The position numbers and the translations under genes are program-made. The notes below the pieces were generated by a model. That model saw nothing but the letters and a program-made list of their open reading frames with translations. It did not search any database and was not told where the DNA came from. This document shows, piece after piece, positions 1 through 64,000 of a DNA stretch of 64,000 nucleotides (position 1 is its first letter; each line of letters begins with the position of its first letter). Source of the stretch: a bacterium (lineage in GTDB: Bacteria > Bdellovibrionota_C > UBA2361 > CALJRW01); NCBI GenBank assembly GCA_031385045.1, contig JANNBC010000052.1, forward strand, positions 117,359 through 181,358, given 5' to 3'.

Positions 1-2
1 GC

Positions 3-608
3 GTTCATTTTATTTTCATTTCAACCGGTGCTGTATACGGGGAAGCCACGGACACTTCAAGTAATGAAAAGTGTCGACCAACTCCGAAAGGGAGATATGC
101 CTGTGAAAAATTATTTGCAGAGAATATTATTAGAGAATTTTCAGAAAAAACAGGACTCGCTTATACAATTTTAAGAGTTTCTAATCTTTATGGATTTTCC
201 TCTCCAAGTATTAGGCAGCAAGGTATTGTGCCTAAGTTAATAGCAAATGGAATAAACTCTCAGAAAATTACTGTTTGGGGGAATGGTGATGCACGGAAGG
301 ATTATCTACATATCCATGATTTTACATCAGCTCTAAAGCAGATCATTACCAAGAAATTAGTAGGCACTTTTAATATTTCCTATGGTAATTCATTCAAACT
401 AAGTGATTTAATCTGCAAAGTCGAAGATCTCTTATCTAAAAAAATTATCATTGATTACTGTCCGGCGATGCCTTGGGATATTCTTGATAATCGAATTGAT
501 AATCAGATGTTTTGCGATCAGGCAGAGTGGATGCCATTAGTTACTCTTGATGAGGGACTGATTCAAACTTTTGGCTTACTAAATGAGTTAGAACAGCAAG
601 TCTTATGA
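3..608 (+). CDS. NAD-dependent epimerase/dehydratase (extended SDR), 5'-truncated by the window
   Basis: The frame is open from base 3 (VHFIFISTGAVYGE...YACEK...LRVSNLYG) and continues into the tracked ORF 228-608 (WGNGDARKDYLHIHD). YxxxK catalytic motif present. Confidence 0.85.
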   Translation, partial: VHFIFISTGAVYGEATDTSSNEKCRPTPKGRYACEKLFAENIIREFSEKTGLAYTILRVSNLYGFSSPSIRQQGIVPKLIANGINSQKITVWGNGDARKDYLHIHDFTSALKQIITKKLVGTFNISYGNSFKLSDLICKVEDLLSKKIIIDYCPAMPWDILDNRIDNQMFCDQAEWMPLVTLDEGLIQTFGLLNELEQQVL

Positions 609-2038
609 CAATTGATTTGAAGCAGAAGCACGTCCTGCTTGTTGTTCACCAGTTTTTTCCTAAATTTCGTTATGGAACCGAAAAATATACCCTCGATCTG
701 GCGCATGGTTTAAAAGAGCTCAGCTATCAAGTTACAGTTTTAACAATGTCTGACAATCAAGATGCCGGTAATGTGGCACCCTATACTTCATATCAATACG
801 AAGGAATTAATGTTATTGCAATTAATCACGTAGAACAGCCGCTATCTAGATTTGGGCAGAGCTACACCAGAAGTAGTTTTCACCATCTTTACCGAGAAAT
901 TTTAAGAGAGCTAAAGCCAGACATTATTCATTGTTGTCATTTGCTGAATCACTCTTTAGCCTTTTTAGATGTTGCCAAGTTTTTTGGTGTACCAATTGTT
1001 AAAAGTTTAACTGATTTTTGGTTAATCTGTTGGACAGGGCAATTGATTACACATGGAGATAATAAAAATTGTTCTGGCCCAGGAAAAAATTCAGTAAACT
1101 GTGTTGATGATTTTTTTAATCGTAAAAATATTTATAGTAATTCTAAGTTTTTTAAATGGCTTCTAGAATTGACCTTTGAGACTTCTTTTAGAAAAACTCT
1201 ATTACAATTTGTTTCCTTATTCCCCAAAAATCTACGGGAACACTTAATGCCTGGTTATGACGAAATTAAATTTAGAAATAATTTGATTAAAGCTCACGTG
1301 GAGTGCGTTCAGAAGTTTTTAGTTCCGACTAAATTTATGGCGGAAAGATTTACTAGCGAAAATTATCCTAGTGAAAAATTAATTAGTCTAAGTTTCGGCA
1401 TTTCTCAACCAAGTGATTCTGAAATAAAGGCTCTAGCTAGTAGATTTGAACTTAGTAACTTGGCAGAAAGAAGCTTGCGGGTAGGCTTTATTGGACAGCT
1501 GATGCCACACAAAGGGGCGGACTTACTGATTCGAGCTTTTAAAAAGATTACAGCTCCGCAGATCTCTTTAGTAATTTATGGGGATTTAGCCATGAGTTCC
1601 AGTTATTCAGAATTGTTAAAGCAGCTAGTGGCTGAAGATGCCCGAATTTCATTTGCTGGAACATTTAACCATGATCATATCTATCAGATTTTAAGCGAAA
1701 TAGATTTATTGGTGATTCCATCTATTTGGCAGGAGAATTCTCCACTTGTCTTATTAAATGCCTTAGCCTCCAAAACGCCTGTTGCTATATCTAATGCCAA
1801 AGGAATGACGGAATTCGTGGAAGAGGGGCGACAAGGTTTTATTTTTGAAATGGGGGATATCGAGGGAATTTATAAAATCTTAAATTCTGCTTTAGAAAAT
1901 CCCGAGCTACTTGATCAATTAGCAAATAGTCATCCGGGGTATCCGATTTCCAAACTGGAATACACAAAGTCAGTTGCTACCATTTATGAAGAGCTACTCA
2001 TTAGTCATGATGAGCAAGATAGTGCACAAAGCCACTAG
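605..2038 (+). CDS. Glycosyltransferase family 4 (GT-B)
   Basis: N-terminal FFPKFRYGTE, GFIGQLMPHKG, and PSIWQENSPLVLLNALA (ExF/ExxA-like region). Confidence 0.85.
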   Translation: MTIDLKQKHVLLVVHQFFPKFRYGTEKYTLDLAHGLKELSYQVTVLTMSDNQDAGNVAPYTSYQYEGINVIAINHVEQPLSRFGQSYTRSSFHHLYREILRELKPDIIHCCHLLNHSLAFLDVAKFFGVPIVKSLTDFWLICWTGQLITHGDNKNCSGPGKNSVNCVDDFFNRKNIYSNSKFFKWLLELTFETSFRKTLLQFVSLFPKNLREHLMPGYDEIKFRNNLIKAHVECVQKFLVPTKFMAERFTSENYPSEKLISLSFGISQPSDSEIKALASRFELSNLAERSLRVGFIGQLMPHKGADLLIRAFKKITAPQISLVIYGDLAMSSSYSELLKQLVAEDARISFAGTFNHDHIYQILSEIDLLVIPSIWQENSPLVLLNALASKTPVAISNAKGMTEFVEEGRQGFIFEMGDIEGIYKILNSALENPELLDQLANSHPGYPISKLEYTKSVATIYEELLISHDEQDSAQSH

Positions 2039-3602
2039 CGTATTGGCCATTAGATACAGCTCTCCCGATCTCCGGGCTTGATTCTAGGTATTTAGTTTCA
2101 TTAAATTTAGGTCCCGGTAGTAAGCCTTGCTGTAATCCAATTTTTAAAAAATGCTCAAAAGGACTGGCAAGAGATTGTTCTCTAATCTCTCGTTGTACAT
2201 GACCATATTCTTTTAGATACCATTGCTGATCAAAATATCTATTTGGGGAATAATCTAGATTTACTCCAACTGAAACAAAATGCTGAGCGCCACAAATAAA
2301 AGTTTTTGATTTTAAAAAACTATTTAGATCTTTATTTGTTTTTCGATACCATTTTTCATCAAAGAGTATGTTAGGACTGCGATCTTCACTTACTCCAATT
2401 TTTATATAGTGCTCAAAGGCATTTTTAAATTGATTATTCTGGATAGCAGGTAGGACATCTTGGTATTTATTTAAATACCAAGCTTCTTCAAAGTAAAATT
2501 CACTAGGTAAGAAATCCGTCCATTCTTCATGGTTTCTGAGGTATGGTTTGATAAATTGATTAGAATTTAAAATAAAATTATTTTTATTTTTTAAATAAAG
2601 TGGGTGGCGATCAATAAAACTAGAAGGCGAAAGATTTTTTTTAGCGCCAATATTTAAAAAGTGTTGTAAGGGAGTATCAATATTAAAAGCATTCATTTCC
2701 AGCTGAACTTCAGGATACTTAGAGCAGTACCATTTGGAATCAAATAGCTGTGAAGAACGACGACCTTCATAGGAGCCAAACTTTATAAAATGGTTAATGC
2801 CACAAGGCATCACACCTTCGTTAATAGCCCGCCTAACATCGGGGTATGTTTTTTTGTACCATTTCTCTTTAAAAAGAAAATTGGTATCTCGTCCTTCTTT
2901 CATTCCAATTTTGAAATAATGATCTAAGCCATCAATAAATAACCCAGCATTGATTTTTTTTTGAATATCGGGGTAATTCTTAAGGTAGCAAATTTCATTA
3001 AATGCAAAATCAGCAGCTATGACATTGTTATAGGATAACTCTTGTTTATCTTTCTCTGCTAAGTAATGAGAAAAAAGAGAGGGGTATTTTCCTGAATTAA
3101 TTTCTTTTAAGGCATCGGGATAAATACTTAGATATTTTTGATTGTCAAAATTCGGTCCTGGGTTATAGCCTAAATTAAAGCCAGATAGGACAAAATGCTC
3201 ATAGGCATTTTTAAAGATTCCTTGCTTAATGTTTTCTGCGACCTGAGGGTATTGATTTAAGTACCAAGTGGGATCAAAAAACTCGGAAGTGGCTCTTAAT
3301 TCTGTTGCTCCAAAATGAAAGTAATGCTCGGCTCCACTGATAAAATCCTTTTTTTTGATTGCCTGAGCTACATCTGGATTCTGATTTAGATACCAGCGCT
3401 CATTAAAAAAGCGATTGGGGTTATAATGTTTCTTTAAGCCTTTAAAAAAATAGTGTTCATAAATAGATTGAGCAGAAGTATCCTGAATTTCATCCTGAAC
3501 AGTTGGATAGTTATTTAAATACCACTCCGAATCAAAATAGATCTGATCTATTAAATCATAATTAGACACCAAATCTGCTACTTTTCTCTTAGTCTTAAAC
3601 AT
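2001..3602 (-). CDS. Tandem-repeat protein with about 11 FDxxWYLxxYPDV...EHY..G..E.R repeats
   Basis: Repeats are visible in the translation. The 3' end overlaps the GT4 gene convergently. Confidence 0.8.
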   Translation of the reverse strand: MFKTKRKVADLVSNYDLIDQIYFDSEWYLNNYPTVQDEIQDTSAQSIYEHYFFKGLKKHYNPNRFFNERWYLNQNPDVAQAIKKKDFISGAEHYFHFGATELRATSEFFDPTWYLNQYPQVAENIKQGIFKNAYEHFVLSGFNLGYNPGPNFDNQKYLSIYPDALKEINSGKYPSLFSHYLAEKDKQELSYNNVIAADFAFNEICYLKNYPDIQKKINAGLFIDGLDHYFKIGMKEGRDTNFLFKEKWYKKTYPDVRRAINEGVMPCGINHFIKFGSYEGRRSSQLFDSKWYCSKYPEVQLEMNAFNIDTPLQHFLNIGAKKNLSPSSFIDRHPLYLKNKNNFILNSNQFIKPYLRNHEEWTDFLPSEFYFEEAWYLNKYQDVLPAIQNNQFKNAFEHYIKIGVSEDRSPNILFDEKWYRKTNKDLNSFLKSKTFICGAQHFVSVGVNLDYSPNRYFDQQWYLKEYGHVQREIREQSLASPFEHFLKIGLQQGLLPGPKFNETKYLESSPEIGRAVSNGQYASGFVHYLAHHD

Positions 3603-3731
3603 TCTAGCTTAACATACTATCTAGAGATCTATTTGTCAGTAAAAACTAACTTTTAGTAAATTGTAATGATTATTTTTTCTAAACGGTATAGACTTTCGAC
3701 GCTTTATTATTTCTTACCTTAGTTTTAATTT

Positions 3732-4799
3732 ATGATTCAACAAACACAACTAAACTCCCCAGATAGTAATGAAATTATTAAATCAGCTATTAATTTAGCT
3801 GTAGATTTTTTAGAACAAAGACAGCGTCCTTCAGGCGGGTTTCAAACATTCCTTGTTCCTCACATTTCAACTGGCGTACCTCCGATGGATGATTACTCGC
3901 CATTTCCAGCAGCCTTAATGGCACATTGTTTAAAATTCGTAGAATCAGATCAGTCAAAAGAAATCTTAGCAAAGTTAATTTCATTTTTAAAAGCAGAAAT
4001 GGATCCTAGAGGAGTTTGGCGTTATTTTGCTTCCGAACATCCTAGATATTTAGATTCACCATTTGATCTAGATGACACAGCTACCTCTTACGCAATACTG
4101 CGAGATAATAAGCAAGCGCTACCTAATAATAAAAAACTAGCCTTAGCTAATAGAAATAAAGCAGGCTTATTTTATACTTGGATGGTTCCACGTAAAGAAT
4201 TTATTACTTCCCCGGGTGCTTGGACTTATGCTCTGCAAGAGTTGAAAGATCTAAAAAGAATTAAACAATTCTTTGCCGTCAACGAGTCTGCTTTAAATGA
4301 TGTTGACTCAGTTGTTAATGCCAATGTCTTGTACATGCTTGGCAAAAGTAAATACAATCAGCCGGTTGTGGATTATTTAGTAGAGATAGTTCGAAGTAAC
4401 CAAGAAGAAACTTCTGATAAGTGGCACCATAGTAAATTTAATTTATATTATTTTATCTCTAGAAATGCTTTTGCTGGCATTGAATCTTTCTCGACAATTA
4501 AAGATGAAATTTGGAATAAAATAAAACAGGAAGCTACCATCGATGGCCTAATTGGTGATAGTGTTTTAACAACTGCACTGGCCATTAATACTTTAATCAA
4601 TTTTAATCTTGATTCTGAATTAATCGATCTGGGAATTTTAGCAATACTGAAAGGGCAAAACGAGTCTGGAGCTTGGGATTTTCAACCGCTCTATTATGGT
4701 GGCCCAAGTAAAGGATGTAGCTTTGGATCGGAGGAGCTAACAACGGCTTATTGTGTAGAAGCCCTATCTCGTTATAAAAAATTAAGACTGGCTGCTTAA
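3732..4799 (+). CDS. Single-domain class II terpene cyclase / squalene-hopene cyclase-like alpha-barrel protein
   Basis: DLDDTA (DxDD) motif and QW-like repeats RQRPSGGF and GQNESGAW. Confidence 0.65.
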   Translation: MIQQTQLNSPDSNEIIKSAINLAVDFLEQRQRPSGGFQTFLVPHISTGVPPMDDYSPFPAALMAHCLKFVESDQSKEILAKLISFLKAEMDPRGVWRYFASEHPRYLDSPFDLDDTATSYAILRDNKQALPNNKKLALANRNKAGLFYTWMVPRKEFITSPGAWTYALQELKDLKRIKQFFAVNESALNDVDSVVNANVLYMLGKSKYNQPVVDYLVEIVRSNQEETSDKWHHSKFNLYYFISRNAFAGIESFSTIKDEIWNKIKQEATIDGLIGDSVLTTALAINTLINFNLDSELIDLGILAILKGQNESGAWDFQPLYYGGPSKGCSFGSEELTTAYCVEALSRYKKLRLAA

Positions 4800-4800
4800 T

Positions 4801-5874
4801 ATGTCATTACTAAAGAGTGTTTGGCATTTAATTCGTGCGCACCATTGGTGGAACTATAAATTACCCTTAGCACTGATGGCGGCTTATGCATACGCCTCCA
4901 AAGAAAATATTTCTTTTAATACGATCATCTTTCCATCCTTGATTATTTTATTCTTAGGTTTTATTGCCGCAACATATGCCAGTCTAGTTAATGATTTTAT
5001 GGATTATGAGCAGGATCTTTTCTCAGGTAAAGAAACTCAGTTGATGAAGATTAAGCGGTCTAATCATTGGATAGTTTTTGCTACCTCTTTAATACTATCT
5101 ATTTATGCTGGGTATTTAATTCGTGCTTACCCAATCTCGCTTTTATGCTTTGCTACTATTATTTTAAACTTTTCACTTTATTCAATTCCACCATTTAGAC
5201 TAAAAGAAAAGGGGATCTGGGGGGTTATCTCAATTGCCCTGGGAGAACATTTTTTACCAGCATTACTGGCAATATTAATTATTAAAGAAGCGACTCACTC
5301 TCAGTCTTCGACAGTCTGGGTATTCTTCATGTTACTCTGGGCATTCACTTTTGGTATTAGAGGGATTCTTTGGCATCAACTAATGGATGAAAAAACAGAT
5401 CAGCTTGCAGGTTGTAATACAGCACTTGCATCTAACGAAAAGACGAAACTCTTAAAAATTGGGAGATTTATTATTTTCCCATTAGAATTAATTTCTTTTT
5501 TATATCTACTGACATCATCGGCAAGTTATCTAGCTTGGTTCTTTTTTATCTTTTATCTCCTGCTGGAGCTAATGAGGTATAAGTTTATGTCAGCTAATAT
5601 TATGATCTTAGCACCACTGCCCAATGCTAGGTTTTTCTTATTTGAATATTATCAAATATTTTTCCCATTATCTTTACTCTTAGCCTCTCTCTGGACTACT
5701 CCAAGTGCCATAATTTTGATCATCGCTTTTGTGCTGTTATTTTTCTCTCCAGTCTTTCAAGTTTATCATCATTGCCAGCATTTCTGGATGACTAAGGCTA
5801 GTTGGATTTATGTTCTTAGATTAAGTATTACTTCGAATAAGTTTTATCAGGGCATCCACAATTTTTTTAAATAA
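4801..5874 (+). CDS. UbiA-family membrane prenyltransferase
   Basis: NDFMDYEQD first Asp-rich motif, YSIPPFRLK, second motif QLMDEKTD, many TM helices. Confidence 0.8.
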   Translation: MSLLKSVWHLIRAHHWWNYKLPLALMAAYAYASKENISFNTIIFPSLIILFLGFIAATYASLVNDFMDYEQDLFSGKETQLMKIKRSNHWIVFATSLILSIYAGYLIRAYPISLLCFATIILNFSLYSIPPFRLKEKGIWGVISIALGEHFLPALLAILIIKEATHSQSSTVWVFFMLLWAFTFGIRGILWHQLMDEKTDQLAGCNTALASNEKTKLLKIGRFIIFPLELISFLYLLTSSASYLAWFFFIFYLLLELMRYKFMSANIMILAPLPNARFFLFEYYQIFFPLSLLLASLWTTPSAIILIIAFVLLFFSPVFQVYHHCQHFWMTKASWIYVLRLSITSNKFYQGIHNFFK

Positions 5875-5910
5875 TATATCTAATATATTACCCTCTGGGA
5901 GTTACCAATC

Positions 5911-7461
5911 ATGACAAAAATTAAAGTTGTTTTAATCGTTTTATTATTTATGGTAATCCCAAGTCTTTTCTGGCTAGCCATGGATTCTCGTAATCCATAT
6001 TGGGATCAATCGTATCATGCCTTAAGTGCTTTAAAGTATTACCGGCTAATTACTGAGCAACCAATCTGGGAAGTTATCAAAAACTTTCTTACTGTTGAAG
6101 GTTATTTCCCACCATTTTATTATCTTTCTAGTTTGCCATTTATTGCCCTATTTGGTTTTTCTGAAGATTCAATTGTTTATACGAATTTCCTTTATGCCTT
6201 ATTACTAGGCTTTAGTGTCTTTAGTATTTCTAGAAAGTTTACTGACGAGCTTGGAGCTTACACTTCCGTTGCACTAGTTTTTCTTGCGCCAATGCTACTT
6301 CATTTGTCTCAGCAGTTCATGTTAGATTTTCCACTTACTGCAATGATTGCCTTTGCCCACGCCTTACTTTTAAATGAAAAAGTAGTGACTCATAAAAGGT
6401 TTGAGTATTTTTTTGGGGCACTTCTAGGATGTCTACTCCTTCTTAAATGGACAGCATTAGCCTATGTTCTACCATGTATGATCTATGTCCTGATTTTCAG
6501 ATCAGGGAAGGGTAGTAAGTTTTTAAGCTTACTTAAGATTGGTATAGCATGTTTGCTTATTGCCATGCCTTGGTATGCAATGAATTTTGAAAGACTCTCA
6601 GGTGGAATTCTAAATGCGCTTAACTCTGGAGTTTTAGAAAAAGAATCTAATGATTTTTGGGTTTCGCTGATGACTTATTTGGTGCAAATAGGCACCCTCT
6701 GTATATCGAAACCCTTACTATATCTATATTTTTTAGGTTGGTTATTGTTTTTAGTCTATCGACCTTCCAAAGAGGCACTCTTTTATCTGTTGCTTTGGAT
6801 CTTGCCAGCATTTATTTGTTTCCTAATTATTACCAATAAAGACATTCGTTTTATGATACCAATCCTTCCTCCAATTTTAATAATGGGGGTTATTGGAATA
6901 TCAAGAATTCCATTTCTTACTATTCGTAAAATTGTTTGTCTACTGATGGTCACCATCGGCTCTTGGCAAATTTATGCATTTTTATTTCAAGGAGCAACAA
7001 GTAGAGCTGAAAATCCATATTTGATGACGATGCATTACAGCACGCAGAAGTGGGACTACTCAGGAGTCTTACAAGTGATTAGTAAGGATATTACCTCGGG
7101 TCGTAAATTAACCGGAGTAATTGTTGAGCATGAAGAGTTTAATCCCAACTCGGGTAAGCTATACGCCTGTTGGAACCAAATGCCATTTGATGTTGAAGGA
7201 TTTAGTCTTTGGGGCCCAGTTGACTTAATAACTTTAAGTAAATTTGATTATTTAATTGTAAAGTCGGGAAGAATCTTTCCAGCCTTTAGTGATGGGTCTC
7301 GTGAAAAACTAGTAGAGCGAATTCAAAAAGAGGGAGCAGGGTTTCTTGGGTTTCAAGAGTTAGGTCGGAGGAGTATGCCGGATGGGTCTGTGGTGTTGAT
7401 ACTTAAGAGGGAGGTGGTTGTAGTTCCGGAGGTTGATCAGCTTGTACTTGATAATAGCTAG
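5911..7461 (+). CDS. ArnT/PMT-like (GT-C) membrane glycosyltransferase
   Basis: YWDQSYH in the first loop, PPFYY, LLKW, KDIRF; polytopic membrane protein. Confidence 0.7.
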   Translation: MTKIKVVLIVLLFMVIPSLFWLAMDSRNPYWDQSYHALSALKYYRLITEQPIWEVIKNFLTVEGYFPPFYYLSSLPFIALFGFSEDSIVYTNFLYALLLGFSVFSISRKFTDELGAYTSVALVFLAPMLLHLSQQFMLDFPLTAMIAFAHALLLNEKVVTHKRFEYFFGALLGCLLLLKWTALAYVLPCMIYVLIFRSGKGSKFLSLLKIGIACLLIAMPWYAMNFERLSGGILNALNSGVLEKESNDFWVSLMTYLVQIGTLCISKPLLYLYFLGWLLFLVYRPSKEALFYLLLWILPAFICFLIITNKDIRFMIPILPPILIMGVIGISRIPFLTIRKIVCLLMVTIGSWQIYAFLFQGATSRAENPYLMTMHYSTQKWDYSGVLQVISKDITSGRKLTGVIVEHEEFNPNSGKLYACWNQMPFDVEGFSLWGPVDLITLSKFDYLIVKSGRIFPAFSDGSREKLVERIQKEGAGFLGFQELGRRSMPDGSVVLILKREVVVVPEVDQLVLDNS

Positions 7462-7475
7462 AGGGTATTTCGATA

Positions 7476-7533
7476 GCCCTCCTACGCTTCCTCTTACGCT
7501 AAAGCTACAGAGGACAAGAAAGCTTCGGCGGGC
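7476..7533. repeat. Nested REP-like palindromic element
   Basis: gccctcctacgct[tcctcttacgctaaagctacagaggacaag]aaagcttcggcgggc: one GCTAAAGC hairpin unit inserted within another. Confidence 0.7.
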
Positions 7534-7591
7534 ATTTTCCCCTGTAGCTTTTTTTAGCTCATTTCATTCACTAAAAAAATCTGGGGGAAAA

Positions 7592-7665
7592 TGCGCCCGC
7601 CGCGATTCGAACACGGGACCCTCTGCTTAGAAGGCAGATGCTCTATCCAACTGAGCTACGAGCGC
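7592..7665 (-). tRNA. tRNA-Arg (anticodon TCT), CCA not encoded
   Basis: The reverse complement GCGCTCGTAGCTCAGTTGGATAGAGCATCTGCCTTCTAAGCAGAGGGTCCCGTGTTCGAATCGCGGCGGGCGCA folds as a cloverleaf with anticodon loop CTTCTAA. Confidence 0.95.
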
Positions 7666-7864
7666 ACAAATAAGGGTAAATAAGTGGTAATTAGGTAAAA
7701 ACTAATAATATTAGTAAGTTATTATTATCACACTTATGTAAAAAGTATATATAACAGTTAATTATTATTGGATCAATTCAAGGATTAGAATTGATAGGAC
7801 GATAGAATTGTATTCATGGATGAATCTGTTGTAATTAACTGTTGTTGTTTAATGCTGTATTTTA

Positions 7865-9562
7865 ATGGCTGATTCATCTCAAGCTGCACCAAAAGGAAAG
7901 ATTTTTGACTCCCGCTATCAAATTTTTGAGATAGTAGGTCGGGGTGCCAGCAGTGTTGTATATCGCGCCAAGCATGTTCTAAACGACGATAAAGAAATTG
8001 CCCTTAAAGTTTTACTGCCAAATAAAGGGAAAGAACATAACTCCGATTTATTACGTCACGAATCTTTAGCCTTAATTACTGCTCGCCATAAAAATGTTAT
8101 TCGCTTAGAAGATTTCCGCTCGGTCGATTCCATTTGTTATTTAGCAATGGAGTATGCCCCGGAAGCTAACTTAAGTGTTTACTTCCAAAAACATGAGTCA
8201 AAGATTCCAGTTGCTCAAGCCGAAAGATTTTTCTTACAGATTACCGAAGCCTTAGCTTTCCTTCATAATATTGGAATGTTGCACCGCGACATTAAGCCCG
8301 AAAATATTCTTGTTATTAATAATCGCCAAGTTCGTTTGTCAGATTTTGGAGTAGCAACTCTTCCTGGGCAAACTACAACTTCGGATGAACTACAGAAAGG
8401 TGTGGGGACTTTAGATTACATGGCTCCCGAGATTTTTAAAGGTGAAGCTTCTGGCCCAGGTTCTGATGTTTATTCCTTAGCTTTAACTTTTTATGAAATT
8501 TTCTCGGGGCATCATCCTTTTAAAAATTTATCTTTAGCACAAGCAATGGATGCCAGAGAGCAAATGGCCATTGCTCCGTTACATGTTATTAATAAAGAAA
8601 TTCCGGTTTATCTTTCCAAGGCAATTAGCATTGCTCTAGAAGTTGACTTAGAGAAGCGTTTTTACAATGCAATTGAGTTATTAAATTTTCTAAAAAATAA
8701 AGATCAAGGTGGGGAGGAGGAGGCTGTAGCTGATCCGCTAGGAGAGTTAGTGCAAGAAGTAAAAGCTGCTCCTGTACAAACCGTTGTAACTAGAAAAACA
8801 CCAACTGAAAAGATTCAAGTAAAGCTTGCTCCAGAGCCAATTGTGACTGTTACTGAGTCAGAAGAAGAAGCTGAAAGTTGGGATGATTATGATGAAGATC
8901 AATTCGCTGATTTAGAAGATCTGATAGTGGAACCAGAAGTTAAGACTGCTTCTGAATATGTAGAAGTGACTCCGCATGAAGTTGTGGAAGATTTTTATGA
9001 TGAGCTAGAAGATGAATCTCCTCAGGGTCATGCTGATCGAGATACTCCAGCTAATTTTAATGACTTTAATTATCAGCAACAGATCTTACACGATCGTAAA
9101 ACTCCACTTTGGCAGACCTTGTTGTTCTATGCGATTGCTATTGGTATTGGATATTTTGCCTACAATAGTTTCTTTGCTAATCCAGTAACTGAATCTGGAG
9201 AGGAACAAGTTGCGGAGTCCACCACTAGTACAACCGAAATGAACTTCCCATTGTTACCTGCTGGTATTTATTCTGGAGCAATTAATGGTTTAACTTCTGC
9301 GGGAGCTACACCTTTAACGCTTATTTCTCTTCCTAATAGTAATCAAATTGCAGTTTTAGTTGGTATCCCAGGATGGCAACCAGTGTTAATCGATGCTGAA
9401 ACCTTAGAAGCTAAGGAGGCTAGTGGTTTACTAAGTGTTAAATCAAATGGCATAGTTTTACATTTGCAAGGATCGGCTGTTGATGGAATAATCAGCGGTA
9501 CATATAAAAATAATACTAATAATACTGAAGGCACATGGTCGATCGCTCCAGCACAAAGTTAA
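7865..9562 (+). CDS. Hanks-type Ser/Thr protein kinase with acidic linker, TM helix and C-terminal external domain
   Basis: GRGASSVVY, ALK, HRDIKPEN, DFG, GTLDYMAPE motifs. Confidence 0.92.
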   Translation: MADSSQAAPKGKIFDSRYQIFEIVGRGASSVVYRAKHVLNDDKEIALKVLLPNKGKEHNSDLLRHESLALITARHKNVIRLEDFRSVDSICYLAMEYAPEANLSVYFQKHESKIPVAQAERFFLQITEALAFLHNIGMLHRDIKPENILVINNRQVRLSDFGVATLPGQTTTSDELQKGVGTLDYMAPEIFKGEASGPGSDVYSLALTFYEIFSGHHPFKNLSLAQAMDAREQMAIAPLHVINKEIPVYLSKAISIALEVDLEKRFYNAIELLNFLKNKDQGGEEEAVADPLGELVQEVKAAPVQTVVTRKTPTEKIQVKLAPEPIVTVTESEEEAESWDDYDEDQFADLEDLIVEPEVKTASEYVEVTPHEVVEDFYDELEDESPQGHADRDTPANFNDFNYQQQILHDRKTPLWQTLLFYAIAIGIGYFAYNSFFANPVTESGEEQVAESTTSTTEMNFPLLPAGIYSGAINGLTSAGATPLTLISLPNSNQIAVLVGIPGWQPVLIDAETLEAKEASGLLSVKSNGIVLHLQGSAVDGIISGTYKNNTNNTEGTWSIAPAQS

Positions 9563-10065
9563 TTTTAATTCTCGTCTTAATGTTTATCAGCAACACTGTG
9601 TTGGCTGATGTTCGTATCTTTAACTTAAATTCATACAAAGAACTCCCTTCCGCAGGACAAAGTATGGAATTGTTTTTTGAAGTAGAGGCTGCAGCTGAAG
9701 GCGAAGAATATTATTTATTATCAAACCTTGATGACCAATCTAGTATGTTGAGCCCCGCAATTAAGGAGCCAATAGATACTGGTATTAAACTTCGCTTTGA
9801 TTTACCAGCACCAATTTTAACTTTAAGTTATAGCTTAATTGTGAAGCGTGGCTTAGAAATAGTTGCCGGCAGTGATACAATTAAATTAGAGCGAGATTGC
9901 TTCCCAGTTTTAGGTGCTCCAACGGTAACAGTAGTTGATGCTACTAGTAGCGAACAGGCCGAGACTCTTTTTCGTCAGGCTAAAAAATTAGAAAATGATT
10001 TTGCTAATTATTCACAGATCTTTTTTCAATTAGATCACTTAAAAGGTGTTTTAGAAAAAGAATAA
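9535..10065 (+). CDS. Hypothetical exported protein
   Basis: Signal-peptide-like N terminus; operon-like spacing with neighbours. Confidence 0.6.
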   Translation: MVDRSSTKLILILVLMFISNTVLADVRIFNLNSYKELPSAGQSMELFFEVEAAAEGEEYYLLSNLDDQSSMLSPAIKEPIDTGIKLRFDLPAPILTLSYSLIVKRGLEIVAGSDTIKLERDCFPVLGAPTVTVVDATSSEQAETLFRQAKKLENDFANYSQIFFQLDHLKGVLEKE

Positions 10066-10068
10066 ACC

Positions 10069-10638
10069 ATGATTTTAAGACAGATTTTTATATTATTTAT
10101 CTTAGCTAGTGGATTATCCGCTGAGATTATTGAGCTTAAGGCTAAGATTAATTTCTTACCAGAGAAATCAATTGGGATTATTTTTAATCAGGCTGGGACT
10201 AAGTACTATAATGAGACTAACATTAATGAAATAAAAAGCGGTGAAACGATTGTTAGTTTCCGAGTTAATGAGTATCCAGAAGATTCCTTTGCCAGTGCTT
10301 TAGTTCTTGGGAAAGAAGGGGAAGTCGCTTTTGCGTCAGTTCAAAAATTAGCTAATTTACAAGATTCCGCAGTTATTAATTTGCCTGAGTGTCGCGAGCC
10401 ACTTTCAGAAGATTATACTCAGCAAAAAGGACTGCTAGAAGAGCTAGTTAAATTGCGAGTTCAAAGACAAGAGTTACAAAAATTAAAGTTAAAAGAATAT
10501 CTTAAGCCTGAGCTAGTTACAGAGTTAATTGCCTTGGAGAAGAAATATGGGATTCAAGAAATCGAGTTAATTACACCAAATACTCCGCCAGAAGTTCTTA
10601 ATCTTCGACTTTTTCGCTTAATTAATGCTATTAAATAG
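10069..10638 (+). CDS. Hypothetical exported protein
   Basis: Signal-peptide-like N terminus, coiled C-terminal part, 3-bp gap from the previous gene. Confidence 0.6.
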   Translation: MILRQIFILFILASGLSAEIIELKAKINFLPEKSIGIIFNQAGTKYYNETNINEIKSGETIVSFRVNEYPEDSFASALVLGKEGEVAFASVQKLANLQDSAVINLPECREPLSEDYTQQKGLLEELVKLRVQRQELQKLKLKEYLKPELVTELIALEKKYGIQEIELITPNTPPEVLNLRLFRLINAIK

Positions 10639-10640
10639 GG

Positions 10641-11585
10641 ATGACATTTCCCGATTTGCAGAGGATTAAAGATTCTCTAAGTTCCATATATCATTGTTTT
10701 GTATACTATTCTGAAGCTCCCGGAACTTTGCTGGAGGCATTACAAAAAGAACTTCCTGAAATTGCAGCTGATAGTTGGGAGGAAAGAATGTCCTGGGGTG
10801 GTGTGTACATTAATGGCAAGGTTGCCTATCAGGACGTTCCCTTAAAGACTCCGATGAAGTTGGAGTACTATCAACCAAAAGTTCCAGTTGACGAACAAGC
10901 TAATTATTATCCAAAGTTTTCTAAAGATTGGATAATTTATGAAGATCCAGATTTATTAGTTTGCTTTAAGCCAGCGGGACTTTCTTGTCAGAAAGCTAAA
11001 GAACAACAGAAGATTAGTTTATATCAGTATCTAAGTGATCATTATGGTCGACCAATTCATTTGCCGTCGCGCTTAGATTTTTCCACGTCCGGTTTAATTC
11101 TTTGTAGTCGTAATCCTGATACTCATGGGATTGTGCAGGAACTTTTTGTGAGTCGCCAGATTGTTAAGAAATATTTATTAAAAATTTCTCAGCCCGTTGA
11201 TTGGGAGGAGATTACTATTGAGCAAAGGATCGGACGAGATCCTCGGCATCCAGTATTGCGTAAAGTCGTAACGGATCGTGGGAAGCCGGCGCTTAGTGAA
11301 TTTAAGTTGTTAGAAAAGGGGGCTGATTATTCAGCAATTATTGCCAAGCCTTATACAGGACGAACGCATCAACTTAGAGTGCATGCAAAATATGGGCTAG
11401 GAAGTGCTATTGTGGGGGATAATTTCTATTCTGGAGAAGAGAGTGATGAGCTTAATCTTTGTAGTTACTACTTAAAATTTACTCATCCAATTACTAACGA
11501 GGAATTAGAATTTATATTACCTGAGAATCTTATCCCAAATTGGGCGAAACAGAGTTGGATAGAGAAAATCAGAGCTACGAGTTAA
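10641..11585 (+). CDS. RluA/RluD-family RNA pseudouridine synthase
   Basis: KPAGL, SRLDFSTSG (catalytic Asp), TGRTHQLRVH, IVGDNFY. Confidence 0.92.
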   Translation: MTFPDLQRIKDSLSSIYHCFVYYSEAPGTLLEALQKELPEIAADSWEERMSWGGVYINGKVAYQDVPLKTPMKLEYYQPKVPVDEQANYYPKFSKDWIIYEDPDLLVCFKPAGLSCQKAKEQQKISLYQYLSDHYGRPIHLPSRLDFSTSGLILCSRNPDTHGIVQELFVSRQIVKKYLLKISQPVDWEEITIEQRIGRDPRHPVLRKVVTDRGKPALSEFKLLEKGADYSAIIAKPYTGRTHQLRVHAKYGLGSAIVGDNFYSGEESDELNLCSYYLKFTHPITNEELEFILPENLIPNWAKQSWIEKIRATS

Positions 11586-11881
11586 GCAGCTTTTTTAGAT
11601 TTCAATTCCTTTAAGTTCTTTTGTATTTGATCCAACTTTGTTTTTAAATCCTTTCGATTGTAGCCATTAGGAAATAAAATAAAGGAAGGGGAAACACCTA
11701 AAGCAGTCGCTAATATTATAGCTCTCTCCTCGCCAATTTTGGAAATGTCTCGTTCTATATTTGAAAGGTTTGGTATGGCCATACTAACAATGTTAGCCAA
11801 GGTTGATTGGCTCCACCCCTTTTTCTCGCGTAATTCGCGTACGACTTGTCCTGGCGTTAAAATGATATGTTGAGTAGTCAT
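11582..11881 (-). CDS. XRE/HigA-like HTH antitoxin
   Basis: LREKKGWSQSTLA...LSNIE Cro/C1 HTH, downstream of a RelE-like toxin. Confidence 0.8.
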   Translation of the reverse strand: MTTQHIILTPGQVVRELREKKGWSQSTLANIVSMAIPNLSNIERDISKIGEERAIILATALGVSPSFILFPNGYNRKDLKTKLDQIQKNLKELKSKKAA

Positions 11882-11889
11882 ATTTATTC

Positions 11890-12177
11890 TTAATATTTAT
11901 GGGGTGTGATTTTTAAGATGTTAATCACAGTAACTTTACTCTCCTGATCAACTGAATAAATTACCCTCCATTGTTTGTTCAGTCGACTTGAGCGATAGTC
12001 TGCTAATTCTCCTTGCAGTTTTTCATCGTGGTATCCTGGGAAATCTAATAATATCGAGTGACCATGTTCAACGAGCAAATTGCACCAAATCTGATATTTT
12101 TTTATTAAATAATTTGGCATCCTTTTAATTTGCTTAAGAGAAGTCTTAGACTCAACTATTATTGTATCTTTAGTCAT
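11890..12177 (-). CDS. RelE/HigB-family mRNA interferase toxin
   Basis: YHDEKLQG...RSSRLNKQWRVIY...ITPHKY; toxin-first gene order. Confidence 0.8.
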   Translation of the reverse strand: MTKDTIIVESKTSLKQIKRMPNYLIKKYQIWCNLLVEHGHSILLDFPGYHDEKLQGELADYRSSRLNKQWRVIYSVDQESKVTVINILKITPHKY

Positions 12178-12193
12178 CTTAGCAGATTTAATT

Positions 12194-12225
12194 TTATATT
12201 AAAATATAATTATACTAAAGTATAA
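12194..12225. promoter_or_regulatory. Tandem palindromic operator upstream of the higBA-like pair
   Basis: Two abutting 16-mers, TTATATT-AA-AATATAA and TTATACT-AA-AGTATAA. Confidence 0.6.
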
Positions 12226-12517
12226 TAACTGTTCTACTCGGGTAATCTTTAGAAAATCAATATCGAAAAGAAAATGAAATTATTGTCCCTTACCTTGATT
12301 TAAAAATTTGATAGCAAGGGAAAAGGAGCTCTAGGGTGTTTAGGGAATTATTTCATTATTGATAAAAACATAGTAATTTCAACCTATTATTTGATTAAGG
12401 CGGTAGATTAATTGTTAAGTTTTAGTCCTTTTGTCTGATTTCCAAATTCTGGTAAAAACTCCTAAAATCGCCTATAAAATCCTACTCTAAATATTTTGTA
12501 ATTTACTGTTTGATCTT

Positions 12518-13912
12518 ATGACAATCGAAAATAAAGATTTAATCGTTCTTGGTGCTGGCCCTGGTGGTTACACTGCGGCAATTCGCGCTTCACAGTTAGG
12601 AAGAAAAGTTACCTTGATTGAAAAAGAAGCTCTTGGTGGTGTCTGTTTAAATTGGGGATGTATCCCATCTAAAGCCTTACTTCGCACAGCTCAGTTATAT
12701 ACAGATTTTAAACATGCCAAAGATTTTGGAATTAGCGTTGAGAATTTAAAATTTGATTTCTCGGCAATTATTGGGCGTTCTCGTGAAGTTGCCGCTAAGC
12801 TTAACGGTGGTGTTAAGTACCTAATGGGTAAGAATAAAGTTGAAACTATTTTTGGTACTGGGAAAATTTTACCTGGAAAAATTTTAGAAGTTAAAAGTTC
12901 TGAAGGAACTAAACAGTACAGCTTTAAAGATATTATTATTGCGACTGGTGGATCTCCTAGAACTATTCCTGGAGTGGAAATTGACGGGGAAGTGTTTCAC
13001 ACATCTAGAACAATCTTAGAAAATAAAAGATTACCACAGAAAATGTTAGTAGTTGGTGCTGGCGCCATTGGGATTGAGTTCGCTTATTTCTTTAATGCCT
13101 TAGGTGTTCAAGTAACTGTAGCGGAGATGATGGATCAGATTTTGCCTCCAGAGGACACTGAAATTTCTAATGCCCTACAGAAAGTGCTTGTTAAGAATGG
13201 TATGATTATTAAAACTGGTGTGAAGATTGAGAATCTTAAGAAAGCGGGTAAGACGGTTACTGCTAGTATCATGAGTAACGGCCAAGAAGAGAAATGGAGT
13301 GGTGATTGTTGTTTAATTGCCGTTGGTGTTTTAGCTAATACTACAAATATTGGTTTGGAAGAAGTCGGCATCAAGACTGATCGCGGATTTATTAAAGTTG
13401 ATGGCTTCTTACAAACAAGCGTTCCAAATCACTTTGCAATTGGTGATATTATTGGGCCACCGCAATTAGCACACAAAGCTAGTCATGAAGGGATTATCGC
13501 GGCCGAAGCTGCTTCTGGAGTCGCTGAACATCCTATGGATTATTCTAATATTCCTGGTTGTACTTATTGCCAACCTCAAGTTGCTTCAGTTGGGTTAACT
13601 GAGCGTGCAGTTAAGGAAAAAGGTATCGAGTATAATGTTGGAAAAATGCCATTCTCCGCAATCGGTAAAGCAATTGCCATTGGTGAAACTGATGGAATGG
13701 TTAAAGTTATTACTGATAAAACTACTGGAGAAGTTTTGGGAGTTCATATTCTGCATAGCGAAGCTACGGAGATGATTTCTGAAGCGGCAATTATTCGTTC
13801 GCATGAAGGTATTGCTGCCAGTGTTATTGAAACTATCCATCCGCACCCAACACTGGGAGAAGCCTTGATGGAAGCGATGGCGATAGCTGAAGGAAGACCG
13901 ATCAACTTCTAA
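12518..13912 (+). CDS. lpdA: Dihydrolipoyl dehydrogenase (E3)
   Basis: GAGPGGY, GGVCLNWGCIPSK, HPHPTLGE. Confidence 0.97.
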   Translation: MTIENKDLIVLGAGPGGYTAAIRASQLGRKVTLIEKEALGGVCLNWGCIPSKALLRTAQLYTDFKHAKDFGISVENLKFDFSAIIGRSREVAAKLNGGVKYLMGKNKVETIFGTGKILPGKILEVKSSEGTKQYSFKDIIIATGGSPRTIPGVEIDGEVFHTSRTILENKRLPQKMLVVGAGAIGIEFAYFFNALGVQVTVAEMMDQILPPEDTEISNALQKVLVKNGMIIKTGVKIENLKKAGKTVTASIMSNGQEEKWSGDCCLIAVGVLANTTNIGLEEVGIKTDRGFIKVDGFLQTSVPNHFAIGDIIGPPQLAHKASHEGIIAAEAASGVAEHPMDYSNIPGCTYCQPQVASVGLTERAVKEKGIEYNVGKMPFSAIGKAIAIGETDGMVKVITDKTTGEVLGVHILHSEATEMISEAAIIRSHEGIAASVIETIHPHPTLGEALMEAMAIAEGRPINF

Positions 13913-14001
13913 GAGTGATTGAAAATCACTCTTAGAAGTTGTCACGCCAAAGCCACAATCACCGAGAGGAAACTGTTTGGTGGTTGATGGCGACGGCGGA
14001 T
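13903..14001. repeat. Perfect 18-bp hairpin over the lpdA stop followed by a REP-like element (cgccaaagcc...ggcgacggcggat)
   Basis: caacttctaagagtgatt-gaa-aatcactcttagaagttg; the same layout recurs at 46219-46318. Confidence 0.65.
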
Positions 14002-14035
14002 CGTCTGGAACAACAAGATTTTAGTTAGCAATCAA

Positions 14036-14707
14036 ATGATTAAAATCCTCCCCCTAGGCCTCAAAGACTACAAAGAAACCCGTGATCTCCAAAAAGATCT
14101 CCAACAAAAACTAATCGCTGGTGATCCTGACGACTATCTGATTCTCTGTTCACATCCTGCTGTTATTACTCGCGGTAAAAGTTCCAAGGTAAACCAAGTC
14201 CTTGCTACAGAAGAGGAATTACAAAATCAAGAAATTTCAGTCTTAGAAGTTGAGCGAGGAGGAGAGACTACTTATCACGATCCTGGGCAAATTATTCTTT
14301 ATCCAATTATTAATCTGAGTCGCTACAAAAAAGATGTTGCTTGGTATTTAAGACAACTAGAAGAAGTGATTATTCTTAGCTTACAAGAATACGGAGTTCG
14401 CGGGGTACGGATACAAGGCAAAACAGGAGTCTGGATTACTTCGGGTACAAAAGATTCTGATCGTAAAATTGCTTCATTGGGAGTGCGGATCTCTCGTTGG
14501 TGCACGATGCACGGCCTAGCTGTAAATATTTATAACGCCGAGAATTTCAAATGGATTGTTCCTTGTGGATTAGAAGGGGTGCAAATGACTGATCTGCTGA
14601 CTGAAACTAGAGTTGATTCCAAGTTGTCAGCGGAACTTTTTGCTAAATTTCAAGAGAAGCTTGTCGCTAATTTTCAAAGAGTTTTTGCAGAGGATTCTTC
14701 CTTCTAG
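14036..14707 (+). CDS. lipB: Lipoyl(octanoyl) transferase
   Basis: HPAVITRG, RGGETTYHDPGQ, KIASLG, HGLAVN, IVPCG. Confidence 0.95.
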   Translation: MIKILPLGLKDYKETRDLQKDLQQKLIAGDPDDYLILCSHPAVITRGKSSKVNQVLATEEELQNQEISVLEVERGGETTYHDPGQIILYPIINLSRYKKDVAWYLRQLEEVIILSLQEYGVRGVRIQGKTGVWITSGTKDSDRKIASLGVRISRWCTMHGLAVNIYNAENFKWIVPCGLEGVQMTDLLTETRVDSKLSAELFAKFQEKLVANFQRVFAEDSSF

Positions 14708-14713
14708 CCGTGA

Positions 14714-15079
14714 ATATCTTTTAATACCACAAAGGTAGTTTCTTTCTGGGGTGGCAATATTAGTGGCAAATATCAAGGGCGTGATGTACTTTGCTATGCT
14801 GATCCTAACAGAATGCAGTTATTCATGAGTTCCAAAATAAGTGACAGCAAGAAGTTGAGCTCAAATAATATTAGATTTGCTTTGCCAAGTTTTTGGCCTA
14901 AAGTTACTAATGATTGCAAATGTAAAGATGGAATTGTTTATTACAATACCTTCGGTTGGCGTTGCTACAATTTTTATCTCCAACAGATATCTCCCAAAGA
15001 GTTCCGTGAAATACTAAATAAGATGTCACTAGCTGCAGAATTATTTACAAGTAATGGGCATAATGAATCTCAACTTTAA
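14714..15079 (+). pseudogene. Truncated paralog of 15143-15703
   Basis: The in-frame region upstream of ATG 14813 reads FWGGNISGKYQGRDVLCY, matching the paralog's FWGGSIRGKYQGREVLCY. It lacks a start codon and both TM segments. Confidence 0.7.
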
Positions 15080-15142
15080 TATCTACTTAACGGAAGTAAT
15101 TGTTTTTGGTATGCTTTAAGTAGCTTTTATCAAAATGAATTT

Positions 15143-15703
15143 ATGTCTAATATCGTTTTTCCTATTCTTATAGCCATACTTGGACTTAATGTTTTTATTT
15201 ATTTCAAACGAAAACAGAATCTAAATACTTTAATGGAACAGTTAGAGAACCCAATTCAGAGTGGAAGTTTATTTTGGGGTGGAAGTATTAGGGGTAAGTA
15301 TCAAGGTCGGGAAGTCTTATGTTATTCACATAGTAAGGCAACACAGTTATTTATGAATATTAGCTTTAATGTAAATCCTAATCTGAGTACAAAAAGTGTA
15401 ATGTTTTCTTTGCCATCTTTTTGGCCAAAAGTTTCTAAGGATTGTCATTATAAAGACGGACGTCTTTACTATGCAGGCTTTGGTATTTATGGACTAAGTT
15501 TCTACTATCGACAAATGTCAGCGAGTGAGTTCCGTGAAGTTTTAAATAAGATGGCTCGTTCTGCAGAAATTGTTGTGAAAGATGGGGAGGGTAGTAGCTA
15601 TTCCTTAATCTCCAAAGAGAATTTCAACTTTAGGCTTTTATTAATTCCAGTAGTAGTATTTCTTATGGGAATTGTTGTTTTTCTGAAATTTCTAAACACT
15701 TAA
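15143..15703 (+). CDS. Hypothetical membrane protein with N- and C-terminal TM helices
   Basis: 186-aa ORF with an adjacent paralogous fragment. Confidence 0.7.
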   Translation: MSNIVFPILIAILGLNVFIYFKRKQNLNTLMEQLENPIQSGSLFWGGSIRGKYQGREVLCYSHSKATQLFMNISFNVNPNLSTKSVMFSLPSFWPKVSKDCHYKDGRLYYAGFGIYGLSFYYRQMSASEFREVLNKMARSAEIVVKDGEGSSYSLISKENFNFRLLLIPVVVFLMGIVVFLKFLNT

Positions 15704-15961
15704 GGAAATTTGAGTTCCTGAGGAGCTTGTGCCAAGAATTGAAAAACTTTCCAGGAGTGGACGCTTGGAGGATTGACTTTCGCTTAAATTTACCACTCTC
15801 CCATCATTTTTATGCCAGCTTTCTTATCATATACCTTTCAAATCATCGAGTTTTACTAACTGCAGACAGGCATAATCTCCCGATTTGGAGAGCTTGAGGA
15901 TTCTCTTCATAACTGATAATTTACCCTCCTAAATAGGTCTAACTAATTATTTATAGAAAAA

Positions 15962-17287
15962 ATGAAAATCGACATGTTAATGCCCCAGATGGGCGAGTCA
16001 ATCACAGAAGCAACTATTTCTAAATGGGTTAAAAAAGCTGGTGACTTTGTTAATAAAGACGAAACAATCTTAGAGATTACAACCGATAAAGTTGACTCCG
16101 AAATTCCAGCACCTGCTTCTGGTATTTTAACAGAAGTTTTGTACGCCGAAGGGGATGTCGTCCCTGTTAAAAATAAAATTGCTGTAATTGATTCAGAAGG
16201 TAAGGCAGTAATAGCACCTGTTGATAAAAATATTACTGTTGAAAACAATGTTGCTGAACCTAAAAAAGTAGAAGCAGAGCCATTAGCGAGTAAGCCAGTC
16301 GTGATTGATGTGACTGAAGAGTCTGGTGATTCTAAGTTCTATTCTCCATTAGTAAAAAGTTTAGCAGCTAAACATAATTTAAGTACGCCAGAGTTAGATT
16401 CGCTTCGTGGATCGGGCACCGCAGGTAGAGTTACAAAAGAAGACATTCTTGATTATGTTGAGCGAAAAGCTAAACCACAAGTAGCAGCACCAGTTGTGAC
16501 GCCAGTCTCAGCTCCGTCAACTCCAGTTACTCCAAAACCAGCAGTTTCAGCTAAGGCTGATTTGCCAACTAATCAATGGTTACCAGATGGCACTAAGCGA
16601 GTTCCAATGGATGGAATGAGACGAGCAATTGCTGATCACATGGTTAGGTCTAAACATACTAGTCCTCACGTTTACACTATACAGGAAGCTGATGTTAGTA
16701 AAATTTCTAAGTGGAGAGCAATTCATAAAGATGAATTTAAAAAGCGCGAAGGTTTTGGGTTAAGTTTTACTCCGTTCTTTTTAGAAGCAGCGGTAAAAGC
16801 CTTACAAGAGTTTCCTATTGTTAATGCTAGCATTGATGAGAAGACTATTGTTTATAAAAAAGATGTAAACTTAGGTTGCGCAGTTTCTATCGGTAACACA
16901 GGTTTAATCGTTCCAGTTATTAAAAAAGCTGATGAGCGTAACTTAGTAGGTTTAGCTCGCGGGCTTAATGACTTAGCTTTAAAAGCTAGAGATAAAAAAC
17001 TTACTCCAGATGAAGTTTCTGGTGGAACCTTTACAGTTACCAATCCGGGAGTTTTTGGTACGATGATTGGAACTCCAATTATTAACCAACCACAATCTGC
17101 AATTCTATGTTTAGGAGCGATTGAGAAACGTCCAGTTGTTGTTGATGATATGATTGCCATTCGGGAGCGTTGTTACATCACGCTATCTTACGATCACCGA
17201 ATTATTGATGGAGCAATTAGCGCGCAGTACTTGGCATTTATTTGCAATTACTTAGCTAATTGGGACATGGATCGCGGACTTTTTTAG
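15962..17287 (+). CDS. 2-oxoacid dehydrogenase E2 (dihydrolipoamide acyltransferase)
   Basis: Lipoyl domain TDKVDSE, E3-binding GTAGRVTKED, catalytic DHRIIDG. Confidence 0.95.
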   Translation: MKIDMLMPQMGESITEATISKWVKKAGDFVNKDETILEITTDKVDSEIPAPASGILTEVLYAEGDVVPVKNKIAVIDSEGKAVIAPVDKNITVENNVAEPKKVEAEPLASKPVVIDVTEESGDSKFYSPLVKSLAAKHNLSTPELDSLRGSGTAGRVTKEDILDYVERKAKPQVAAPVVTPVSAPSTPVTPKPAVSAKADLPTNQWLPDGTKRVPMDGMRRAIADHMVRSKHTSPHVYTIQEADVSKISKWRAIHKDEFKKREGFGLSFTPFFLEAAVKALQEFPIVNASIDEKTIVYKKDVNLGCAVSIGNTGLIVPVIKKADERNLVGLARGLNDLALKARDKKLTPDEVSGGTFTVTNPGVFGTMIGTPIINQPQSAILCLGAIEKRPVVVDDMIAIRERCYITLSYDHRIIDGAISAQYLAFICNYLANWDMDRGLF

Positions 17288-17317
17288 TCAACAAAATTTT
17301 AACATTTAAAGATCACA

Positions 17318-17869
17318 TTGAGAGTAATCGCTGGAATAGCTAAAGGTCGTCGTCTGGAATCAGCAGTGGGAGACGAGACTCGTCCCATCACTGATCGAGT
17401 GAAGGAAGCATTGTTTAATATCTTACTGCCGCATTTAGAGGATGCGGTCTTCTTGGATCTTTTTGCAGGTACTGGTTCTGTTGGTATTGAAGCCTTAAGC
17501 CGAGGAGCTGCTAAGTGTTACTTTCTAGAGATTAATCGCAAGGCTTATGATGCCTGTCGAAAAAACATTGATCATTGTGGATTTTCTGGGCAGGGTGAGT
17601 TGCGGAATGCCGATGCCATCGCTTATTTAAAGTCAGCTAAAAAATCATTCGATGTAATTTTTATTGATCCACCACAGTTTAAGAATATGTGGTTAGAAGT
17701 TTTAAAGCTGATTGCTGAGCGACCAAATCTTTTAAATAATGAGGCGATGGTGATTGTTAAGATCCATCCTAAAGAATACGAAGAGTTCTCTTCTTCTACG
17801 CTAGAGGAGTATCGTGTTAGTAAGTATGGTAATAACACTTTAGTGTTTTACCGTTTAAAATCCCATTAA
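17318..17869 (+). CDS. rsmD: 16S rRNA m2G966 methyltransferase
   Basis: MRVIAG, TRPITDRVKEALFN, LDLFAGTG, DPP. Confidence 0.92.
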   Translation: MRVIAGIAKGRRLESAVGDETRPITDRVKEALFNILLPHLEDAVFLDLFAGTGSVGIEALSRGAAKCYFLEINRKAYDACRKNIDHCGFSGQGELRNADAIAYLKSAKKSFDVIFIDPPQFKNMWLEVLKLIAERPNLLNNEAMVIVKIHPKEYEEFSSSTLEEYRVSKYGNNTLVFYRLKSH

Positions 17870-18447
17870 GATCGTTTCTTAAGTCTTGCTTGCAGGCCAT
17901 TAATTACTGCATCCGCAAGATTATTATCTTCCCAATATCCAGGATCTGTTGCTAGATCAGCAATCTGAGCGGATGATAAAAGTCGATCTTGTCCATCTTT
18001 TAATCCTAATTTGCTCATTGCAGTAATTAGTAGCTCACTGATATCTTCAGGTTTTACAGTTAATGCTGCGATAACGGCTAAGCGTCTTACTTGCATTTCT
18101 GGTGTGAAGACTGGAGCTGGTGGTAAAACTACAATTTCTTGTAATGCTTGAGGTTCTTGGACGACAGGCTCCTGTCTAATTTGCTTAGGTAGTGCATTAT
18201 ATCTTGTCAGCAACGCTGGTGGAATAGTTGGATCGGTACTTTGGAGGTTTTGAATAACTTGAATACCTTGATTTGGTAAATAAAACCTAGCTTTGATCAG
18301 TTCGCTAGATGTTCTAGTCGCTCTAAGCGCTGGGCTTAAATTCGCTATTTCTATTAGGCTTGGGTCATTAGTAACCGCAGCAAGCATGGTAATAATTTCA
18401 GCTAATTTAGGATTGATTGCAGTGGCTAGTGGCGCAGCTTGAGACAT
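17866..18447 (-). CDS. Hypothetical protein
   Basis: 193-aa ORF preceded by an AAGGAG RBS. Confidence 0.6.
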   Translation of the reverse strand: MSQAAPLATAINPKLAEIITMLAAVTNDPSLIEIANLSPALRATRTSSELIKARFYLPNQGIQVIQNLQSTDPTIPPALLTRYNALPKQIRQEPVVQEPQALQEIVVLPPAPVFTPEMQVRRLAVIAALTVKPEDISELLITAMSKLGLKDGQDRLLSSAQIADLATDPGYWEDNNLADAVINGLQARLKKRS

Positions 18448-18493
18448 CTAATACTCCTTGAAAGATAATTCCAGCAAGGAGTATAAGGAGATC

Positions 18494-20020
18494 TTAATTG
18501 CTAAGCAAACTTCTGCCAGTCATTACTGTTGGTTGTTTAAGCCCCATTAGTTCTAACACTGTTGGCGCAACATCGGCTAAGCAAGCATCCGCTAACTGCT
18601 TAATATTTCTATTAGTATTAAATAAAATTATTGGAACTGGGAAAGTTGTATGGGCAGTGTGTGGGCTACCATCAGCCTTAATCATTTGCTCGGCATTTCC
18701 ATGGTCAGCAATGATCACAGCCTGTCCGTCCTTGGCTTTGAGACTAATTAAAATTTCACCAAGACAACCATCCACATACTCCACAGCTTTGATTGCAGCT
18801 TCCATAACTCCAGTGTGTCCCACCATGTCGCAGTTAGCAAAGTTTACTACAATTAGATCGTAATTTGCACTTTCGATGGCATTTAAAACTGCTTCCATGA
18901 CTTCATGTGCGCTCATTTCTGGTTTTAGGTCGTAAGTCTTTACATCTCTTGGCGATGGCTGTAGCGAGCGATATTCTTCTTTATTTACTTCATCAGATAG
19001 TCCATTAAAGAAATAAGTAACATGAGGATATTTTTCTGTCTCAGCAATTCTAATTTGTTTACCGCCAGCATCAGCCACAACTTCTCCTAAGCTTTTAGTA
19101 ATATGTGTTTGCTCAAATAAATAGTTGAGTCCAAAATCTTTTTCATAGTCAGTAAAGCAAAGAAGATGATTCTTTTGTGGTAAAGAATTCTCTCTAGCAA
19201 AGCCAGTAAAGTCTTCTAAGCAAATAGCACTCACTAGTTGACGCATTCGATCTGCTCGGAAGTTCCAAAATAGCACGGCACTATCAGCGGCAATGCTTGG
19301 AGCATTATTAATAATTGCTGGCTCGATAAATTCATCAAAAATATTTTGACTGTAAGAAGTCTGGATATAATCGGAGGCTTTTTTAGCTTCTTGTCCTTCA
19401 CCACAAACATAACAACGATAAGCTTTCTCCGTTCTATCCCAGCGCATATCGCGATCCATGCTATGATAACGTCCACAGACTGAAGCAATTTGAACTTGAT
19501 CCTGGTTTCTTAATAGATCTTCTAATTCTCTTACTTGATCTAGTGATCTAGTAGGAGAGACATCCCGTCCGTCCGTAATTAGATGTAAATAAATTTTACC
19601 TTTAAATTCATCTTTTAGAATTTCAATTAACTGAATTAAATGATCTTTATTAGAATGAACTCCGCCATCGCTAAAGAGTCCAACTAGGTGAATATCGCGA
19701 CAAGTAAGTAAGCCTTCCGAGAACTTTTGATAATTAGCATTGGTGCTGAGGTATTCGCGGTTAAGTCTTCTTGCAATTAAGACTAGCCATTGTTCTACCA
19801 CTCGTCCGGCACCCATATTTAAATGTCCGACTTCGGAGTTGCCCATTTGGCCGGCAGGTAGTCCAACTAACTCACCATGAGTTGTGAGAGTTGAGTGGGG
19901 CGCGCTTTTAAATAATTCATCCAAAGTTGGCGTATTGGCTGCGGCAACAGCATTGCCGTATGTACTTGGGTTTAGTCCTAGCCCATCAAGAACGCAAAGT
20001 AAGGTAGTTTTTTTCATCAT
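18494..20020 (-). CDS. gpmI: 2,3-bisphosphoglycerate-independent phosphoglycerate mutase
   Basis: LDG, GQMGNSEVGH, AETEKYPHVTYFF, DMVGHTG, ADHGNAE. Confidence 0.97.
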   Translation of the reverse strand: MMKKTTLLCVLDGLGLNPSTYGNAVAAANTPTLDELFKSAPHSTLTTHGELVGLPAGQMGNSEVGHLNMGAGRVVEQWLVLIARRLNREYLSTNANYQKFSEGLLTCRDIHLVGLFSDGGVHSNKDHLIQLIEILKDEFKGKIYLHLITDGRDVSPTRSLDQVRELEDLLRNQDQVQIASVCGRYHSMDRDMRWDRTEKAYRCYVCGEGQEAKKASDYIQTSYSQNIFDEFIEPAIINNAPSIAADSAVLFWNFRADRMRQLVSAICLEDFTGFARENSLPQKNHLLCFTDYEKDFGLNYLFEQTHITKSLGEVVADAGGKQIRIAETEKYPHVTYFFNGLSDEVNKEEYRSLQPSPRDVKTYDLKPEMSAHEVMEAVLNAIESANYDLIVVNFANCDMVGHTGVMEAAIKAVEYVDGCLGEILISLKAKDGQAVIIADHGNAEQMIKADGSPHTAHTTFPVPIILFNTNRNIKQLADACLADVAPTVLELMGLKQPTVMTGRSLLSN

Positions 20021-20040
20021 TAGTATTTTAAAATTAAGTC

Positions 20041-21369
20041 TTAGGGAGTAGACAATTTAGGAGCTGGTTGCTCTCTAGTAAAGGCAGTTTTATTTTTATT
20101 TTCATCAGAAATCAAGGACTGATCAAGTTTAAAATCTGTCCCACTAAGTTTCACCCAAAGCTTCGTGGCCTCTTGATTTTTACCAAGACGATTTAAGCAA
20201 AGCCCTTTTAGAAAAACAAATTCTTTCTGTAAGTTTTTAGTTAGGCTGGAAAGTGATTGTTCGCTACTAAAAGTATTTAGCAAGCTTTCGCTCTCTTCAA
20301 CATTGCCTAATGCCAAATTAACTTTAATCAAATCAAGTTGAGCTTGTGCTAATTCCAATCCAGTTAGGTTTTTTAAAGCAGCTTTTGTTGCTAATAAAGC
20401 TTTATCTGGATGTCCTTGATCAATTAGCATCTGAATTGCTTTATTCCAGTGGTCAGGATTTTTACTGATCTTACTAGATTTTAAATATAATTCTGCTGAT
20501 TCTAAAAAGTTTTGATTTCTTTCTTCTAGATCAGCGATTGCTAAGATTGCTGGTAGGTAATCCTTATATTTTTTAAGAAACTTGTTCAGTTCTTTGATTT
20601 GGACACTTCTTCCTTCGTTTGTTTCTGGCATAGAATCAAGGCAAATTTTTTGAAACTCAATTCTTGATTGAAATTCCTGATAATCTGAAACATTGCCAAG
20701 TTCCACAGCACGCTCGTTATACTCCAAGGCATCTGCTAAGCGATTAATTTTTTCTGATAAGTTACGGGCTAACAAAGCCGCTTTTTGATTAGGATGTTTT
20801 GCTAAAATTAAAGCTAAATTATCTAGTGCTGCCGTATAGTTGGAGTTGGCAATGTTTAAATCTGTTGCCCTAAATAAAACTTCGACATTTTCAGGAGCAG
20901 TCATTCTGGCTTGATCAATTCTTTTTAGGGCTTCATTTGGTTTTCCTTGTTGCTCAAGGATTTTAGAAATTTCTACATTACTTAATACCTTAGAAGGATC
21001 TAGGCTTAAAATTTTTTCCCAAATACCTTGAGCTTTCGTCCAATCCTTTGCCGCCATCGCCTCGCGGGCATCCAACATAGTTTTTATAAAGGTGTCTCTT
21101 TTTTTAACATCATATTCTACAAATTTTCTTTGAATTAATCCGCGAAACATCATCCATGATGTAAAAATCCAAGCAACAATAAACCCTAGGGCAAAGAAGC
21201 CAATCACAACTAATCCTAAGTTGAAGTTTTCTAATTTAGTTCCGGATGTGAGACCCGGGATATTTGGTAGCAAAACTAAGTCAACTGCTACAGAGTTAGC
21301 AATTACTAAAAAGGCGACAATAACAATTAGTATTATAATTGAAAGAATGTAGAGAGTTTTTTTTAACAT
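20041..21369 (-). CDS. Membrane-anchored TPR protein (LapA/LapB- or HemY-like architecture)
   Basis: Two N-terminal TM helices followed by helical TPR-like repeats. Confidence 0.6.
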   Translation of the reverse strand: MLKKTLYILSIIILIVIVAFLVIANSVAVDLVLLPNIPGLTSGTKLENFNLGLVVIGFFALGFIVAWIFTSWMMFRGLIQRKFVEYDVKKRDTFIKTMLDAREAMAAKDWTKAQGIWEKILSLDPSKVLSNVEISKILEQQGKPNEALKRIDQARMTAPENVEVLFRATDLNIANSNYTAALDNLALILAKHPNQKAALLARNLSEKINRLADALEYNERAVELGNVSDYQEFQSRIEFQKICLDSMPETNEGRSVQIKELNKFLKKYKDYLPAILAIADLEERNQNFLESAELYLKSSKISKNPDHWNKAIQMLIDQGHPDKALLATKAALKNLTGLELAQAQLDLIKVNLALGNVEESESLLNTFSSEQSLSSLTKNLQKEFVFLKGLCLNRLGKNQEATKLWVKLSGTDFKLDQSLISDENKNKTAFTREQPAPKLSTP

Positions 21370-21741
21370 GGAGAATGTTTAGGTAAATTTCCAAAATGAT
21401 AACAATATTTATAGCCTAGTTTAAGCATTTTGGGTATCTTTTCGGTAAAATACTGCTTGAAAGCACAGTGTCTTTAGCTTGTTAAGATTTGCTTGAGGTG
21501 TATAATCAGTTCGTCAATTAGAGCTTATAAAGCTCCTGAAAACATCACGATAGTCATGCTTTGGTGCTTATCCTAAAATTCACTAACTAGACAGATATAG
21601 TAAAACCTATTGGGTTTTCCTAACAGCTTGGAAAAAATCTAATAGATTTTTTAGTATTTTCGCTTTTAGTATATTTATAGTTTAGCTTTAAAGAAACTGA
21701 GTAATTTTGCCGATACTTAATTATTGATAATTTAAGCTAGA

Positions 21742-23700
21742 ATGAATTATTCTCGAAATATAATTTTACTATTATTTTTACTTTTCGCGAGCCTGTTAAA
21801 TGCTGAGACTCGAGTAAAGGTGAATGCCGAGAACATTGACTCTTTTCAGGTTTTAACTAAATCAAATCCTCCCGTTGTATGTTATTTGGATGATTATACC
21901 CTTGGGACTCTTTCCACTGCTAAATTAAAAATAGGAAGTATTTGGACTTACAGACAAATTACGGATGTTGATCAAGCATTAGCCAAGTATCAACAAAAAC
22001 TAAAGAAAGCCAAAAAAAATCATCGCGCAGAAGCAATTGCTAGGTTAAAAATTAAAGTTAAAACTCAGAAGCGATTGCAAAGATCTTTAAATGATTCAAT
22101 TTCTGAGTGCATTGATCCCAGTCCTGATGGCCAATTCCTTGGTGCTGCCGATAGTTTAACTGCTTATCGGGAAAGTTTAACTGACGCTGAAGTTCAACAT
22201 ATTTTAAGAAAGGTTGCTTTTGGTGGTAATCCACAATTAGTACAAATTGCTAAAGAGCAGGGGCTTAGTGCTTTAGTTGATGCGCTAATAGATGGTGACG
22301 ATCAGGAAACTCAGCTGATGGCTAAAGCAATGGAGTTTGGCAGTCAGGGACTTTACTATGAAGATGAAAATCCTGATTATCCAATTTATACTCCTTACGT
22401 TTTACGCGCAGCCCAAGTATACCGATTCATTTATTCTCCTAAACCATTTAAGGAGTGGATGCTCTTAAATTTGAATGGGCATTTTGCTGTTAATCTAAAT
22501 CGAGTTGGATTTGCCTATAGTAGCTATAGTCATTTAGGGATGAAAGAGCACTGGGACTTATTGATTAATAATTCCATGGGGAATTTTAAAGATCTAACTT
22601 TGGGAATGTTACAGGATAAGGCTATGAATTTCTGGTTAGATAATAAAGATAACCAAGTTGGTGCTCCTAATCAGAACTTTGCCAGAGAACTATTAGAATT
22701 ATTTATTCTAGGTCGTTTAGATCCAGTTACTGGTCTTCCTAACTATCAGGAAGAATCAGTGATCGCATCGACTGGATTTCTAAGTGGATATTTTGAAGAT
22801 GCGGAGTATGATGCTCCCTATGATCAGTATCGACTAAAGATAAGTTTCGAGGACGAGTTACATGATCCTACTGAACGCCAAGTTTTTGCTGGAATTAGTG
22901 GCGCGGATTCCACACAAACTTTTTATCCAGCAGGTTTTATCAATCATGTTTTCAATCAACACCCTGGTGCTCCTAGATTTATTGCCGAGCGCTTTGCTGG
23001 CACAATGTTATATCCTGGTCTTCCCGAAAATGTAGTTGCAGAACTTGCAGACTTATTAAAATCCTCTAATTATGAATTAAAGCCATTTTATAAAAAAATT
23101 CTAAAATCACAGGCATTTTTTTCAACAGCCGCTCAAGCTAGTTGTTTTGCGTCACCAATTGAAGAAATCATTACTCTTGCTAGGAAAATATTTCCTCAAA
23201 ATCTAATATCTTCTGGTGAAACTGGAGAACGAGCTTTTTACACTTTAGTGGATATTGCTGATAACGCTGGTGCGGCAGGTCAGTCACTTTTTGAGCCACC
23301 ATCAGTTTTTGGATGGAAGGGATCGTGTAACATTAATCGTAATGGTAGTAAGGCTTATGGAGAAGGTTGGATTAAAACTCAGCGTTTATTAAGTCGGACA
23401 ACAGCTTGTACCGCTTTGATGGATTCTTTAAATTGGTATGGACTTGATTTATTAGCTGCAACTAATTTGCCTGTTGATTCTACTCCGCAAGAAATTGTTG
23501 ATCAGCTAGCAGCTAAATTTTCTACGCAACCTCTGCTAGCAGCTGAACAAGAATTAATCATTAATTACTTAACAACTTTTCGAGGTGAAGACTATGACTA
23601 TCAAGACGATCCTGATTTATCAGAGGACTGGGTAGTTAAAGCAAAGATTCCTCGAGCCATTTGTTTAATTTATGATTTAGGTTTTAATAATTTTCGTTAA
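21742..23700 (+). CDS. DUF1800-family protein with signal peptide
   Basis: AMNFWLDN, PNQNFARELLELF, PPSVFGW. Confidence 0.85.
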   Translation: MNYSRNIILLLFLLFASLLNAETRVKVNAENIDSFQVLTKSNPPVVCYLDDYTLGTLSTAKLKIGSIWTYRQITDVDQALAKYQQKLKKAKKNHRAEAIARLKIKVKTQKRLQRSLNDSISECIDPSPDGQFLGAADSLTAYRESLTDAEVQHILRKVAFGGNPQLVQIAKEQGLSALVDALIDGDDQETQLMAKAMEFGSQGLYYEDENPDYPIYTPYVLRAAQVYRFIYSPKPFKEWMLLNLNGHFAVNLNRVGFAYSSYSHLGMKEHWDLLINNSMGNFKDLTLGMLQDKAMNFWLDNKDNQVGAPNQNFARELLELFILGRLDPVTGLPNYQEESVIASTGFLSGYFEDAEYDAPYDQYRLKISFEDELHDPTERQVFAGISGADSTQTFYPAGFINHVFNQHPGAPRFIAERFAGTMLYPGLPENVVAELADLLKSSNYELKPFYKKILKSQAFFSTAAQASCFASPIEEIITLARKIFPQNLISSGETGERAFYTLVDIADNAGAAGQSLFEPPSVFGWKGSCNINRNGSKAYGEGWIKTQRLLSRTTACTALMDSLNWYGLDLLAATNLPVDSTPQEIVDQLAAKFSTQPLLAAEQELIINYLTTFRGEDYDYQDDPDLSEDWVVKAKIPRAICLIYDLGFNNFR

Positions 23701-23707
23701 GGGTCAG

Positions 23708-25054
23708 ATGCAACATATAACTAGGCGAAGTTTTTTAACATTATGTGCTCAAGGGGCAGGGATGGTAGCCTTTTCTAGTATGTTAAGTCCTAGGCTGTTG
23801 ATGGCTCAAAGTCCAACGGGGACGAATAAAAACTTTGTGATTATTAATCTTTACGGTGGAATGGATGGCTTGTCGGCGATGCCTTATTTCTCAGGGTCAA
23901 TTGCCGATCTCTTAAACACTCAACTTCGTCCAACCTTAGCGGCTAATCCGGCAAGTGTTATTCCCGCACTGGGACAAGAAGGATCTGCTAATAAAATTGG
24001 TTTTCATCCAGCACTCAAACCATTAACTGATGTAGCACTTAGTAAATTAGCCATTGTTCAGAGTTATGGAATTCCTGGAGATCCAGGGAGAAGTCATGAT
24101 ACTTGTCAGATCTTAATGAGTCTGGGCGCTGCTAAAATTCAAGGTACAGAAATGGTTGGCTTCTTAGCTCGCTTAATGGATTTAGAAAATTGGGAGTCCT
24201 ACCAGTACTGGGCTTTTAATGTGGAAAATAACGCTGATATTAATACCAAAAAAAATCCTCCAATTATTTTAAATGACTTAGCTTCATTATCATTTCCCAG
24301 AGCTGGTTGGGAAAGTGAGCGAGAGACAGCCTTTGCTGCTGAGATTGCCGAATCATTAGTGCAAGTCAGAACTTCACAATCTGGGCTAGGCAAGCTTCAT
24401 GCTGAGACTTCAGACTTAATGCATAAAACAATTGCTTTAGTAAAAAATAATATTGCCAGCCAAATTGTTGGTAATAACGTTGCCGGAAATTACAATCAGA
24501 CTCCGCTTGGGAAAAGCCTGCGGGATGTTGCCAAGATTATTAAAGCAAAAAAATCTGGTAACACGGAAGAGCTAACTGGTAAGGATAATTTGTTTCTACT
24601 TGGGCAAGGTGGGTATGATACGCACAGTGACCAAAACAACCCTGATTCTAATGAGGGAAATATTGCCGGACAACTTGGAGGTTTAGGTTCAAGCTTAGCA
24701 GTTTTTTATAAAGACTTAGAAGCTATGGGTGCCTTGGATGATACTGTAATAGTTGTCTATTCTGAGTTTGGTCGTACTTGCTATGAGAATGGCACATCTG
24801 GAAACTTGTCAGTCGGCACAGATCATGGGCATGCTAGTAATACTTTTATTTTAGGTGGGCCAGTGCGGGCAGGTGTCTATGGTGATTTACCAACTTCTCA
24901 AGAATTATCAAATCAAGATTATAATGCGCTACTTCCGAAAGTTGATTTTAGAGATATTTTTGCTGATGTCTTACAATGGTTAAACGTTACTCCGAGTGAA
25001 GTTTTTACTGATGATGATTATCATCGACAGACGGTTGGTTTTCTTCAGACCTAA
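23708..25054 (+). CDS. DUF1501-family Tat-exported protein
   Basis: TRRSFL, GGMDGL, RSH, GGYDTH, SEFGRT, GTDHG; usual partner of DUF1800. Confidence 0.88.
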   Translation: MQHITRRSFLTLCAQGAGMVAFSSMLSPRLLMAQSPTGTNKNFVIINLYGGMDGLSAMPYFSGSIADLLNTQLRPTLAANPASVIPALGQEGSANKIGFHPALKPLTDVALSKLAIVQSYGIPGDPGRSHDTCQILMSLGAAKIQGTEMVGFLARLMDLENWESYQYWAFNVENNADINTKKNPPIILNDLASLSFPRAGWESERETAFAAEIAESLVQVRTSQSGLGKLHAETSDLMHKTIALVKNNIASQIVGNNVAGNYNQTPLGKSLRDVAKIIKAKKSGNTEELTGKDNLFLLGQGGYDTHSDQNNPDSNEGNIAGQLGGLGSSLAVFYKDLEAMGALDDTVIVVYSEFGRTCYENGTSGNLSVGTDHGHASNTFILGGPVRAGVYGDLPTSQELSNQDYNALLPKVDFRDIFADVLQWLNVTPSEVFTDDDYHRQTVGFLQT

Positions 25055-25058
25055 TTTG

Positions 25059-26165
25059 TTAAAAGCTTTTACAAATTGACGATAGAGTTTTAAAGCAAAG
25101 TTCTTGCACAACTCCGCGATGTCCTTCCACTGGTTTACACGTCACACTTGCAACAACTATTCCTTGGTATTCGGCTACAGTCCATTGCTTTAGCCCATCA
25201 ATGACTGGGAAGTAGGTAGGATGATAAAAGGAGTTAGGCAGCTGACCAATAAGTGTTCCGGTCTTAGCATAGATTTTTTCATGAGCTAAGTCTGGAAAAA
25301 TCGCTTGAGCCCTTTTGTGAGCAGTGCCCGTGCTAACTACGCCCGCCAGCATCTCACGTAAGTCTTTTAAAATGTTGGAAGAGGCGATACTCGTTTCTGG
25401 AAATTCTGATTTTAGCAAAAGAGATTTCTTATCAGCTAAGATTTCTACGTCAGGTAACTTACCATCAGTTGTAATCGCTGCTAGTAGCCGAGCTTGATGT
25501 AGACAATTGGTGTAGCTACTATGAAAGCCACTTGCTAGGCGACCTAACTTTAATAGTTGTTTTGATTCTGAGCCGCCACGGAGTGGGGTATCATCAATTG
25601 TTGGAGGTGGGATTTTCAGATCAGATAATCTTTGATTGTTATATCCGCAACGATTGGCAACTTGTAAGAATTGATTAAGTTTATCTTCGGCACTTCCTGG
25701 AAGTTGCCAAAAGAATTTAGCGATTGCTAAAGCATTAGAATAGGCAAAAGCATTTTTTAGATTTGTTAGGCGTGGTGGTTCTTCCTTAGTTTGTATTGCT
25801 TGATAGTTGGGAGCTATTTGATAGCGAGCGGGGTAGGAAGTCTCCTGATCTAATCTTACTCCAGATTCTAGCAGATAGATTGCGGTAATAATTTTAACTA
25901 GCGAAGCAGCTGGAAAGTTAGTCAGGGCGATGTTGGTATTTTTTAGGTTAGATTTGGAGGCTATCCCTAGCACTGTGCCATTCTTAGCATCTAAAACTAC
26001 CGAAGCTGCGTGTGTTGTCGCAGTCTGATCTACTAATGCGGTAGTTAATTTTTGGATACTAGGATTTTTGCCGGTTAGTATTGCTTGAGAATCAATCTGT
26101 TGACCATGGTTTGGTAAGTAGCCATGGCCAGATTGCCTAAAAAAGAGTGCTTGATCAGAAAACAT
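25059..26165 (-). CDS. Stand-alone penicillin-binding transpeptidase domain protein
   Basis: FPAASLVK (SxxK), YSN, AKTGT. Confidence 0.75.
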   Translation of the reverse strand: MFSDQALFFRQSGHGYLPNHGQQIDSQAILTGKNPSIQKLTTALVDQTATTHAASVVLDAKNGTVLGIASKSNLKNTNIALTNFPAASLVKIITAIYLLESGVRLDQETSYPARYQIAPNYQAIQTKEEPPRLTNLKNAFAYSNALAIAKFFWQLPGSAEDKLNQFLQVANRCGYNNQRLSDLKIPPPTIDDTPLRGGSESKQLLKLGRLASGFHSSYTNCLHQARLLAAITTDGKLPDVEILADKKSLLLKSEFPETSIASSNILKDLREMLAGVVSTGTAHKRAQAIFPDLAHEKIYAKTGTLIGQLPNSFYHPTYFPVIDGLKQWTVAEYQGIVVASVTCKPVEGHRGVVQELCFKTLSSICKSF

Positions 26166-26253
26166 AATTAGAGATCCCCTTAACTTACTCTAATAGATAT
26201 TAATTCTTAAGCAAATAAATATTTATTCTGAAACAATCTTCGTTACAGTGTCT

Positions 26254-27276
26254 TCATGATTTCAATAAGATCTTTTTCTGCTGCACTGTTTGTTGAATTA
26301 TACAAATTAATGCGGGAAGAATGATCAAGGTAAATGGGACTAAAAAAAGGCGCGTTTCCTCAACTCTGGCATAGCAAAAGTGGATGATTAACCAGATCGG
26401 AATGATTAGCCAGAAGCAATTTTTTAGAATTTTTGGCCATCTTTTAAAAAATACCAAAGCAATCAAGGGCGCTAGGTTGTATGTCCAAAAAATTTCACGA
26501 TAACTTGTGAGGCTAGAAATATTTTCGATTAGAGAACCAGTAATTTGAGGCTCTTGATAGCCGAAATAGCATCTTATTGCATAAAAGGGAATGGTAAAGG
26601 CTATGATATTAAGAGTCGAATAGTAAGCTAACTTTTTATTCTCGGCATTAAATTTCCAGTCCTTCGTTAGTAGGATCGGAAATAGGCAAATCAAAAAGCC
26701 AGTCTCTCGATTCGTTGCTGCTAAGAAACATAATGGTATTAGTAATAGCAACCTTTGTTGGAGTAGGGCAATCAGGGCAAGTTGATAAAAGATAATGTCA
26801 AAGTAATTATCAAAAGATAATCCACTATTATAGTGGGCAACAGAGAATGTATAACCAAGAGTCAGAATCGAAAGGATTTTTAAAAAGTAATGATCAATTT
26901 CTAAAAGCTTAAGTAGGTAAAGAGATAGTAAGAATATAATTATATTTTGTAGAAAACGTAATAATAAATAGGGGTAGAGGGTTACATAGCTAACTCTTAA
27001 CTCGTTCATATTTTGTAGGCTGCTACTAGGGGTCTCATGTTGCCGAAAGGAGTCATTTTGCCTAAAGGCTTTGATTATTCCTTCTAAAACAATTGCCGAC
27101 ATAATCCGATATTGCCAGGGGTTAAAATTTTCAGCTTGCGCATTTAGTAATTGATGATGTCGCAGTACTTGATATTGGAGTGGAAGGGATTCGGGATCTT
27201 TTATTTGAAATTTTAAAGAGAGTGCCGAAGTAAGGATACATAGCAATAGCAGGAAGAACAGGCCAAGTTTTGACAT
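26254..27276 (-). CDS. Polytopic membrane protein (possible GT-C fold)
   Basis: PWQYRI, NRET, ETRLF; many TM segments. Confidence 0.55.
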   Translation of the reverse strand: MSKLGLFFLLLLCILTSALSLKFQIKDPESLPLQYQVLRHHQLLNAQAENFNPWQYRIMSAIVLEGIIKAFRQNDSFRQHETPSSSLQNMNELRVSYVTLYPYLLLRFLQNIIIFLLSLYLLKLLEIDHYFLKILSILTLGYTFSVAHYNSGLSFDNYFDIIFYQLALIALLQQRLLLLIPLCFLAATNRETGFLICLFPILLTKDWKFNAENKKLAYYSTLNIIAFTIPFYAIRCYFGYQEPQITGSLIENISSLTSYREIFWTYNLAPLIALVFFKRWPKILKNCFWLIIPIWLIIHFCYARVEETRLFLVPFTLIILPALICIIQQTVQQKKILLKS

Positions 27277-27399
27277 GGCTTAAAGGTAGCATTTGTCCTT
27301 AAAGATCAAAAGATCTTGTTAGCCTTCAGAGTTTTATTTTTTAACCCTCAAGAGTCCGCTATATTTTGAGTGAATATATTTTAAGAGAGGAAAGGGGAC

Positions 27400-27430
27400 A
27401 CTGATGGAGACATTCTTTGTCTCCATCAGT
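27400..27430 (-). terminator. 13-bp hairpin downstream of hppA
   Basis: actgatggagaca-ttctt-tgtctccatcagt. Confidence 0.5.
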
Positions 27431-27438
27431 TATTGTAA

Positions 27439-29667
27439 TTACTTTTCCATTAAGTCACGCTCAACAACTTGCGCTGTCGGAGCTTTATGATGGCCTTCTC
27501 CATCACCATAAATTTGACCCAAGATTGGAGCGATTGCTAAACCTACTAAGCAAGTAAGTTTGATTAAGATGTTCATTGATGGTCCAGAAGTATCCTTAAA
27601 TGGATCGCCAACAGTGTCACCAGTTACTGCTGCTTTGTGAGCATCAGAACCTTTGTATTCCATCTTGCCGTTAATCATAATCCCTTTTTCAAAAGATTTT
27701 TTAGCATTATCCCAAGCACCACCAGCATTAGACTGGAAGATTGCCCAAAGGACACCACTTACAGTAACACCAGCCATATAACCACCTAGAGCTTCAGGTC
27801 CCATAATGAAACCAACAAGAATTGGAGTAACTATTGTAATTGCACCAGGCATCATCATTTCGCGAATAGCAGCTTTAGTCGAAATTGCTACGCACTTGTT
27901 ATACTCAGGTTTTCCAGTCCCTTCTAAGATTCCTGGAATTTCGCGGAATTGGCGACGAACTTCTTCCACCATATCCATCGCAGCACGTCCAACGGCACTC
28001 ATTGCTAAGGCTGAGAAAACAACTGGAATCATACCACCAAGAAATAATGCTGCTAAAACTTTAGCATCAAAAATATTGATTCCATGAATTCCTGTGAACG
28101 TAACGTAGGCAGCAAATAATGCTAAGGCTGTTAGAGCAGCAGAAGCAATCGCAAAACCTTTACCAATAGCAGCAGTTGTATTTCCAACTGAGTCTAAGAT
28201 ATCAGTTCGCTCACGAACTTCTTTGGGAAGCTCACTCATCTCTGCAATACCACCAGCATTATCAGCGATTGGTCCAAAAGCATCGATTGCTAACTGCATT
28301 GCTGTTGTTGCCATCATGGCCGAAGCCGCAATACCAACACCATAGAATCCAGCCATGGCATATGCTCCCCAGATTGCTCCAGCGAAAAGTACGATTGGCA
28401 TCCACGTGGACATCATTCCAGTAGCAAGACCAGCAATAATATTTGTTGCTGCTCCAGTAGCTGATTGTCTAACGATTGCTAATACTGGCTTAGTTCCCAG
28501 AGCTGTATAGTATTCAGTAATTGCCGAGATTGCTCCACCAACACCTAATCCAATTAAGACAGCATAGAAAACTCTAGTGGAAGTTGTCGCCATATTTACA
28601 AACTCGTTTCCAGAGAAAACAGTCATATTAATATTGGCCGGTAACATCCATTTAATTAAGAAGTAAGAAGCTACAGCAGTTAAGATTAAAGCAATCCAGT
28701 TGCCACGGTTTAAGGCTCCTTGAACTGTTTTCCCATCAGCGTTCTCATCGTTAACGCTAACAAAGTTCATCCCAATAATTGATAAAACAATTCCGATACC
28801 TGCAATAACTACTGGTAAAAGAATAGGCCCCATTCCACCAAAAGTATCAGTGTAATTAGGATTAGTAATTAATAGATCTCTAATTACATAGTTACCAAGA
28901 ACCATTGAAGCTAAAACTGTCGCAACATAAGAACCAAATAAATCAGCTCCCATTCCTGCTACATCTCCTACGTTGTCCCCAACATTATCAGCGATAGTCG
29001 CTGGGTTACGCGGGTCATCTTCTGGAATACCAGCTTCTACTTTACCAACAAGATCAGCTCCAACGTCGGCTGCCTTAGTGTAAATACCACCACCAACACG
29101 AGCAAAGAGAGCAATTGATTCTGCGCCCAGTGAGAAACCAGCAAGAGTTTCAAGGATGATAGTCATGTTTTCAACACCTGACCAAACGCCATCTGCTAAC
29201 CAATAAAAAAGAATGGCAAACAGTGAGCTAAGTCCAAAAACTGCTAAGCCAGCAACTCCTAGACCCATTACACTTCCACCACGGAAAGAAACTTTTAGTG
29301 CTAGTGATAAGCTAGTTCGAGCTGCTTGAGTGGTGCGAACGTTTGCTTTAGTAGCAATACGCATTCCGATATTTCCAGCGACAGCGGAGAACACAGCACC
29401 AATCACAAATGATACAACGATAAACCAGTGAGTTGATTCAACTAATGTTGAAAGATAACCCAAAGTTGCACCAGCGATAACGACAAAGACCGCTAACACG
29501 CGATACTCTGCAGCTAAGAATGCCATAGCACCTTCAGCAATTGCGCTAGCAATGCCTTTCATTTTGTCGTCACCAGCATCTTGCTTAACGACCCAAGAGG
29601 ATAAAAATGCCATGTAAACAAGGCCTAGAATCCCAAATAGAGGAAGAATATAAATTAATTGAGACAT
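27439..29667 (-). CDS. hppA: Membrane-bound cation-pumping pyrophosphatase, K+-dependent type
   Basis: [49 protein letters not shown]. Confidence 0.96.
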
Positions 29668-30045
29668 GATTTATTCTATAAAATATTTATAACTAAAGAC
29701 CTGTTCTTAGGTCCTACGAATATCTAGAAAGGCAGTAAGCCTAGAAAAACTGCTGAATTTATTAGACATTTTTTCTAGGGTTGCTGAACTAACTACTCCG
29801 TAGAGCGGAAAGCCAAGTCTTAATTGACGAGCTTTTTTAGCATCTACAGCCAAACCTGACAACCTTTTGGCTTGATTTAAATATATCTAAATTATGATGT
29901 TTTTTATTGTAATTCTAAATAGTTGGGGGTGTTTTTAACTCTATTGATTCCACTCAGAACATTCCATATACATATTTACTCAGTTTAATAGCATCCAGAA
30001 GGTATAAATTTAATTCTTAGCTTATCCAAAAACTCCATTTAGAAT

Positions 30046-33000
30046 ATGGTGAATTTGTATTTCTATAAAATTCGAAAAGTCATGAATCAGTCATCAAGTA
30101 AAAACCGTTTTGGAAAAAGTTTTAATTCACTTTGTTATGCTCTAACCGGTGGAGCCTTCAATGATAATTTTTTTAAAACAGTTTTAGCCTTATTCATTGC
30201 CAGTAATTATTCTGGTCAAAAACAAACTGCCTTAATCAGTTTAACTGGAGCAATGCTTGTTTTACCTTTTATACTTCTTTCGCCATTAGCTGGTTGGTTA
30301 GGGGATAAATTTAGCAAAACAAAAATTACAATTTTCACTCGGATGGTCGAGCCGATTCTTGTGATCGTTGGAAGTTATTTTTTATTCCAGGGTAATACGA
30401 TTGCCTTGCTAGCAGTTCTGTTCATGTTTGGATCACAAAGTGCTTTATTTAGCCCCAGTAAATATGGCCTGATTCCTGAACTTTTAAAAAAAGAGCAATT
30501 ATCCGAAGGTAATGCTTATGTTGAGATTGCCACCTTTGTTGGAATCCTGATGGGTACAATGCTTGCTGGGCAAATTCAAGGATTTGAAAATAAGAATATT
30601 ATTTCTACAATTATTCTTTTAACTGTGGCCTGTGGTTCCGTATATTTTGCGTTTAGCATTAAGCACCAACCAGCGGCAAATCCACAAATCAAGTTTGAAA
30701 AAAATCCTTTTAGTTTTTTCTGGAGAACTTTCTCGGAGTTAAAACAGGATCGAGCACTTTTTTTAGTACTCTGCGCTAGTACCTGGTTTTGGTTTGTAGG
30801 CGCATTGGTCCAACTTTCAATTTTTATTTATGCGCGGGAGTTTCTAAATGCCACTTCTTATCAGACTGGAATCTTGCTGACATTTTTAACTGTAGGAGTG
30901 GGGTTAGGAAGTTTTCTTGCTGGCCGGCTATCTCATGGGCGAGTTGAATTGGGCATCGCACCAGTAGCACTTTTTGGTTTAGCACTTACTAGCTTTTGCA
31001 TTGGACTTTTGCCACTGAAAATATTTTTAGCAACAATTATTTTTGCCGTGTTAGGGTTTTGTTCTGGATTATTTATTGTTCCGCTCAATGCTTATTTTCA
31101 AATGGCTAGTCCCTCCGAAAAACGGGGGGCTTATCTCGGTACTGCTAATTTAGTTTTTAATATTGCTATTGTTTTAGCGAGCATCACACTTTGGTTATTT
31201 ACCGGAATTCTTAATTTACCTGTTACATTCCTATATTTATTTGTCGGAATCAGTTCCTTAATTTTAATTTCAATCGCTTTTCGAGTCATGCCAGTATTAA
31301 TTTTTAGATGCTTTAGTTGGATACTTTGTAATAGTATCTATCGCTTAAAAATTGTGGGGGATGAAAATATTCCTAAGATTGGTGGCGGGTTACTTGTTTG
31401 TAATCATATCTCTTATCTGGATGCAATCTTTATTCTGGCAGCGGCTAAGCGACCAGTTAGATTTATTATGTATAAGCCGTTTACCGAGTTGCCAGTGATC
31501 GGAAGATTAGTGAAGGCCATGTCGGTAATTCCAATTAATGAAAAAGATGCTACCTCGGAAATTCGAAAGGCTTTAAAGCAAGCGAAGGAAGCAATTCAAC
31601 AGGGTGAACTAGTTTGTATCTTTGCTGAAGGACAACTTTCGCGTCATGGAAATATGACAGCATTCCTTAGAGGAATGGAATTAATTACTAAAGGACTGAG
31701 CGAGCCAATTATCCCAATTCATCTTGATCAAATCTGGGGTAGCATTTTTAGCTTTGAAAGTGGTAAGACTATTTGGAAGTTACCAAAACAAATTCCTTAT
31801 CCATTAACAGTTAGCTTTGGAAAGCCACTCTCAGCTAACACTTCTGCCTTTGATGTTCGTCAAAAAGTTGCCACTCTGGGAGTGGATTCCTATTACCTCA
31901 GAAAAGTTTATCAGGAGCGTTTAGATTATCGCTTTTTACAATCAATTTCACGCTTACGTTTTAAAAGAATGATGTCTGATAGTTCTGGCAAGTCTTTAAT
32001 TGGCTGTAAGTTCTTGGCCACAACTTTAGCCTTAGTTTCCTATTTAAAAGCTCGCTTGCTGAATCAAACTAACGTTGGAGTTTTACTTCCAAGTGGAATT
32101 ACTGGAGCAAAGATTAATGTCGCTTTGATGCTTGCTGGTAAAGTTGCCGTTAATTTAAATTACACTGCTTCAGCCGAAGGGATTGCCTCTGCAATAAAAC
32201 AAGCGGGAATTAAAACCGTCATCTCTGCTAATAAATTTTTAGATACTTTAAAGTTAGTTTTGCCCGAAGATGTTAAATTAATTGATCTTGAAAAAGGTCT
32301 CGAGGAAATTACCACTGGGGCTAAAATCAAGTCTTTCTTAGTAAGTTTACTGCCACTTTTTCTGCTAAAGATCTTTTTGCTAAATCGCCGAGATTCTTCA
32401 CAAGATACTGCTACAATTATTTTTTCTAGCGGAAGCTCAGGTGAGCCAAAAGGTGTGGTCTTAAGTCATGCTAATATTAGTTCTAACATTCAAGGAGTCT
32501 TTCAAGTTGGCGAGGTCACAAGCAAAGATTCTATGTTGGGAGTTCTGCCGTTTTTTCATTCCTTTGGCTATAGCATTACATTATGGTTCCCATTACTTGC
32601 TGGGATACCGGTGATTTATCATAATAATCCGATGGATGCTGGAACGATTGGAGAGCTAGCTGAAAAATATCAGACTACGATGTTACTTTCTACTCCAACT
32701 TTTTTAAGTGCTTACATTCGCAAGTGTAAGGAAGAACAATTTAAATCACTTCGCTTAGTAATTGTTGGTGCCGAAAAGTTACCTGAAGTTACGGCTAGTA
32801 AATTTACTGAAAAATTTGGGGTAACTCCCTATGAAGGTTATGGGTGCACAGAGTTAGCTCCAGTAATTAGCTTAAATGTTCCTAATCGCCAAGACTCTTT
32901 AGTAAATCAAATTGGTAATAAGCCTGGAAAGGCCGGCCATCCACTTCCAAATATTTCCCTTAAGATTTTAGATCCGGAAACTCGTGCCGAGCTGGGTGTG

Positions 33001-33489
33001 AATCAGAATGGATTGGTGCTCGTTAAGAGTCCGAGTGTAATGAAAGGTTATTTAAACAATCCTATAAAAACAGCCGAAGTTATGGATGGCGAATGGTATA
33101 TTACAGGTGATATTGGAAATTTAGATGAAGATGGATTTTTAGAAATTACAGGAAGAGTAACCCGCTTTAGTAAAATCGCCGGAGAGATGGTTCCTCATGA
33201 AGCTATTGAAAGTGCAATTTTAGTCGCCTTAAATACCAGCGATAAAGTTGTTGCTGTGACTTCTGTCGGAGATGAGAAACGGGGTGAGAAAATTTGCGTA
33301 CTTTATACTATTGAGCTTGATATTAAACTAATGATTGATGCACTAAGTAATCAAGGATTACCAAATCTTTGGATACCAAAGAAAGATGCTTGGATTAAAG
33401 TTTCGGAGATCCCAGTGTTAGGAAGCGGTAAATTAGATTTGAAAGAGATCAAGCGTCAAGCCGAGGATGCGGCGCAAAAAGATAGCTAA
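30046..33489 (+). CDS. aas: MFS (LplT-like) + PlsC acyltransferase + acyl-ACP synthetase fusion (Aas-like)
   Basis: N-terminal MFS (AFNDNFFK), NHISYLD, FAEG, FSSGSSGEPKG, YEGYGCTE, TGD. Confidence 0.88.
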   Translation: MVNLYFYKIRKVMNQSSSKNRFGKSFNSLCYALTGGAFNDNFFKTVLALFIASNYSGQKQTALISLTGAMLVLPFILLSPLAGWLGDKFSKTKITIFTRMVEPILVIVGSYFLFQGNTIALLAVLFMFGSQSALFSPSKYGLIPELLKKEQLSEGNAYVEIATFVGILMGTMLAGQIQGFENKNIISTIILLTVACGSVYFAFSIKHQPAANPQIKFEKNPFSFFWRTFSELKQDRALFLVLCASTWFWFVGALVQLSIFIYAREFLNATSYQTGILLTFLTVGVGLGSFLAGRLSHGRVELGIAPVALFGLALTSFCIGLLPLKIFLATIIFAVLGFCSGLFIVPLNAYFQMASPSEKRGAYLGTANLVFNIAIVLASITLWLFTGILNLPVTFLYLFVGISSLILISIAFRVMPVLIFRCFSWILCNSIYRLKIVGDENIPKIGGGLLVCNHISYLDAIFILAAAKRPVRFIMYKPFTELPVIGRLVKAMSVIPINEKDATSEIRKALKQAKEAIQQGELVCIFAEGQLSRHGNMTAFLRGMELITKGLSEPIIPIHLDQIWGSIFSFESGKTIWKLPKQIPYPLTVSFGKPLSANTSAFDVRQKVATLGVDSYYLRKVYQERLDYRFLQSISRLRFKRMMSDSSGKSLIGCKFLATTLALVSYLKARLLNQTNVGVLLPSGITGAKINVALMLAGKVAVNLNYTASAEGIASAIKQAGIKTVISANKFLDTLKLVLPEDVKLIDLEKGLEEITTGAKIKSFLVSLLPLFLLKIFLLNRRDSSQDTATIIFSSGSSGEPKGVVLSHANISSNIQGVFQVGEVTSKDSMLGVLPFFHSFGYSITLWFPLLAGIPVIYHNNPMDAGTIGELAEKYQTTMLLSTPTFLSAYIRKCKEEQFKSLRLVIVGAEKLPEVTASKFTEKFGVTPYEGYGCTELAPVISLNVPNRQDSLVNQIGNKPGKAGHPLPNISLKILDPETRAELGVNQNGLVLVKSPSVMKGYLNNPIKTAEVMDGEWYITGDIGNLDEDGFLEITGRVTRFSKIAGEMVPHEAIESAILVALNTSDKVVAVTSVGDEKRGEKICVLYTIELDIKLMIDALSNQGLPNLWIPKKDAWIKVSEIPVLGSGKLDLKEIKRQAEDAAQKDS

Positions 33490-33504
33490 TAATCTTTTGT
33501 TGTT

Positions 33505-36500
33505 TTATTTAAAATTATACATGTCCGCAAAGAACCCACTAACTCCGCCTGCTGATTTATAACGATCATTATAGTCAAAGATCGGAGGGTGTCCCCAGGC
33601 TGCCTTTCGACCCATCAGGTCAGCTGCCAGAACTGAACCAAAGTTAGCTGGCCAGTTAACGTGACGGTAATTTGAACCCCAGCTGGAGTTGTCTTGATAT
33701 GGTTCATAGTAGTGACGAATGCCCCATTCAGGTAGTCCAATCTGATTAGGAGTGTAGCCAAGGTTGTTTGGGTTACGCTTTCCTGGTATCGGTGTACCAT
33801 CACGTTGTTTGTCTTGATAAACTTCCTTTTCTGAAACATAGAACGTAGTCATATCTTCCTGAAAATATTCTGGGTGTTTTCCTACGAACTCCAGCAAAGT
33901 TGGATCGTTTAGAGCTACAGCGGCTAAGAAAGCAGGAAACTTCCGCCCACTTCGCTGACCACCATCATGATAGAAGTTCCCTCCGTTGGTACGATAATTC
34001 CAAATGTCTATACCGGCTTGAATCGTCTGAATCATAGCTTTTTCTTTTTCTTCTTGAGACTTATCAAGTTGTAACCACAAACCCACTTTACCCCATTTTA
34101 TAGCGATTTCTCGCCCGTAAGTAGACCAAATATTTCTGCTTGGATCAATATAGCGAGTGGCTACATTAGTCTCCCCAATGTATATTCCAGATACTACGTG
34201 ACCATCCCACTCAAACCATGGTAACGCTGGAAGTCTTTCTTCAATGTAAGCCTGACTTGGCGCACTAGCGGGAATTGGACGAAATTTTTTCAGCACATTC
34301 CAGTTAATCTGACTCTTATTCCATTTCACGGCATGATTTGCTCCGAAAAGTCCGGTACGAAAACTTCCCCTATCTGGTGCCGTGGTTAGAACAGTTAATA
34401 CACAAACGCGATCAACATAATTCGGGTACTTATTTGAAGGACGTGTAATAGAAGAAACTAAGGCATCATTACCATTAATTGTAAGGGGTAGTTGCAAGGC
34501 AACATTTTTCGATGCCTGGTAAGAGGTTGCTGCTAAACCTATACCGTTACTTTCAAAACCCTGATGTGTACCAGCAATCGGATTTAGCATTGAGCCATTT
34601 TGAACATTGGTCACGCTTTCAGATGGGTTTGGACTGATGGCAGTTACAGTTACTGGACCTAAGACCCAAGGCTCTCCATTGGCAAAAGTTCCCATTGGAC
34701 GAGGGTTAGAAAAAGTCCAAGTAATGCCGTAATGAGTGACAGATGAAACTGAGTTGCCCTAGACAATACAAGAACTATCTCCAGCATTTTCAAATCCATT
34801 ATTACATTCTTTCACTATACAATGAGTCCCCCAATTACTCCAATTTCCATTGATACATGATCTAGTTAGTACTCCAGTTCCATTAGGTATAGAGCAACTT
34901 TTTGTTGACTCGCCAATACAGCTGATTGGTGGAGGAGAAGTTGGTACTGGAGTTGGAGTAGCAACAGGTGTTGGATAAGGAGTCGGATTAGTGCCTGGTG
35001 TATTGATTGTAATTGGATTTGTAATATTAGAAACTATTTGGCTCCCAGTAACGGCGTACAGACTAAAAAAGTTTAGTTGTGAAGTTCCTAATTGCGTCTC
35101 TCGAAAAGGATAATTAGTGGCAATTTGAAAAACTTCCCCAGAATCATTCTGCACTGTTACGGAGTATTTTTTATATAATAAATGTACATCCATTGTTACC
35201 AAATATTCTTTTCCAGAAACATAGTTCATTGCTTGAACAGCGGAGTATACAGTTCCATTTCTAGCATCAACCTTACCATTGCTGGCAAATCTTAAAGTTG
35301 TTGCTAGTGAATCATATCCATTGGCAATTCCATTAGATAGTCCAGTTAAAGAATCAATATTATTGCCCTGCGGAATGGTTTTATATGTAATACGAAAACT
35401 TCCTGTTTGCAGGGCAATTGCTTTGCTTTGCCAGACGCCTGAACTTCTTAACTCTGTTGGCGTAGGACTTGGAGCTGGAGGTGTAGGAGTAGTTGCTGGA
35501 GGATTTATACTTTGGGGATTAGAAAATGAAAGAAGTTGATGACTTCCAATATAGGCATAAGAGCTAAGATTATTTAACTGTGTCACATTAGAACCTGCCC
35601 CAGAAGGCAAGATGCGAAAATTATAATTATTAGCAATTGAAAAAGTTTGCCCTTGATCATTTGCAACTGTAATTGAGTACTTTTTGGTTGTAAGATGAAC
35701 ATCCATCGTTACAAAATATTCTTTTCCAGCCACATAACTAACATTCTGTTCTGCCGTGTAAGCTCCACCGTTTATAGCATCAATTTTTCCATTACTAGCA
35801 AATCTGACTGTAGTAGCTAAGGAGTCATACCAATTAGCTGTACCGTTTGATAAGCCTGTTACCGAGTCCATATTATTATTTAGGGGCTTAGCTTTAAAAG
35901 TAACTCGAAAACTTCCTGATTGATTTGTAAAGTTTCTGTTTTGCCAAGAATTTGAAATTGTTAAATCTGGTAATATTGTTGGTGTTGGAGAAATAGTAGG
36001 AATTGGTGTACCAGTTGCTTGCGGTGTAGGAGTAATACTTGGAATCGGAGTACTAGTTGGTTTTGCTGATGGATTCGGATTTGGATTTACTGTTGAAACT
36101 GGTGTTGGCTCTATGACGGGAAGAGTTGCCGGAATTCTAACCTTTAGAGCGAGTGAGTAGTCAGACACTAAACTAACATTGTGGAATTTCTTTAGAGCAA
36201 CAACTTTAACGAAATAGTCAAAATTATTAGATAGATTAGTTAAGATAACTTTGTGATTAGTAGTTCTGGCCAGTTCTTTAAAGCTCGCACCGTTATCACT
36301 ACTTAAATATACTATGTAGGCATCAGCATCACCACTATAGCTTAGCTCTTTGGAGCTATTTGAGAAATTAACACCACTAGGAACTCTAGGAGCTTGTTGA
36401 TTTTGCACTTCAGTACAGACTGACAGATATGCTGTATCTAGAACCTGTCCGTAATTAGTGAAAAATAAAGCATATTCCCTGGCTAATTGTACTTTTAAGA

Positions 36501-37170
36501 TCTCTTGATTTAAGGCCTTTAAGCCAGACGTGTTATTATTTGCTCTTAACTTTTGACGCTTTGCTTCTAATTCTCTTAACTCACTCTCCGTCTTCTTAAT
36601 TACTTTGTTCTCTGATAAGTAACCAAGATAGCTATTAATAGAATCACTAATCGAATATCCGGTAATTTGGTGATTAGGATTAACTTGGGGAGTAGAACCA
36701 CAAGTTAAAATTTGATCATCGAGAAGAATTTTTACTCCAGATTCTAACTTAACTTTCTTGCCTCCAATCTCTAAGCGTGGAAGGCATGCTTTAGTTGCAA
36801 CTGGCGGAGTAAAATTTAAAATTTTAGCGACCAATTTTTCGAAACTATCCTTAAGATATGCCTTTTGTAATTTAGTTTGAAAAATGGAAAGGCCACTAAA
36901 TATCTTCTTGGCTTCTCCTGGCTTTTCAGAAGCTAGATCGATAAATTCATCTTTACAAATACTTAAGTTTAGAGCACCAGCAATTTCTAGCGAAGGTAAT
37001 ACAATTTTTGTTAATTTTGACTTTGGTTTAATTAATGTTTCGGTGTTTTGAAATAAGGAGAAATTAGGAGCTCCAAGAGACGAGAGCAGGCAAGTAAGCG
37101 ATATTAAAAACAAAAATACCCAAACCTTAGCTTTCGTAGAACTAAGAAAATTGTTTGAAATATTATTCAT
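33505..37170 (-). pseudogene. Large secreted multidomain protein interrupted by a single in-frame TAG at 34759-34761 (tracked ORFs 34759-37170 and 33505-34695)
   Basis: The frame reads ...CIV*GNSVSSVTHYGITWTFSNPRPMGTFANG... with no frameshift. It contains an FN3-like domain, Pro/Thr linkers, two ~150-aa repeats and a Cys-rich module. Confidence 0.7.
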
Positions 37171-37411
37171 CCCAGCACTATCAAATTAAATAGATGATCA
37201 AAATACCTCAAATTAAGGTGTAAAACTCCTATGACTTGAGATGCCTATCAAGCAAAAAATGATTCAAATAGCCAATGCTGGGTAATAAACTATCTTTAAA
37301 TAATACTTTGCCTTATTTTTAGCCATTCAAATTTTGATCTTTGTCCTTCATCATCTTGGCCAAGAGGGGGGTTAAAATCTGCTTGCAAGATGCAATTGAA
37401 TTAAAAATTAA

Positions 37412-38389
37412 TTAGTATACTAGTAGTGATGGCCCACCGGAGTAACTTTGTAAGTTTGTTGGATCCTTCTTCACGGCTTTTAGTTTAAATGTTCCTTGCC
37501 AGCCATTTCCATTTCCTGATTGGCTGATAAAATCAGCAATAATAAATTCTTTAATGATAATATCGCTATTACCATTAGTAAAATTACTAGTCAGAACTAA
37601 CTTTAAGTTTGTATTTAATCCATGATCCAATAAATATTTGAAGCCTTCACTCACACCAGCAAAGCCTGTCCCAGGACTCTCCGGTGCACCGATCGCAATC
37701 GGAGCACTACAAACTCCATTGATGATGTTGTATTGGTAAGCATCAGCGCTAGAGTTATTACCTCCAAGGTCAATTTTACCCCAATTGCCAGAAGCGCCCT
37801 TGCCTATAGTGAAGTTACTACCGATTTGTACGGCTAGGGATTCTTGAGGGGTGCCATAGTTGTTATAGATACTACTCTCTCCGATACCAAAGGGCTTATT
37901 GCAGTCAGAAACAATAATATTGTTATTAACGGCAACGGAATCTAAGGCGAGATTAAACAAATTAAATTGAAATATTTTAGCAAAGTATGTTGTGACATCT
38001 CTTTTAGTCAAAACATTAACCGCATTAACAAAATTACCGACACAACTTTGGCAAAGGCAATTTGCACATCCAGGAACACAAGGGGTAAAGGTTTTATTCG
38101 AGGTATTCCAGGTTCCACATTGTACACCAGTGATCTCACCCGGGTTAATATTATTTGCTTGGGCAATCAGCCTAGCTTCCTGATCAATTCGAGCATTGAG
38201 TGTATTGGGAACGAGACTTGTTCCCAGAAGTTTTACTCCGGCTTGAGCCCCAGCATCAGCTGCGGAATGGATTACTCTTTGGTTCCAGAGAGCAACAGAG
38301 ATGTCGACTGCAATGGCAGCAACACCGCACATCGCGGCACTAAGTAGTAATACTATTATTAGAACATATCCGTTCTCACGTTCGTACAT
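37412..38389 (-). CDS. TadG-like pilus assembly protein
   Basis: RENGYVLIIVLL...AVD...AADAGAQAG Tad N-terminal motif. Confidence 0.8.
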   Translation of the reverse strand: MYERENGYVLIIVLLLSAAMCGVAAIAVDISVALWNQRVIHSAADAGAQAGVKLLGTSLVPNTLNARIDQEARLIAQANNINPGEITGVQCGTWNTSNKTFTPCVPGCANCLCQSCVGNFVNAVNVLTKRDVTTYFAKIFQFNLFNLALDSVAVNNNIIVSDCNKPFGIGESSIYNNYGTPQESLAVQIGSNFTIGKGASGNWGKIDLGGNNSSADAYQYNIINGVCSAPIAIGAPESPGTGFAGVSEGFKYLLDHGLNTNLKLVLTSNFTNGNSDIIIKEFIIADFISQSGNGNGWQGTFKLKAVKKDPTNLQSYSGGPSLLVY

Positions 38390-38405
38390 TTGCCATCCAT
38401 TTAAA

Positions 38406-38816
38406 TTATCTCATCACAGCGGAGGAGTTAATCTGAATAACTCCATTCTGTCCTGGTATAATATTTGCAAATACCAACGGCAGATTATATGCAATCTCAA
38501 CTTTAGTTGCGGCTTGACCATTCACTATAAAGTTAGGATCAATATTAATATTTGTTACATTACTAGTCTCAAGAGAGGGGACAATTGTGGAGTTGATAAT
38601 ATTTTGCACGGCTTGTGATTGAGCTTGGGCATTCGCATGAGGTAGAATCGCAGTCCGAACTGCAACTTGAGAAGCATTTTCTAAAACAATCCTTGCTGAT
38701 AGATACATTCCATACTGTATAATACCACTGACGAATAGCAATAATATTGGCAGTACGATTGCTGCTTCGATATAGATACCACCAAATTGTTGATGTTGAT
38801 GGTATTGCAATTTCAT
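38406..38816 (-). CDS. TadE/TadF-like pseudopilin
   Basis: GGIYIEAAIVLPILLLFVSGIIQYG. Confidence 0.85.
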   Translation of the reverse strand: MKLQYHQHQQFGGIYIEAAIVLPILLLFVSGIIQYGMYLSARIVLENASQVAVRTAILPHANAQAQSQAVQNIINSTIVPSLETSNVTNINIDPNFIVNGQAATKVEIAYNLPLVFANIIPGQNGVIQINSSAVMR

Positions 38817-39604
38817 TATTTTGTTTTGTTTATTTGTTGATTCACAACGTTAGCTTGTTCTTGTTTAAGTGCGATATCTTGAGCTCTTAATTTTAACATC
38901 ACTTCTTTATTGATCAGTTGGCCATTATTTAGAATGTAACTTTTTCCACCCAATTCTACTTCTTCGGTTGGATTTTCAGTTGCCGAGATGCCCAATAATT
39001 GCCCCGTCTCAGTTGTTTCCACGCCCTGTAATTCTAAGTCCCCATCACCTCTGAGGCTTAAACTTAAAGAGCCGGGAGATTTTTTTGCTAATTGAATTTT
39101 CTGAGAGTCAGCAATCGTGGCTAATAACGTTACATGTTCCGCTTGAACACTAACGCCATTAACTGCCCCAAGTGGCGCGCTATTTTTATCAGTGCGACGA
39201 CCCGCAGAAAGGACGTGTGCATTTTCAACTATTGTTACTGCCATCGGTTGACCATCTACAATCGTCGTCCAGACTACATCAACCCTAACTCCTGGAGCCA
39301 CCCAACCCTCAACTCCACTAATTGGATCGACTGGGATTGCCACAGCTCTGTGTCCCTTAGGAATTTTAGCAGTGATATCATAACTCACTGGTTCTGGTAG
39401 TCCACCTTCAGGAAGCGCTTTCGGCTCATCTTTAACGTAAACAACTTTGCTCTCCGTGTTTTGAGCACTCATCAATAGATACATTAGCGCCATGATCATT
39501 GCTAGCATAGCAAGGAAAAGTATTGTGAGGAGCGCGCGCTCTTTATTTACCATGTGATGCTCTGGTGATTTATTACTAATACTCGATGTTCCGTAAAAAC
39601 TCAT
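38816..39604 (-). CDS. cpaB: Flp pilus assembly protein CpaB/RcpC
   Basis: IPKGHRAVAIPVD..SGVEGWVAPGVRVDV, LSLSLR. Confidence 0.85.
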   Translation of the reverse strand: MSFYGTSSISNKSPEHHMVNKERALLTILFLAMLAMIMALMYLLMSAQNTESKVVYVKDEPKALPEGGLPEPVSYDITAKIPKGHRAVAIPVDPISGVEGWVAPGVRVDVVWTTIVDGQPMAVTIVENAHVLSAGRRTDKNSAPLGAVNGVSVQAEHVTLLATIADSQKIQLAKKSPGSLSLSLRGDGDLELQGVETTETGQLLGISATENPTEEVELGGKSYILNNGQLINKEVMLKLRAQDIALKQEQANVVNQQINKTK

Positions 39605-39614
39605 TTTTATTTTC

Positions 39615-40895
39615 CTAAACTAAACTAACAATTCTTTCTGATAACTTCTCTGATAAATTCTGAAAGAAATTATGTCTCTGTTTATAATTTGGCTGCATTG
39701 CCGAGTTGCTAATCGGCGCAAAACTTTCCACTAGTCCCATTTCTTGAGCATAAATCTCAAAAACTTTTTTATTATGCTTTGATCCAATCGAGTAAAGTGT
39801 ATTGCCCGAGGCTGGCCATTCATTGGCTGCGGAGTCAAGTTCTAGCGCTGGAAGGAGACAACTATTACTGAGCACTTGGTGGAGCATACTATGCTTATCG
39901 CTTTGTGCGATTAACTTAGATATTTTTTCGGCTTTAATCTTAGTTCCTGAGCGAATAAAATGATTTGTGCCAACTCGATTAATAATTAGTGGCTCAATCA
40001 TTTTCATGAACGATGGGACAGAGGCAAGGCCAAGAACGGAGTCATCAATAACAATTAAATTTGCATCGCTCTTATGAAGTAGAAATCCAGTAGAGGAAGA
40101 TATACGACCTACTGTATCAACAATAATTACGTCAAAAGAGGTTCTAGCATATGATAATATTTGCTCTATTAAATCCATGCAGTCAGGATTGTTAATGAAG
40201 TCTAAGGCAACGGATAATTCTGTTGGAGGAGCTAGGACAGCAAGGGAGTCGTTAATATTAAATAACAAGCTTTCAAAAGCAGTTCGATTGAATTCGTTCA
40301 AACCATTAACCGAGTCTTTAAAGACAGTACCATTTGGTACGCCACCACCTAGAGATCTTGATAGGTCTTGTGATTCAATATCGAAATCCCAAACCAGCGT
40401 CTTCAGTCCATTTTGTGCACATAGTTCTGCAAAGCCTGCTGCAATTGTGCTTGCCCCTACGCCACCCTTGGATTGAGTAATTGTTACTAGTTTTCCAGTA
40501 CTGACAACTCCATTTTTCTTTAAGTTCAGGTGGACAGAAACAAATTCTTGTAGGATATCTAGGACTGAACAGCCGTATGGAAGAATTTTACGAATCTTTG
40601 TTAAGTCATCCGATCTAAAGCTTTGGCTTTGATACTCAGTATCGCTGAGGAAGAGGATAATTTCGATATTTGGATTTAATTCTAAGGATTTTGTAATAAT
40701 TTCAAATCTACGATGAGAAACTTCGATTCCAATGACTAAAATATTCGCATTTCCAACCGATGTTTGATAATTATCTAAGGTTGCTAGCCCAACTTTGATA
40801 TTTAGCGAGTCAATCTCCCGATCTCCAATTGATTTAATACGCCCAGCTAGCTGTTGCGTGCCTTCTACTGTGCTGTTAAGTGCTAGAATTTGCAT
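39615..40895 (-). CDS. CpaE/TadZ-like MinD/ParA-type ATPase with degenerate receiver domain
   Basis: SKGGVGASTIA deviant Walker A, WDFD, VIIVD; Tad context. Confidence 0.78.
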   Translation of the reverse strand: MQILALNSTVEGTQQLAGRIKSIGDREIDSLNIKVGLATLDNYQTSVGNANILVIGIEVSHRRFEIITKSLELNPNIEIILFLSDTEYQSQSFRSDDLTKIRKILPYGCSVLDILQEFVSVHLNLKKNGVVSTGKLVTITQSKGGVGASTIAAGFAELCAQNGLKTLVWDFDIESQDLSRSLGGGVPNGTVFKDSVNGLNEFNRTAFESLLFNINDSLAVLAPPTELSVALDFINNPDCMDLIEQILSYARTSFDVIIVDTVGRISSSTGFLLHKSDANLIVIDDSVLGLASVPSFMKMIEPLIINRVGTNHFIRSGTKIKAEKISKLIAQSDKHSMLHQVLSNSCLLPALELDSAANEWPASGNTLYSIGSKHNKKVFEIYAQEMGLVESFAPISNSAMQPNYKQRHNFFQNLSEKLSERIVSLV

Positions 40896-41300
40896 GAATT
40901 ATCCAAGATTGAATTTAGTATGTTGACAGGTTGAGCATTTTAACTCCAGCACTATTCTTAGTCAAACAAATTCTGCAGTTCTTTCTCTGGAGACTTTTAT
41001 CGTCCTAGGGTTTGGTTTATCCACATATCGAAAAACTAATCTGAGTTTCTAATTGTGGTTTAAAAGTATGTATTATAAAGCTGTTCATACTCTTTGTGTC
41101 TTATGAAGGAGTATAGATTATCATGAATGATTATTCAGTTTTGCCCAGTGAGGAGTGGGAAAAATAAATAGGGAACCAGAAAACTCCCTATTTATTTTAC
41201 GACTAGGATCTGACAAAGTTTTTTAGATAATTCCGCTAGCTTCTCCACCTTTGCTGTGTGCCCAGAGGAAGAAGCTAGCTGAGTAAGGGGTTTACAATTA

Positions 41301-41358
41301 ATCCTTCGTTGCTTCCCCCGTCGCCAAAGATTTGGGGGACAAGCCTGCTACGGCGGAT
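41301..41358. repeat. Nested REP-like element
   Basis: atccttcgttgc[ttcccccgtcgccaaagatttgggggacaagcct]gctacggcggat. Confidence 0.6.
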
Positions 41359-41475
41359 AATCATGCAAGGCCTGATTATATCATGCTTCGGTAACACTCA
41401 GCTGACTCTAGGTGTAACTCAGTATTCATAGTCCTTCGGCATAACTTAAATTATTGCAATCTTAGGTGTCGGCAC

Positions 41476-41506
41476 AAAAAAAGGGAGCTATTTCTAGCCC
41501 CCTTTT
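41476..41506 (-). terminator. Rho-independent terminator for groESL (bidirectional-looking)
   Basis: aaaaaaagggagcta-ttc-tagccccttttt. Confidence 0.65.
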
Positions 41507-41534
41507 TATCGTACAAGTAAATGTATCGCAATCA

Positions 41535-41597
41535 ATCCCCCTTTGCTCCTGCGGAGCTTCCACCTTCGCTTAAGCTTCGGTGGACAAGTCGGAGGAT
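41535..41597. repeat. Nested REP-like element
   Basis: atccccctttgctcctgcggagc[ttccaccttcgcttaagcttcggtggacaag]tcggaggat. Confidence 0.65.
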
Positions 41598-41614
41598 AAT
41601 CATGCAGGTCATGA

Positions 41615-43297
<1,683 letters not shown>

Positions 43298-43412
43298 TCA
43301 AACTATTAAAATTATCTAATTTATAAATAGTAATTTAGTTTTCGATATAATTTGTCTTTGCTATTCAAACTTTGATAAATCCAAGATTTGAAAAAGCGAT
43401 TCTAAATAATAA

Positions 43413-43715
43413 TTAGGCTTCTAAAACGCCATAAACATCATCTTCTTTCATGATCAGTAATTCTTGCCCATCAATTTTGATTTCATTTCCAGAATATTTT
43501 CCAAAAATTACTGTATCACCAACTTTGACATCAACTGGACGGCAAGAACCATCTTCTGCAATACGTCCTTTGCCGATCGCAACAACTTGACCTTGTTGTG
43601 GTTTTTCCTGAGCAGAATCAGGGATGTATAAACCAGACTCAGTTTTTGAACTGTTATCTAGGCGCTTAACTAGGATACGTTCGCCAAGTGGTCGAATCTT
43701 TCCGTTTTTGCTCAT
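43413..43715 (-). CDS. groS: Co-chaperonin GroES
   Basis: IRPLGERILV, GLYIPDSAQEKP; directly upstream of groL. Confidence 0.98.
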   Translation of the reverse strand: MSKNGKIRPLGERILVKRLDNSSKTESGLYIPDSAQEKPQQGQVVAIGKGRIAEDGSCRPVDVKVGDTVIFGKYSGNEIKIDGQELLIMKEDDVYGVLEA

Positions 43716-43967
43716 TTTTGTCTCCTCTTAAATGTTTTTCAAAAAAATGAATTCATAAAAGCTTTACTATGAATAAAGCAATTAACTCCCAAAGTGTTGG
43801 GGGTATTCTTGCCGATGCTCAATCTTGATAAAATATCGGCAACGTACTTATGCGCATCATTAAATCAAAATTCAAGCATTAAAGACAACTTTTTTGCTAA
43901 TTTTACCTAGATTGTTTATTAATATCTCTCAGCAATTTCTAAAGTCTTAATTTAATTAACAATCTCT

Positions 43968-45131
43968 GTGGCAACTAAAAGCGCAAATAACTTCAATTAC
44001 TCCTTAAGAAACGATTTAATCCAGCAAATTATCGCCGAAGGGCTGGGGCAGGGGGTGTTTCCTGGATGTTGTCTATCTGTTGGTTCGAGAGGACAAACCC
44101 TGTTTCATAATGCTTACGGCACTTTTTTCCCGGAGTCTGAGCATGATAAAAACCAACGAGTTACTATTGATACCGTCTACGATTTGGGAACTCTAAGTTC
44201 CGTTATCGGCACAGTAACAACGATCTGGTCGCTAATTAATCAAAACTTTTTAAGCTTTGAAGATCAAGTGATTCGTTTTCAACAAAGTTTTTCCGTTCAT
44301 GGTAAAGCTGCAATTACTGTAGAAGATCTTTTATTTCATCTTTCTGGTTTAGCTTCTGAGCAAAATTATCACGAAGAAATTAGTAAAGATTCCCTAAATA
44401 AATCTTTAGGCTTAATGACGAGCCCGGGAGCTAAAGAATATGTGTATAACCGTATTAACCGGGCGCGCCTTCGATCCAAGCCTCATGAAGTACAAAGATT
44501 CAGCTCTGTTGGAATGATTTTACTTGGTCGGATTATTGAGAACTTAACAGGCAAGAGTTTAGATGATGCTGTTACTGAACATGTTTTTAAACCGCTGAAA
44601 TTAAATTCTACAGGCTATATAAATCTAAATCGATTAAAGACTGGTATTCGCACCGATTTAGAAAAAGTTGCGCCAACAGAAGATTGTGCTTGGAGAAAAA
44701 AACAACTTTGGGGTGAAGTACAAGATGATGTTGCTTGGTCGATGGGTGGAGTTGCTGGGCATGCTGGTATTTTCTCAACTGTGGAAGATCTTGGATTGTT
44801 TTGTGAAGAAATTTTAGCTGCCTATCGAGGTAACTCAGAATTAATTAAACCAGAAGTTTTACAACAGGCTTGGAGTTTAAACTCTGCCAATCAAGGCCTA
44901 CGGTATGTGGGTGGATGGGAGAAGGCTCACAAGGAAAACCAACTGTTAAATTGTGGTTTTAGCGAGCAAGCAATTGGTTTTTGTTCCAATAGTGGTTGTT
45001 TAATCTGGATTGATCCGGAAGTTGATTTGCATGTCGTTTTCCTTTCTAATGCGCATTGTCCGAGTCGTAATAATAAACGCATTATGAATTTCATGCCTCA
45101 GTTACTTAAAGCTATTCGCGAAAGTTTCTAA
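43968..45131 (+). CDS. Beta-lactamase-related serine hydrolase fold protein, catalytic motif degenerate
   Basis: LLFHLSGL, APTEDC.WR...GEVQD..A..MGGVAGHAGIFST; SxxK replaced by TLSS. Confidence 0.8.
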   Translation: MATKSANNFNYSLRNDLIQQIIAEGLGQGVFPGCCLSVGSRGQTLFHNAYGTFFPESEHDKNQRVTIDTVYDLGTLSSVIGTVTTIWSLINQNFLSFEDQVIRFQQSFSVHGKAAITVEDLLFHLSGLASEQNYHEEISKDSLNKSLGLMTSPGAKEYVYNRINRARLRSKPHEVQRFSSVGMILLGRIIENLTGKSLDDAVTEHVFKPLKLNSTGYINLNRLKTGIRTDLEKVAPTEDCAWRKKQLWGEVQDDVAWSMGGVAGHAGIFSTVEDLGLFCEEILAAYRGNSELIKPEVLQQAWSLNSANQGLRYVGGWEKAHKENQLLNCGFSEQAIGFCSNSGCLIWIDPEVDLHVVFLSNAHCPSRNNKRIMNFMPQLLKAIRESF

Positions 45132-45150
45132 GCAATAAATATTAAATAAG

Positions 45151-46221
45151 ATGTTAGATAAATTAGCTGAATTAGAAAGAAAATTTGAAAGTATTACAGA
45201 GAAACTTTATTCTCCAGAAGTAGGTTCTAATCCCGAATTATTACGAAAATATTCCAAAGAGCAAAAAGATCTGAGACCCTTGATCGAAACCTATCGTACT
45301 TACAAAGCTGCCGTTAATGAATTAAAGGATATCAAAGAATTACTTAATACTAGTAAGGATGCTGATATTATTGAAATGGCCAAAGAGGAGTTAAACCCAC
45401 TGGAAAATACTGTTGCCGAATTGGCCGAACAGTTAAGAGTCCTGTTAATCCCAAAAGATCCAAATGATGATAAAAATATTATCCTAGAAATTCGTGCTGG
45501 CGCTGGCGGAGATGAGTCAGGGATTTTTAGTGGAGATCTTTTTAAGATGTACACTCGCTATGCAGAAGGTCGTGGCTGGAAAGTTGAAGCCTTGTCTTTA
45601 AGCACTGCCTCGGCTGGTGGTTTTAAAGAAGTGATTGCCATGATTAGTGGGGAAGGGGCATATAGTCGTTTCAAGTTTGAGCGTGGTGTTCATCGTGTGC
45701 AACGTGTTCCTGACACTGAAACTCAGGGACGTATTCATACTTCGACTGTTACAGTTGCCATTCTTCCTGAAGCAGAAGACGTAGAAATTGATATTAATCA
45801 AAATGATTTAAGAATTGATGTTTATCGAGCTGGTGGACATGGTGGACAGAGCGTTAACACCACGGATTCTGCTGTTCGCATTACGCACTTACCAACAAAT
45901 ACTGTTGTTTGTATGCAGGATGAGAAATCACAGTTGAAAAACAAAGAAAAGGCGATGAAGATTCTTAAATCCAGATTATTGGAAGCCAAAGAAGCTGCCG
46001 CTCATGCCGAGCGAACGGCCGATCGTCGTTCACAAGTTGGGACAGGGGATCGTTCCGAGAAGATTCGAACTTACAATTATCCACAATCACGTATTACCGA
46101 TCATCGCATTGGTCTTTCTATTCACAGTATCGATCAGGTTATGAATGGTGATTTAGATCAACTCGTCGATCCACTTAACTCTCACTTTCAAGCAGAAGCT
46201 CTTAAGAACAATGAGAATTAA
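45151..46221 (+). CDS. prfA: Peptide chain release factor 1
   Basis: VQRVPDTE (PxT), GGQ, RSEKIRTYN. Confidence 0.97.
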   Translation: MLDKLAELERKFESITEKLYSPEVGSNPELLRKYSKEQKDLRPLIETYRTYKAAVNELKDIKELLNTSKDADIIEMAKEELNPLENTVAELAEQLRVLLIPKDPNDDKNIILEIRAGAGGDESGIFSGDLFKMYTRYAEGRGWKVEALSLSTASAGGFKEVIAMISGEGAYSRFKFERGVHRVQRVPDTETQGRIHTSTVTVAILPEAEDVEIDINQNDLRIDVYRAGGHGGQSVNTTDSAVRITHLPTNTVVCMQDEKSQLKNKEKAMKILKSRLLEAKEAAAHAERTADRRSQVGTGDRSEKIRTYNYPQSRITDHRIGLSIHSIDQVMNGDLDQLVDPLNSHFQAEALKNNEN

Positions 46222-46318
46222 TTATTATCTTATGACCGTAGGTCATAAGATAATAATTATCGCGCCAAAGCCTACTCAACCTTTAATATCTTGAGATATT
46301 AAAGAGGCAACGGCGGAT
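46219..46318. repeat. Perfect 19-bp hairpin over the prfA stop followed by a REP-like element with an inner hairpin
   Basis: taattattatcttatgacc-gta-ggtcataagataataatta, then cgccaaagcc...ctttaatatc-ttga-gatattaaag...ggcaacggcggat. Confidence 0.65.
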
Positions 46319-46420
46319 TGATCGCAAGAGGAAAGTTTAAGGTCGCTAACCATAAGAAAATAATTATCCAACCACTCGCATACTATGCTATGATCAACAA
46401 ACACATCTGATATTCATAAA

Positions 46421-46840
46421 ATGTCCAACCAGACCAACATGCATCCCAGTCAAAAAATCGTCCTAATCGATGGAGTCTGTAACCTTTGTGTAGCCGTAGT
46501 TCACTTCATTCTCAAAAACGAAAAAACTCAAGATATTAAATTTGCTAGTATTCAAGATCAAATTGGAGCCGAGTTAATGCAAATACATGGCCTGACTAAA
46601 AATGATTTAAGCTCAATTGTTTTCATCAAGAATAATCAAGCTTATCAATTCTCCAATGCTGTTTTGGAAATCAGCCAGGATTTAAAAGCTCCTTGGTATT
46701 TAATTAGTTATTTTAAGTTTCTACCTAAACCAATTCGTGATTTTTTTTATCGCTTAGTCGCTAAGAATCGGTATCAGATTTTTGGTAGAAAAGATTCTTG
46801 CTTTATGCCAACTCCGGAACTCCAAGAAAGATTTATCTAA
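46421..46840 (+). CDS. DCC1/YuxK-like thiol-disulfide oxidoreductase
   Basis: DGVCNLC (DxxCxxC), RDFFYRLVAKNRYQIFG. Confidence 0.9.
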   Translation: MSNQTNMHPSQKIVLIDGVCNLCVAVVHFILKNEKTQDIKFASIQDQIGAELMQIHGLTKNDLSSIVFIKNNQAYQFSNAVLEISQDLKAPWYLISYFKFLPKPIRDFFYRLVAKNRYQIFGRKDSCFMPTPELQERFI

Positions 46841-47694
46841 TGAATTCCTTAGAAGTAATTAATCAAACAAGCAAGTTACTGTCGATCTCAACAACACCAC
46901 GTCTTGATGTTGAAATTTTATTAGCGCATGTCCTAAACCTTAGTCGTACTCAATTAATAATTGATGGTCGAAGAAATATTACTTCTAAAGAATATAAAAG
47001 TTTCATGGATTTAGTTGAAAAACGTAATCAGGGACTGCCAGTTGCCTATTTGCTTGGGAGCAAAGAATTCTGGGGCTTGGAATTTAAAGTTAGTCCCGCC
47101 GTTTTAGTGCCTCGTCCTGAAACTGAACATTTAGTGGAGCGAACTTTAGAAATTATTAAAGACAGTCCGTTATCTAAAATTAAGATTTTAGAGCTAGGAA
47201 CTGGAACAGGTTGCATCGCAATTAGTCTTGCGAGTGAACTACAAAAGTCCAAAGTTGAATTTGAAATTCTTGCTGTAGATTTTTCGAATGAAGCCTTGAA
47301 CGTCGCTAAAGAAAATTATCAAAAACTTATTTCAAGTCTGCCAGTTAGGTTTATTCATTCTAATTGGTTTCAAAGTGTTGAAGTGCAGAAGTTTGATCTG
47401 ATAATTAGTAATCCTCCCTATGTCAATGCAGATTTGCCTGATTTATCGCCTGAATTACGCTATGAACCTGCCAGTGCTTTGTATTCGAGCAATTTAGGTT
47501 TGGCCGACATTTTTGAGATTATTCAAAATACACCTAGGTATTTGAGTTCTCAGGGGACATTGCTAATAGAGATTGGATCAGAGCAAAGAGCCTTATTAGA
47601 AGACCATTTGCGGTCTATTAATGCTCAGGCTAAAATAGATTTTATCCAAGATCTTGCTGGGATGGATCGAATTATAGAAATAAAATTTACATGA
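46840..47694 (+). CDS. prmC: Release factor glutamine methyltransferase (start probably ATG 46840)
   Basis: LVPRPETE, LELGTGTG, SNPPY, DLAGMDR; near prfA. Confidence 0.93.
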   Translation: MNSLEVINQTSKLLSISTTPRLDVEILLAHVLNLSRTQLIIDGRRNITSKEYKSFMDLVEKRNQGLPVAYLLGSKEFWGLEFKVSPAVLVPRPETEHLVERTLEIIKDSPLSKIKILELGTGTGCIAISLASELQKSKVEFEILAVDFSNEALNVAKENYQKLISSLPVRFIHSNWFQSVEVQKFDLIISNPPYVNADLPDLSPELRYEPASALYSSNLGLADIFEIIQNTPRYLSSQGTLLIEIGSEQRALLEDHLRSINAQAKIDFIQDLAGMDRIIEIKFT

Positions 47695-48224
47695 AAGCTA
47701 CAGAGAGAGATTTTTTACAAATAGCCTATCTCCATAAAAAATTGGGAATTGCCGAAGATTATGCGGAAGCTCGTTTGCTAGTTCCGTTTAGTGAAGCAAC
47801 AGAATTGGTGAAAGTGGAAAATGATTTAGACCCAAGATGTTTCTATTTAGCACCAGATGCCAAAATTGCTCTTAGTCATATGCAAGAAGCAGCGCACAAT
47901 GAGCAAATCGATTTACAAGTATATTCTGGATTTAGATCTTACGAGTATCAAAAACGACTAATTGAAGATCGAGTGAATAATGGAGAACCAATAGAAAGAG
48001 TTCTGAGTTACTTGGCAGCGCCTGGATTTTCTGAGCATCATACTGGTTTAGCAATCGATCTCACTACAAGTGGGTGTACTGCTGGTTGTGAAGAGTTTGA
48101 AGCAACGGAAGCTTTTAAATGGCTAGAGGCAAACGCTGATAAATTTAATTTTAAAATGAGTTATCCGCGCAATAATCCTTGGGGGTTTGTGTATGAACCT
48201 TGGCATTGGGCCTATCAAACCTAA
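47691..48224 (+). CDS. M15B D-Ala-D-Ala carboxypeptidase (VanY-like)
   Basis: SGFRSYEYQ, SEHHTGLAID, EPWHW. Confidence 0.9.
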   Translation: MKATERDFLQIAYLHKKLGIAEDYAEARLLVPFSEATELVKVENDLDPRCFYLAPDAKIALSHMQEAAHNEQIDLQVYSGFRSYEYQKRLIEDRVNNGEPIERVLSYLAAPGFSEHHTGLAIDLTTSGCTAGCEEFEATEAFKWLEANADKFNFKMSYPRNNPWGFVYEPWHWAYQT

Positions 48225-48227
48225 TTT

Positions 48228-48818
48228 CTAATAACCTAAACCTAAATCTAGTTCTTGAGTGGGTATCAAACGTTGATATGGTTCAAGTTGAAGCTTTAAC
48301 TCAGGGAGAAAGTTAGCGTAAAGTTCAAAGCCCTTAGTAACTGCTTCTAACTCATTAGGAAACATTCGCATTTCACCTGCGGGCACTCCTGTTGTTTTAT
48401 GCGATTTCTTTAAGATTTGAATCTCTGTTGGATTGGTGCACAATAAGACTCGACCAACATCAGCGCCTTTAACAACAATTTCTAAAACTTCTTCGGCACT
48501 AAGTGTGGTGATTTTTAATCCATAGGTGATTACAGTTTTTTCAGGTTGTTTAATTACTGTTAGCTCTTTCCAGCCATCTTCATTTGCAGCCACTAAATTT
48601 TTCAAGGCTAGACCGATTTCTTCTTCGACTTTGCTAAGTAGAGCAACCTTAAAGCCATCTCGATTAGGTAAGGAACATTCATCTAGAGTTAATTTCCCAT
48701 GTGCTAATACTTGAGTTCTGCGAGCAAAGGAGTCTGCATCTGTCCGCTGTGAAAGTAAAGCTGATAATTCACCATTTTGATTATTTGCAAAAAGGACTAT
48801 TCCAACTGCATTAGCCAT
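48228..48818 (-). CDS. Hypothetical protein (weak Nudix-like look)
   Basis: 196-aa ORF; ALLSKVEEEIG resembles a degenerate Nudix box. Confidence 0.5.
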   Translation of the reverse strand: MANAVGIVLFANNQNGELSALLSQRTDADSFARRTQVLAHGKLTLDECSLPNRDGFKVALLSKVEEEIGLALKNLVAANEDGWKELTVIKQPEKTVITYGLKITTLSAEEVLEIVVKGADVGRVLLCTNPTEIQILKKSHKTTGVPAGEMRMFPNELEAVTKGFELYANFLPELKLQLEPYQRLIPTQELDLGLGY

Positions 48819-48860
48819 TTCAATTTTTAAAATAAAATTAATTTACACTGAAATTATTTA

Positions 48861-49529
48861 CTATAACTCATCATCATTAACTTCTTTTAGACCACTAGGA
48901 GTATAGCGTTTAACAAAATCATCACAAGATTCTGTAAATGCTTGTAAGATAATTCCATTTGGTTTTAGAATTCTCTGAAAATGTTCCGTGAGATTTTCTT
49001 TTAACTTCTTCCATGAGACTCCTTTTTCAAGAAATGATTTAATAGCCTCAGTTGTTGGAAAGCCATCCATATGACAGGCATCAACACTGCCAGTTGGTAT
49101 AAATCCTAGGGCATTAAGGACAGTTAAGTCGATTTGAAAAGATTCAAATTTTTCATCAGTTTGTTTTGCGAAATCAATTCCAATAACATTTGCTCCCAGT
49201 TCTAGTAGTAGTCGTGGCATCCAAGGGTCATAGGCTTTATGAGAGTTTTTTTCATAATTTCGAGAGCCACAAGCTAGATCTAAGATCGTTTTCCCCCGAA
49301 GTTCATCTAAGTTTGGATAAGCATTTTTTAAAGTATCTAAATGTCTAAGTATGTGACTTTGGCATGATTTAAAATTGCTGTCAGAGATTTCTGGATAATA
49401 TTTTTCAATTAAGTTGAGAACAATTCGATATTCGGAAGTGCTTCGAAGTTGCACATCTACCTTTGGCGCTGTTGGTAATGCACCTGTAGTACTTAAATCA
49501 ATTTTTCCAGATTGAGCTATTGGTTTCAT
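48861..49529 (-). CDS. Class I SAM-dependent methyltransferase-like protein
   Basis: ILDLACGS, VIGID, RILKPNG. Confidence 0.7.
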   Translation of the reverse strand: MKPIAQSGKIDLSTTGALPTAPKVDVQLRSTSEYRIVLNLIEKYYPEISDSNFKSCQSHILRHLDTLKNAYPNLDELRGKTILDLACGSRNYEKNSHKAYDPWMPRLLLELGANVIGIDFAKQTDEKFESFQIDLTVLNALGFIPTGSVDACHMDGFPTTEAIKSFLEKGVSWKKLKENLTEHFQRILKPNGIILQAFTESCDDFVKRYTPSGLKEVNDDEL

Positions 49530-49608
49530 GGCACTTAGTTAATTCACATAAGTTATGGAATTAACTAGTAAATGTGTGTTGGAATTTAACTCGTTTTATG
49601 AGAGTAAC

Positions 49609-49911
49609 TTATCTTAAGCTTAACTTGTTAATAATACTCATCATAATTTGAAACTTTGAGCTTAGAAATTCAATGGCAGATTGCAGGGCAACAGTTAAGG
49701 TTTGGTATTTGTCTTGAGCTTTGGCAATATCAGCTTGATTGCCACTGGCTAAAGCATCAAAGTAGGATTTCTTAGCTGTTTCTAAGTTATTACCAATTTT
49801 ATCAAAGATTTTACCATCTTGTTTAACGCTCTGATTAATATTTTTAATTAAATCCTCACCATTATATTGATAGTTTGTGATTTGATTAGGGCCAATGCCA
49901 GAAATATCCAT
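49609..49911 (-). CDS. Small helical hypothetical protein
   Basis: 100-aa ORF with a strong AAGGAG RBS. Confidence 0.7.
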   Translation of the reverse strand: MDISGIGPNQITNYQYNGEDLIKNINQSVKQDGKIFDKIGNNLETAKKSYFDALASGNQADIAKAQDKYQTLTVALQSAIEFLSSKFQIMMSIINKLSLR

Positions 49912-50115
49912 AATTATTCTCCTTGCTCTAAATGTTCGAATTTCCTAATTTATCGTGGAAAATATTGAAGAGTTGTCTATCAATTTTTTCTTCCCTTGGG
50001 GGAGGGATTAAATATTTTAGTTATAAGTTGTAATTCTGGGCCGACCAAAAGGGGAGAATGACTTTTATTTCATCTTTCACTATATTACCCCTGATTTTGT
50101 TATTTCAAATTTAAC

Positions 50116-51354
50116 ATGGAAAAAAGACGCGTTGTTATTACTGGTATTGGAATGGTTACTCCTTTGGGTAATTCTACTAAGGAATCTTGGGATTCTGCGG
50201 TATCAGGGAAGTCGGGGATAGCTAGGATTACGCAATTCGACCCTTCGCCATTTGCTGCGCAAATCGCTGGAGAAGTAAAAGGCTTCAATATTGAAGATTA
50301 CATGGATCGAAAAGACGCTAAGCGTTTAGATCGATTCTCGCAACTAGCCATCGGAGCTTCTGATGAAGCTTGGAAAGATTCTGGATTATCAGCAGAAACA
50401 TATCCAATGGAAAAATTTGGTTGTATCGTTGGTTCTGGTGTTGGTGGACTTAAGACACTAGAAGAAAACTATGAAATTTTCCGCACCTCTGGGCCGCGTC
50501 GGATTTCTCCGTTTCTAATTCCAGCAATGTTAGATAACTTATCTGCCGGGCACATTGCCATTCGTTTTGGTTTGAAAGGTGTGAACTTTATTACTAGTAG
50601 TGCTTGTACTTCAGCATCTCACGCGATGGGTGAATCAGCGAGAATGATTGCTTATGGCATGCAGGAAGCCATGGTCACTGGTGGTTGTGAAAGCACAGTT
50701 ACATACTTAGGTATTGGTGGTTTTGCTGCCATGAAAGCTTTATCAACTCGTAATGATGAACCAGAAAAAGCGTCTCGTCCATTTGATGTTGATCGTGATG
50801 GTTTCATTATGGGAGAGGGCGCAGTGATGTTTGTCCTTGAGTCATTAGATAGTGCTAAAAAACGTGGTGCTAAGATTTACGCCGAAGTTATTGGGTATGG
50901 AGTTTCTTGTGATGCCAGCCATATTACTGCTCCAAGTGGAGTAGGTGCTGAAAGTTGCATGAAATATGCTATCGCTGATGCTGGTTTAAACATTACTGAC
51001 ATCGATTATGTAAATGCTCATGGAACCTCAACGCCAGTTGGGGATGCGCAGGAAACAAAAGCAATTAAAAATGTTTTCAATGATTATGCTAAAAATGGCC
51101 TCCTAGTCAGCTCTACAAAATCAATGACTGGTCATTTACTTGGTGCTGCTGGAGCAATCGAAGCAGCTTTCTGTGCTCTAATGTTAGAACATCAAGTTGT
51201 TCTTCCAACAATTAACCTTGATAATCCGGATCCTGCTTGTGATTTAGATTATGTTCCGCATGAAGCGCGCCAAGCGAAACTTAAAAACGTCCTTTCCAAT
51301 TCCTTTGGTTTTGGTGGAACTAATGCCAGTCTCGTCCTTCAAAAAATGGATTAA
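50116..51354 (+). CDS. fabF: Beta-ketoacyl-ACP synthase II
   Basis: RRVVITGIG, SACTS, NAHGTST, STKSMTGHLLGAAG, NSFGFGG. Confidence 0.97.
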   Translation: MEKRRVVITGIGMVTPLGNSTKESWDSAVSGKSGIARITQFDPSPFAAQIAGEVKGFNIEDYMDRKDAKRLDRFSQLAIGASDEAWKDSGLSAETYPMEKFGCIVGSGVGGLKTLEENYEIFRTSGPRRISPFLIPAMLDNLSAGHIAIRFGLKGVNFITSSACTSASHAMGESARMIAYGMQEAMVTGGCESTVTYLGIGGFAAMKALSTRNDEPEKASRPFDVDRDGFIMGEGAVMFVLESLDSAKKRGAKIYAEVIGYGVSCDASHITAPSGVGAESCMKYAIADAGLNITDIDYVNAHGTSTPVGDAQETKAIKNVFNDYAKNGLLVSSTKSMTGHLLGAAGAIEAAFCALMLEHQVVLPTINLDNPDPACDLDYVPHEARQAKLKNVLSNSFGFGGTNASLVLQKMD

Positions 51355-52682
51355 TGGATAAAAAAGCTACGCGACAGATTGTTAAGCCAAAAACTTTAGC
51401 TGGGTTTCAGGATCTTCTGCCAGCGGATGCTTTGGCTCAGGATCAGTTAATTGATCAAATTAAAACAATCTTTCATAGCTTTGGATTTAGTCCGATTCAA
51501 ACTCCTCACTTAGAATATAGTGAAATGCTCTTGTCAGAATCCGATGGAGAAATTGGCAAACAGCTTTTTCGTTTTCAAGACAATGGCGACCGTGATGTTT
51601 GTTTGCGTTATGATTTAACTGTTCCTTTAGCCCGCTTTGTTGTGGAGCATTTAAAAGAAATTGGTTTGCCGTTTAAGCGTTATGCCATTGGCAGTTGCTT
51701 TCGAGGAGAGCGTCCACAACAAGGACGGTTTCGGGAATTTACTCAATGTGATTTTGACATTCTAGGCGTTGATTCAGTTTTTGCTGATCTAGAAATTCTT
51801 CAAGTAATTGCTTCCGGTTTTGAAAAGCTAGGCTTAAAATTTATCTTAAAATTAAATAGTCGAGAATTACTCAATTCTTTTATCTCCATGATTGGCTTAG
51901 CGGATTTAGCAGTAGATTTCATCCGTCACTTAGATAAGAAAAATAAAATTGATGCTGAGAAATTCGAGCAAGGATTAGTGGAGTTAGGATGTAATCCAAA
52001 ACAATTAGAGCAAGTAAATCTTTACTTAAGTTATGGCCATAAGTCTAAATCTAATATCGAATTAATTGATAATTTAGCTACGATTCCTGGAGCCTCGGCG
52101 CAATTTTTAATAGCCTTAAAAAACACTAAAGATTTATGCCTATTAGCTAACCAAACAAATATTAAAGAGCACTTAGTGCTAGATCTCTCTCTGGCTAGAG
52201 GATTTGGTTATTATACCGGACACGTTTTTGAAACTGTTCTAGTTGATGTCCCAGAAGTTGGTAGTGTAGCCGGCGGTGGACGGTATAATAATCTTACTCA
52301 AAATTTTTCTAAAGAATTAATTCCGGGAGTTGGTGCTTCTTTTGGAGTTTCCCGAATTTTGTTTGCCTTAAATAAATTAAATACGAACCAACAATTAACC
52401 TCTGCTGATTTGTTAGTAGCAAATTTAGATTTAGAAGTTGCTTCACAAGTTATCGAATTAGCTTCAAATCTTCGCGCTGAAGGATTTCGAGTAGAACTTT
52501 ATCCGGAAGTCACTAAATTAAAAAAGCAATTGCAATTTGCGGATCGTAAAAAAATTGCTTATTTGTTGATTTGTGGCGCGACAGAAGTTGCTAATAAAAA
52601 CTTCATTGTAAAAAATCTTCAGACAGGGGAGCAGTCTGAGGTAAAAAACATCCTGGAAGCAATCAAAGTGCTTCGTTCTTAA
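51354..52682 (+). CDS. hisS: Histidine--tRNA ligase
   Basis: LRYDLTVPLAR, RGERPQQGRFREFTQCD, RGFGYYTG, GGGRY. Confidence 0.96.
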   Translation: MDKKATRQIVKPKTLAGFQDLLPADALAQDQLIDQIKTIFHSFGFSPIQTPHLEYSEMLLSESDGEIGKQLFRFQDNGDRDVCLRYDLTVPLARFVVEHLKEIGLPFKRYAIGSCFRGERPQQGRFREFTQCDFDILGVDSVFADLEILQVIASGFEKLGLKFILKLNSRELLNSFISMIGLADLAVDFIRHLDKKNKIDAEKFEQGLVELGCNPKQLEQVNLYLSYGHKSKSNIELIDNLATIPGASAQFLIALKNTKDLCLLANQTNIKEHLVLDLSLARGFGYYTGHVFETVLVDVPEVGSVAGGGRYNNLTQNFSKELIPGVGASFGVSRILFALNKLNTNQQLTSADLLVANLDLEVASQVIELASNLRAEGFRVELYPEVTKLKKQLQFADRKKIAYLLICGATEVANKNFIVKNLQTGEQSEVKNILEAIKVLRS

Positions 52683-52948
52683 ATTGAATAATCAGCGTTT
52701 TTCATCGCATTTGCTAAGAAGTGAATGCCAGCGACTGTTAAGCGGTAATTTGTACCATCTTTTGACGCCATTAATCTTGCAGAGTCAGTTAAGTTAACAG
52801 TATAAAAATCTGTGGCCTTGGGATCAAAGACTGATACATAGACGGCACCATCTTCACTTACTACGGGGAAATAGCCGGTTTCTTTAATAAGCGCTTTAAC
52901 TCCCTCCAGTGAGTTTGTATGTTTTGAAAATACTGGACCTAAAAGCAT
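52679..52948 (-). CDS. Hypothetical protein
   Basis: 89-aa ORF; no motif recognised. Confidence 0.4.
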   Translation of the reverse strand: MLLGPVFSKHTNSLEGVKALIKETGYFPVVSEDGAVYVSVFDPKATDFYTVNLTDSARLMASKDGTNYRLTVAGIHFLANAMKNADYSI

Positions 52949-53162
52949 TGTGAGAAATTATCAAAATAAATATTTCAAATAGTTATGCTGAGATCCGTTC
53001 ATGTGGTGCATTTACATAGCTAGCGAATATTTCTAAGATTCCAGTTCAATTAAAAGACAAAATCGCTCGTGGAGCAAAATGGCCAGAATGCCCGATGGGA
53101 TTAGGAGCAGGCCTTGCCCTCAAGGCCATCTAATTAGGTTTGTTGTTTAGTTTTAGGGTATT

Positions 53163-54398
53163 TTGGTGAAGTTTGACCATCCCGTTAATGTTATAACTCC
53201 CGCACTAGAAGTGCCAGAACGTGGGGTCAATCCTCTCGGAGATAATAACTTTAGTCGAGTTAGTGCTGATCAATTACTTATTACAGAAACATCTAAAAAC
53301 CTACAGTCTTTGCTTCAGAGCGGTTTTCCTACACATCCGCTAGGCCTGCAAGAATTACATGAAACTCTAGGAGTTAGAGCTTTATATCTAGATTCGAATT
53401 CACAAATATCAACTGCGGAGCGATCCCAATTAACATTTGGTAAAGTATCTGATCAGTTTTTAGATAAATTAACTCAGAAGCTAGAACAAGGAACTCTCTC
53501 TGAGCAAGACTTAAGAAAATTGCACTTACTAAATTTACAATTACAATCGGGAGATTCGCTAGCAGTTGATTTTATAATGAAAGATTTTGATCGTCGTACG
53601 ATTGGACAATTAGATGCTGTAGTTCGAAATCATCAACGTTTTACTGAATTATGGAAACCAGAACCTAGTACTTTAAGTATTGATGATCAATTCCAATTAG
53701 TTAATGCTCGGGGAGTATTAACGAAAACATTGGAAGAAAGTGGAATAGTAGCTCCTGAAATTAATCGCCGCATTGCTCTAATTTACGATACAGCCAATGA
53801 GCTAGCATCTTTTGGAATAAGTGTTTCGCAGATTGTAGGACTGCTAAACAGTGATCACAAAAACGTGATTAAGTCGGATTTCTCTTTGGAAGAAAAATAT
53901 AAGTTCTTAGAAAGTCTGGATTACTTGTGTCATCAAAACCCAGCTCCCCTGGGGATTGGCCCTTACCTAGGCGCTATTTTTCATTCTAAAATAGATGTCT
54001 CAGGTAATATGCAGGAAGCAATTGTTGCGGCTTCTTTAATGAAACATGGATGGGTGATTCATGAACTATCCCATGAAGTTTATAGCCCTAGAACTGAACT
54101 GGATCTGATTGCCAGTCACGCTGGGGAGAAGTTTGTGATTGAAGTAAAGACCTCAACTTCCACCTTCATTCGTAAAAATGATCGGGCAACTGATAACCAA
54201 ATTACTAACTTACTTCATCACTGTGAATATCAACATGCTAAGCTAGGAATTGTCTGCTTAGATCAAGCGCGTGTCCATACCGATGGAGTTATCAAAGCTG
54301 TTACTGGAGCATTGCAACACCCAGAAGATATCTATAAAGTTTTTGTGATTACTAATGATGGCTTTGTCTATGACCTCCAAGGAAATAAAGCCGCTTAA
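53163..54398 (+). CDS. Hypothetical protein with C-terminal PD-(D/E)XK nuclease-like domain
   Basis: MQEAIVA...GW...ELDLIA...FVIEVKT. Confidence 0.6.
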   Translation: MVKFDHPVNVITPALEVPERGVNPLGDNNFSRVSADQLLITETSKNLQSLLQSGFPTHPLGLQELHETLGVRALYLDSNSQISTAERSQLTFGKVSDQFLDKLTQKLEQGTLSEQDLRKLHLLNLQLQSGDSLAVDFIMKDFDRRTIGQLDAVVRNHQRFTELWKPEPSTLSIDDQFQLVNARGVLTKTLEESGIVAPEINRRIALIYDTANELASFGISVSQIVGLLNSDHKNVIKSDFSLEEKYKFLESLDYLCHQNPAPLGIGPYLGAIFHSKIDVSGNMQEAIVAASLMKHGWVIHELSHEVYSPRTELDLIASHAGEKFVIEVKTSTSTFIRKNDRATDNQITNLLHHCEYQHAKLGIVCLDQARVHTDGVIKAVTGALQHPEDIYKVFVITNDGFVYDLQGNKAA

Positions 54399-54399
54399 A

Positions 54400-55029
54400 T
54401 TACGTAGTTGGTTTATGAGGACATAGATCGTTTAAAGGACATTCCCCACAAAGTGGATTCTGTGCTTTACAAACTCGACGTCCATGAAAAATTAAGCGAT
54501 GGTGCAACTCTTGCCAATCTTTTTTGGGAAAAATATTTTTTAATTCTTGTTCCACTGCCACAACATTTTTCCCTTGTGCCATGCCAAGTCTTTTGGAAAC
54601 TCGAAAGACGTGAGTATCAACGGCAAGGGCTGGGATTTTATTTTCACTAAGAATAACACTTGCAGTTTTATGTCCCACACCAGGGAGAGTCTCCAGATCT
54701 TTAAAGTTTAATGGCAACTCCTGATTAAAGTTCTCAGTCACCATTGTTGCCATTGCCTTGATATGCTTAGCTTTTGTTTTATAATAATTAACTTCTTTGA
54801 TAATTGTTGCAATTTTAGAGACAGGAGCCTTCGCTAATTCAGCAAAGCTAGGATAAGTTACAAATAATTTAGCAGTTACTTCATTCACTTTTTTATCAGT
54901 GCACTGAGCTGATAAACTAACGGCAACAACTAATTGATAATTATTAGAAAAATTAAGTTCTGAATGAACTACCGGATAGAGTTGTTTTAAAATTTTAAAT
55001 TGTTGGAGGTGTAGGGTACTCATATTCAT
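54400..55029 (-). CDS. nth: Endonuclease III
   Basis: LSAQCTD, LPGVGHKTA (HhH), VDTHVFRV, C-x6-C-x2-C-x5-C FeS motif. Confidence 0.96.
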   Translation of the reverse strand: MNMSTLHLQQFKILKQLYPVVHSELNFSNNYQLVVAVSLSAQCTDKKVNEVTAKLFVTYPSFAELAKAPVSKIATIIKEVNYYKTKAKHIKAMATMVTENFNQELPLNFKDLETLPGVGHKTASVILSENKIPALAVDTHVFRVSKRLGMAQGKNVVAVEQELKNIFPKKDWQELHHRLIFHGRRVCKAQNPLCGECPLNDLCPHKPTT

Positions 55030-55198
55030 TGATGCTGTGTTGTCATACCATATGCTTTTTAAAATTCAATCTAAGTAATCCAGACAACTTTAGTTTCTTT
55101 CTTAGCGATTAGTCTTGAGTAGTGATATTAATATAGTTGAGTAGAATTTCAATATTATTAGCTAGTTATATTTTGCATGAGTGGGTGGATAATAGATT

Positions 55199-55243
55199 TC
55201 CATTGACAACAAGTATCCATTTGGTATACTTGCTGTCAATGGA
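55199..55243 (+). promoter_or_regulatory. Sigma70 promoter (TTGACA 55203-55208, 16 bp, TATACT 55225-55230) inside an 18-bp inverted repeat
   Basis: tccattgacaacaagtat...atacttgctgtcaatgga (17/18 match) spans -35, -10 and the ATG at 55239. Confidence 0.8.
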
Positions 55244-55829
55244 GAATAGTGACATTAAAAAAATAAATCATTGGTCAAAAGATTTAAGAGGAGTCTTTAC
55301 TATCAGTGATCTAAAAGTACTTTTCGCAACCGACAGTGAAAAGTCAATTTTTAAAAAGATTGCTGTTATGATTAAAGAAAAAGTTTTAATCAAAGTTAAG
55401 CAAGGCCTCTACGCAATCCCGGAAGCGCAATTGATAGATCTTAGTAAACGAATAAATCCTAGTGCCTATGTTTCGATGGGTAGTATTCTAGCAGAGAAAT
55501 TAATTATTGGTTCGATTCCAGCTAGGAAATTACAAGCAGTCAAGATTGGGAGGCCACGAGTCTTTGTTACAAGTCTTGGCACTATTGAGCATTTAAGTTT
55601 AGCACCAAAACTTTTTTTTGGATTTAATGAATCTGAAGGATTAAAAAAAGCAACGCCAGAAAAGGCATTTTTAGATTGTTGTTATTTTTTCTATAAGGGA
55701 AGGGAACTTTCGTTCGATTTAGATACTGATGTTAATCATAACTTGTTAGATCAAAAAATAATTGCTGAGTACTTAACTAAGTACGATCAACGCTTTATTA
55801 CGTTTTATAAGAAAAAGTGGAGTAAATGA
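55239..55829 (+). CDS. AbiEi-like type IV TA antitoxin / transcriptional regulator (start re-assigned to ATG 55239)
   Basis: wHTH LIKVKQGLY, SAYVS, ATPEKAFLD; overlaps the AbiEii gene start. Confidence 0.82.
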   Translation: MENSDIKKINHWSKDLRGVFTISDLKVLFATDSEKSIFKKIAVMIKEKVLIKVKQGLYAIPEAQLIDLSKRINPSAYVSMGSILAEKLIIGSIPARKLQAVKIGRPRVFVTSLGTIEHLSLAPKLFFGFNESEGLKKATPEKAFLDCCYFFYKGRELSFDLDTDVNHNLLDQKIIAEYLTKYDQRFITFYKKKWSK

Positions 55830-56542
55830 TTAAGCAAGAGCAAGAACTATTAATCAGAGTGATTGATTTATTTGCTCAAAGGTTTAGTCAAAAAGCTATT
55901 TTGCGAGGTGGAATGGTTTTGCGCTTGCTTGGTTGTGAACGTTTAACTAATGATCTTGATTATATTTTTGTTCCCTATCGATCTAAGAATGAAATTGTCT
56001 CTGAAATTATTGCTGTATTAAATGAGATTCAAGATGCTGATATTGAGTATTCTATAAACTCAAAATGTTTACGAATAGTCTTAACGGTTATTGGTGTCTC
56101 TATTCAAATTGAAGTAAAAGTTGCAACAGAGTTATCTTATGAGATACTTTCTACCAAAGCCCTTGCGCAAGAGTATAATTATCCAACAAGGCTCATTCGA
56201 GTAATGGATTATTCTGTAGCATTCGCTCATAAGCTTGCTGCTTGGAATGAGCGGAGGTTGATTCGTGATGTTTATGATATCTGGTTTTTCTTAAAGTTGG
56301 GAGTTGTGCCTGATATTCAAGTACTAGAAAGGAGATTAGAAGAATGTAGCTATTCTAGATTGGTCAAAGATCAGGATAGATTCTTAGGTCAGGGAATCCC
56401 TCAATTCTATGAGTTTTTAATCACTAAAGTCCAAGCCATTTCGCAGGAGCAAGTCAATAATTCTCTAGGTGAATATCTTCCACTTGAGGAGCTGGCTGGA
56501 CTCGCTATGAAATTTAGGGCAGAGTTAGTAAAGTTAAAGTAA
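55826..56542 (+). CDS. AbiEii/AbiGii-family nucleotidyltransferase toxin
   Basis: LRGGMVL...RLTNDLDY, KLAA...RDVYD. Confidence 0.85.
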   Translation: MIKQEQELLIRVIDLFAQRFSQKAILRGGMVLRLLGCERLTNDLDYIFVPYRSKNEIVSEIIAVLNEIQDADIEYSINSKCLRIVLTVIGVSIQIEVKVATELSYEILSTKALAQEYNYPTRLIRVMDYSVAFAHKLAAWNERRLIRDVYDIWFFLKLGVVPDIQVLERRLEECSYSRLVKDQDRFLGQGIPQFYEFLITKVQAISQEQVNNSLGEYLPLEELAGLAMKFRAELVKLK

Positions 56543-56543
56543 G

Positions 56544-57026
56544 ATGAATAAACCAACCGAAAAAAAAGAAAAACCAATTAAAGTAGTCGCCTTAAACAAA
56601 AAGGCTAAGTTCGAGTACCATTTCATCGAAACTTTTGAAGTTGGAATTGTCTTGACTGGGGATGAAATTAAATCTATCCGCGCCAATCAAATTACTTTGA
56701 CCGAAGCTTATGTTCGAGCGATTGAAGGTGAGCTATTCTTAATTGGTGCACACATTGCCCCGTATTCTCATAGTTCAGCTAGAGAGTATAATCCTACTCG
56801 TACTCGAAAGTTATTAATGCAAAAAAAACAAATTATTAAATTACAAGTTCAAGTAAATCAAAAAGGCTTAACAATTGTGCCTTCTCAACTTTACTTAAAG
56901 GGAAGTTTAGCCAAACTAACAATTGCTTTGGCTAAAGGTAAAGATGCTCCTGATAAACGACGAACTGTCCAAGACAGGGAGCTAAAGAAAAAAGCAGAAC
57001 GCGCAGTTAAGATGCAAAGAGGCTAA
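56544..57026 (+). CDS. smpB: SsrA-binding protein
   Basis: NKKAKFEY, GIVLTGDEIKSIR, RTRKLL, AKGK..PDKR. Confidence 0.96.
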   Translation: MNKPTEKKEKPIKVVALNKKAKFEYHFIETFEVGIVLTGDEIKSIRANQITLTEAYVRAIEGELFLIGAHIAPYSHSSAREYNPTRTRKLLMQKKQIIKLQVQVNQKGLTIVPSQLYLKGSLAKLTIALAKGKDAPDKRRTVQDRELKKKAERAVKMQRG

Positions 57027-57039
57027 GTCTTTAAGCTAT

Positions 57040-59133
57040 TTAGGATGCTGCTAATTCTTCACGAATTATTTCTTGTTTAGCAGGCTTCGACCATTCGTTC
57101 AGCCTAGATTTCCAATCATTTAGAAAATCAACTACCTCCGGCTGAAGCTTATTCAGATTACTATCTAAAAAAGTTGTTATACTTCCAATATAATGATTGT
57201 TTAAGACTGTTAGAGTTTTAATCCAACCTTCAATCCCTAATTCATCTTGTTTCCAAGGGTGAATTAAATTTTCTCGTATCGAGTTATTTCCAATTTTTAG
57301 CTCCCTTGGGACTTTCCCAAGAAGTGGATGTCCAGCAGAGATTAAATTCTCGGGAGCAAGCATCTTTTCTGAGTTTTTGGGGTTAGCCAGGAGTAATTCT
57401 AAAACATTTAATCCAGCAAACTCTAACTCCGTAATTGCTCCAACATTTTGACTAGCGGTAGAAACAAACTTTACTCCGCTCTGACCCATCGCCTGATAAA
57501 CATCGAATAGTTTTTGATAAACTGGAGCAAATGCTTCTGGAATAATAAATCCACTCTCTGATCCAGGACCTTCTCCTGTAATCTGAGAGTGTGACTGCGC
57601 CCCTCCAATACTTGGATTTCCTTTAGTGGCTCTTGGCAAATCTAAATTAAGCAGTGTGGCGATGTCAGTGTCCAGGACGTGCAGTAATCCTGCACAGAGA
57701 CCAGGCGCATCTTCACTCCACTGACTACACCTCATTCCAATGTTTAAAACATGAACATCGATTCTTCCTGTGAAGCGACCATCAGGAATGAGGTTTGTAG
57801 GAAAAAAGATTCGGGGATTAGACTCAAACTGGGTGATATCAACTCTGCCACCCAATTCAAATTTAGGATAGTTCATATAAACAACGTCTGAATCTTTAGA
57901 CCGATTAAGCATTGCATCGACTAAATCAATACTAGCTTGTGTATCAGGCCTTAGAAATAGCGCCTGATTTTCAATATTTACTCCAGGCACTTCATTATTT
58001 TCTGCAGTAACCATAAAGATATCATCACCTGCTGGTTCAATCTGTGTCTTCCGAAGTTGCGCCATTAAATTTCCAAAGTTAAATGGCTTACTAAAAACTT
58101 TGGACATCTCTTCTTTAAAAGACTTTTTCATTTCTCTAATCTTTGGAGTAGTAAACGCAAGTTCTTTGTAATGTGAGAGGGCATAGATTAAATTAGACCA
58201 AGTTTCTGTTTTTCCAGCACCAGAAGCCCCTGTAGTAATCAGTCCTAGCTCTCCTGTCTTTGTTTTAATGCAAATTGCTGAGGCATGTAAGGGAAAGCGA
58301 TTCTCAGCTCCATAGGCTGCCGCATAAATAATTGCTGCATAGAGTGCCTTTTTCATTGCGGGCCCCGGATATTCTAAGTCCGCAATCATTATTGGAAATG
58401 TATCAACATCAAAGTGAGTTACTACCTGAGCAAAATGTTTTTTCGGATCGAAACCTGCTGTGCGACAAGATGCTTGATGATCTTTAGTTAAAATTGGATC
58501 GACAATAATTGCCCCAATCACTTTTTGATTTTCAAATAACTGATCTCGATAATCATCCACTATGCCTTGCAACATTCCACCAGCATGTAATAAGTAAGCT
58601 GATTCTTTTGGTAAGATCACGGCTATCGAGGTGCCATCAAAATTTGTTTTCAGTAGCCCTGTTACTAACTGCTCTTCAGGTGCTAGAACCTTTGATTCAT
58701 TAATTCTACGAATAATATCGGCACAATATGCTTGTGCCGAATTTGTAAAATCTTTACCAAATCTTTCTTGATACGATCTACTGCCCGCAATTTCTGGTCC
58801 ATTAATTGATGTCACGGCATCAGGATTTCTAGATGTTTGTCCAGGAGGAAAGGAGAGGGCTAGGTGTCCATCCATCAGGGGTGTTATGGTAACTCCTGAG
58901 GAATTTGTAAACGGAGTCATCCTGCCATTAGTTAGTTCTGCAACTAAGTCTCGGGTATCTTTTAAACTAAAGACATGATGGCTATTATTAATAGTCTGCT
59001 CAATCACAGCCCTCAATAATAACGGGGTAATTCCTTGAATACCAAGAGACTCATCAAGTATTTGGTCATTGTTTGGTGCTAATAATGGAGAAATTGGGTC
59101 AAAAGCTGTATCGCTAGACATAATCTCGTACAA
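57040..59133 (-). CDS. PEPCK/HPr-kinase-like P-loop protein (resembles DUF4914)
   Basis: YPGPAMKK, LHAS, GASGAGKTE (Walker A), GDD, NPR: the PEPCK-type motif order. Confidence 0.65.
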   Translation of the reverse strand: MYEIMSSDTAFDPISPLLAPNNDQILDESLGIQGITPLLLRAVIEQTINNSHHVFSLKDTRDLVAELTNGRMTPFTNSSGVTITPLMDGHLALSFPPGQTSRNPDAVTSINGPEIAGSRSYQERFGKDFTNSAQAYCADIIRRINESKVLAPEEQLVTGLLKTNFDGTSIAVILPKESAYLLHAGGMLQGIVDDYRDQLFENQKVIGAIIVDPILTKDHQASCRTAGFDPKKHFAQVVTHFDVDTFPIMIADLEYPGPAMKKALYAAIIYAAAYGAENRFPLHASAICIKTKTGELGLITTGASGAGKTETWSNLIYALSHYKELAFTTPKIREMKKSFKEEMSKVFSKPFNFGNLMAQLRKTQIEPAGDDIFMVTAENNEVPGVNIENQALFLRPDTQASIDLVDAMLNRSKDSDVVYMNYPKFELGGRVDITQFESNPRIFFPTNLIPDGRFTGRIDVHVLNIGMRCSQWSEDAPGLCAGLLHVLDTDIATLLNLDLPRATKGNPSIGGAQSHSQITGEGPGSESGFIIPEAFAPVYQKLFDVYQAMGQSGVKFVSTASQNVGAITELEFAGLNVLELLLANPKNSEKMLAPENLISAGHPLLGKVPRELKIGNNSIRENLIHPWKQDELGIEGWIKTLTVLNNHYIGSITTFLDSNLNKLQPEVVDFLNDWKSRLNEWSKPAKQEIIREELAAS

Positions 59134-59373
59134 ATTTAAGATATATTTTTATCTGCCCAACTAGCTTTTTAGTCAAGAAAATTCTGCCTTTTGGCGCTAA
59201 AACATCCTTAATCTCACTTTAATCCTTAATTAATTTAGAGCTGAAGCAAAGAGAACAAAATTTAGGATTGAATAGTCTCCAGTCTTTATTAAGGCCGGAT
59301 TTCGGATATGATGTTACACAAAACTAAAGCGCCCCATAACATTATCCAGAAGATTTTATTTTAAGTTGTTCCT

Positions 59374-62300
59374 ATGACACCTCTTGCCTCCCAAATTCAA
59401 AGAGAAGATTTAACCACTAAATTGCAAAACTACGATTCTACTCAACCTCTTGGGTGGGATAAAAGTAGACCAAATGAAGTTACCTTATCACTAAAAAATG
59501 GTGAGCAGTTAACAGTTGCATTCCCAATTGGAACTAATTTAAATGAAACGTTTTTAGCTGGAAGATTACCTACTAAATTAGATGAGATCTCCGGTTTAAC
59601 AGCACTAAACACAGTAGAAGGACTAGGTGTCCAGACAAGATCCCTTGCTAATGCAATCAATAATTACTTTGAAAGATATAATGCCAGTGAAGTCCTTCCA
59701 ATTAAAGACAACGAAGTTTCATCAATTGCCAGGTCAAATGTACCAAGTTTAGTTGATGAACTTCTTCAAAATACCGAAAGTCGCTTTGGAGTACGATCGT
59801 TTGTTGCTGAAAGTATTGCTCAGCTTGATTTTAGTGAAGCTCCATCTATTCGTCCTGAAAACGATTCGATTATCCTTTATCTTGTTGATAATGAAAGTGG
59901 AAAGCCTGCTTACTCCACAATTGATATTCTGTTGCCTAGAGGACATACGGTTGATTTACATGAGTTAGCAGAAACTATTTATGAGAATAAAAATCTTCCA
60001 GCCGCTGCTGCAAAATCAACTGAACAAATTGTTGAGAGATTAGAAAAATATTTAGCTAGTCATGGGATTACATTTAAAGATCTAGACTTTGATATCAGGA
60101 TGGATAAGGTTATTCAGCCGACTCCTAAGGCAGTCGAGCCAGTTAAAAAACCTGGATTTTTTGCTAGAAAATTTCAGAGTGCCGTAGATTTAGGGCGTAC
60201 TGCAATTTCCAAGTTGAGTAATGTTTTCACTGCCAAATCAGAAAACGTTGGTGGGCCAATTGATCAGGAAAGTGTTGCTAAACTTCAGCCAGCGAGATTA
60301 GCTTTGGCTAACTCTACCTCAGAAATACCAGCACCAGTATTAGATGTTAAGCCTACTGTTGAAACTAGCTCCTTAGCTACAAGCTTAAAGAAATTAGTTG
60401 CTGTACCAGTTGTTGAAATCAAAATCTTAGTTGATCGTTTAGCTGCTTCAAATTTAAAAGGAACCACGGAATATGCTGTTAATCTTGTTTCTGAAGCGCT
60501 AGGGATTGATCCTACAGAATTAAACCGCAAACATGGCAAAATCAATGTTTCTCCAGAAGTTGCCGAGCTAAGTGAATACAGAAAAGATAATCATATTTCT
60601 AATGGTAATAAACTCCGTGCCAAGTTTGATCAAGTTGTTGGTCAGTTAGTTGATTGGAAATCATTAGAGGCGGTTCGCTTAGAGAATCGTTCTGCCCTTC
60701 CTGTTGCTCAGTCATCTAAAGTAACGAGCCTTAGCAAATCATCAGTCATTGAAGTAGGTGGGGAGATTGTTAGTTCATCACCTACGGGAGGATTGTTGGC
60801 TAAAACTTTACAGTTAATTTCTAAAGTACCTTCAGTTCCAGAAATACTTTATGCCGTTAGCGGAAGAATTTCTGCAGAGCTGGAAGTAATCCAAAAATCA
60901 TTTGCTCGAAAGCCATCATGGGTTGCGGCTGGAATTGCTTTAATGGCATTTGCCTCTGCTGCTACTTCATTGGGAAGTAAAGGAAGCCAATCAGCTTCAG
61001 ATGATCTTCCCGCTCCAGCATTGAGTCAGTCTGGTCTTGGTTTAAATACATCTAATCCAACTGCCCCAACCGTTCAAATGACTCCCAATAATTCAGTAAG
61101 TAATTCTTTATCAGACTTAATCAGCATTAATACGGAACTTGCGATACCAGCGACAAGATCTTTAGGACTAGATGTTGCAGAAAAATTTGCAGAAGTAGCC
61201 GAAGCATTTAACTCGCGTCCTGTTGTTGATTCTAAGCCTGTTGTAGCTCCAGCTCCGCTAATAGAAGAGGCCAACCTTGTTGCTCAAAAATTCCAACAGA
61301 TTGCTGATGAGATTAATGCTAAACCTCCAGTTGCGATTCCAGTAGTTGCACCGATTGTTGAGAAAGTTGCTATGCCACTTAAAGATGTTATTAAGCTCGC
61401 TTACTATGCAGGAGTTGGTAATAACAATAAAGCTAATGGCAAGAAAGAATTTGAAAAAGCTAGTAACTTTTTAGTTGGTCAATTTGGAAATGATTTTGAT
61501 TTAAGTAAATTAATTAGTGAAGTAAAAAAAGATCCTTCAGCTACCAAACAACTTGACCCAGAATGGAAGACTTTCTTAGCTGGTGTTCGTAGTGCTGCTC
61601 CAAAAAAATCAGGGGAGAATTTAGCTCAAGCAAAACTTATTCAAGAGCAAATTGCAGCACGACTAGCAGTAGAACCTACTTCTCCGGAAAAATTTGAACC
61701 AAAAATAGCCAAATCTCCTGAAGCCACTCCAGCCTTAGAAGAAAAAACTCTTAAGACCTCTGAGCCTAAAGCTCAAGCTCAAACTAATCAGAACGAACAA
61801 GCTACAAGTAAGTCTTTAGATAGTCTACCTGATGCTACAGTAGAATTAGAGCAAGTCACTCCTAAGGATCTAGGTTTATTGTTGCGCAGAATTGCTGGCT
61901 GTAATCATAAAAATGCTGATCAAGAGCCAAGCTATTTAGTTGCCAGTCGTATCGGGATCTCTACGGAAGAGCTTGATTGGTTAAACAATTCGAAAGATGT
62001 TTTAGTAGAAGTTAGTTCGGGAATTTCCTCTTTAATTAAAGAGATGAATAATGGCACTATCAATACCAAAGAACTTCGCCGTTTATTTGACAACCTTGAT
62101 TCTCAAAAAGATGAAAAGCAAGTTAACTGGGCAGAGGTTGATCGCATTGCCAAGCAAAAGCTAGCTGACTCTTCCAGGGCTTCAAAACATCTTAGCTCTA
62201 ATTCTAGAGGTCATGCTACGGAGCAAGTTGAGACTAAGTTTCAATATCAAATGAACCGTAGTGCTGGCTTATTACGACCAACGGCAAGAACGATTGTGAT

Positions 62301-62466
62301 GAGTGAAAATGGTGCCCCAGTTGCTGCTTATACCGAAAGTGGCATTTTAAAAAGACAGGGGACTTATCTTTTTCAAGGAGGTGTTACTAACCCAAGATAT
62401 AAGACTATCTTGAATGAGAAATTTAAGAAATATTCTGGTAAAACTCCTGTAGACGAAGAGCTGTAG
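59374..62466 (+). CDS. Large hypothetical protein (1030 aa) with one central hydrophobic segment
   Basis: Long ORF, low-complexity Ser/Pro/Ala regions, WVAAGIALMAFASAA. Confidence 0.75.
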   Translation: MTPLASQIQREDLTTKLQNYDSTQPLGWDKSRPNEVTLSLKNGEQLTVAFPIGTNLNETFLAGRLPTKLDEISGLTALNTVEGLGVQTRSLANAINNYFERYNASEVLPIKDNEVSSIARSNVPSLVDELLQNTESRFGVRSFVAESIAQLDFSEAPSIRPENDSIILYLVDNESGKPAYSTIDILLPRGHTVDLHELAETIYENKNLPAAAAKSTEQIVERLEKYLASHGITFKDLDFDIRMDKVIQPTPKAVEPVKKPGFFARKFQSAVDLGRTAISKLSNVFTAKSENVGGPIDQESVAKLQPARLALANSTSEIPAPVLDVKPTVETSSLATSLKKLVAVPVVEIKILVDRLAASNLKGTTEYAVNLVSEALGIDPTELNRKHGKINVSPEVAELSEYRKDNHISNGNKLRAKFDQVVGQLVDWKSLEAVRLENRSALPVAQSSKVTSLSKSSVIEVGGEIVSSSPTGGLLAKTLQLISKVPSVPEILYAVSGRISAELEVIQKSFARKPSWVAAGIALMAFASAATSLGSKGSQSASDDLPAPALSQSGLGLNTSNPTAPTVQMTPNNSVSNSLSDLISINTELAIPATRSLGLDVAEKFAEVAEAFNSRPVVDSKPVVAPAPLIEEANLVAQKFQQIADEINAKPPVAIPVVAPIVEKVAMPLKDVIKLAYYAGVGNNNKANGKKEFEKASNFLVGQFGNDFDLSKLISEVKKDPSATKQLDPEWKTFLAGVRSAAPKKSGENLAQAKLIQEQIAARLAVEPTSPEKFEPKIAKSPEATPALEEKTLKTSEPKAQAQTNQNEQATSKSLDSLPDATVELEQVTPKDLGLLLRRIAGCNHKNADQEPSYLVASRIGISTEELDWLNNSKDVLVEVSSGISSLIKEMNNGTINTKELRRLFDNLDSQKDEKQVNWAEVDRIAKQKLADSSRASKHLSSNSRGHATEQVETKFQYQMNRSAGLLRPTARTIVMSENGAPVAAYTESGILKRQGTYLFQGGVTNPRYKTILNEKFKKYSGKTPVDEEL

Positions 62467-62482
62467 TCTTTGAAACTTGTAG

Positions 62483-62515
62483 GCTAGGATTAAATTCTAA
62501 CAATTTAATCCTAGC
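62483..62515. terminator. 14-bp hairpin after the large ORF
   Basis: gctaggattaaatt-ctaac-aatttaatcctagc. Confidence 0.45.
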
Positions 62516-62799
62516 AAATTACCTTTGATTCAAATCTCCCGATTTTATTTATAAGGCCTTAAACTAACTCTGGCCGAAGTATTTCAACTTAATATCCAGT
62601 ATCTTCTTTAAAATCCCCCTTAAAACAGCATTATTTTGCATATTTTGCCGAATAATTTATTTATAATTATTTTCCTTTTTTTATAAAAAAAGGAGCACAT
62701 TTTTTTGCTTAGCTCCATAACTTGTATATACTTTGTCGGGATTCAAGAAAATGAATCCTTTTATAGAAAAAGATTTTATATATTTAATAGGTAGTAAAA

Positions 62800-63291
62800 A
62801 TGAATGCATTTACATCGAAAATAGCAGCGATATCACTAGCAGCAGCAACTCTTCCAAGTTGCACAAACTTAGGCACGGTTGCTCCAAGTTTGAAAGACCC
62901 TGCTAAAAGATCAACACCAGTTAGCCTTTTAACTTCAGAAACATCTGTTGAAGTTGTTGAAGGATCAAGAACTGAGATTTGTGCTGATGGTACAAGATGT
63001 TCAACTAGCAAAAGAGCAGTTGCATATGAAGAAACAAGAGCATCAGTTAGAAACCCTTCTTTGTTAGAAGCAGTAGTTTCTCCAGCATTACAAGGTGCTG
63101 TTGGTGCAGCTTTAATTCGACCGTCTAGAACTAATGTTTCACAGAAGGTTAGTAATAATACTAATGTAAATCAAAGCCAAAACCAGGGACAACATCAAGG
63201 TCAAACTGGTGGAACAGTAATTGTGCAACCACCACATTGCCCTCCAACTACTCCAGACTCTGGTACTGGACAACCTCCACGTGACCACTAA
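62800..63291 (+). CDS. Hypothetical lipoprotein
   Basis: Signal peptide with LPSC lipobox-like site; Gln/Asn/Pro-rich tail. Confidence 0.65.
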   Translation: MNAFTSKIAAISLAAATLPSCTNLGTVAPSLKDPAKRSTPVSLLTSETSVEVVEGSRTEICADGTRCSTSKRAVAYEETRASVRNPSLLEAVVSPALQGAVGAALIRPSRTNVSQKVSNNTNVNQSQNQGQHQGQTGGTVIVQPPHCPPTTPDSGTGQPPRDH

Positions 63292-63311
63292 TCAATAGAT
63301 TAGCTGAGTTG

Positions 63312-63349
63312 AAGCCCTGTATATCTGCAAAGGTATACAGGGCTTTTTT
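63312..63349 (+). terminator. Rho-independent terminator
   Basis: aagccctgtatatct-gcaa-aggtatacagggctt followed by a T-run. Confidence 0.85.
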
Positions 63350-63354
63350 ATTTG

Positions 63355-63363
63355 TGCTATACT
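63355..63363 (+). promoter_or_regulatory. Extended -10 element (TGcTATACT) upstream of the ncRNA array
   Basis: TGnTATAAT-like match just after a terminator and about 50 nt before unit 1. Confidence 0.5.
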
Positions 63364-63412
63364 AATTAATCAATGAATAAAAAACTTAAATCATTCATCT
63401 AAGTTTATTATT

Positions 63413-64000
63413 GGGGGTGTCCATTCTGCGTCGCTAAAGCTATGCAGAATGAAGGTTTCGACTGGATTCAGAGATTAAGCCTGCCTCGAGTTTAAAGTGG
63501 CGATAAATTTAATTGTCAGTCTTCGACTGCCAATTAAATTTAAATCCAACTAGTGCTAATTAAGATTTTAGCTTTGCAAAGATTGCGCCGGCTGGCTCAG
63601 TCTTCAAATCGTTAAGATTTAGAATGTGCTAGCAATATTTAAGTTATTAACATCGGGGGTGTCCAGGTTTCGACTGGATTTGAAGACTTTAATCATGCCT
63701 CGAGCATAAAGTGGTGATAAATTTAGTAGTAAGTCCATGACTTCCTACTAAATTTAAACCCAACCTAGTTCTAATCACGATTTTTACTGTGCTGACATCG
63801 ATCGGGCAGGATAAAATCTCTGAATCGTTAAGATTCTGATTCTTACTAGCAAAGTTTAAGTTATTAACATCGGGGGTGTCCAGGTTTCGACTGGATTCAG
63901 AGATTAAGCCTGCCTCGAGTTTAAAGTGGCGATAAATTTAATTGTCAGTCTTCGACTGCCAATTAAATTTAAATCCAACTAGTGCTAATTAAGATTTTAG
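63413..64000 (+). ncRNA. Tandem array of ~217-nt structured RNA units with tmRNA-like 5' ends (A 63413, B 63655, A 63872; truncated by the window)
   Basis: Each unit starts GGGGGTGTCCA..GGTTTCGACTGGATT...TGCCTCGAG. Units share a covarying 39-nt hairpin, and the two junctions share an identical 43 nt. No long ORF. Confidence 0.75.

Follow-up and report, generated by a model that had tools for sequence, protein, structure and literature searches.

Small modules carrying direct and inverted copies of the tmRNA 5' end in a tandem array of a Bdellovibrionota_C genome

Introduction

The end of a 64,000-nt stretch of DNA from a bacterium of the Bdellovibrionota_C (contig JANNBC010000052.1 of assembly GCA_031385045.1; the whole stretch is called the window here) raises the question of how repeated sequences come to fit their neighbours. 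Units of two types, A and B, follow one another in tandem, and the 3' arm of each unit pairs perfectly with the 5' arm of the next. What are these units, where do their arms come from, and does the fit reflect pairing in RNA or an event in DNA? The initial annotation took the arrangement for either an RNA permuted across the junction between units, as in two-piece tmRNA genes, or an obligate strand-swapped dimer or chain of A and B RNAs. We compared the window with the rest of its source genome (G000), with a genome of the same genus (G001) and with more distant relatives. Coordinates without a prefix refer to the window, and to its plus strand unless stated.

Results

Each unit ends in an inverted copy of the next head

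The units share one plan of about 210 nt: a direct copy of the tmRNA 5' end (the head), a hairpin core, nt 23-35 of the next 5' end in inverted orientation (the arm), and a 44-nt spacer. Their order is A0 (63413-63654), B (63655-63871) and a cut-off unit A' (63872-64000), and the window ends where the contig ends. The features are as follows.

63413-63468, plus strand: A0 head, a copy of tmRNA nt 1-26 broken after nt 10/11 (compared with the tmRNA at G000:C33:5755-6110)
63423-63452, minus strand: 30-nt hairpin within the A0 head, a member of a REP-like repeat family of G000
63465-63476, plus strand: A-type 5' arm, at the position of tmRNA nt 23-34; complement of the B 3' arm
63477-63598, plus strand: A core, with an inner helix (63478-63485/63590-63597) and an 18-bp hairpin (63504-63542) that holds a conserved T.C mismatch
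63599-63610, plus strand: A 3' arm, exactly the reverse complement of nt 23-34 in both the B head and the tmRNA
63611-63654, plus strand: A spacer, 44 nt, with no T arm, acceptor strand or CCA; its last 6 nt equal the tmRNA leader on C33
63655-63690, plus strand: B head, equal to tmRNA nt 1-36
63691-63814, plus strand: B core, a paralogue of the A core; hairpin 63718-63756 has three compensatory pairs relative to A
63815-63826, plus strand: B 3' arm, exactly the reverse complement of the A-type 5' arm
63827-63871, plus strand: B spacer, 45 nt
63872-64000, plus strand: A', cut by the contig end; its last 119 nt equal A0, and independent contigs do not support it

The complementarity described in the initial annotation is exact. 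The A 3' arm at 63599-63610 is the reverse complement of the B 5' arm at 63677-63688, and the B 3' arm at 63815-63826 is the reverse complement of both 63465-63476 and 63894-63905. The accompanying counts are also correct: pairing inside either unit gives 8 Watson-Crick pairs, 2 G-U pairs and 2 mismatches, the paired arms enclose 66 and 67 nt, and the A-type and B head arms differ at 4 of 12 positions. The claimed alternation of types depends on the third unit, which lies at the contig end, and the B-to-A' join is absent from the 31-mer contigs of run X1. Runs X2 to X4 do not cover the units.

At least one inverted 12-mer match arose in 421 of 3000 shuffles of the whole array. In a four-row alignment of the junctions, one row of which is a no-element control, 5 of the 12 pairs are changed on both sides and 85% of the cells are paired. 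The covariation score of this alignment was reached in 4 of 500 shuffles, which is no probability because the rows are related. A decayed extension of the A 3' arm carries the complementarity on to about tmRNA nt 9-12.

As whole units, A and B are 76% identical. In the core hairpin the T.C mismatch is kept between them while three pairs change on both sides. A conserved CTAG of the core may also pair with a conserved CTAG of the spacer in all three units (63549-63556/63625-63632 in A0); this helix would cross the inner helix and thus form a pseudoknot, with very few sequences behind it. As for the hairpin that interrupts the A0 head, the 11-nt core of its family occurs 23 times in G000 against 1.2 expected, and some copies adjoin tRNA genes and the RNase P RNA gene.

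We considered that the core might be a shrunken tmRNA body and rejected this, since 442, 763 and 942 of 1000 shuffles gave an equally good likeness. For the spacer as a decayed copy of the promoter or leader there is a weak hint: one of six comparisons reached 20 of 1000 shuffles and the other five did not. At the gathering score, an Rfam scan of the window returned one tRNA only, with no known ribozyme or other RNA family, and the ten weak matches within 62400-64000 all fell under the cut-off. The heads matched the Rfam tmRNA models below threshold (15.9 and 11.5 bits, cut-off 47), and ARAGORN called no tmRNA in the window.

The heads derive from the tmRNA gene

A standard, intact tmRNA gene is present elsewhere in G000, at 5755-6110 of contig C33, with the tag ANEDNYQLALAA. 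The 36 nt of the B head together with the 6 nt before it are identical to the 5' end of this gene, and the A heads share nt 1-26. Because the B head equals tmRNA nt 1-36, the A 3' arm is antisense to nt 23-34 of the tmRNA itself.

Several lines of evidence suggest that the array lies at the native gene (ssrA). The first stretch of contig C33 is the 3'-terminal 104 nt of a second tmRNA copy. In run X1 the common 42-nt piece continues into either B or the full tmRNA, and the depth over the tmRNA is 26, compared with 12.7 over unique DNA. The gene for the tmRNA partner protein lies nearby, and its proximity and synteny support a native tmRNA locus:

56544-57026, plus strand: smpB (PF01668, E 8e-51), 6.4 kb upstream of the array and syntenic in G001

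Taken together, the tmRNA-type heads, the second tmRNA piece, the nearby smpB and the branching and depth in run X1 lead us to infer that the native tmRNA gene has this array as its 5' flank, with the repeats causing the break in the assembly. The link from the array contig to the tmRNA thus spans a contig break and is deduced, not assembled.

A two-gene pair with an AbiEii-type nucleotidyltransferase (55137-56542) lies directly upstream of smpB. ORFs of 1030 aa (59374-62466) and 163 aa (62800-63291) have no Pfam match, and both have homologues at the same place in G001. To judge from C33 (1-6110), the genome seems to have two copies of the tmRNA gene, one next to the native 5' flank and the other next to the native 3' flank, on either side of a 5.6-kb island that carries an AbiEii-type gene and a kinase; the repeat around this island is the whole tmRNA gene plus 6 leader nt. 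A long hairpin is inserted at the tmRNA 3' end (G000:C33:105-390), followed by an interrupted small GIY-YIG gene on the minus strand. The other copy is followed (G000:C33:6111-6320) by a tandem pair of units, roughly 104 nt in length; both contain the T arm in inverted form and the 3' end as a direct copy.

The third unit is probably real

A' probably exists as a real unit. The less probable case, still to be taken seriously, is that A' is an assembly artefact or a rare variant and that the true order is A0-B-tmRNA. The A0 head:B arm and A arm:B head pairings would then form one nested four-way domain. In run X1 the whole of A0 lies in a single contig with no branch, and the common 42-nt piece likewise has no branch where A' should diverge; the A0 head:B arm pairing is also predicted with a probability of 0.96-0.98 in three of the four lengths that hold both. 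However, contigs built from 31-mers drop short links, and in G001 it is A, not B, that directly precedes the tmRNA. Furthermore, the contig end shares exactly 119 nt with A0, while most contig ends overlap by 141 nt and some by 79 or 99 nt. We take these values to be MEGAHIT word sizes; because the 119-nt overlap fits such a size, the A' join is probably a real edge of the assembly graph. The shorter order would be compatible with the explanation we prefer below.

The arm follows its neighbour in a second genome

At the corresponding locus of G001 the upstream gene, terminator and promoter motif are shared with G000; a single A-like unit comes next, and directly after it an intact tmRNA gene. 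There the arm pairs over 13 nt with tmRNA nt 23-35. The tmRNAs of G000 and G001 differ at 15 of 356 positions, 4 of which fall at nt 27-31, and the G001 arm matches all four of these changes. The neighbour-specific complementarity is kept in G001: the G001 arm represents a third state, with 11 Watson-Crick pairs and one G-U pair out of 12 with the tmRNA head that follows. Overall, the three arms form 12, 12 and 11 plus one G-U of 12 pairs with the following head, compared with 8 plus 2, 8 plus 2 and 9 plus 1 with their own, and each fits the following head better than any other head. At the 3' end of the G001 tmRNA, an arm did not track a change in the T loop.

The unit is also well conserved as a whole. 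It is 83% identical between G000 and G001, compared with 23 of 51 identical fourfold-degenerate sites in smpB and 66-80% identity in neighbouring coding DNA, so the unit is either under selection or recently moved. The loop of the orthologous core hairpin differs by a 1-nt indel. A covariance model of the A/B unit, run over 124 genomes of the class, found the core in G000 and G001 only, and the core structure therefore rests on three sequences. A metagenome scan with a 19-nt core motif gave 31 matches, none with a tmRNA context. At one further locus (L163) an A-type unit precedes a tmRNA bearing the same tag, which we do not count as independent.

The same build recurs at other tmRNA and tRNA genes

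From a search of the order for tmRNA genes we took 70 loci, 67 with a placeable 5' end (five placed by hand) and 66 with at least 150 nt upstream. A direct upstream copy of at least 12 nt of the 5' end occurs at 12 of the 66 loci, in seven families, and an exact inverted copy of at least 10 nt at 4 of the 66, in three families; the control segment gave 0 in both cases. All four inverted-copy loci are among the twelve with a direct copy, and kin among them are not independent. The direct-plus-inverted build at tmRNA 5' ends is thus present in two other families of the order. Because 8 of the 12 direct-copy loci have no exact inverted arm, the 5' units are not one family. Upstream copies are absent from the remaining 54 relatives, which are too distant to serve as empty alleles. 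On the 3' side, with a rough end-finding pattern, there was no enrichment over the order (2 of 56 loci direct and 1 of 56 inverted, controls 1 and 0).

The cores differ from locus to locus, and the number of units varies, with tandem arrays of two to four units in relatives and four 108-nt units at one locus. At L115 (G037:C26), L089 and L097, two to four units of 108-127 nt lie between the promoter and the tmRNA, and their cargo resembles the tmRNA 3'-end hairpins of other members of the order. In two relatives (L041 and L115) ARAGORN took an upstream spare head for the gene start. Short-unit head arrays also occur in Clostridia, an Oscillospiraceae genome and Treponema. A genome-wide pattern with a head spacing of 200-230 nt gave ten matches: one A-type unit, five chance or unrelated repeats, and four short-unit head arrays in other phyla with no clear antisense arm.

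The build is not confined to tmRNA genes. Upstream of the tRNA-Asp gene of G000 lie a copy of its nt 1-35, a hairpin and, about 58 nt before the gene, a decayed inverted copy. This gene (G000:C54:110120-110195; L121) has end-copying elements on both flanks, conserved in G001. A mirror build at the 3' end is found at 4 of 34 tRNA genes of G000 and at the tmRNA gene, each arm being specific to its own gene. The same build is found at several of the 31 tRNA genes examined in G001, among 30 of 37 matches listed. The RNase P RNA genes, by comparison, have no end copies of at least 11 nt in the four cases checked. One G001 locus (L137, G001:C63) carries tRNA-Ser(TGA) as two full tandem copies.

In 15 of 15 placeable cases, all selected for showing both copies (eight at 5' ends, seven at 3' ends), the inverted copy overlaps or abuts the edge of the direct copy. 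Because the build recurs at other tmRNA 5' ends and mirrored at tRNA ends, the arm, the spacer and the next head appear to be inherited as one module.

Predicted transcription and folding

Two signals precede the array:

63311-63346, plus strand: terminator-like hairpin of the upstream orphan ORF (62800-63291), 16 pairs with a T tail; a similar one in the corresponding position of G001
63334-63363, plus strand: promoter-like site with an extended -10 (9 of 12 positions matched, TG present); the same motif in G001

The promoter-like site probably serves the whole array and the tmRNA behind it. Within the array, no terminator-like site was found between units. One promoter-like site and the lack of internal terminator-like sites suggest that the array is a long pre-tmRNA leader. 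The tmRNA 5' end is made by RNase P (excerpts of PMC3985003), and an RNase P RNA was found in 5 of 5 genomes tested.

As isolated units, A and B are predicted to bind each other best: predicted binding is -18.2 kcal/mol for A:B, -14.6 for A:A and -9.1 for B:B, and the cofold pairs the A head with the B arm. These values mean that the A/B pairing is not obligate. In the whole array, folded by partition function with no pseudoknots, A arm:B head has a probability of at most 0.05; the within-unit inner helices were not predicted either. The A0 head:B arm pairing, high at three lengths, drops to 0.34 at the fourth, where the B arm pairs with the A' head at 0.55. In the G001 precursor, folded likewise, the arm pairs with its own head (0.91-0.98) and hardly with the tmRNA head (at most 0.01). 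The arms are thus predicted to pair with upstream heads, leaving the tmRNA 5' end free.

These predictions bear on a host-selected leader RNA, which we consider unlikely. The arm would pair with the 5' strand of the nascent tmRNA, in the D-loop region and P2, to guide its folding or to act as a switch that times maturation, and B and A0 would be amplified spare copies. In agreement with this, the G001 arm makes 13 pairs with the tmRNA compared with 9 contiguous pairs with its own head, and the unit is conserved above the neutral level, with invariant unpaired stretches and a kept mismatch. At eight 5' arms, departures from pairing appear on the sense strand 20 times as G-U and 10 times as A-C, a weak sense bias from hand-chosen rows. 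By contrast, the mirror 3' arms, also hand-chosen, gave 13 and 15 with no strand bias, and folding z-scores are alike on both strands. (Rows reaching their complementarity in more than 3 of 300 shuffles were dropped from these counts, 4 of 12 at 5' ends and 2 of 12 at 3' ends; a tRNA-Ser row probably matches a direct copy.) Moreover, the pairings this RNA would need have the low probabilities given above, and 54 of 66 relatives manage with no upstream copy. Judged by its history in sequence, each arm belongs with the next head, but judged by predicted folding it belongs with an upstream head. Mainly on account of this contrast, which itself depends on prediction, we prefer copying at the DNA level.

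Discussion

Origin and maintenance of the modules

Partial copies of tRNA and tmRNA genes are usually taken as scars of island entry at the 3' end. In this array, modules without genes accumulate at the 5' end, with an inverted copy fitted to their own target, and they are conserved well above the neutral level. We consider it fairly probable that the 5' flank of ssrA has been filled with small non-coding modules that copy the gene end, arise at the DNA level, are inherited as blocks and are transcribed as a leader.

Such an array could have formed as follows. A DNA-level event at the gene 5' end, by template-switch synthesis or by insertion with a trans-acting enzyme, would write both copies from the target, and the inverted copy would hence span the point where the direct copy stops. 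The arm, the spacer and the next head would form one block, in which selection, or renewed copying from one arm to the other, would preserve the complementarity. From a state like that of G001, duplication of the unit would give B-A-tmRNA with each arm following its downstream neighbour, so that the B arm came to track the A head and the A arm the tmRNA head. The duplication would be old, because A and B are only 76% identical. An unequal crossover between heads would then have given B its tmRNA-type head and added the recent copy A0, producing A-B-A. The first head, with no arm upstream, would have acquired the REP-like hairpin. The array would probably be transcribed as a pre-tmRNA leader and removed by RNase P; in that RNA the arms would pair with the spare heads upstream while the true 5' end stayed free.

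That the modules were made by copying or insertion of DNA and then kept by selection is thus the most likely reading. Conservation above the neutral level speaks against the units being simple scars, and the DNA-copying model does not account for selection on the core. Profile searches gave no integrase or GIY-YIG match inside the 5' array, and no empty site or circle was seen.

A bolder proposal, to which we give a small chance, is that an undescribed insertion system, templated by its target, left the modules behind as footprints. A trans-acting enzyme would open tRNA or tmRNA genes near either end, and the inverted arm, built from the target, would span the insertion point and guide later events. 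If so, a module may overwrite the essential 5' segment of the tmRNA, which would explain the four changes at nt 27-31, and B would be a module that used the head of another module as its target.

Recombination sites and permuted RNAs

In integron attC cassette arrays, each junction is a self-complementary site with the ends RYYYAAC/GTTRRRY and a bottom-strand bias. By analogy, the junction hairpins here could be recombination sites in single-stranded DNA, at which a recombinase or nuclease supplied in trans adds or removes core cassettes, and the folded arm, spacer and head could also replace the 5' segment of the tmRNA. Every junction is indeed self-complementary, and exactly so, relatives have tandem arrays of two to four units, and the clustered tmRNA changes lie beneath the arm. 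Nevertheless, we find this improbable. The arms are copies of a host RNA gene, no integrase adjoins the array and no integron integrase was identified, the four PF00589 matches in G000 all lying off contigs C2 and C33. The GTT/AAC-like ends of the G000 spacers are not preserved in G001, the strand bias is a weak sense bias at 5' arms, and no excised form was seen. A GIY-YIG remnant stands behind the tmRNA 3' piece on C33, and in G001 tRNA-Ala is followed by a small, intact GIY-YIG gene. This association is one of position, at 3' ends only, and the main text of the paper on the Ssn GIY-YIG enzymes does not mention tRNA or tmRNA genes (PMC11893778); we regard these genes as a lead only.

We dismiss as very improbable the two readings of the initial annotation, a permuted tmRNA-like RNA across the junction and an obligate strand-swapped A/B dimer: their helix order is that of permuted tmRNA genes and A:B is the strongest of the three predicted pairings, but a T arm, acceptor 3' strand and CCA are absent from 3 of 3 junctions, there is no conserved tag frame, the heads match Rfam tmRNA below threshold only, and A:B is only 3.6 kcal/mol better than A:A. 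What survives of the permuted unit is that the heads are tmRNA-derived and that a co-varying module spans the junction; the two-piece tmRNA itself falls, an intact standard tmRNA being present. Several findings speak against an obligate heterodimer or chain: G001 has one unit and no B, the A arm also has the tmRNA 5' strand as a partner, and a single probable promoter precedes all units with no terminator-like site between them.

Consequences

Since the locus holds three natural arm/head variants of one module, re-copying of DNA and selected RNA pairing can be distinguished by direct test. If modules rewrite the 5' strand of the tmRNA, they would offer a route of change in an essential RNA. 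The modules are moreover a source of error in assembly and annotation, as shown by the break of the contig at this point and by the gene start that ARAGORN misplaced in the two relatives named above.

Comparison with known systems

In the literature searched, in part by titles and the openings of abstracts, we found no description of direct-plus-inverted end copies at bacterial tmRNA 5' ends. Word searches in excerpts of a 2025 tmRNA survey (PMC11915505), which distinguishes three gene forms, found no upstream or tandem copies, and excerpts of PMC4131195 and PMC9897764 mention fragments as products of islands only.

In permuted two-piece tmRNA (excerpts of PMC11915505 and PMC3985003), as here, a strand complementary to the 5' strand of P2 precedes the GGGG 5' end. 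The present units differ in having no T arm, acceptor 3' strand, CCA or tag frame, and a standard tmRNA is present. A viral permuted tmRNA gene used as a control (L166) has the T arm, acceptor strand and CCA. In front of its acceptor piece stands a further, decayed copy of the tmRNA 5' end, which is what a permutation through tandem duplication would be expected to leave.

Template switching creates perfect stems and clustered compensations (excerpts of PMC8794818), much like the perfect stems and clusters of parallel compensatory changes at tmRNA nt 27-31. The cases described there are local stem-loops enriched for 4-nt loops, whereas here 66-67 nt separate the arms, which are accompanied by a direct repeat and a core.

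The G000 genome also resembles those with REP/BIME-like repeats or with Ssn GIY-YIG enzymes and their SRM hairpins (PMC11893778, main text) in having short hairpin repeats and small GIY-YIG genes. Unlike these dispersed repeats, the A/B core occurs at a single locus, and on tRNA and tmRNA genes that main text is silent.

In their accretion at ssrA the modules resemble the ssrA islands and the integrase-less, cis-mobilizable elements of Dehalococcoides (excerpts of PMC3146451). Those elements likewise accrete in tandem at the tmRNA gene and are bounded by a direct repeat of the gene end, and some have no integration module. They lie downstream, however, carry genes and have a 20-bp repeat of the 3' end, whereas the present modules lie upstream, repeat the 5' end, measure about 210 nt, hold no genes and add an inverted copy of the target. 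As in an island, an intact gene stands at one end and a partial direct repeat at the other, seen in G001 and deduced across the contig break in G000. Islands repeat the 3' end, with the element downstream, and have an integrase of their own or beside them; here the repeat is the 5' end with the element upstream, and the four PF00589 matches in G000, off C2 and C33, supply no such integrase. We describe the array as a variant, at the 5' end, of elements linked to tRNA and tmRNA genes, and its covariation is unusually clean.

What the first reader, a model, noticed from the sequence alone, without database searches (positions are those of the whole stretch)
63504..63971. Internal 39-nt hairpin conserved by compensatory substitutions between A and B
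Seen: A has TAAATTTAATTG-T-CAGTC-TTC-GACTG-C-CAATTAAATTTA (63504-63542, 63933-63971). B has TAAATTTAGTAG-T-AAGTC-CAT-GACTT-C-CTACTAAATTTA (63718-63756). Three base pairs change on both strands, while the length, the T/C mismatch position and the 3-nt loop size are kept. Inference: selection acts on structure, so B is not a neutrally decaying copy. The hairpin sits where tmRNA has pseudoknot 1.
Basis: seen in the sequence. Interest (0 to 1): 0.72.

Follow-up and report, generated by a model that had tools for sequence, protein, structure and literature searches.

The report
Mirror-image tRNA-linked repeat before tmRNA
The hairpin is real and is one helix of a small, folded, conserved non-coding module that sits in tandem in front of the ribosome-rescue RNA (tmRNA) gene, framed by a direct and an inverted copy of that gene's start, a front-end mirror image of the long-unexplained "tRNA-linked repeats" of E. 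coli.

Summary
The 39-nt hairpin is as described: 3 of 17 pairs change on both sides between A and B, and the T·C mismatch is kept. A third homologue (same genus) has one unpaired change and a 4-nt loop, so loop size is not conserved. The unit is not decaying: 82% identical between two species whose fourfold-degenerate sites are 40% identical. It is not a tmRNA paralogue: past the first 26–36 nt it has no significant similarity to tmRNA, so the pseudoknot-1 position is coincidental. Direct 5′ copies precede 13 of 67 other tmRNA genes in the order, 5 with an inverted copy. The same direct-plus-inverted design trails 5 of 35 tRNA/tmRNA genes of this genome and E. coli tyrV. Verdict: a 5′, mirror-image variant of tRNA-linked repeats. 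How it works (folded recombination substrate or pre-tmRNA leader) is inferred, not shown.

The parts
63311..63354 (+). Intrinsic-terminator-like hairpin behind the upstream gene
   Evidence: a similar hairpin in G001
63334..63363 (+). Promoter-like site with extended -10, inferred to drive the units and tmRNA as one precursor
   Evidence: consensus match only (6 sites found, 2.1 expected in shuffles); the -10 region is kept in G001
63413..63654 (+). Unit A (first copy): direct copy of tmRNA nt 1-26, structured body, inverted copy, linker
   Evidence: folding z -3.9
63423..63452 (+). 30-nt palindromic insertion between nt 10 and 11 of the tmRNA copy
   Evidence: related to a palindrome in the 3' module of tRNA-Arg, in reverse orientation; G006, G007 and G090 have other hairpins at the same place
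63504..63542 (+). 39-nt hairpin of unit A (the finding)
63599..63610 (+). Inverted copy of nt 23-34 of unit B and of the tmRNA gene (partner 63677-63688)
63649..63690 (+). 6 nt of leader plus nt 1-36, identical to the tmRNA gene on contig C33
63655..63871 (+). Unit B
   Evidence: 157/207 identical to A; folding z -2.6
63718..63756 (+). 39-nt hairpin of unit B
63815..63826 (+). Inverted copy of nt 23-34 of unit A (partners 63894-63905 and 63465-63476), not of the tmRNA gene
63872..64000 (+). Second copy of unit A without the insertion, cut by the contig end; hairpin at 63933-63971
   Evidence: copy number not settled
56544..57026 (+). smpB-like gene (name recalled from the protein sequence, no family scan run), marking this as the ssrA locus
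   Evidence: the same gene order leads to the unit and the full tmRNA gene in G001

Best explanation
The unit is a 5'-end, mirror-image tRNA-linked repeat (TLR) at the tmRNA gene. Shown: a ~215-nt non-coding folded module lies between the ssrA promoter region and the gene, begins with a direct copy of the host gene's first 26-36 nt, holds the 39-nt hairpin as an inner helix, and carries 44-45 nt before the next +1 an inverted copy of nt 23-34 of whatever follows; it is conserved far above neutral level and varies in copy number. Inferred mechanism: the module enters by recombination within the first ~36 nt of the gene, supplies the gene's new 5' segment and leaves the old one upstream. The inverted copy is complementary to the supplied segment, so a single-stranded module folds into a short duplex of the target site, on which a recombinase or nuclease acting in trans (not identified) works. 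The hairpin is kept as part of that fold. My split: identity as a mirror-image TLR under selection about 0.8; folded-DNA recombination as the role of the fold about 0.4.
For: Full tmRNA gene directly behind one homologous unit in G001. The direct copy follows each genome's own gene variant. The inverted copy pairs 12/12 at 3 of 3 junctions, with both-side changes at 5 pairs; RNAalifold finds 9 of these pairs unprompted; it follows all 4 differences between the G000 and G001 genes at nt 27-31, a cluster among 15 differences in 356 nt. G000 has T after GATT where 52 of the 55 other genes that fit the pattern have C, as if its 5' segment had been overwritten. Direct 5' copies of at least 12 nt within 700 nt upstream at 13 of 67 other tmRNA loci, in 8 families; controls 0 of 67 (downstream, mid-gene). 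Exact inverted copies of at least 10 nt in 5 of those 13 and 0 of the other 55; in G001, G006, G007, G025 and G090 they reach into bases of the gene that the direct copy lacks. Same design in mirror image behind 5 of 35 tRNA/tmRNA genes of G000, each inverted copy matching its own host gene, and a 5' module before tRNA-Asp in G000 and G001. E. coli tyrV repeats have the same direct-plus-inverted design. Identity 82% against 40% at fourfold sites.
Against: Only three sequences of this unit family exist in my data (G000 A and B, G001); 89 other genomes of the order gave only 22-33-nt chance-level matches, so covariation counts rest on few events and kin are not independent. No recombinase gene lies beside the array; the 4 tyrosine-recombinase matches of G000 are on other contigs. 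The unit sits at the orthologous place in two species with saturated synonymous sites, which fits long residence better than active mobility. 8 of the 13 loci with a direct copy have no inverted copy. Folding z-scores do not favour one strand or DNA over RNA. Bodies of the modules in different families are mostly unrelated. No circular or single-stranded intermediate was seen.
Confidence: 0.55

Rival explanations
1. Same anatomy, but the fold works in RNA: the units are the 5' leader of pre-tmRNA. The inverted copy holds the gene's own helix-2a strand, as a temporary partner or so that the upstream copy forms the acceptor stem of a 5'-extended form; the released leader may be a small RNA like E. 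coli RtT or RrB.
For: Promoter-like site upstream and no terminator-like site inside the array. Predicted leader:gene pairing of 16-22 bp with loss of the gene's own acceptor stem in G006, G007 and G025. The one single-sided change in the long-range helix is C-G to U-G on the transcribed strand. E. coli TLRs are transcribed and processed, and three bind Hfq and CsrA in vitro (PMC8144298, passages).
Against: For G000 and G001, equilibrium folding of leader plus tmRNA gives at most 0.8 expected pairs between the inverted copy and the gene. G·U pairs in predicted folds are commoner on the transcribed strand in 8 of 9 5' modules but on the other strand in 4 of 5 3' modules (confounded by base composition), a mirror pattern that a transcript-level role does not predict. 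54 of 67 relatives manage without a 5' copy.
Confidence: 0.28
2. Neutral by-product: a local duplication at a recombination-prone gene end, with arms kept matched by template switching and gene conversion and no selection on structure.
For: Template switching corrects imperfect inverted repeats and makes them look conserved (PMC5941160, passages). G001 has an uncompensated change in the stem. The direct copies match each host gene, as conversion would give.
Against: The unit outside the hairpin is also conserved (130/165 against 40% at fourfold sites). The T·C mismatch persists in 3 of 3 hairpins, though correction should erase it. The same layout recurs with unrelated bodies and at different genes.
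Confidence: 0.1
3. A diverged duplicate of the 5' ~200 nt of tmRNA in which pseudoknot 1 and the start of the tag frame turned into the hairpin.
For: Short look-alikes in register near tmRNA nt 40-52 and at the end of the tag frame; Rfam tmRNA gives weak scores on the unit starts (11.5 and 15.9 bits, gathering score 47).
Against: Local and global alignment scores of three unit bodies against tmRNA nt 38-210 are within the shuffle range (z -0.5 to 1.1); no tag frame, no 3' end, no ARAGORN or Rfam call in the window.
Confidence: 0.07

Closest known systems
E. coli tRNA-linked repeats (TLRs; tyrT/tyrV 178-bp repeats, RtT RNA, rrA/rrB/rrF), as summarised in PMC8144298
   Same: Non-coding, folded, 100-220-nt units in 1-5 tandem copies beside a stable-RNA gene, each with an exact copy of that gene's end. 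I found in the tyrV repeat an inverted copy of the T-arm region 59 nt past the gene and a split direct copy, the layout of the 3' modules of G000.
   Different: Described TLRs lie behind the gene and copy its last 18-19 bp; these lie in front and copy the first 26-36 nt of tmRNA. No sequence match to the Rfam families.
Integrase islands with a displaced 5' tDNA fragment (Islander, PMC4383910: 159 of 3919 islands)
   Same: A 5' gene fragment upstream of a restored gene; tandem arrays; tmRNA a favoured target.
   Different: Islander islands are 2-200 kb and encode an integrase; these units are ~215 nt, code for nothing and carry an inverted target copy.
Ssn GIY-YIG single-strand nucleases and their SRM/NTS hairpin repeats (PMC11893778)
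   Same: Short hairpin repeats handled as single-stranded DNA by a small nuclease in trans; a partial GIY-YIG match lies just behind the tmRNA 3' piece at the start of contig C33.
   Different: The paper's main text has no occurrence of tRNA or tmRNA; the 39-nt hairpin is not dispersed in the genome; I did not test the SRM motif or Ssn clade membership.
Quasi-palindrome correction by template switching (PMC5941160)
   Same: Gives paired changes in both arms of an inverted repeat.
   Different: Does not explain the kept mismatch, the conservation outside the arms or the recurring layout.

Membership tests
tRNA-linked repeats (TLR) | Located in a tRNA, rRNA or other stable-RNA transcription unit, next to the gene | tested here: met
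   Unit directly precedes tmRNA in G001; in G000 the contig ends before the gene, so adjacency is inferred from synteny
tRNA-linked repeats (TLR) | Exact copy of the adjacent gene's terminus | tested here: met
   nt 1-36 in B, nt 1-26 (split) in A, nt 4-31 in G001
tRNA-linked repeats (TLR) | The copy is of the 3' end (18-19 bp) and the unit lies downstream | tested here: not met
   5' end, upstream; hence a mirror-image variant, not a member in the strict sense. The 3' modules elsewhere in G000 do meet it
tRNA-linked repeats (TLR) | One to five tandem copies per locus | tested here: met
   1 in G001, at least 2 in G000, at least 3 in G037
tRNA-linked repeats (TLR) | Inverted copy of the gene's sub-terminal segment (not in the passages read; seen here in tyrV) | tested here: met
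tRNA-linked repeats (TLR) | Sequence similarity to E. coli RtT or rrB | tested here: not met
   No such Rfam match at gathering score or at E up to 5
tRNA-linked repeats (TLR) | Transcribed and processed into a small RNA | not testable with these tools
   Needs RNA reads of this organism
tmRNA (RF00023) | tRNA-like domain with both ends, tag frame, pseudoknot ring | tested here: not met
Integrase island with 5' tDNA fragment | 5' fragment upstream of the restored gene, same orientation | tested here: met
Integrase island with 5' tDNA fragment | Encodes a tyrosine integrase; 2-200 kb | tested here: not met
   No ORF of 50 aa or more in the array; recombinase matches lie on other contigs
Ssn/SRM or REP/RAYT repeat | Dispersed multi-copy hairpin family in the genome | tested here: not met
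   The 39-nt hairpin and unit body match only this locus; the 30-nt insertion does resemble a palindrome whose 12-nt core occurs 20 times
Ssn/SRM or REP/RAYT repeat | Match to the SRM consensus; cleavage by the cognate nuclease | not tested
   SRM pattern not run; cleavage needs the bench

The most novel reading that the evidence does not exclude
TLRs are a class of non-autonomous mobile modules that carry their own replacement copy of a tRNA or tmRNA end together with its complement, fold into a self-made target duplex, can be retargeted to another gene or to the other end of a gene by rewriting those two short segments, and in doing so overwrite the host gene's terminal sequence (here tmRNA nt 27-31).
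Probability: 0.2. Interest if true: 0.85.

Novelty: new variant of a known kind. Interest (0 to 1): 0.57.

Why it matters
TLRs have been known since 1978 and had no known function in the 2021 paper I read passages of (PMC8144298). A mirror-image form at the 5' end separates the two possible readings: a layout that flips with the gene end points to a DNA-level process aimed at tRNA-gene ends, whereas a leader RNA role makes specific predictions about pre-tmRNA folding. The natural pairs of inverted copy and target (three junctions here, four more genomes, five more genes in this genome) give ready swap experiments. If the module rewrites the gene's 5' segment, it would be a route by which an essential RNA gene end is replaced by mobile DNA.

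Tried and rejected
tmRNA paralogue: rejected. Phage or plasmid origin: no match for the unit body in 50,697 phage and 72,556 plasmid records; three viral-contig pattern scans gave 0, 0 and 4 loci, the 4 being 21-22-nt matches without tmRNA; the metagenome scan gave 2 loci, both isolated 22-25-nt matches. The genome-collection scan for a doubled 5' motif at 185-215 nt gave 5 loci: 2 tmRNA-linked (records titled Bdellovibrionota and Bdellovibrionales) and 3 unrelated repeats; other spacings were not scanned. A pattern search of 96 genomes of the phylum showed no close pair in the 23 outside the order, but only 8 of these matched the pattern at all. Expression: no RNA holder listed, which says nothing either way. 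Copy number: I first took the terminal A copy for an assembly artefact because the contigs of run X1 cover A once and show no piece over the B-to-A junction. X1 may be the source sample, about 90% of it was read, contigs drop variants and depth is no copy number, so this is not evidence; B's inverted copy matches A rather than the gene, which fits A-B-A-gene but also a nested pairing with the first A. Unresolved. Strand test by folding z-score: inconclusive. Extended-isoform fold in G000 and G001: the inverted copy did not pair with the gene. Ten literature searches listed no paper on 5'-end TLRs or inverted copies upstream of tmRNA; the library lacks most subscription journals, I did not read Egan and Landy 1978, Rudd 1999 or Williams 2003, and I opened no supplements (those of PMC8144298 may describe the inverted copy).

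Full report
1. Observation. The three 39-mers are at the stated places and fold as 17 pairs with a T·C mismatch and a 3-nt loop. Three pairs differ on both sides between A and B and none on one side; independent substitutions would give this with a chance of about 5e-5. The window ends at the end of contig C2, and the last 119 bases repeat 63453-63571 exactly, so the second A adds no information. A homologue in G001 (same genus) has an A·A mismatch at one of the three pairs and a 4-nt loop.

2. What the units are. Each unit starts with the 5' end of this genome's tmRNA, whose full gene lies on C33: nt 1-36 in B, nt 1-26 in A, where a 30-nt palindrome splits the first copy. In G001 one such unit lies between the promoter region and a full tmRNA gene, in the same gene order as in the window, so the window's array is read as the front of the ssrA locus; in G000 that adjacency is inferred. 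Contig C33 begins with the last 104 nt of a second tmRNA copy. Beyond the copied segment the unit bodies do not resemble tmRNA more than 1000 shuffles do (z -0.5 to 1.1), and neither ARAGORN nor Rfam calls them. The hairpin covers nt 62-102 of the unit, pseudoknot 1 about nt 49-80 of tmRNA; the overlap is positional only.

3. Selection. Unit A and the G001 unit are 168/205 identical, the hairpin arms 35/36, the rest 130/165, against 323/802 at fourfold-degenerate sites of 8 neighbouring genes. This is the real evidence that the unit is not decaying. The compensatory pairs alone could come from template switching (PMC5941160, passages), but that would not keep the mismatch or the sequence outside the arms. 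Recent exchange of the locus between the two species was not excluded.

4. A stronger covariation than the one reported. Each unit has, ending 44-45 nt before the next +1 in G000, a 12-nt inverted copy of nt 23-34 of what follows: A (63599-63610) matches B and the gene, B (63815-63826) matches A, the G001 unit matches its gene. All 12 pairs hold at 3 of 3 junctions, 5 with changes on both sides; hairpin and long-range helix together exceed 500 of 500 shuffles for pairs changed on both sides and all slid controls (three related sequences and a structure derived from them, so this is not a probability). RNAalifold predicts 9 of the 12 pairs by itself. A 12-nt match of this kind occurs in 7 of 20,000 random 150-nt windows of the genome. 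The tmRNA genes of G000 and G001 differ at 15 of 356 positions, 4 of them at nt 27-31, and the inverted copies follow all four.

5. How general. Of 91 genomes of the order, 68 have a tmRNA match. I examined 69 loci other than G000 (66 of those matches and 3 partial genes found by pattern) and dropped 2 with under 300 nt upstream. 13 of 67 have a direct 5' copy of at least 12 nt, 100-217 nt upstream, in 8 families; the mid-gene and downstream controls give 0 of 67. Of 68 loci with 150 nt upstream, 5 have an exact inverted copy of 10-16 nt, all among the 13; none of the other 55 exceeds 8 nt. The other 8 are tandem units with short palindromic repeats and no inverted copy. Five of the 13 belong to one genus and two to another. 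Bodies are mostly unrelated between families; this particular body is confined to G000 and G001 among the 91. In G000, 5 of 35 tRNA/tmRNA genes have a 13-18-nt inverted copy of their own T-arm region downstream, 4 of them followed by a 14-17-nt direct copy of the 3' end, and tRNA-Asp has a 35-nt direct 5' copy upstream with a hairpin and an imperfect inverted copy; the Asp modules and the one behind tRNA-Arg(ACG) recur in G001 (30 of 37 tRNA loci fetched, 31 genes read). Read away from the gene, the 3' modules run inverted copy, spacer, inner direct copy, small hairpin, terminal direct copy. The promoter-proximal 5' units of G000, G006, G007 and G090 run the same way in mirror image, the small hairpin being the insertion after nt 8-10.

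6. Comparison with what is known. E. coli TLRs lie behind tRNA and 5S genes in 1-5 copies, end in 18-19 bp of the gene's 3' end and had no known function (PMC8144298, passages). I fetched the tyrT locus and found the same inverted-plus-direct layout in its repeats. The 3' modules of G000 are thus TLR-like, and the window's units are their 5' mirror image; they fail the 3'-end criterion and share no sequence with RtT. Islander lists 159 of 3919 islands with 5' fragments, but these need an integrase and 2 kb (PMC4383910, parts 1-2 of 3). Ssn nucleases cut hairpin repeats in single-stranded DNA, and that paper's main text does not mention tRNA (PMC11893778, passages); a partial GIY-YIG match follows the tmRNA piece at the start of C33. 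PMC4131195 and PMC9897764 (passages) treat gene fragments only as products of islands or CRISPR spacers. Earlier AI notes describe such modules at 3' ends in other phyla and repeats before tmRNA; they were leads only. The genome is placed in Bdellovibrionota by earlier notes, not tested here.

7. Mechanism. Shown: anatomy, conservation, covariation, recurrence, variable copy number. Inferred: insertion by recombination within the first ~36 nt, with the module supplying the gene's new 5' segment. This makes each inverted copy the complement of the segment its own module supplies, accounts for its reach into bases that the displaced copy lacks, and for the atypical nt 27 of the G000 gene (T; C in 52 of 55 others that fit the pattern, 14 more did not fit). 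A single-stranded module would fold into a duplex of its target, in the manner recalled for integron attC and CTX-phage attP sites (from memory). Against: no enzyme is identified, the orthologous position suggests long residence, and folding energies do not pick a strand. The RNA-leader reading is a serious rival: pairing of leader and gene is predicted in G006, G007 and G025 but not in G000 or G001.

8. Verdict. Observation confirmed; interpretation partly supported; the finding is one helix of a 5' mirror-image TLR, a new variant of a known but unexplained kind, not found in ten literature searches. Interest 0.57; novel case (retargetable self-folding module that rewrites gene ends) probability 0.2, interest 0.85 if true.

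Noticed in passing
G000 contig C33 1-104 and 5755-6110 (L146, L020): tmRNA appears to be present twice, around a 5.6-kb stretch with a partial GIY-YIG gene, a gene pair resembling an AbiEi/AbiEii toxin-antitoxin module (recalled, not scanned) and a 3' fragment at 5470-5490; the second copy is trailed by two 104-nt 3' modules.
   Followed up: partly
G000 C54 around 110000-110330; G001 L115: tRNA-Asp has a module on both sides: a 35-nt direct 5' copy with hairpin and imperfect inverted copy upstream, and an inverted-plus-direct module downstream; both conserved in G001.
   Followed up: partly
G001 L123: tRNA-Arg(TCG) has a 29-nt direct copy of its 5' end within 220 nt upstream.
   Followed up: no
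G000 C60, tRNA-Met near 8317-8391: The T-loop is atypical and the downstream inverted copy follows the atypical letters; repeated in tandem.
   Followed up: partly
L040, L041, L042, L043, L093, L107, L060, L077: A second class of 5' units (100-185 nt, up to at least 3 copies) built from short palindromic repeats also seen behind tmRNA genes, without an inverted copy; ARAGORN calls several of them as 5'-extended tmRNAs.
   Followed up: partly
window 55137-56542: Two-gene cassette directly before smpB, resembling a type IV toxin-antitoxin pair (recalled, not scanned); G001 has a different gene at this place.
   Followed up: no
window 57040-59133: 697-aa ORF on the minus strand with a P-loop motif, between smpB and the large downstream ORF; absent from this place in G001.
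   Followed up: no
window 63504-63542, minus strand: On the minus strand hairpin A closes with a C-GAA-G triloop, recalled as unusually stable in single-stranded DNA; B and G001 do not keep it.
   Followed up: partly
L014 (G008 contig end): A second, diverged tmRNA 5' end with its own promoter-like region at a contig end in G008.
   Followed up: no
window about 13900 and 46235: Two further hairpins of at least 18 bp with at most one mismatch.
   Followed up: no
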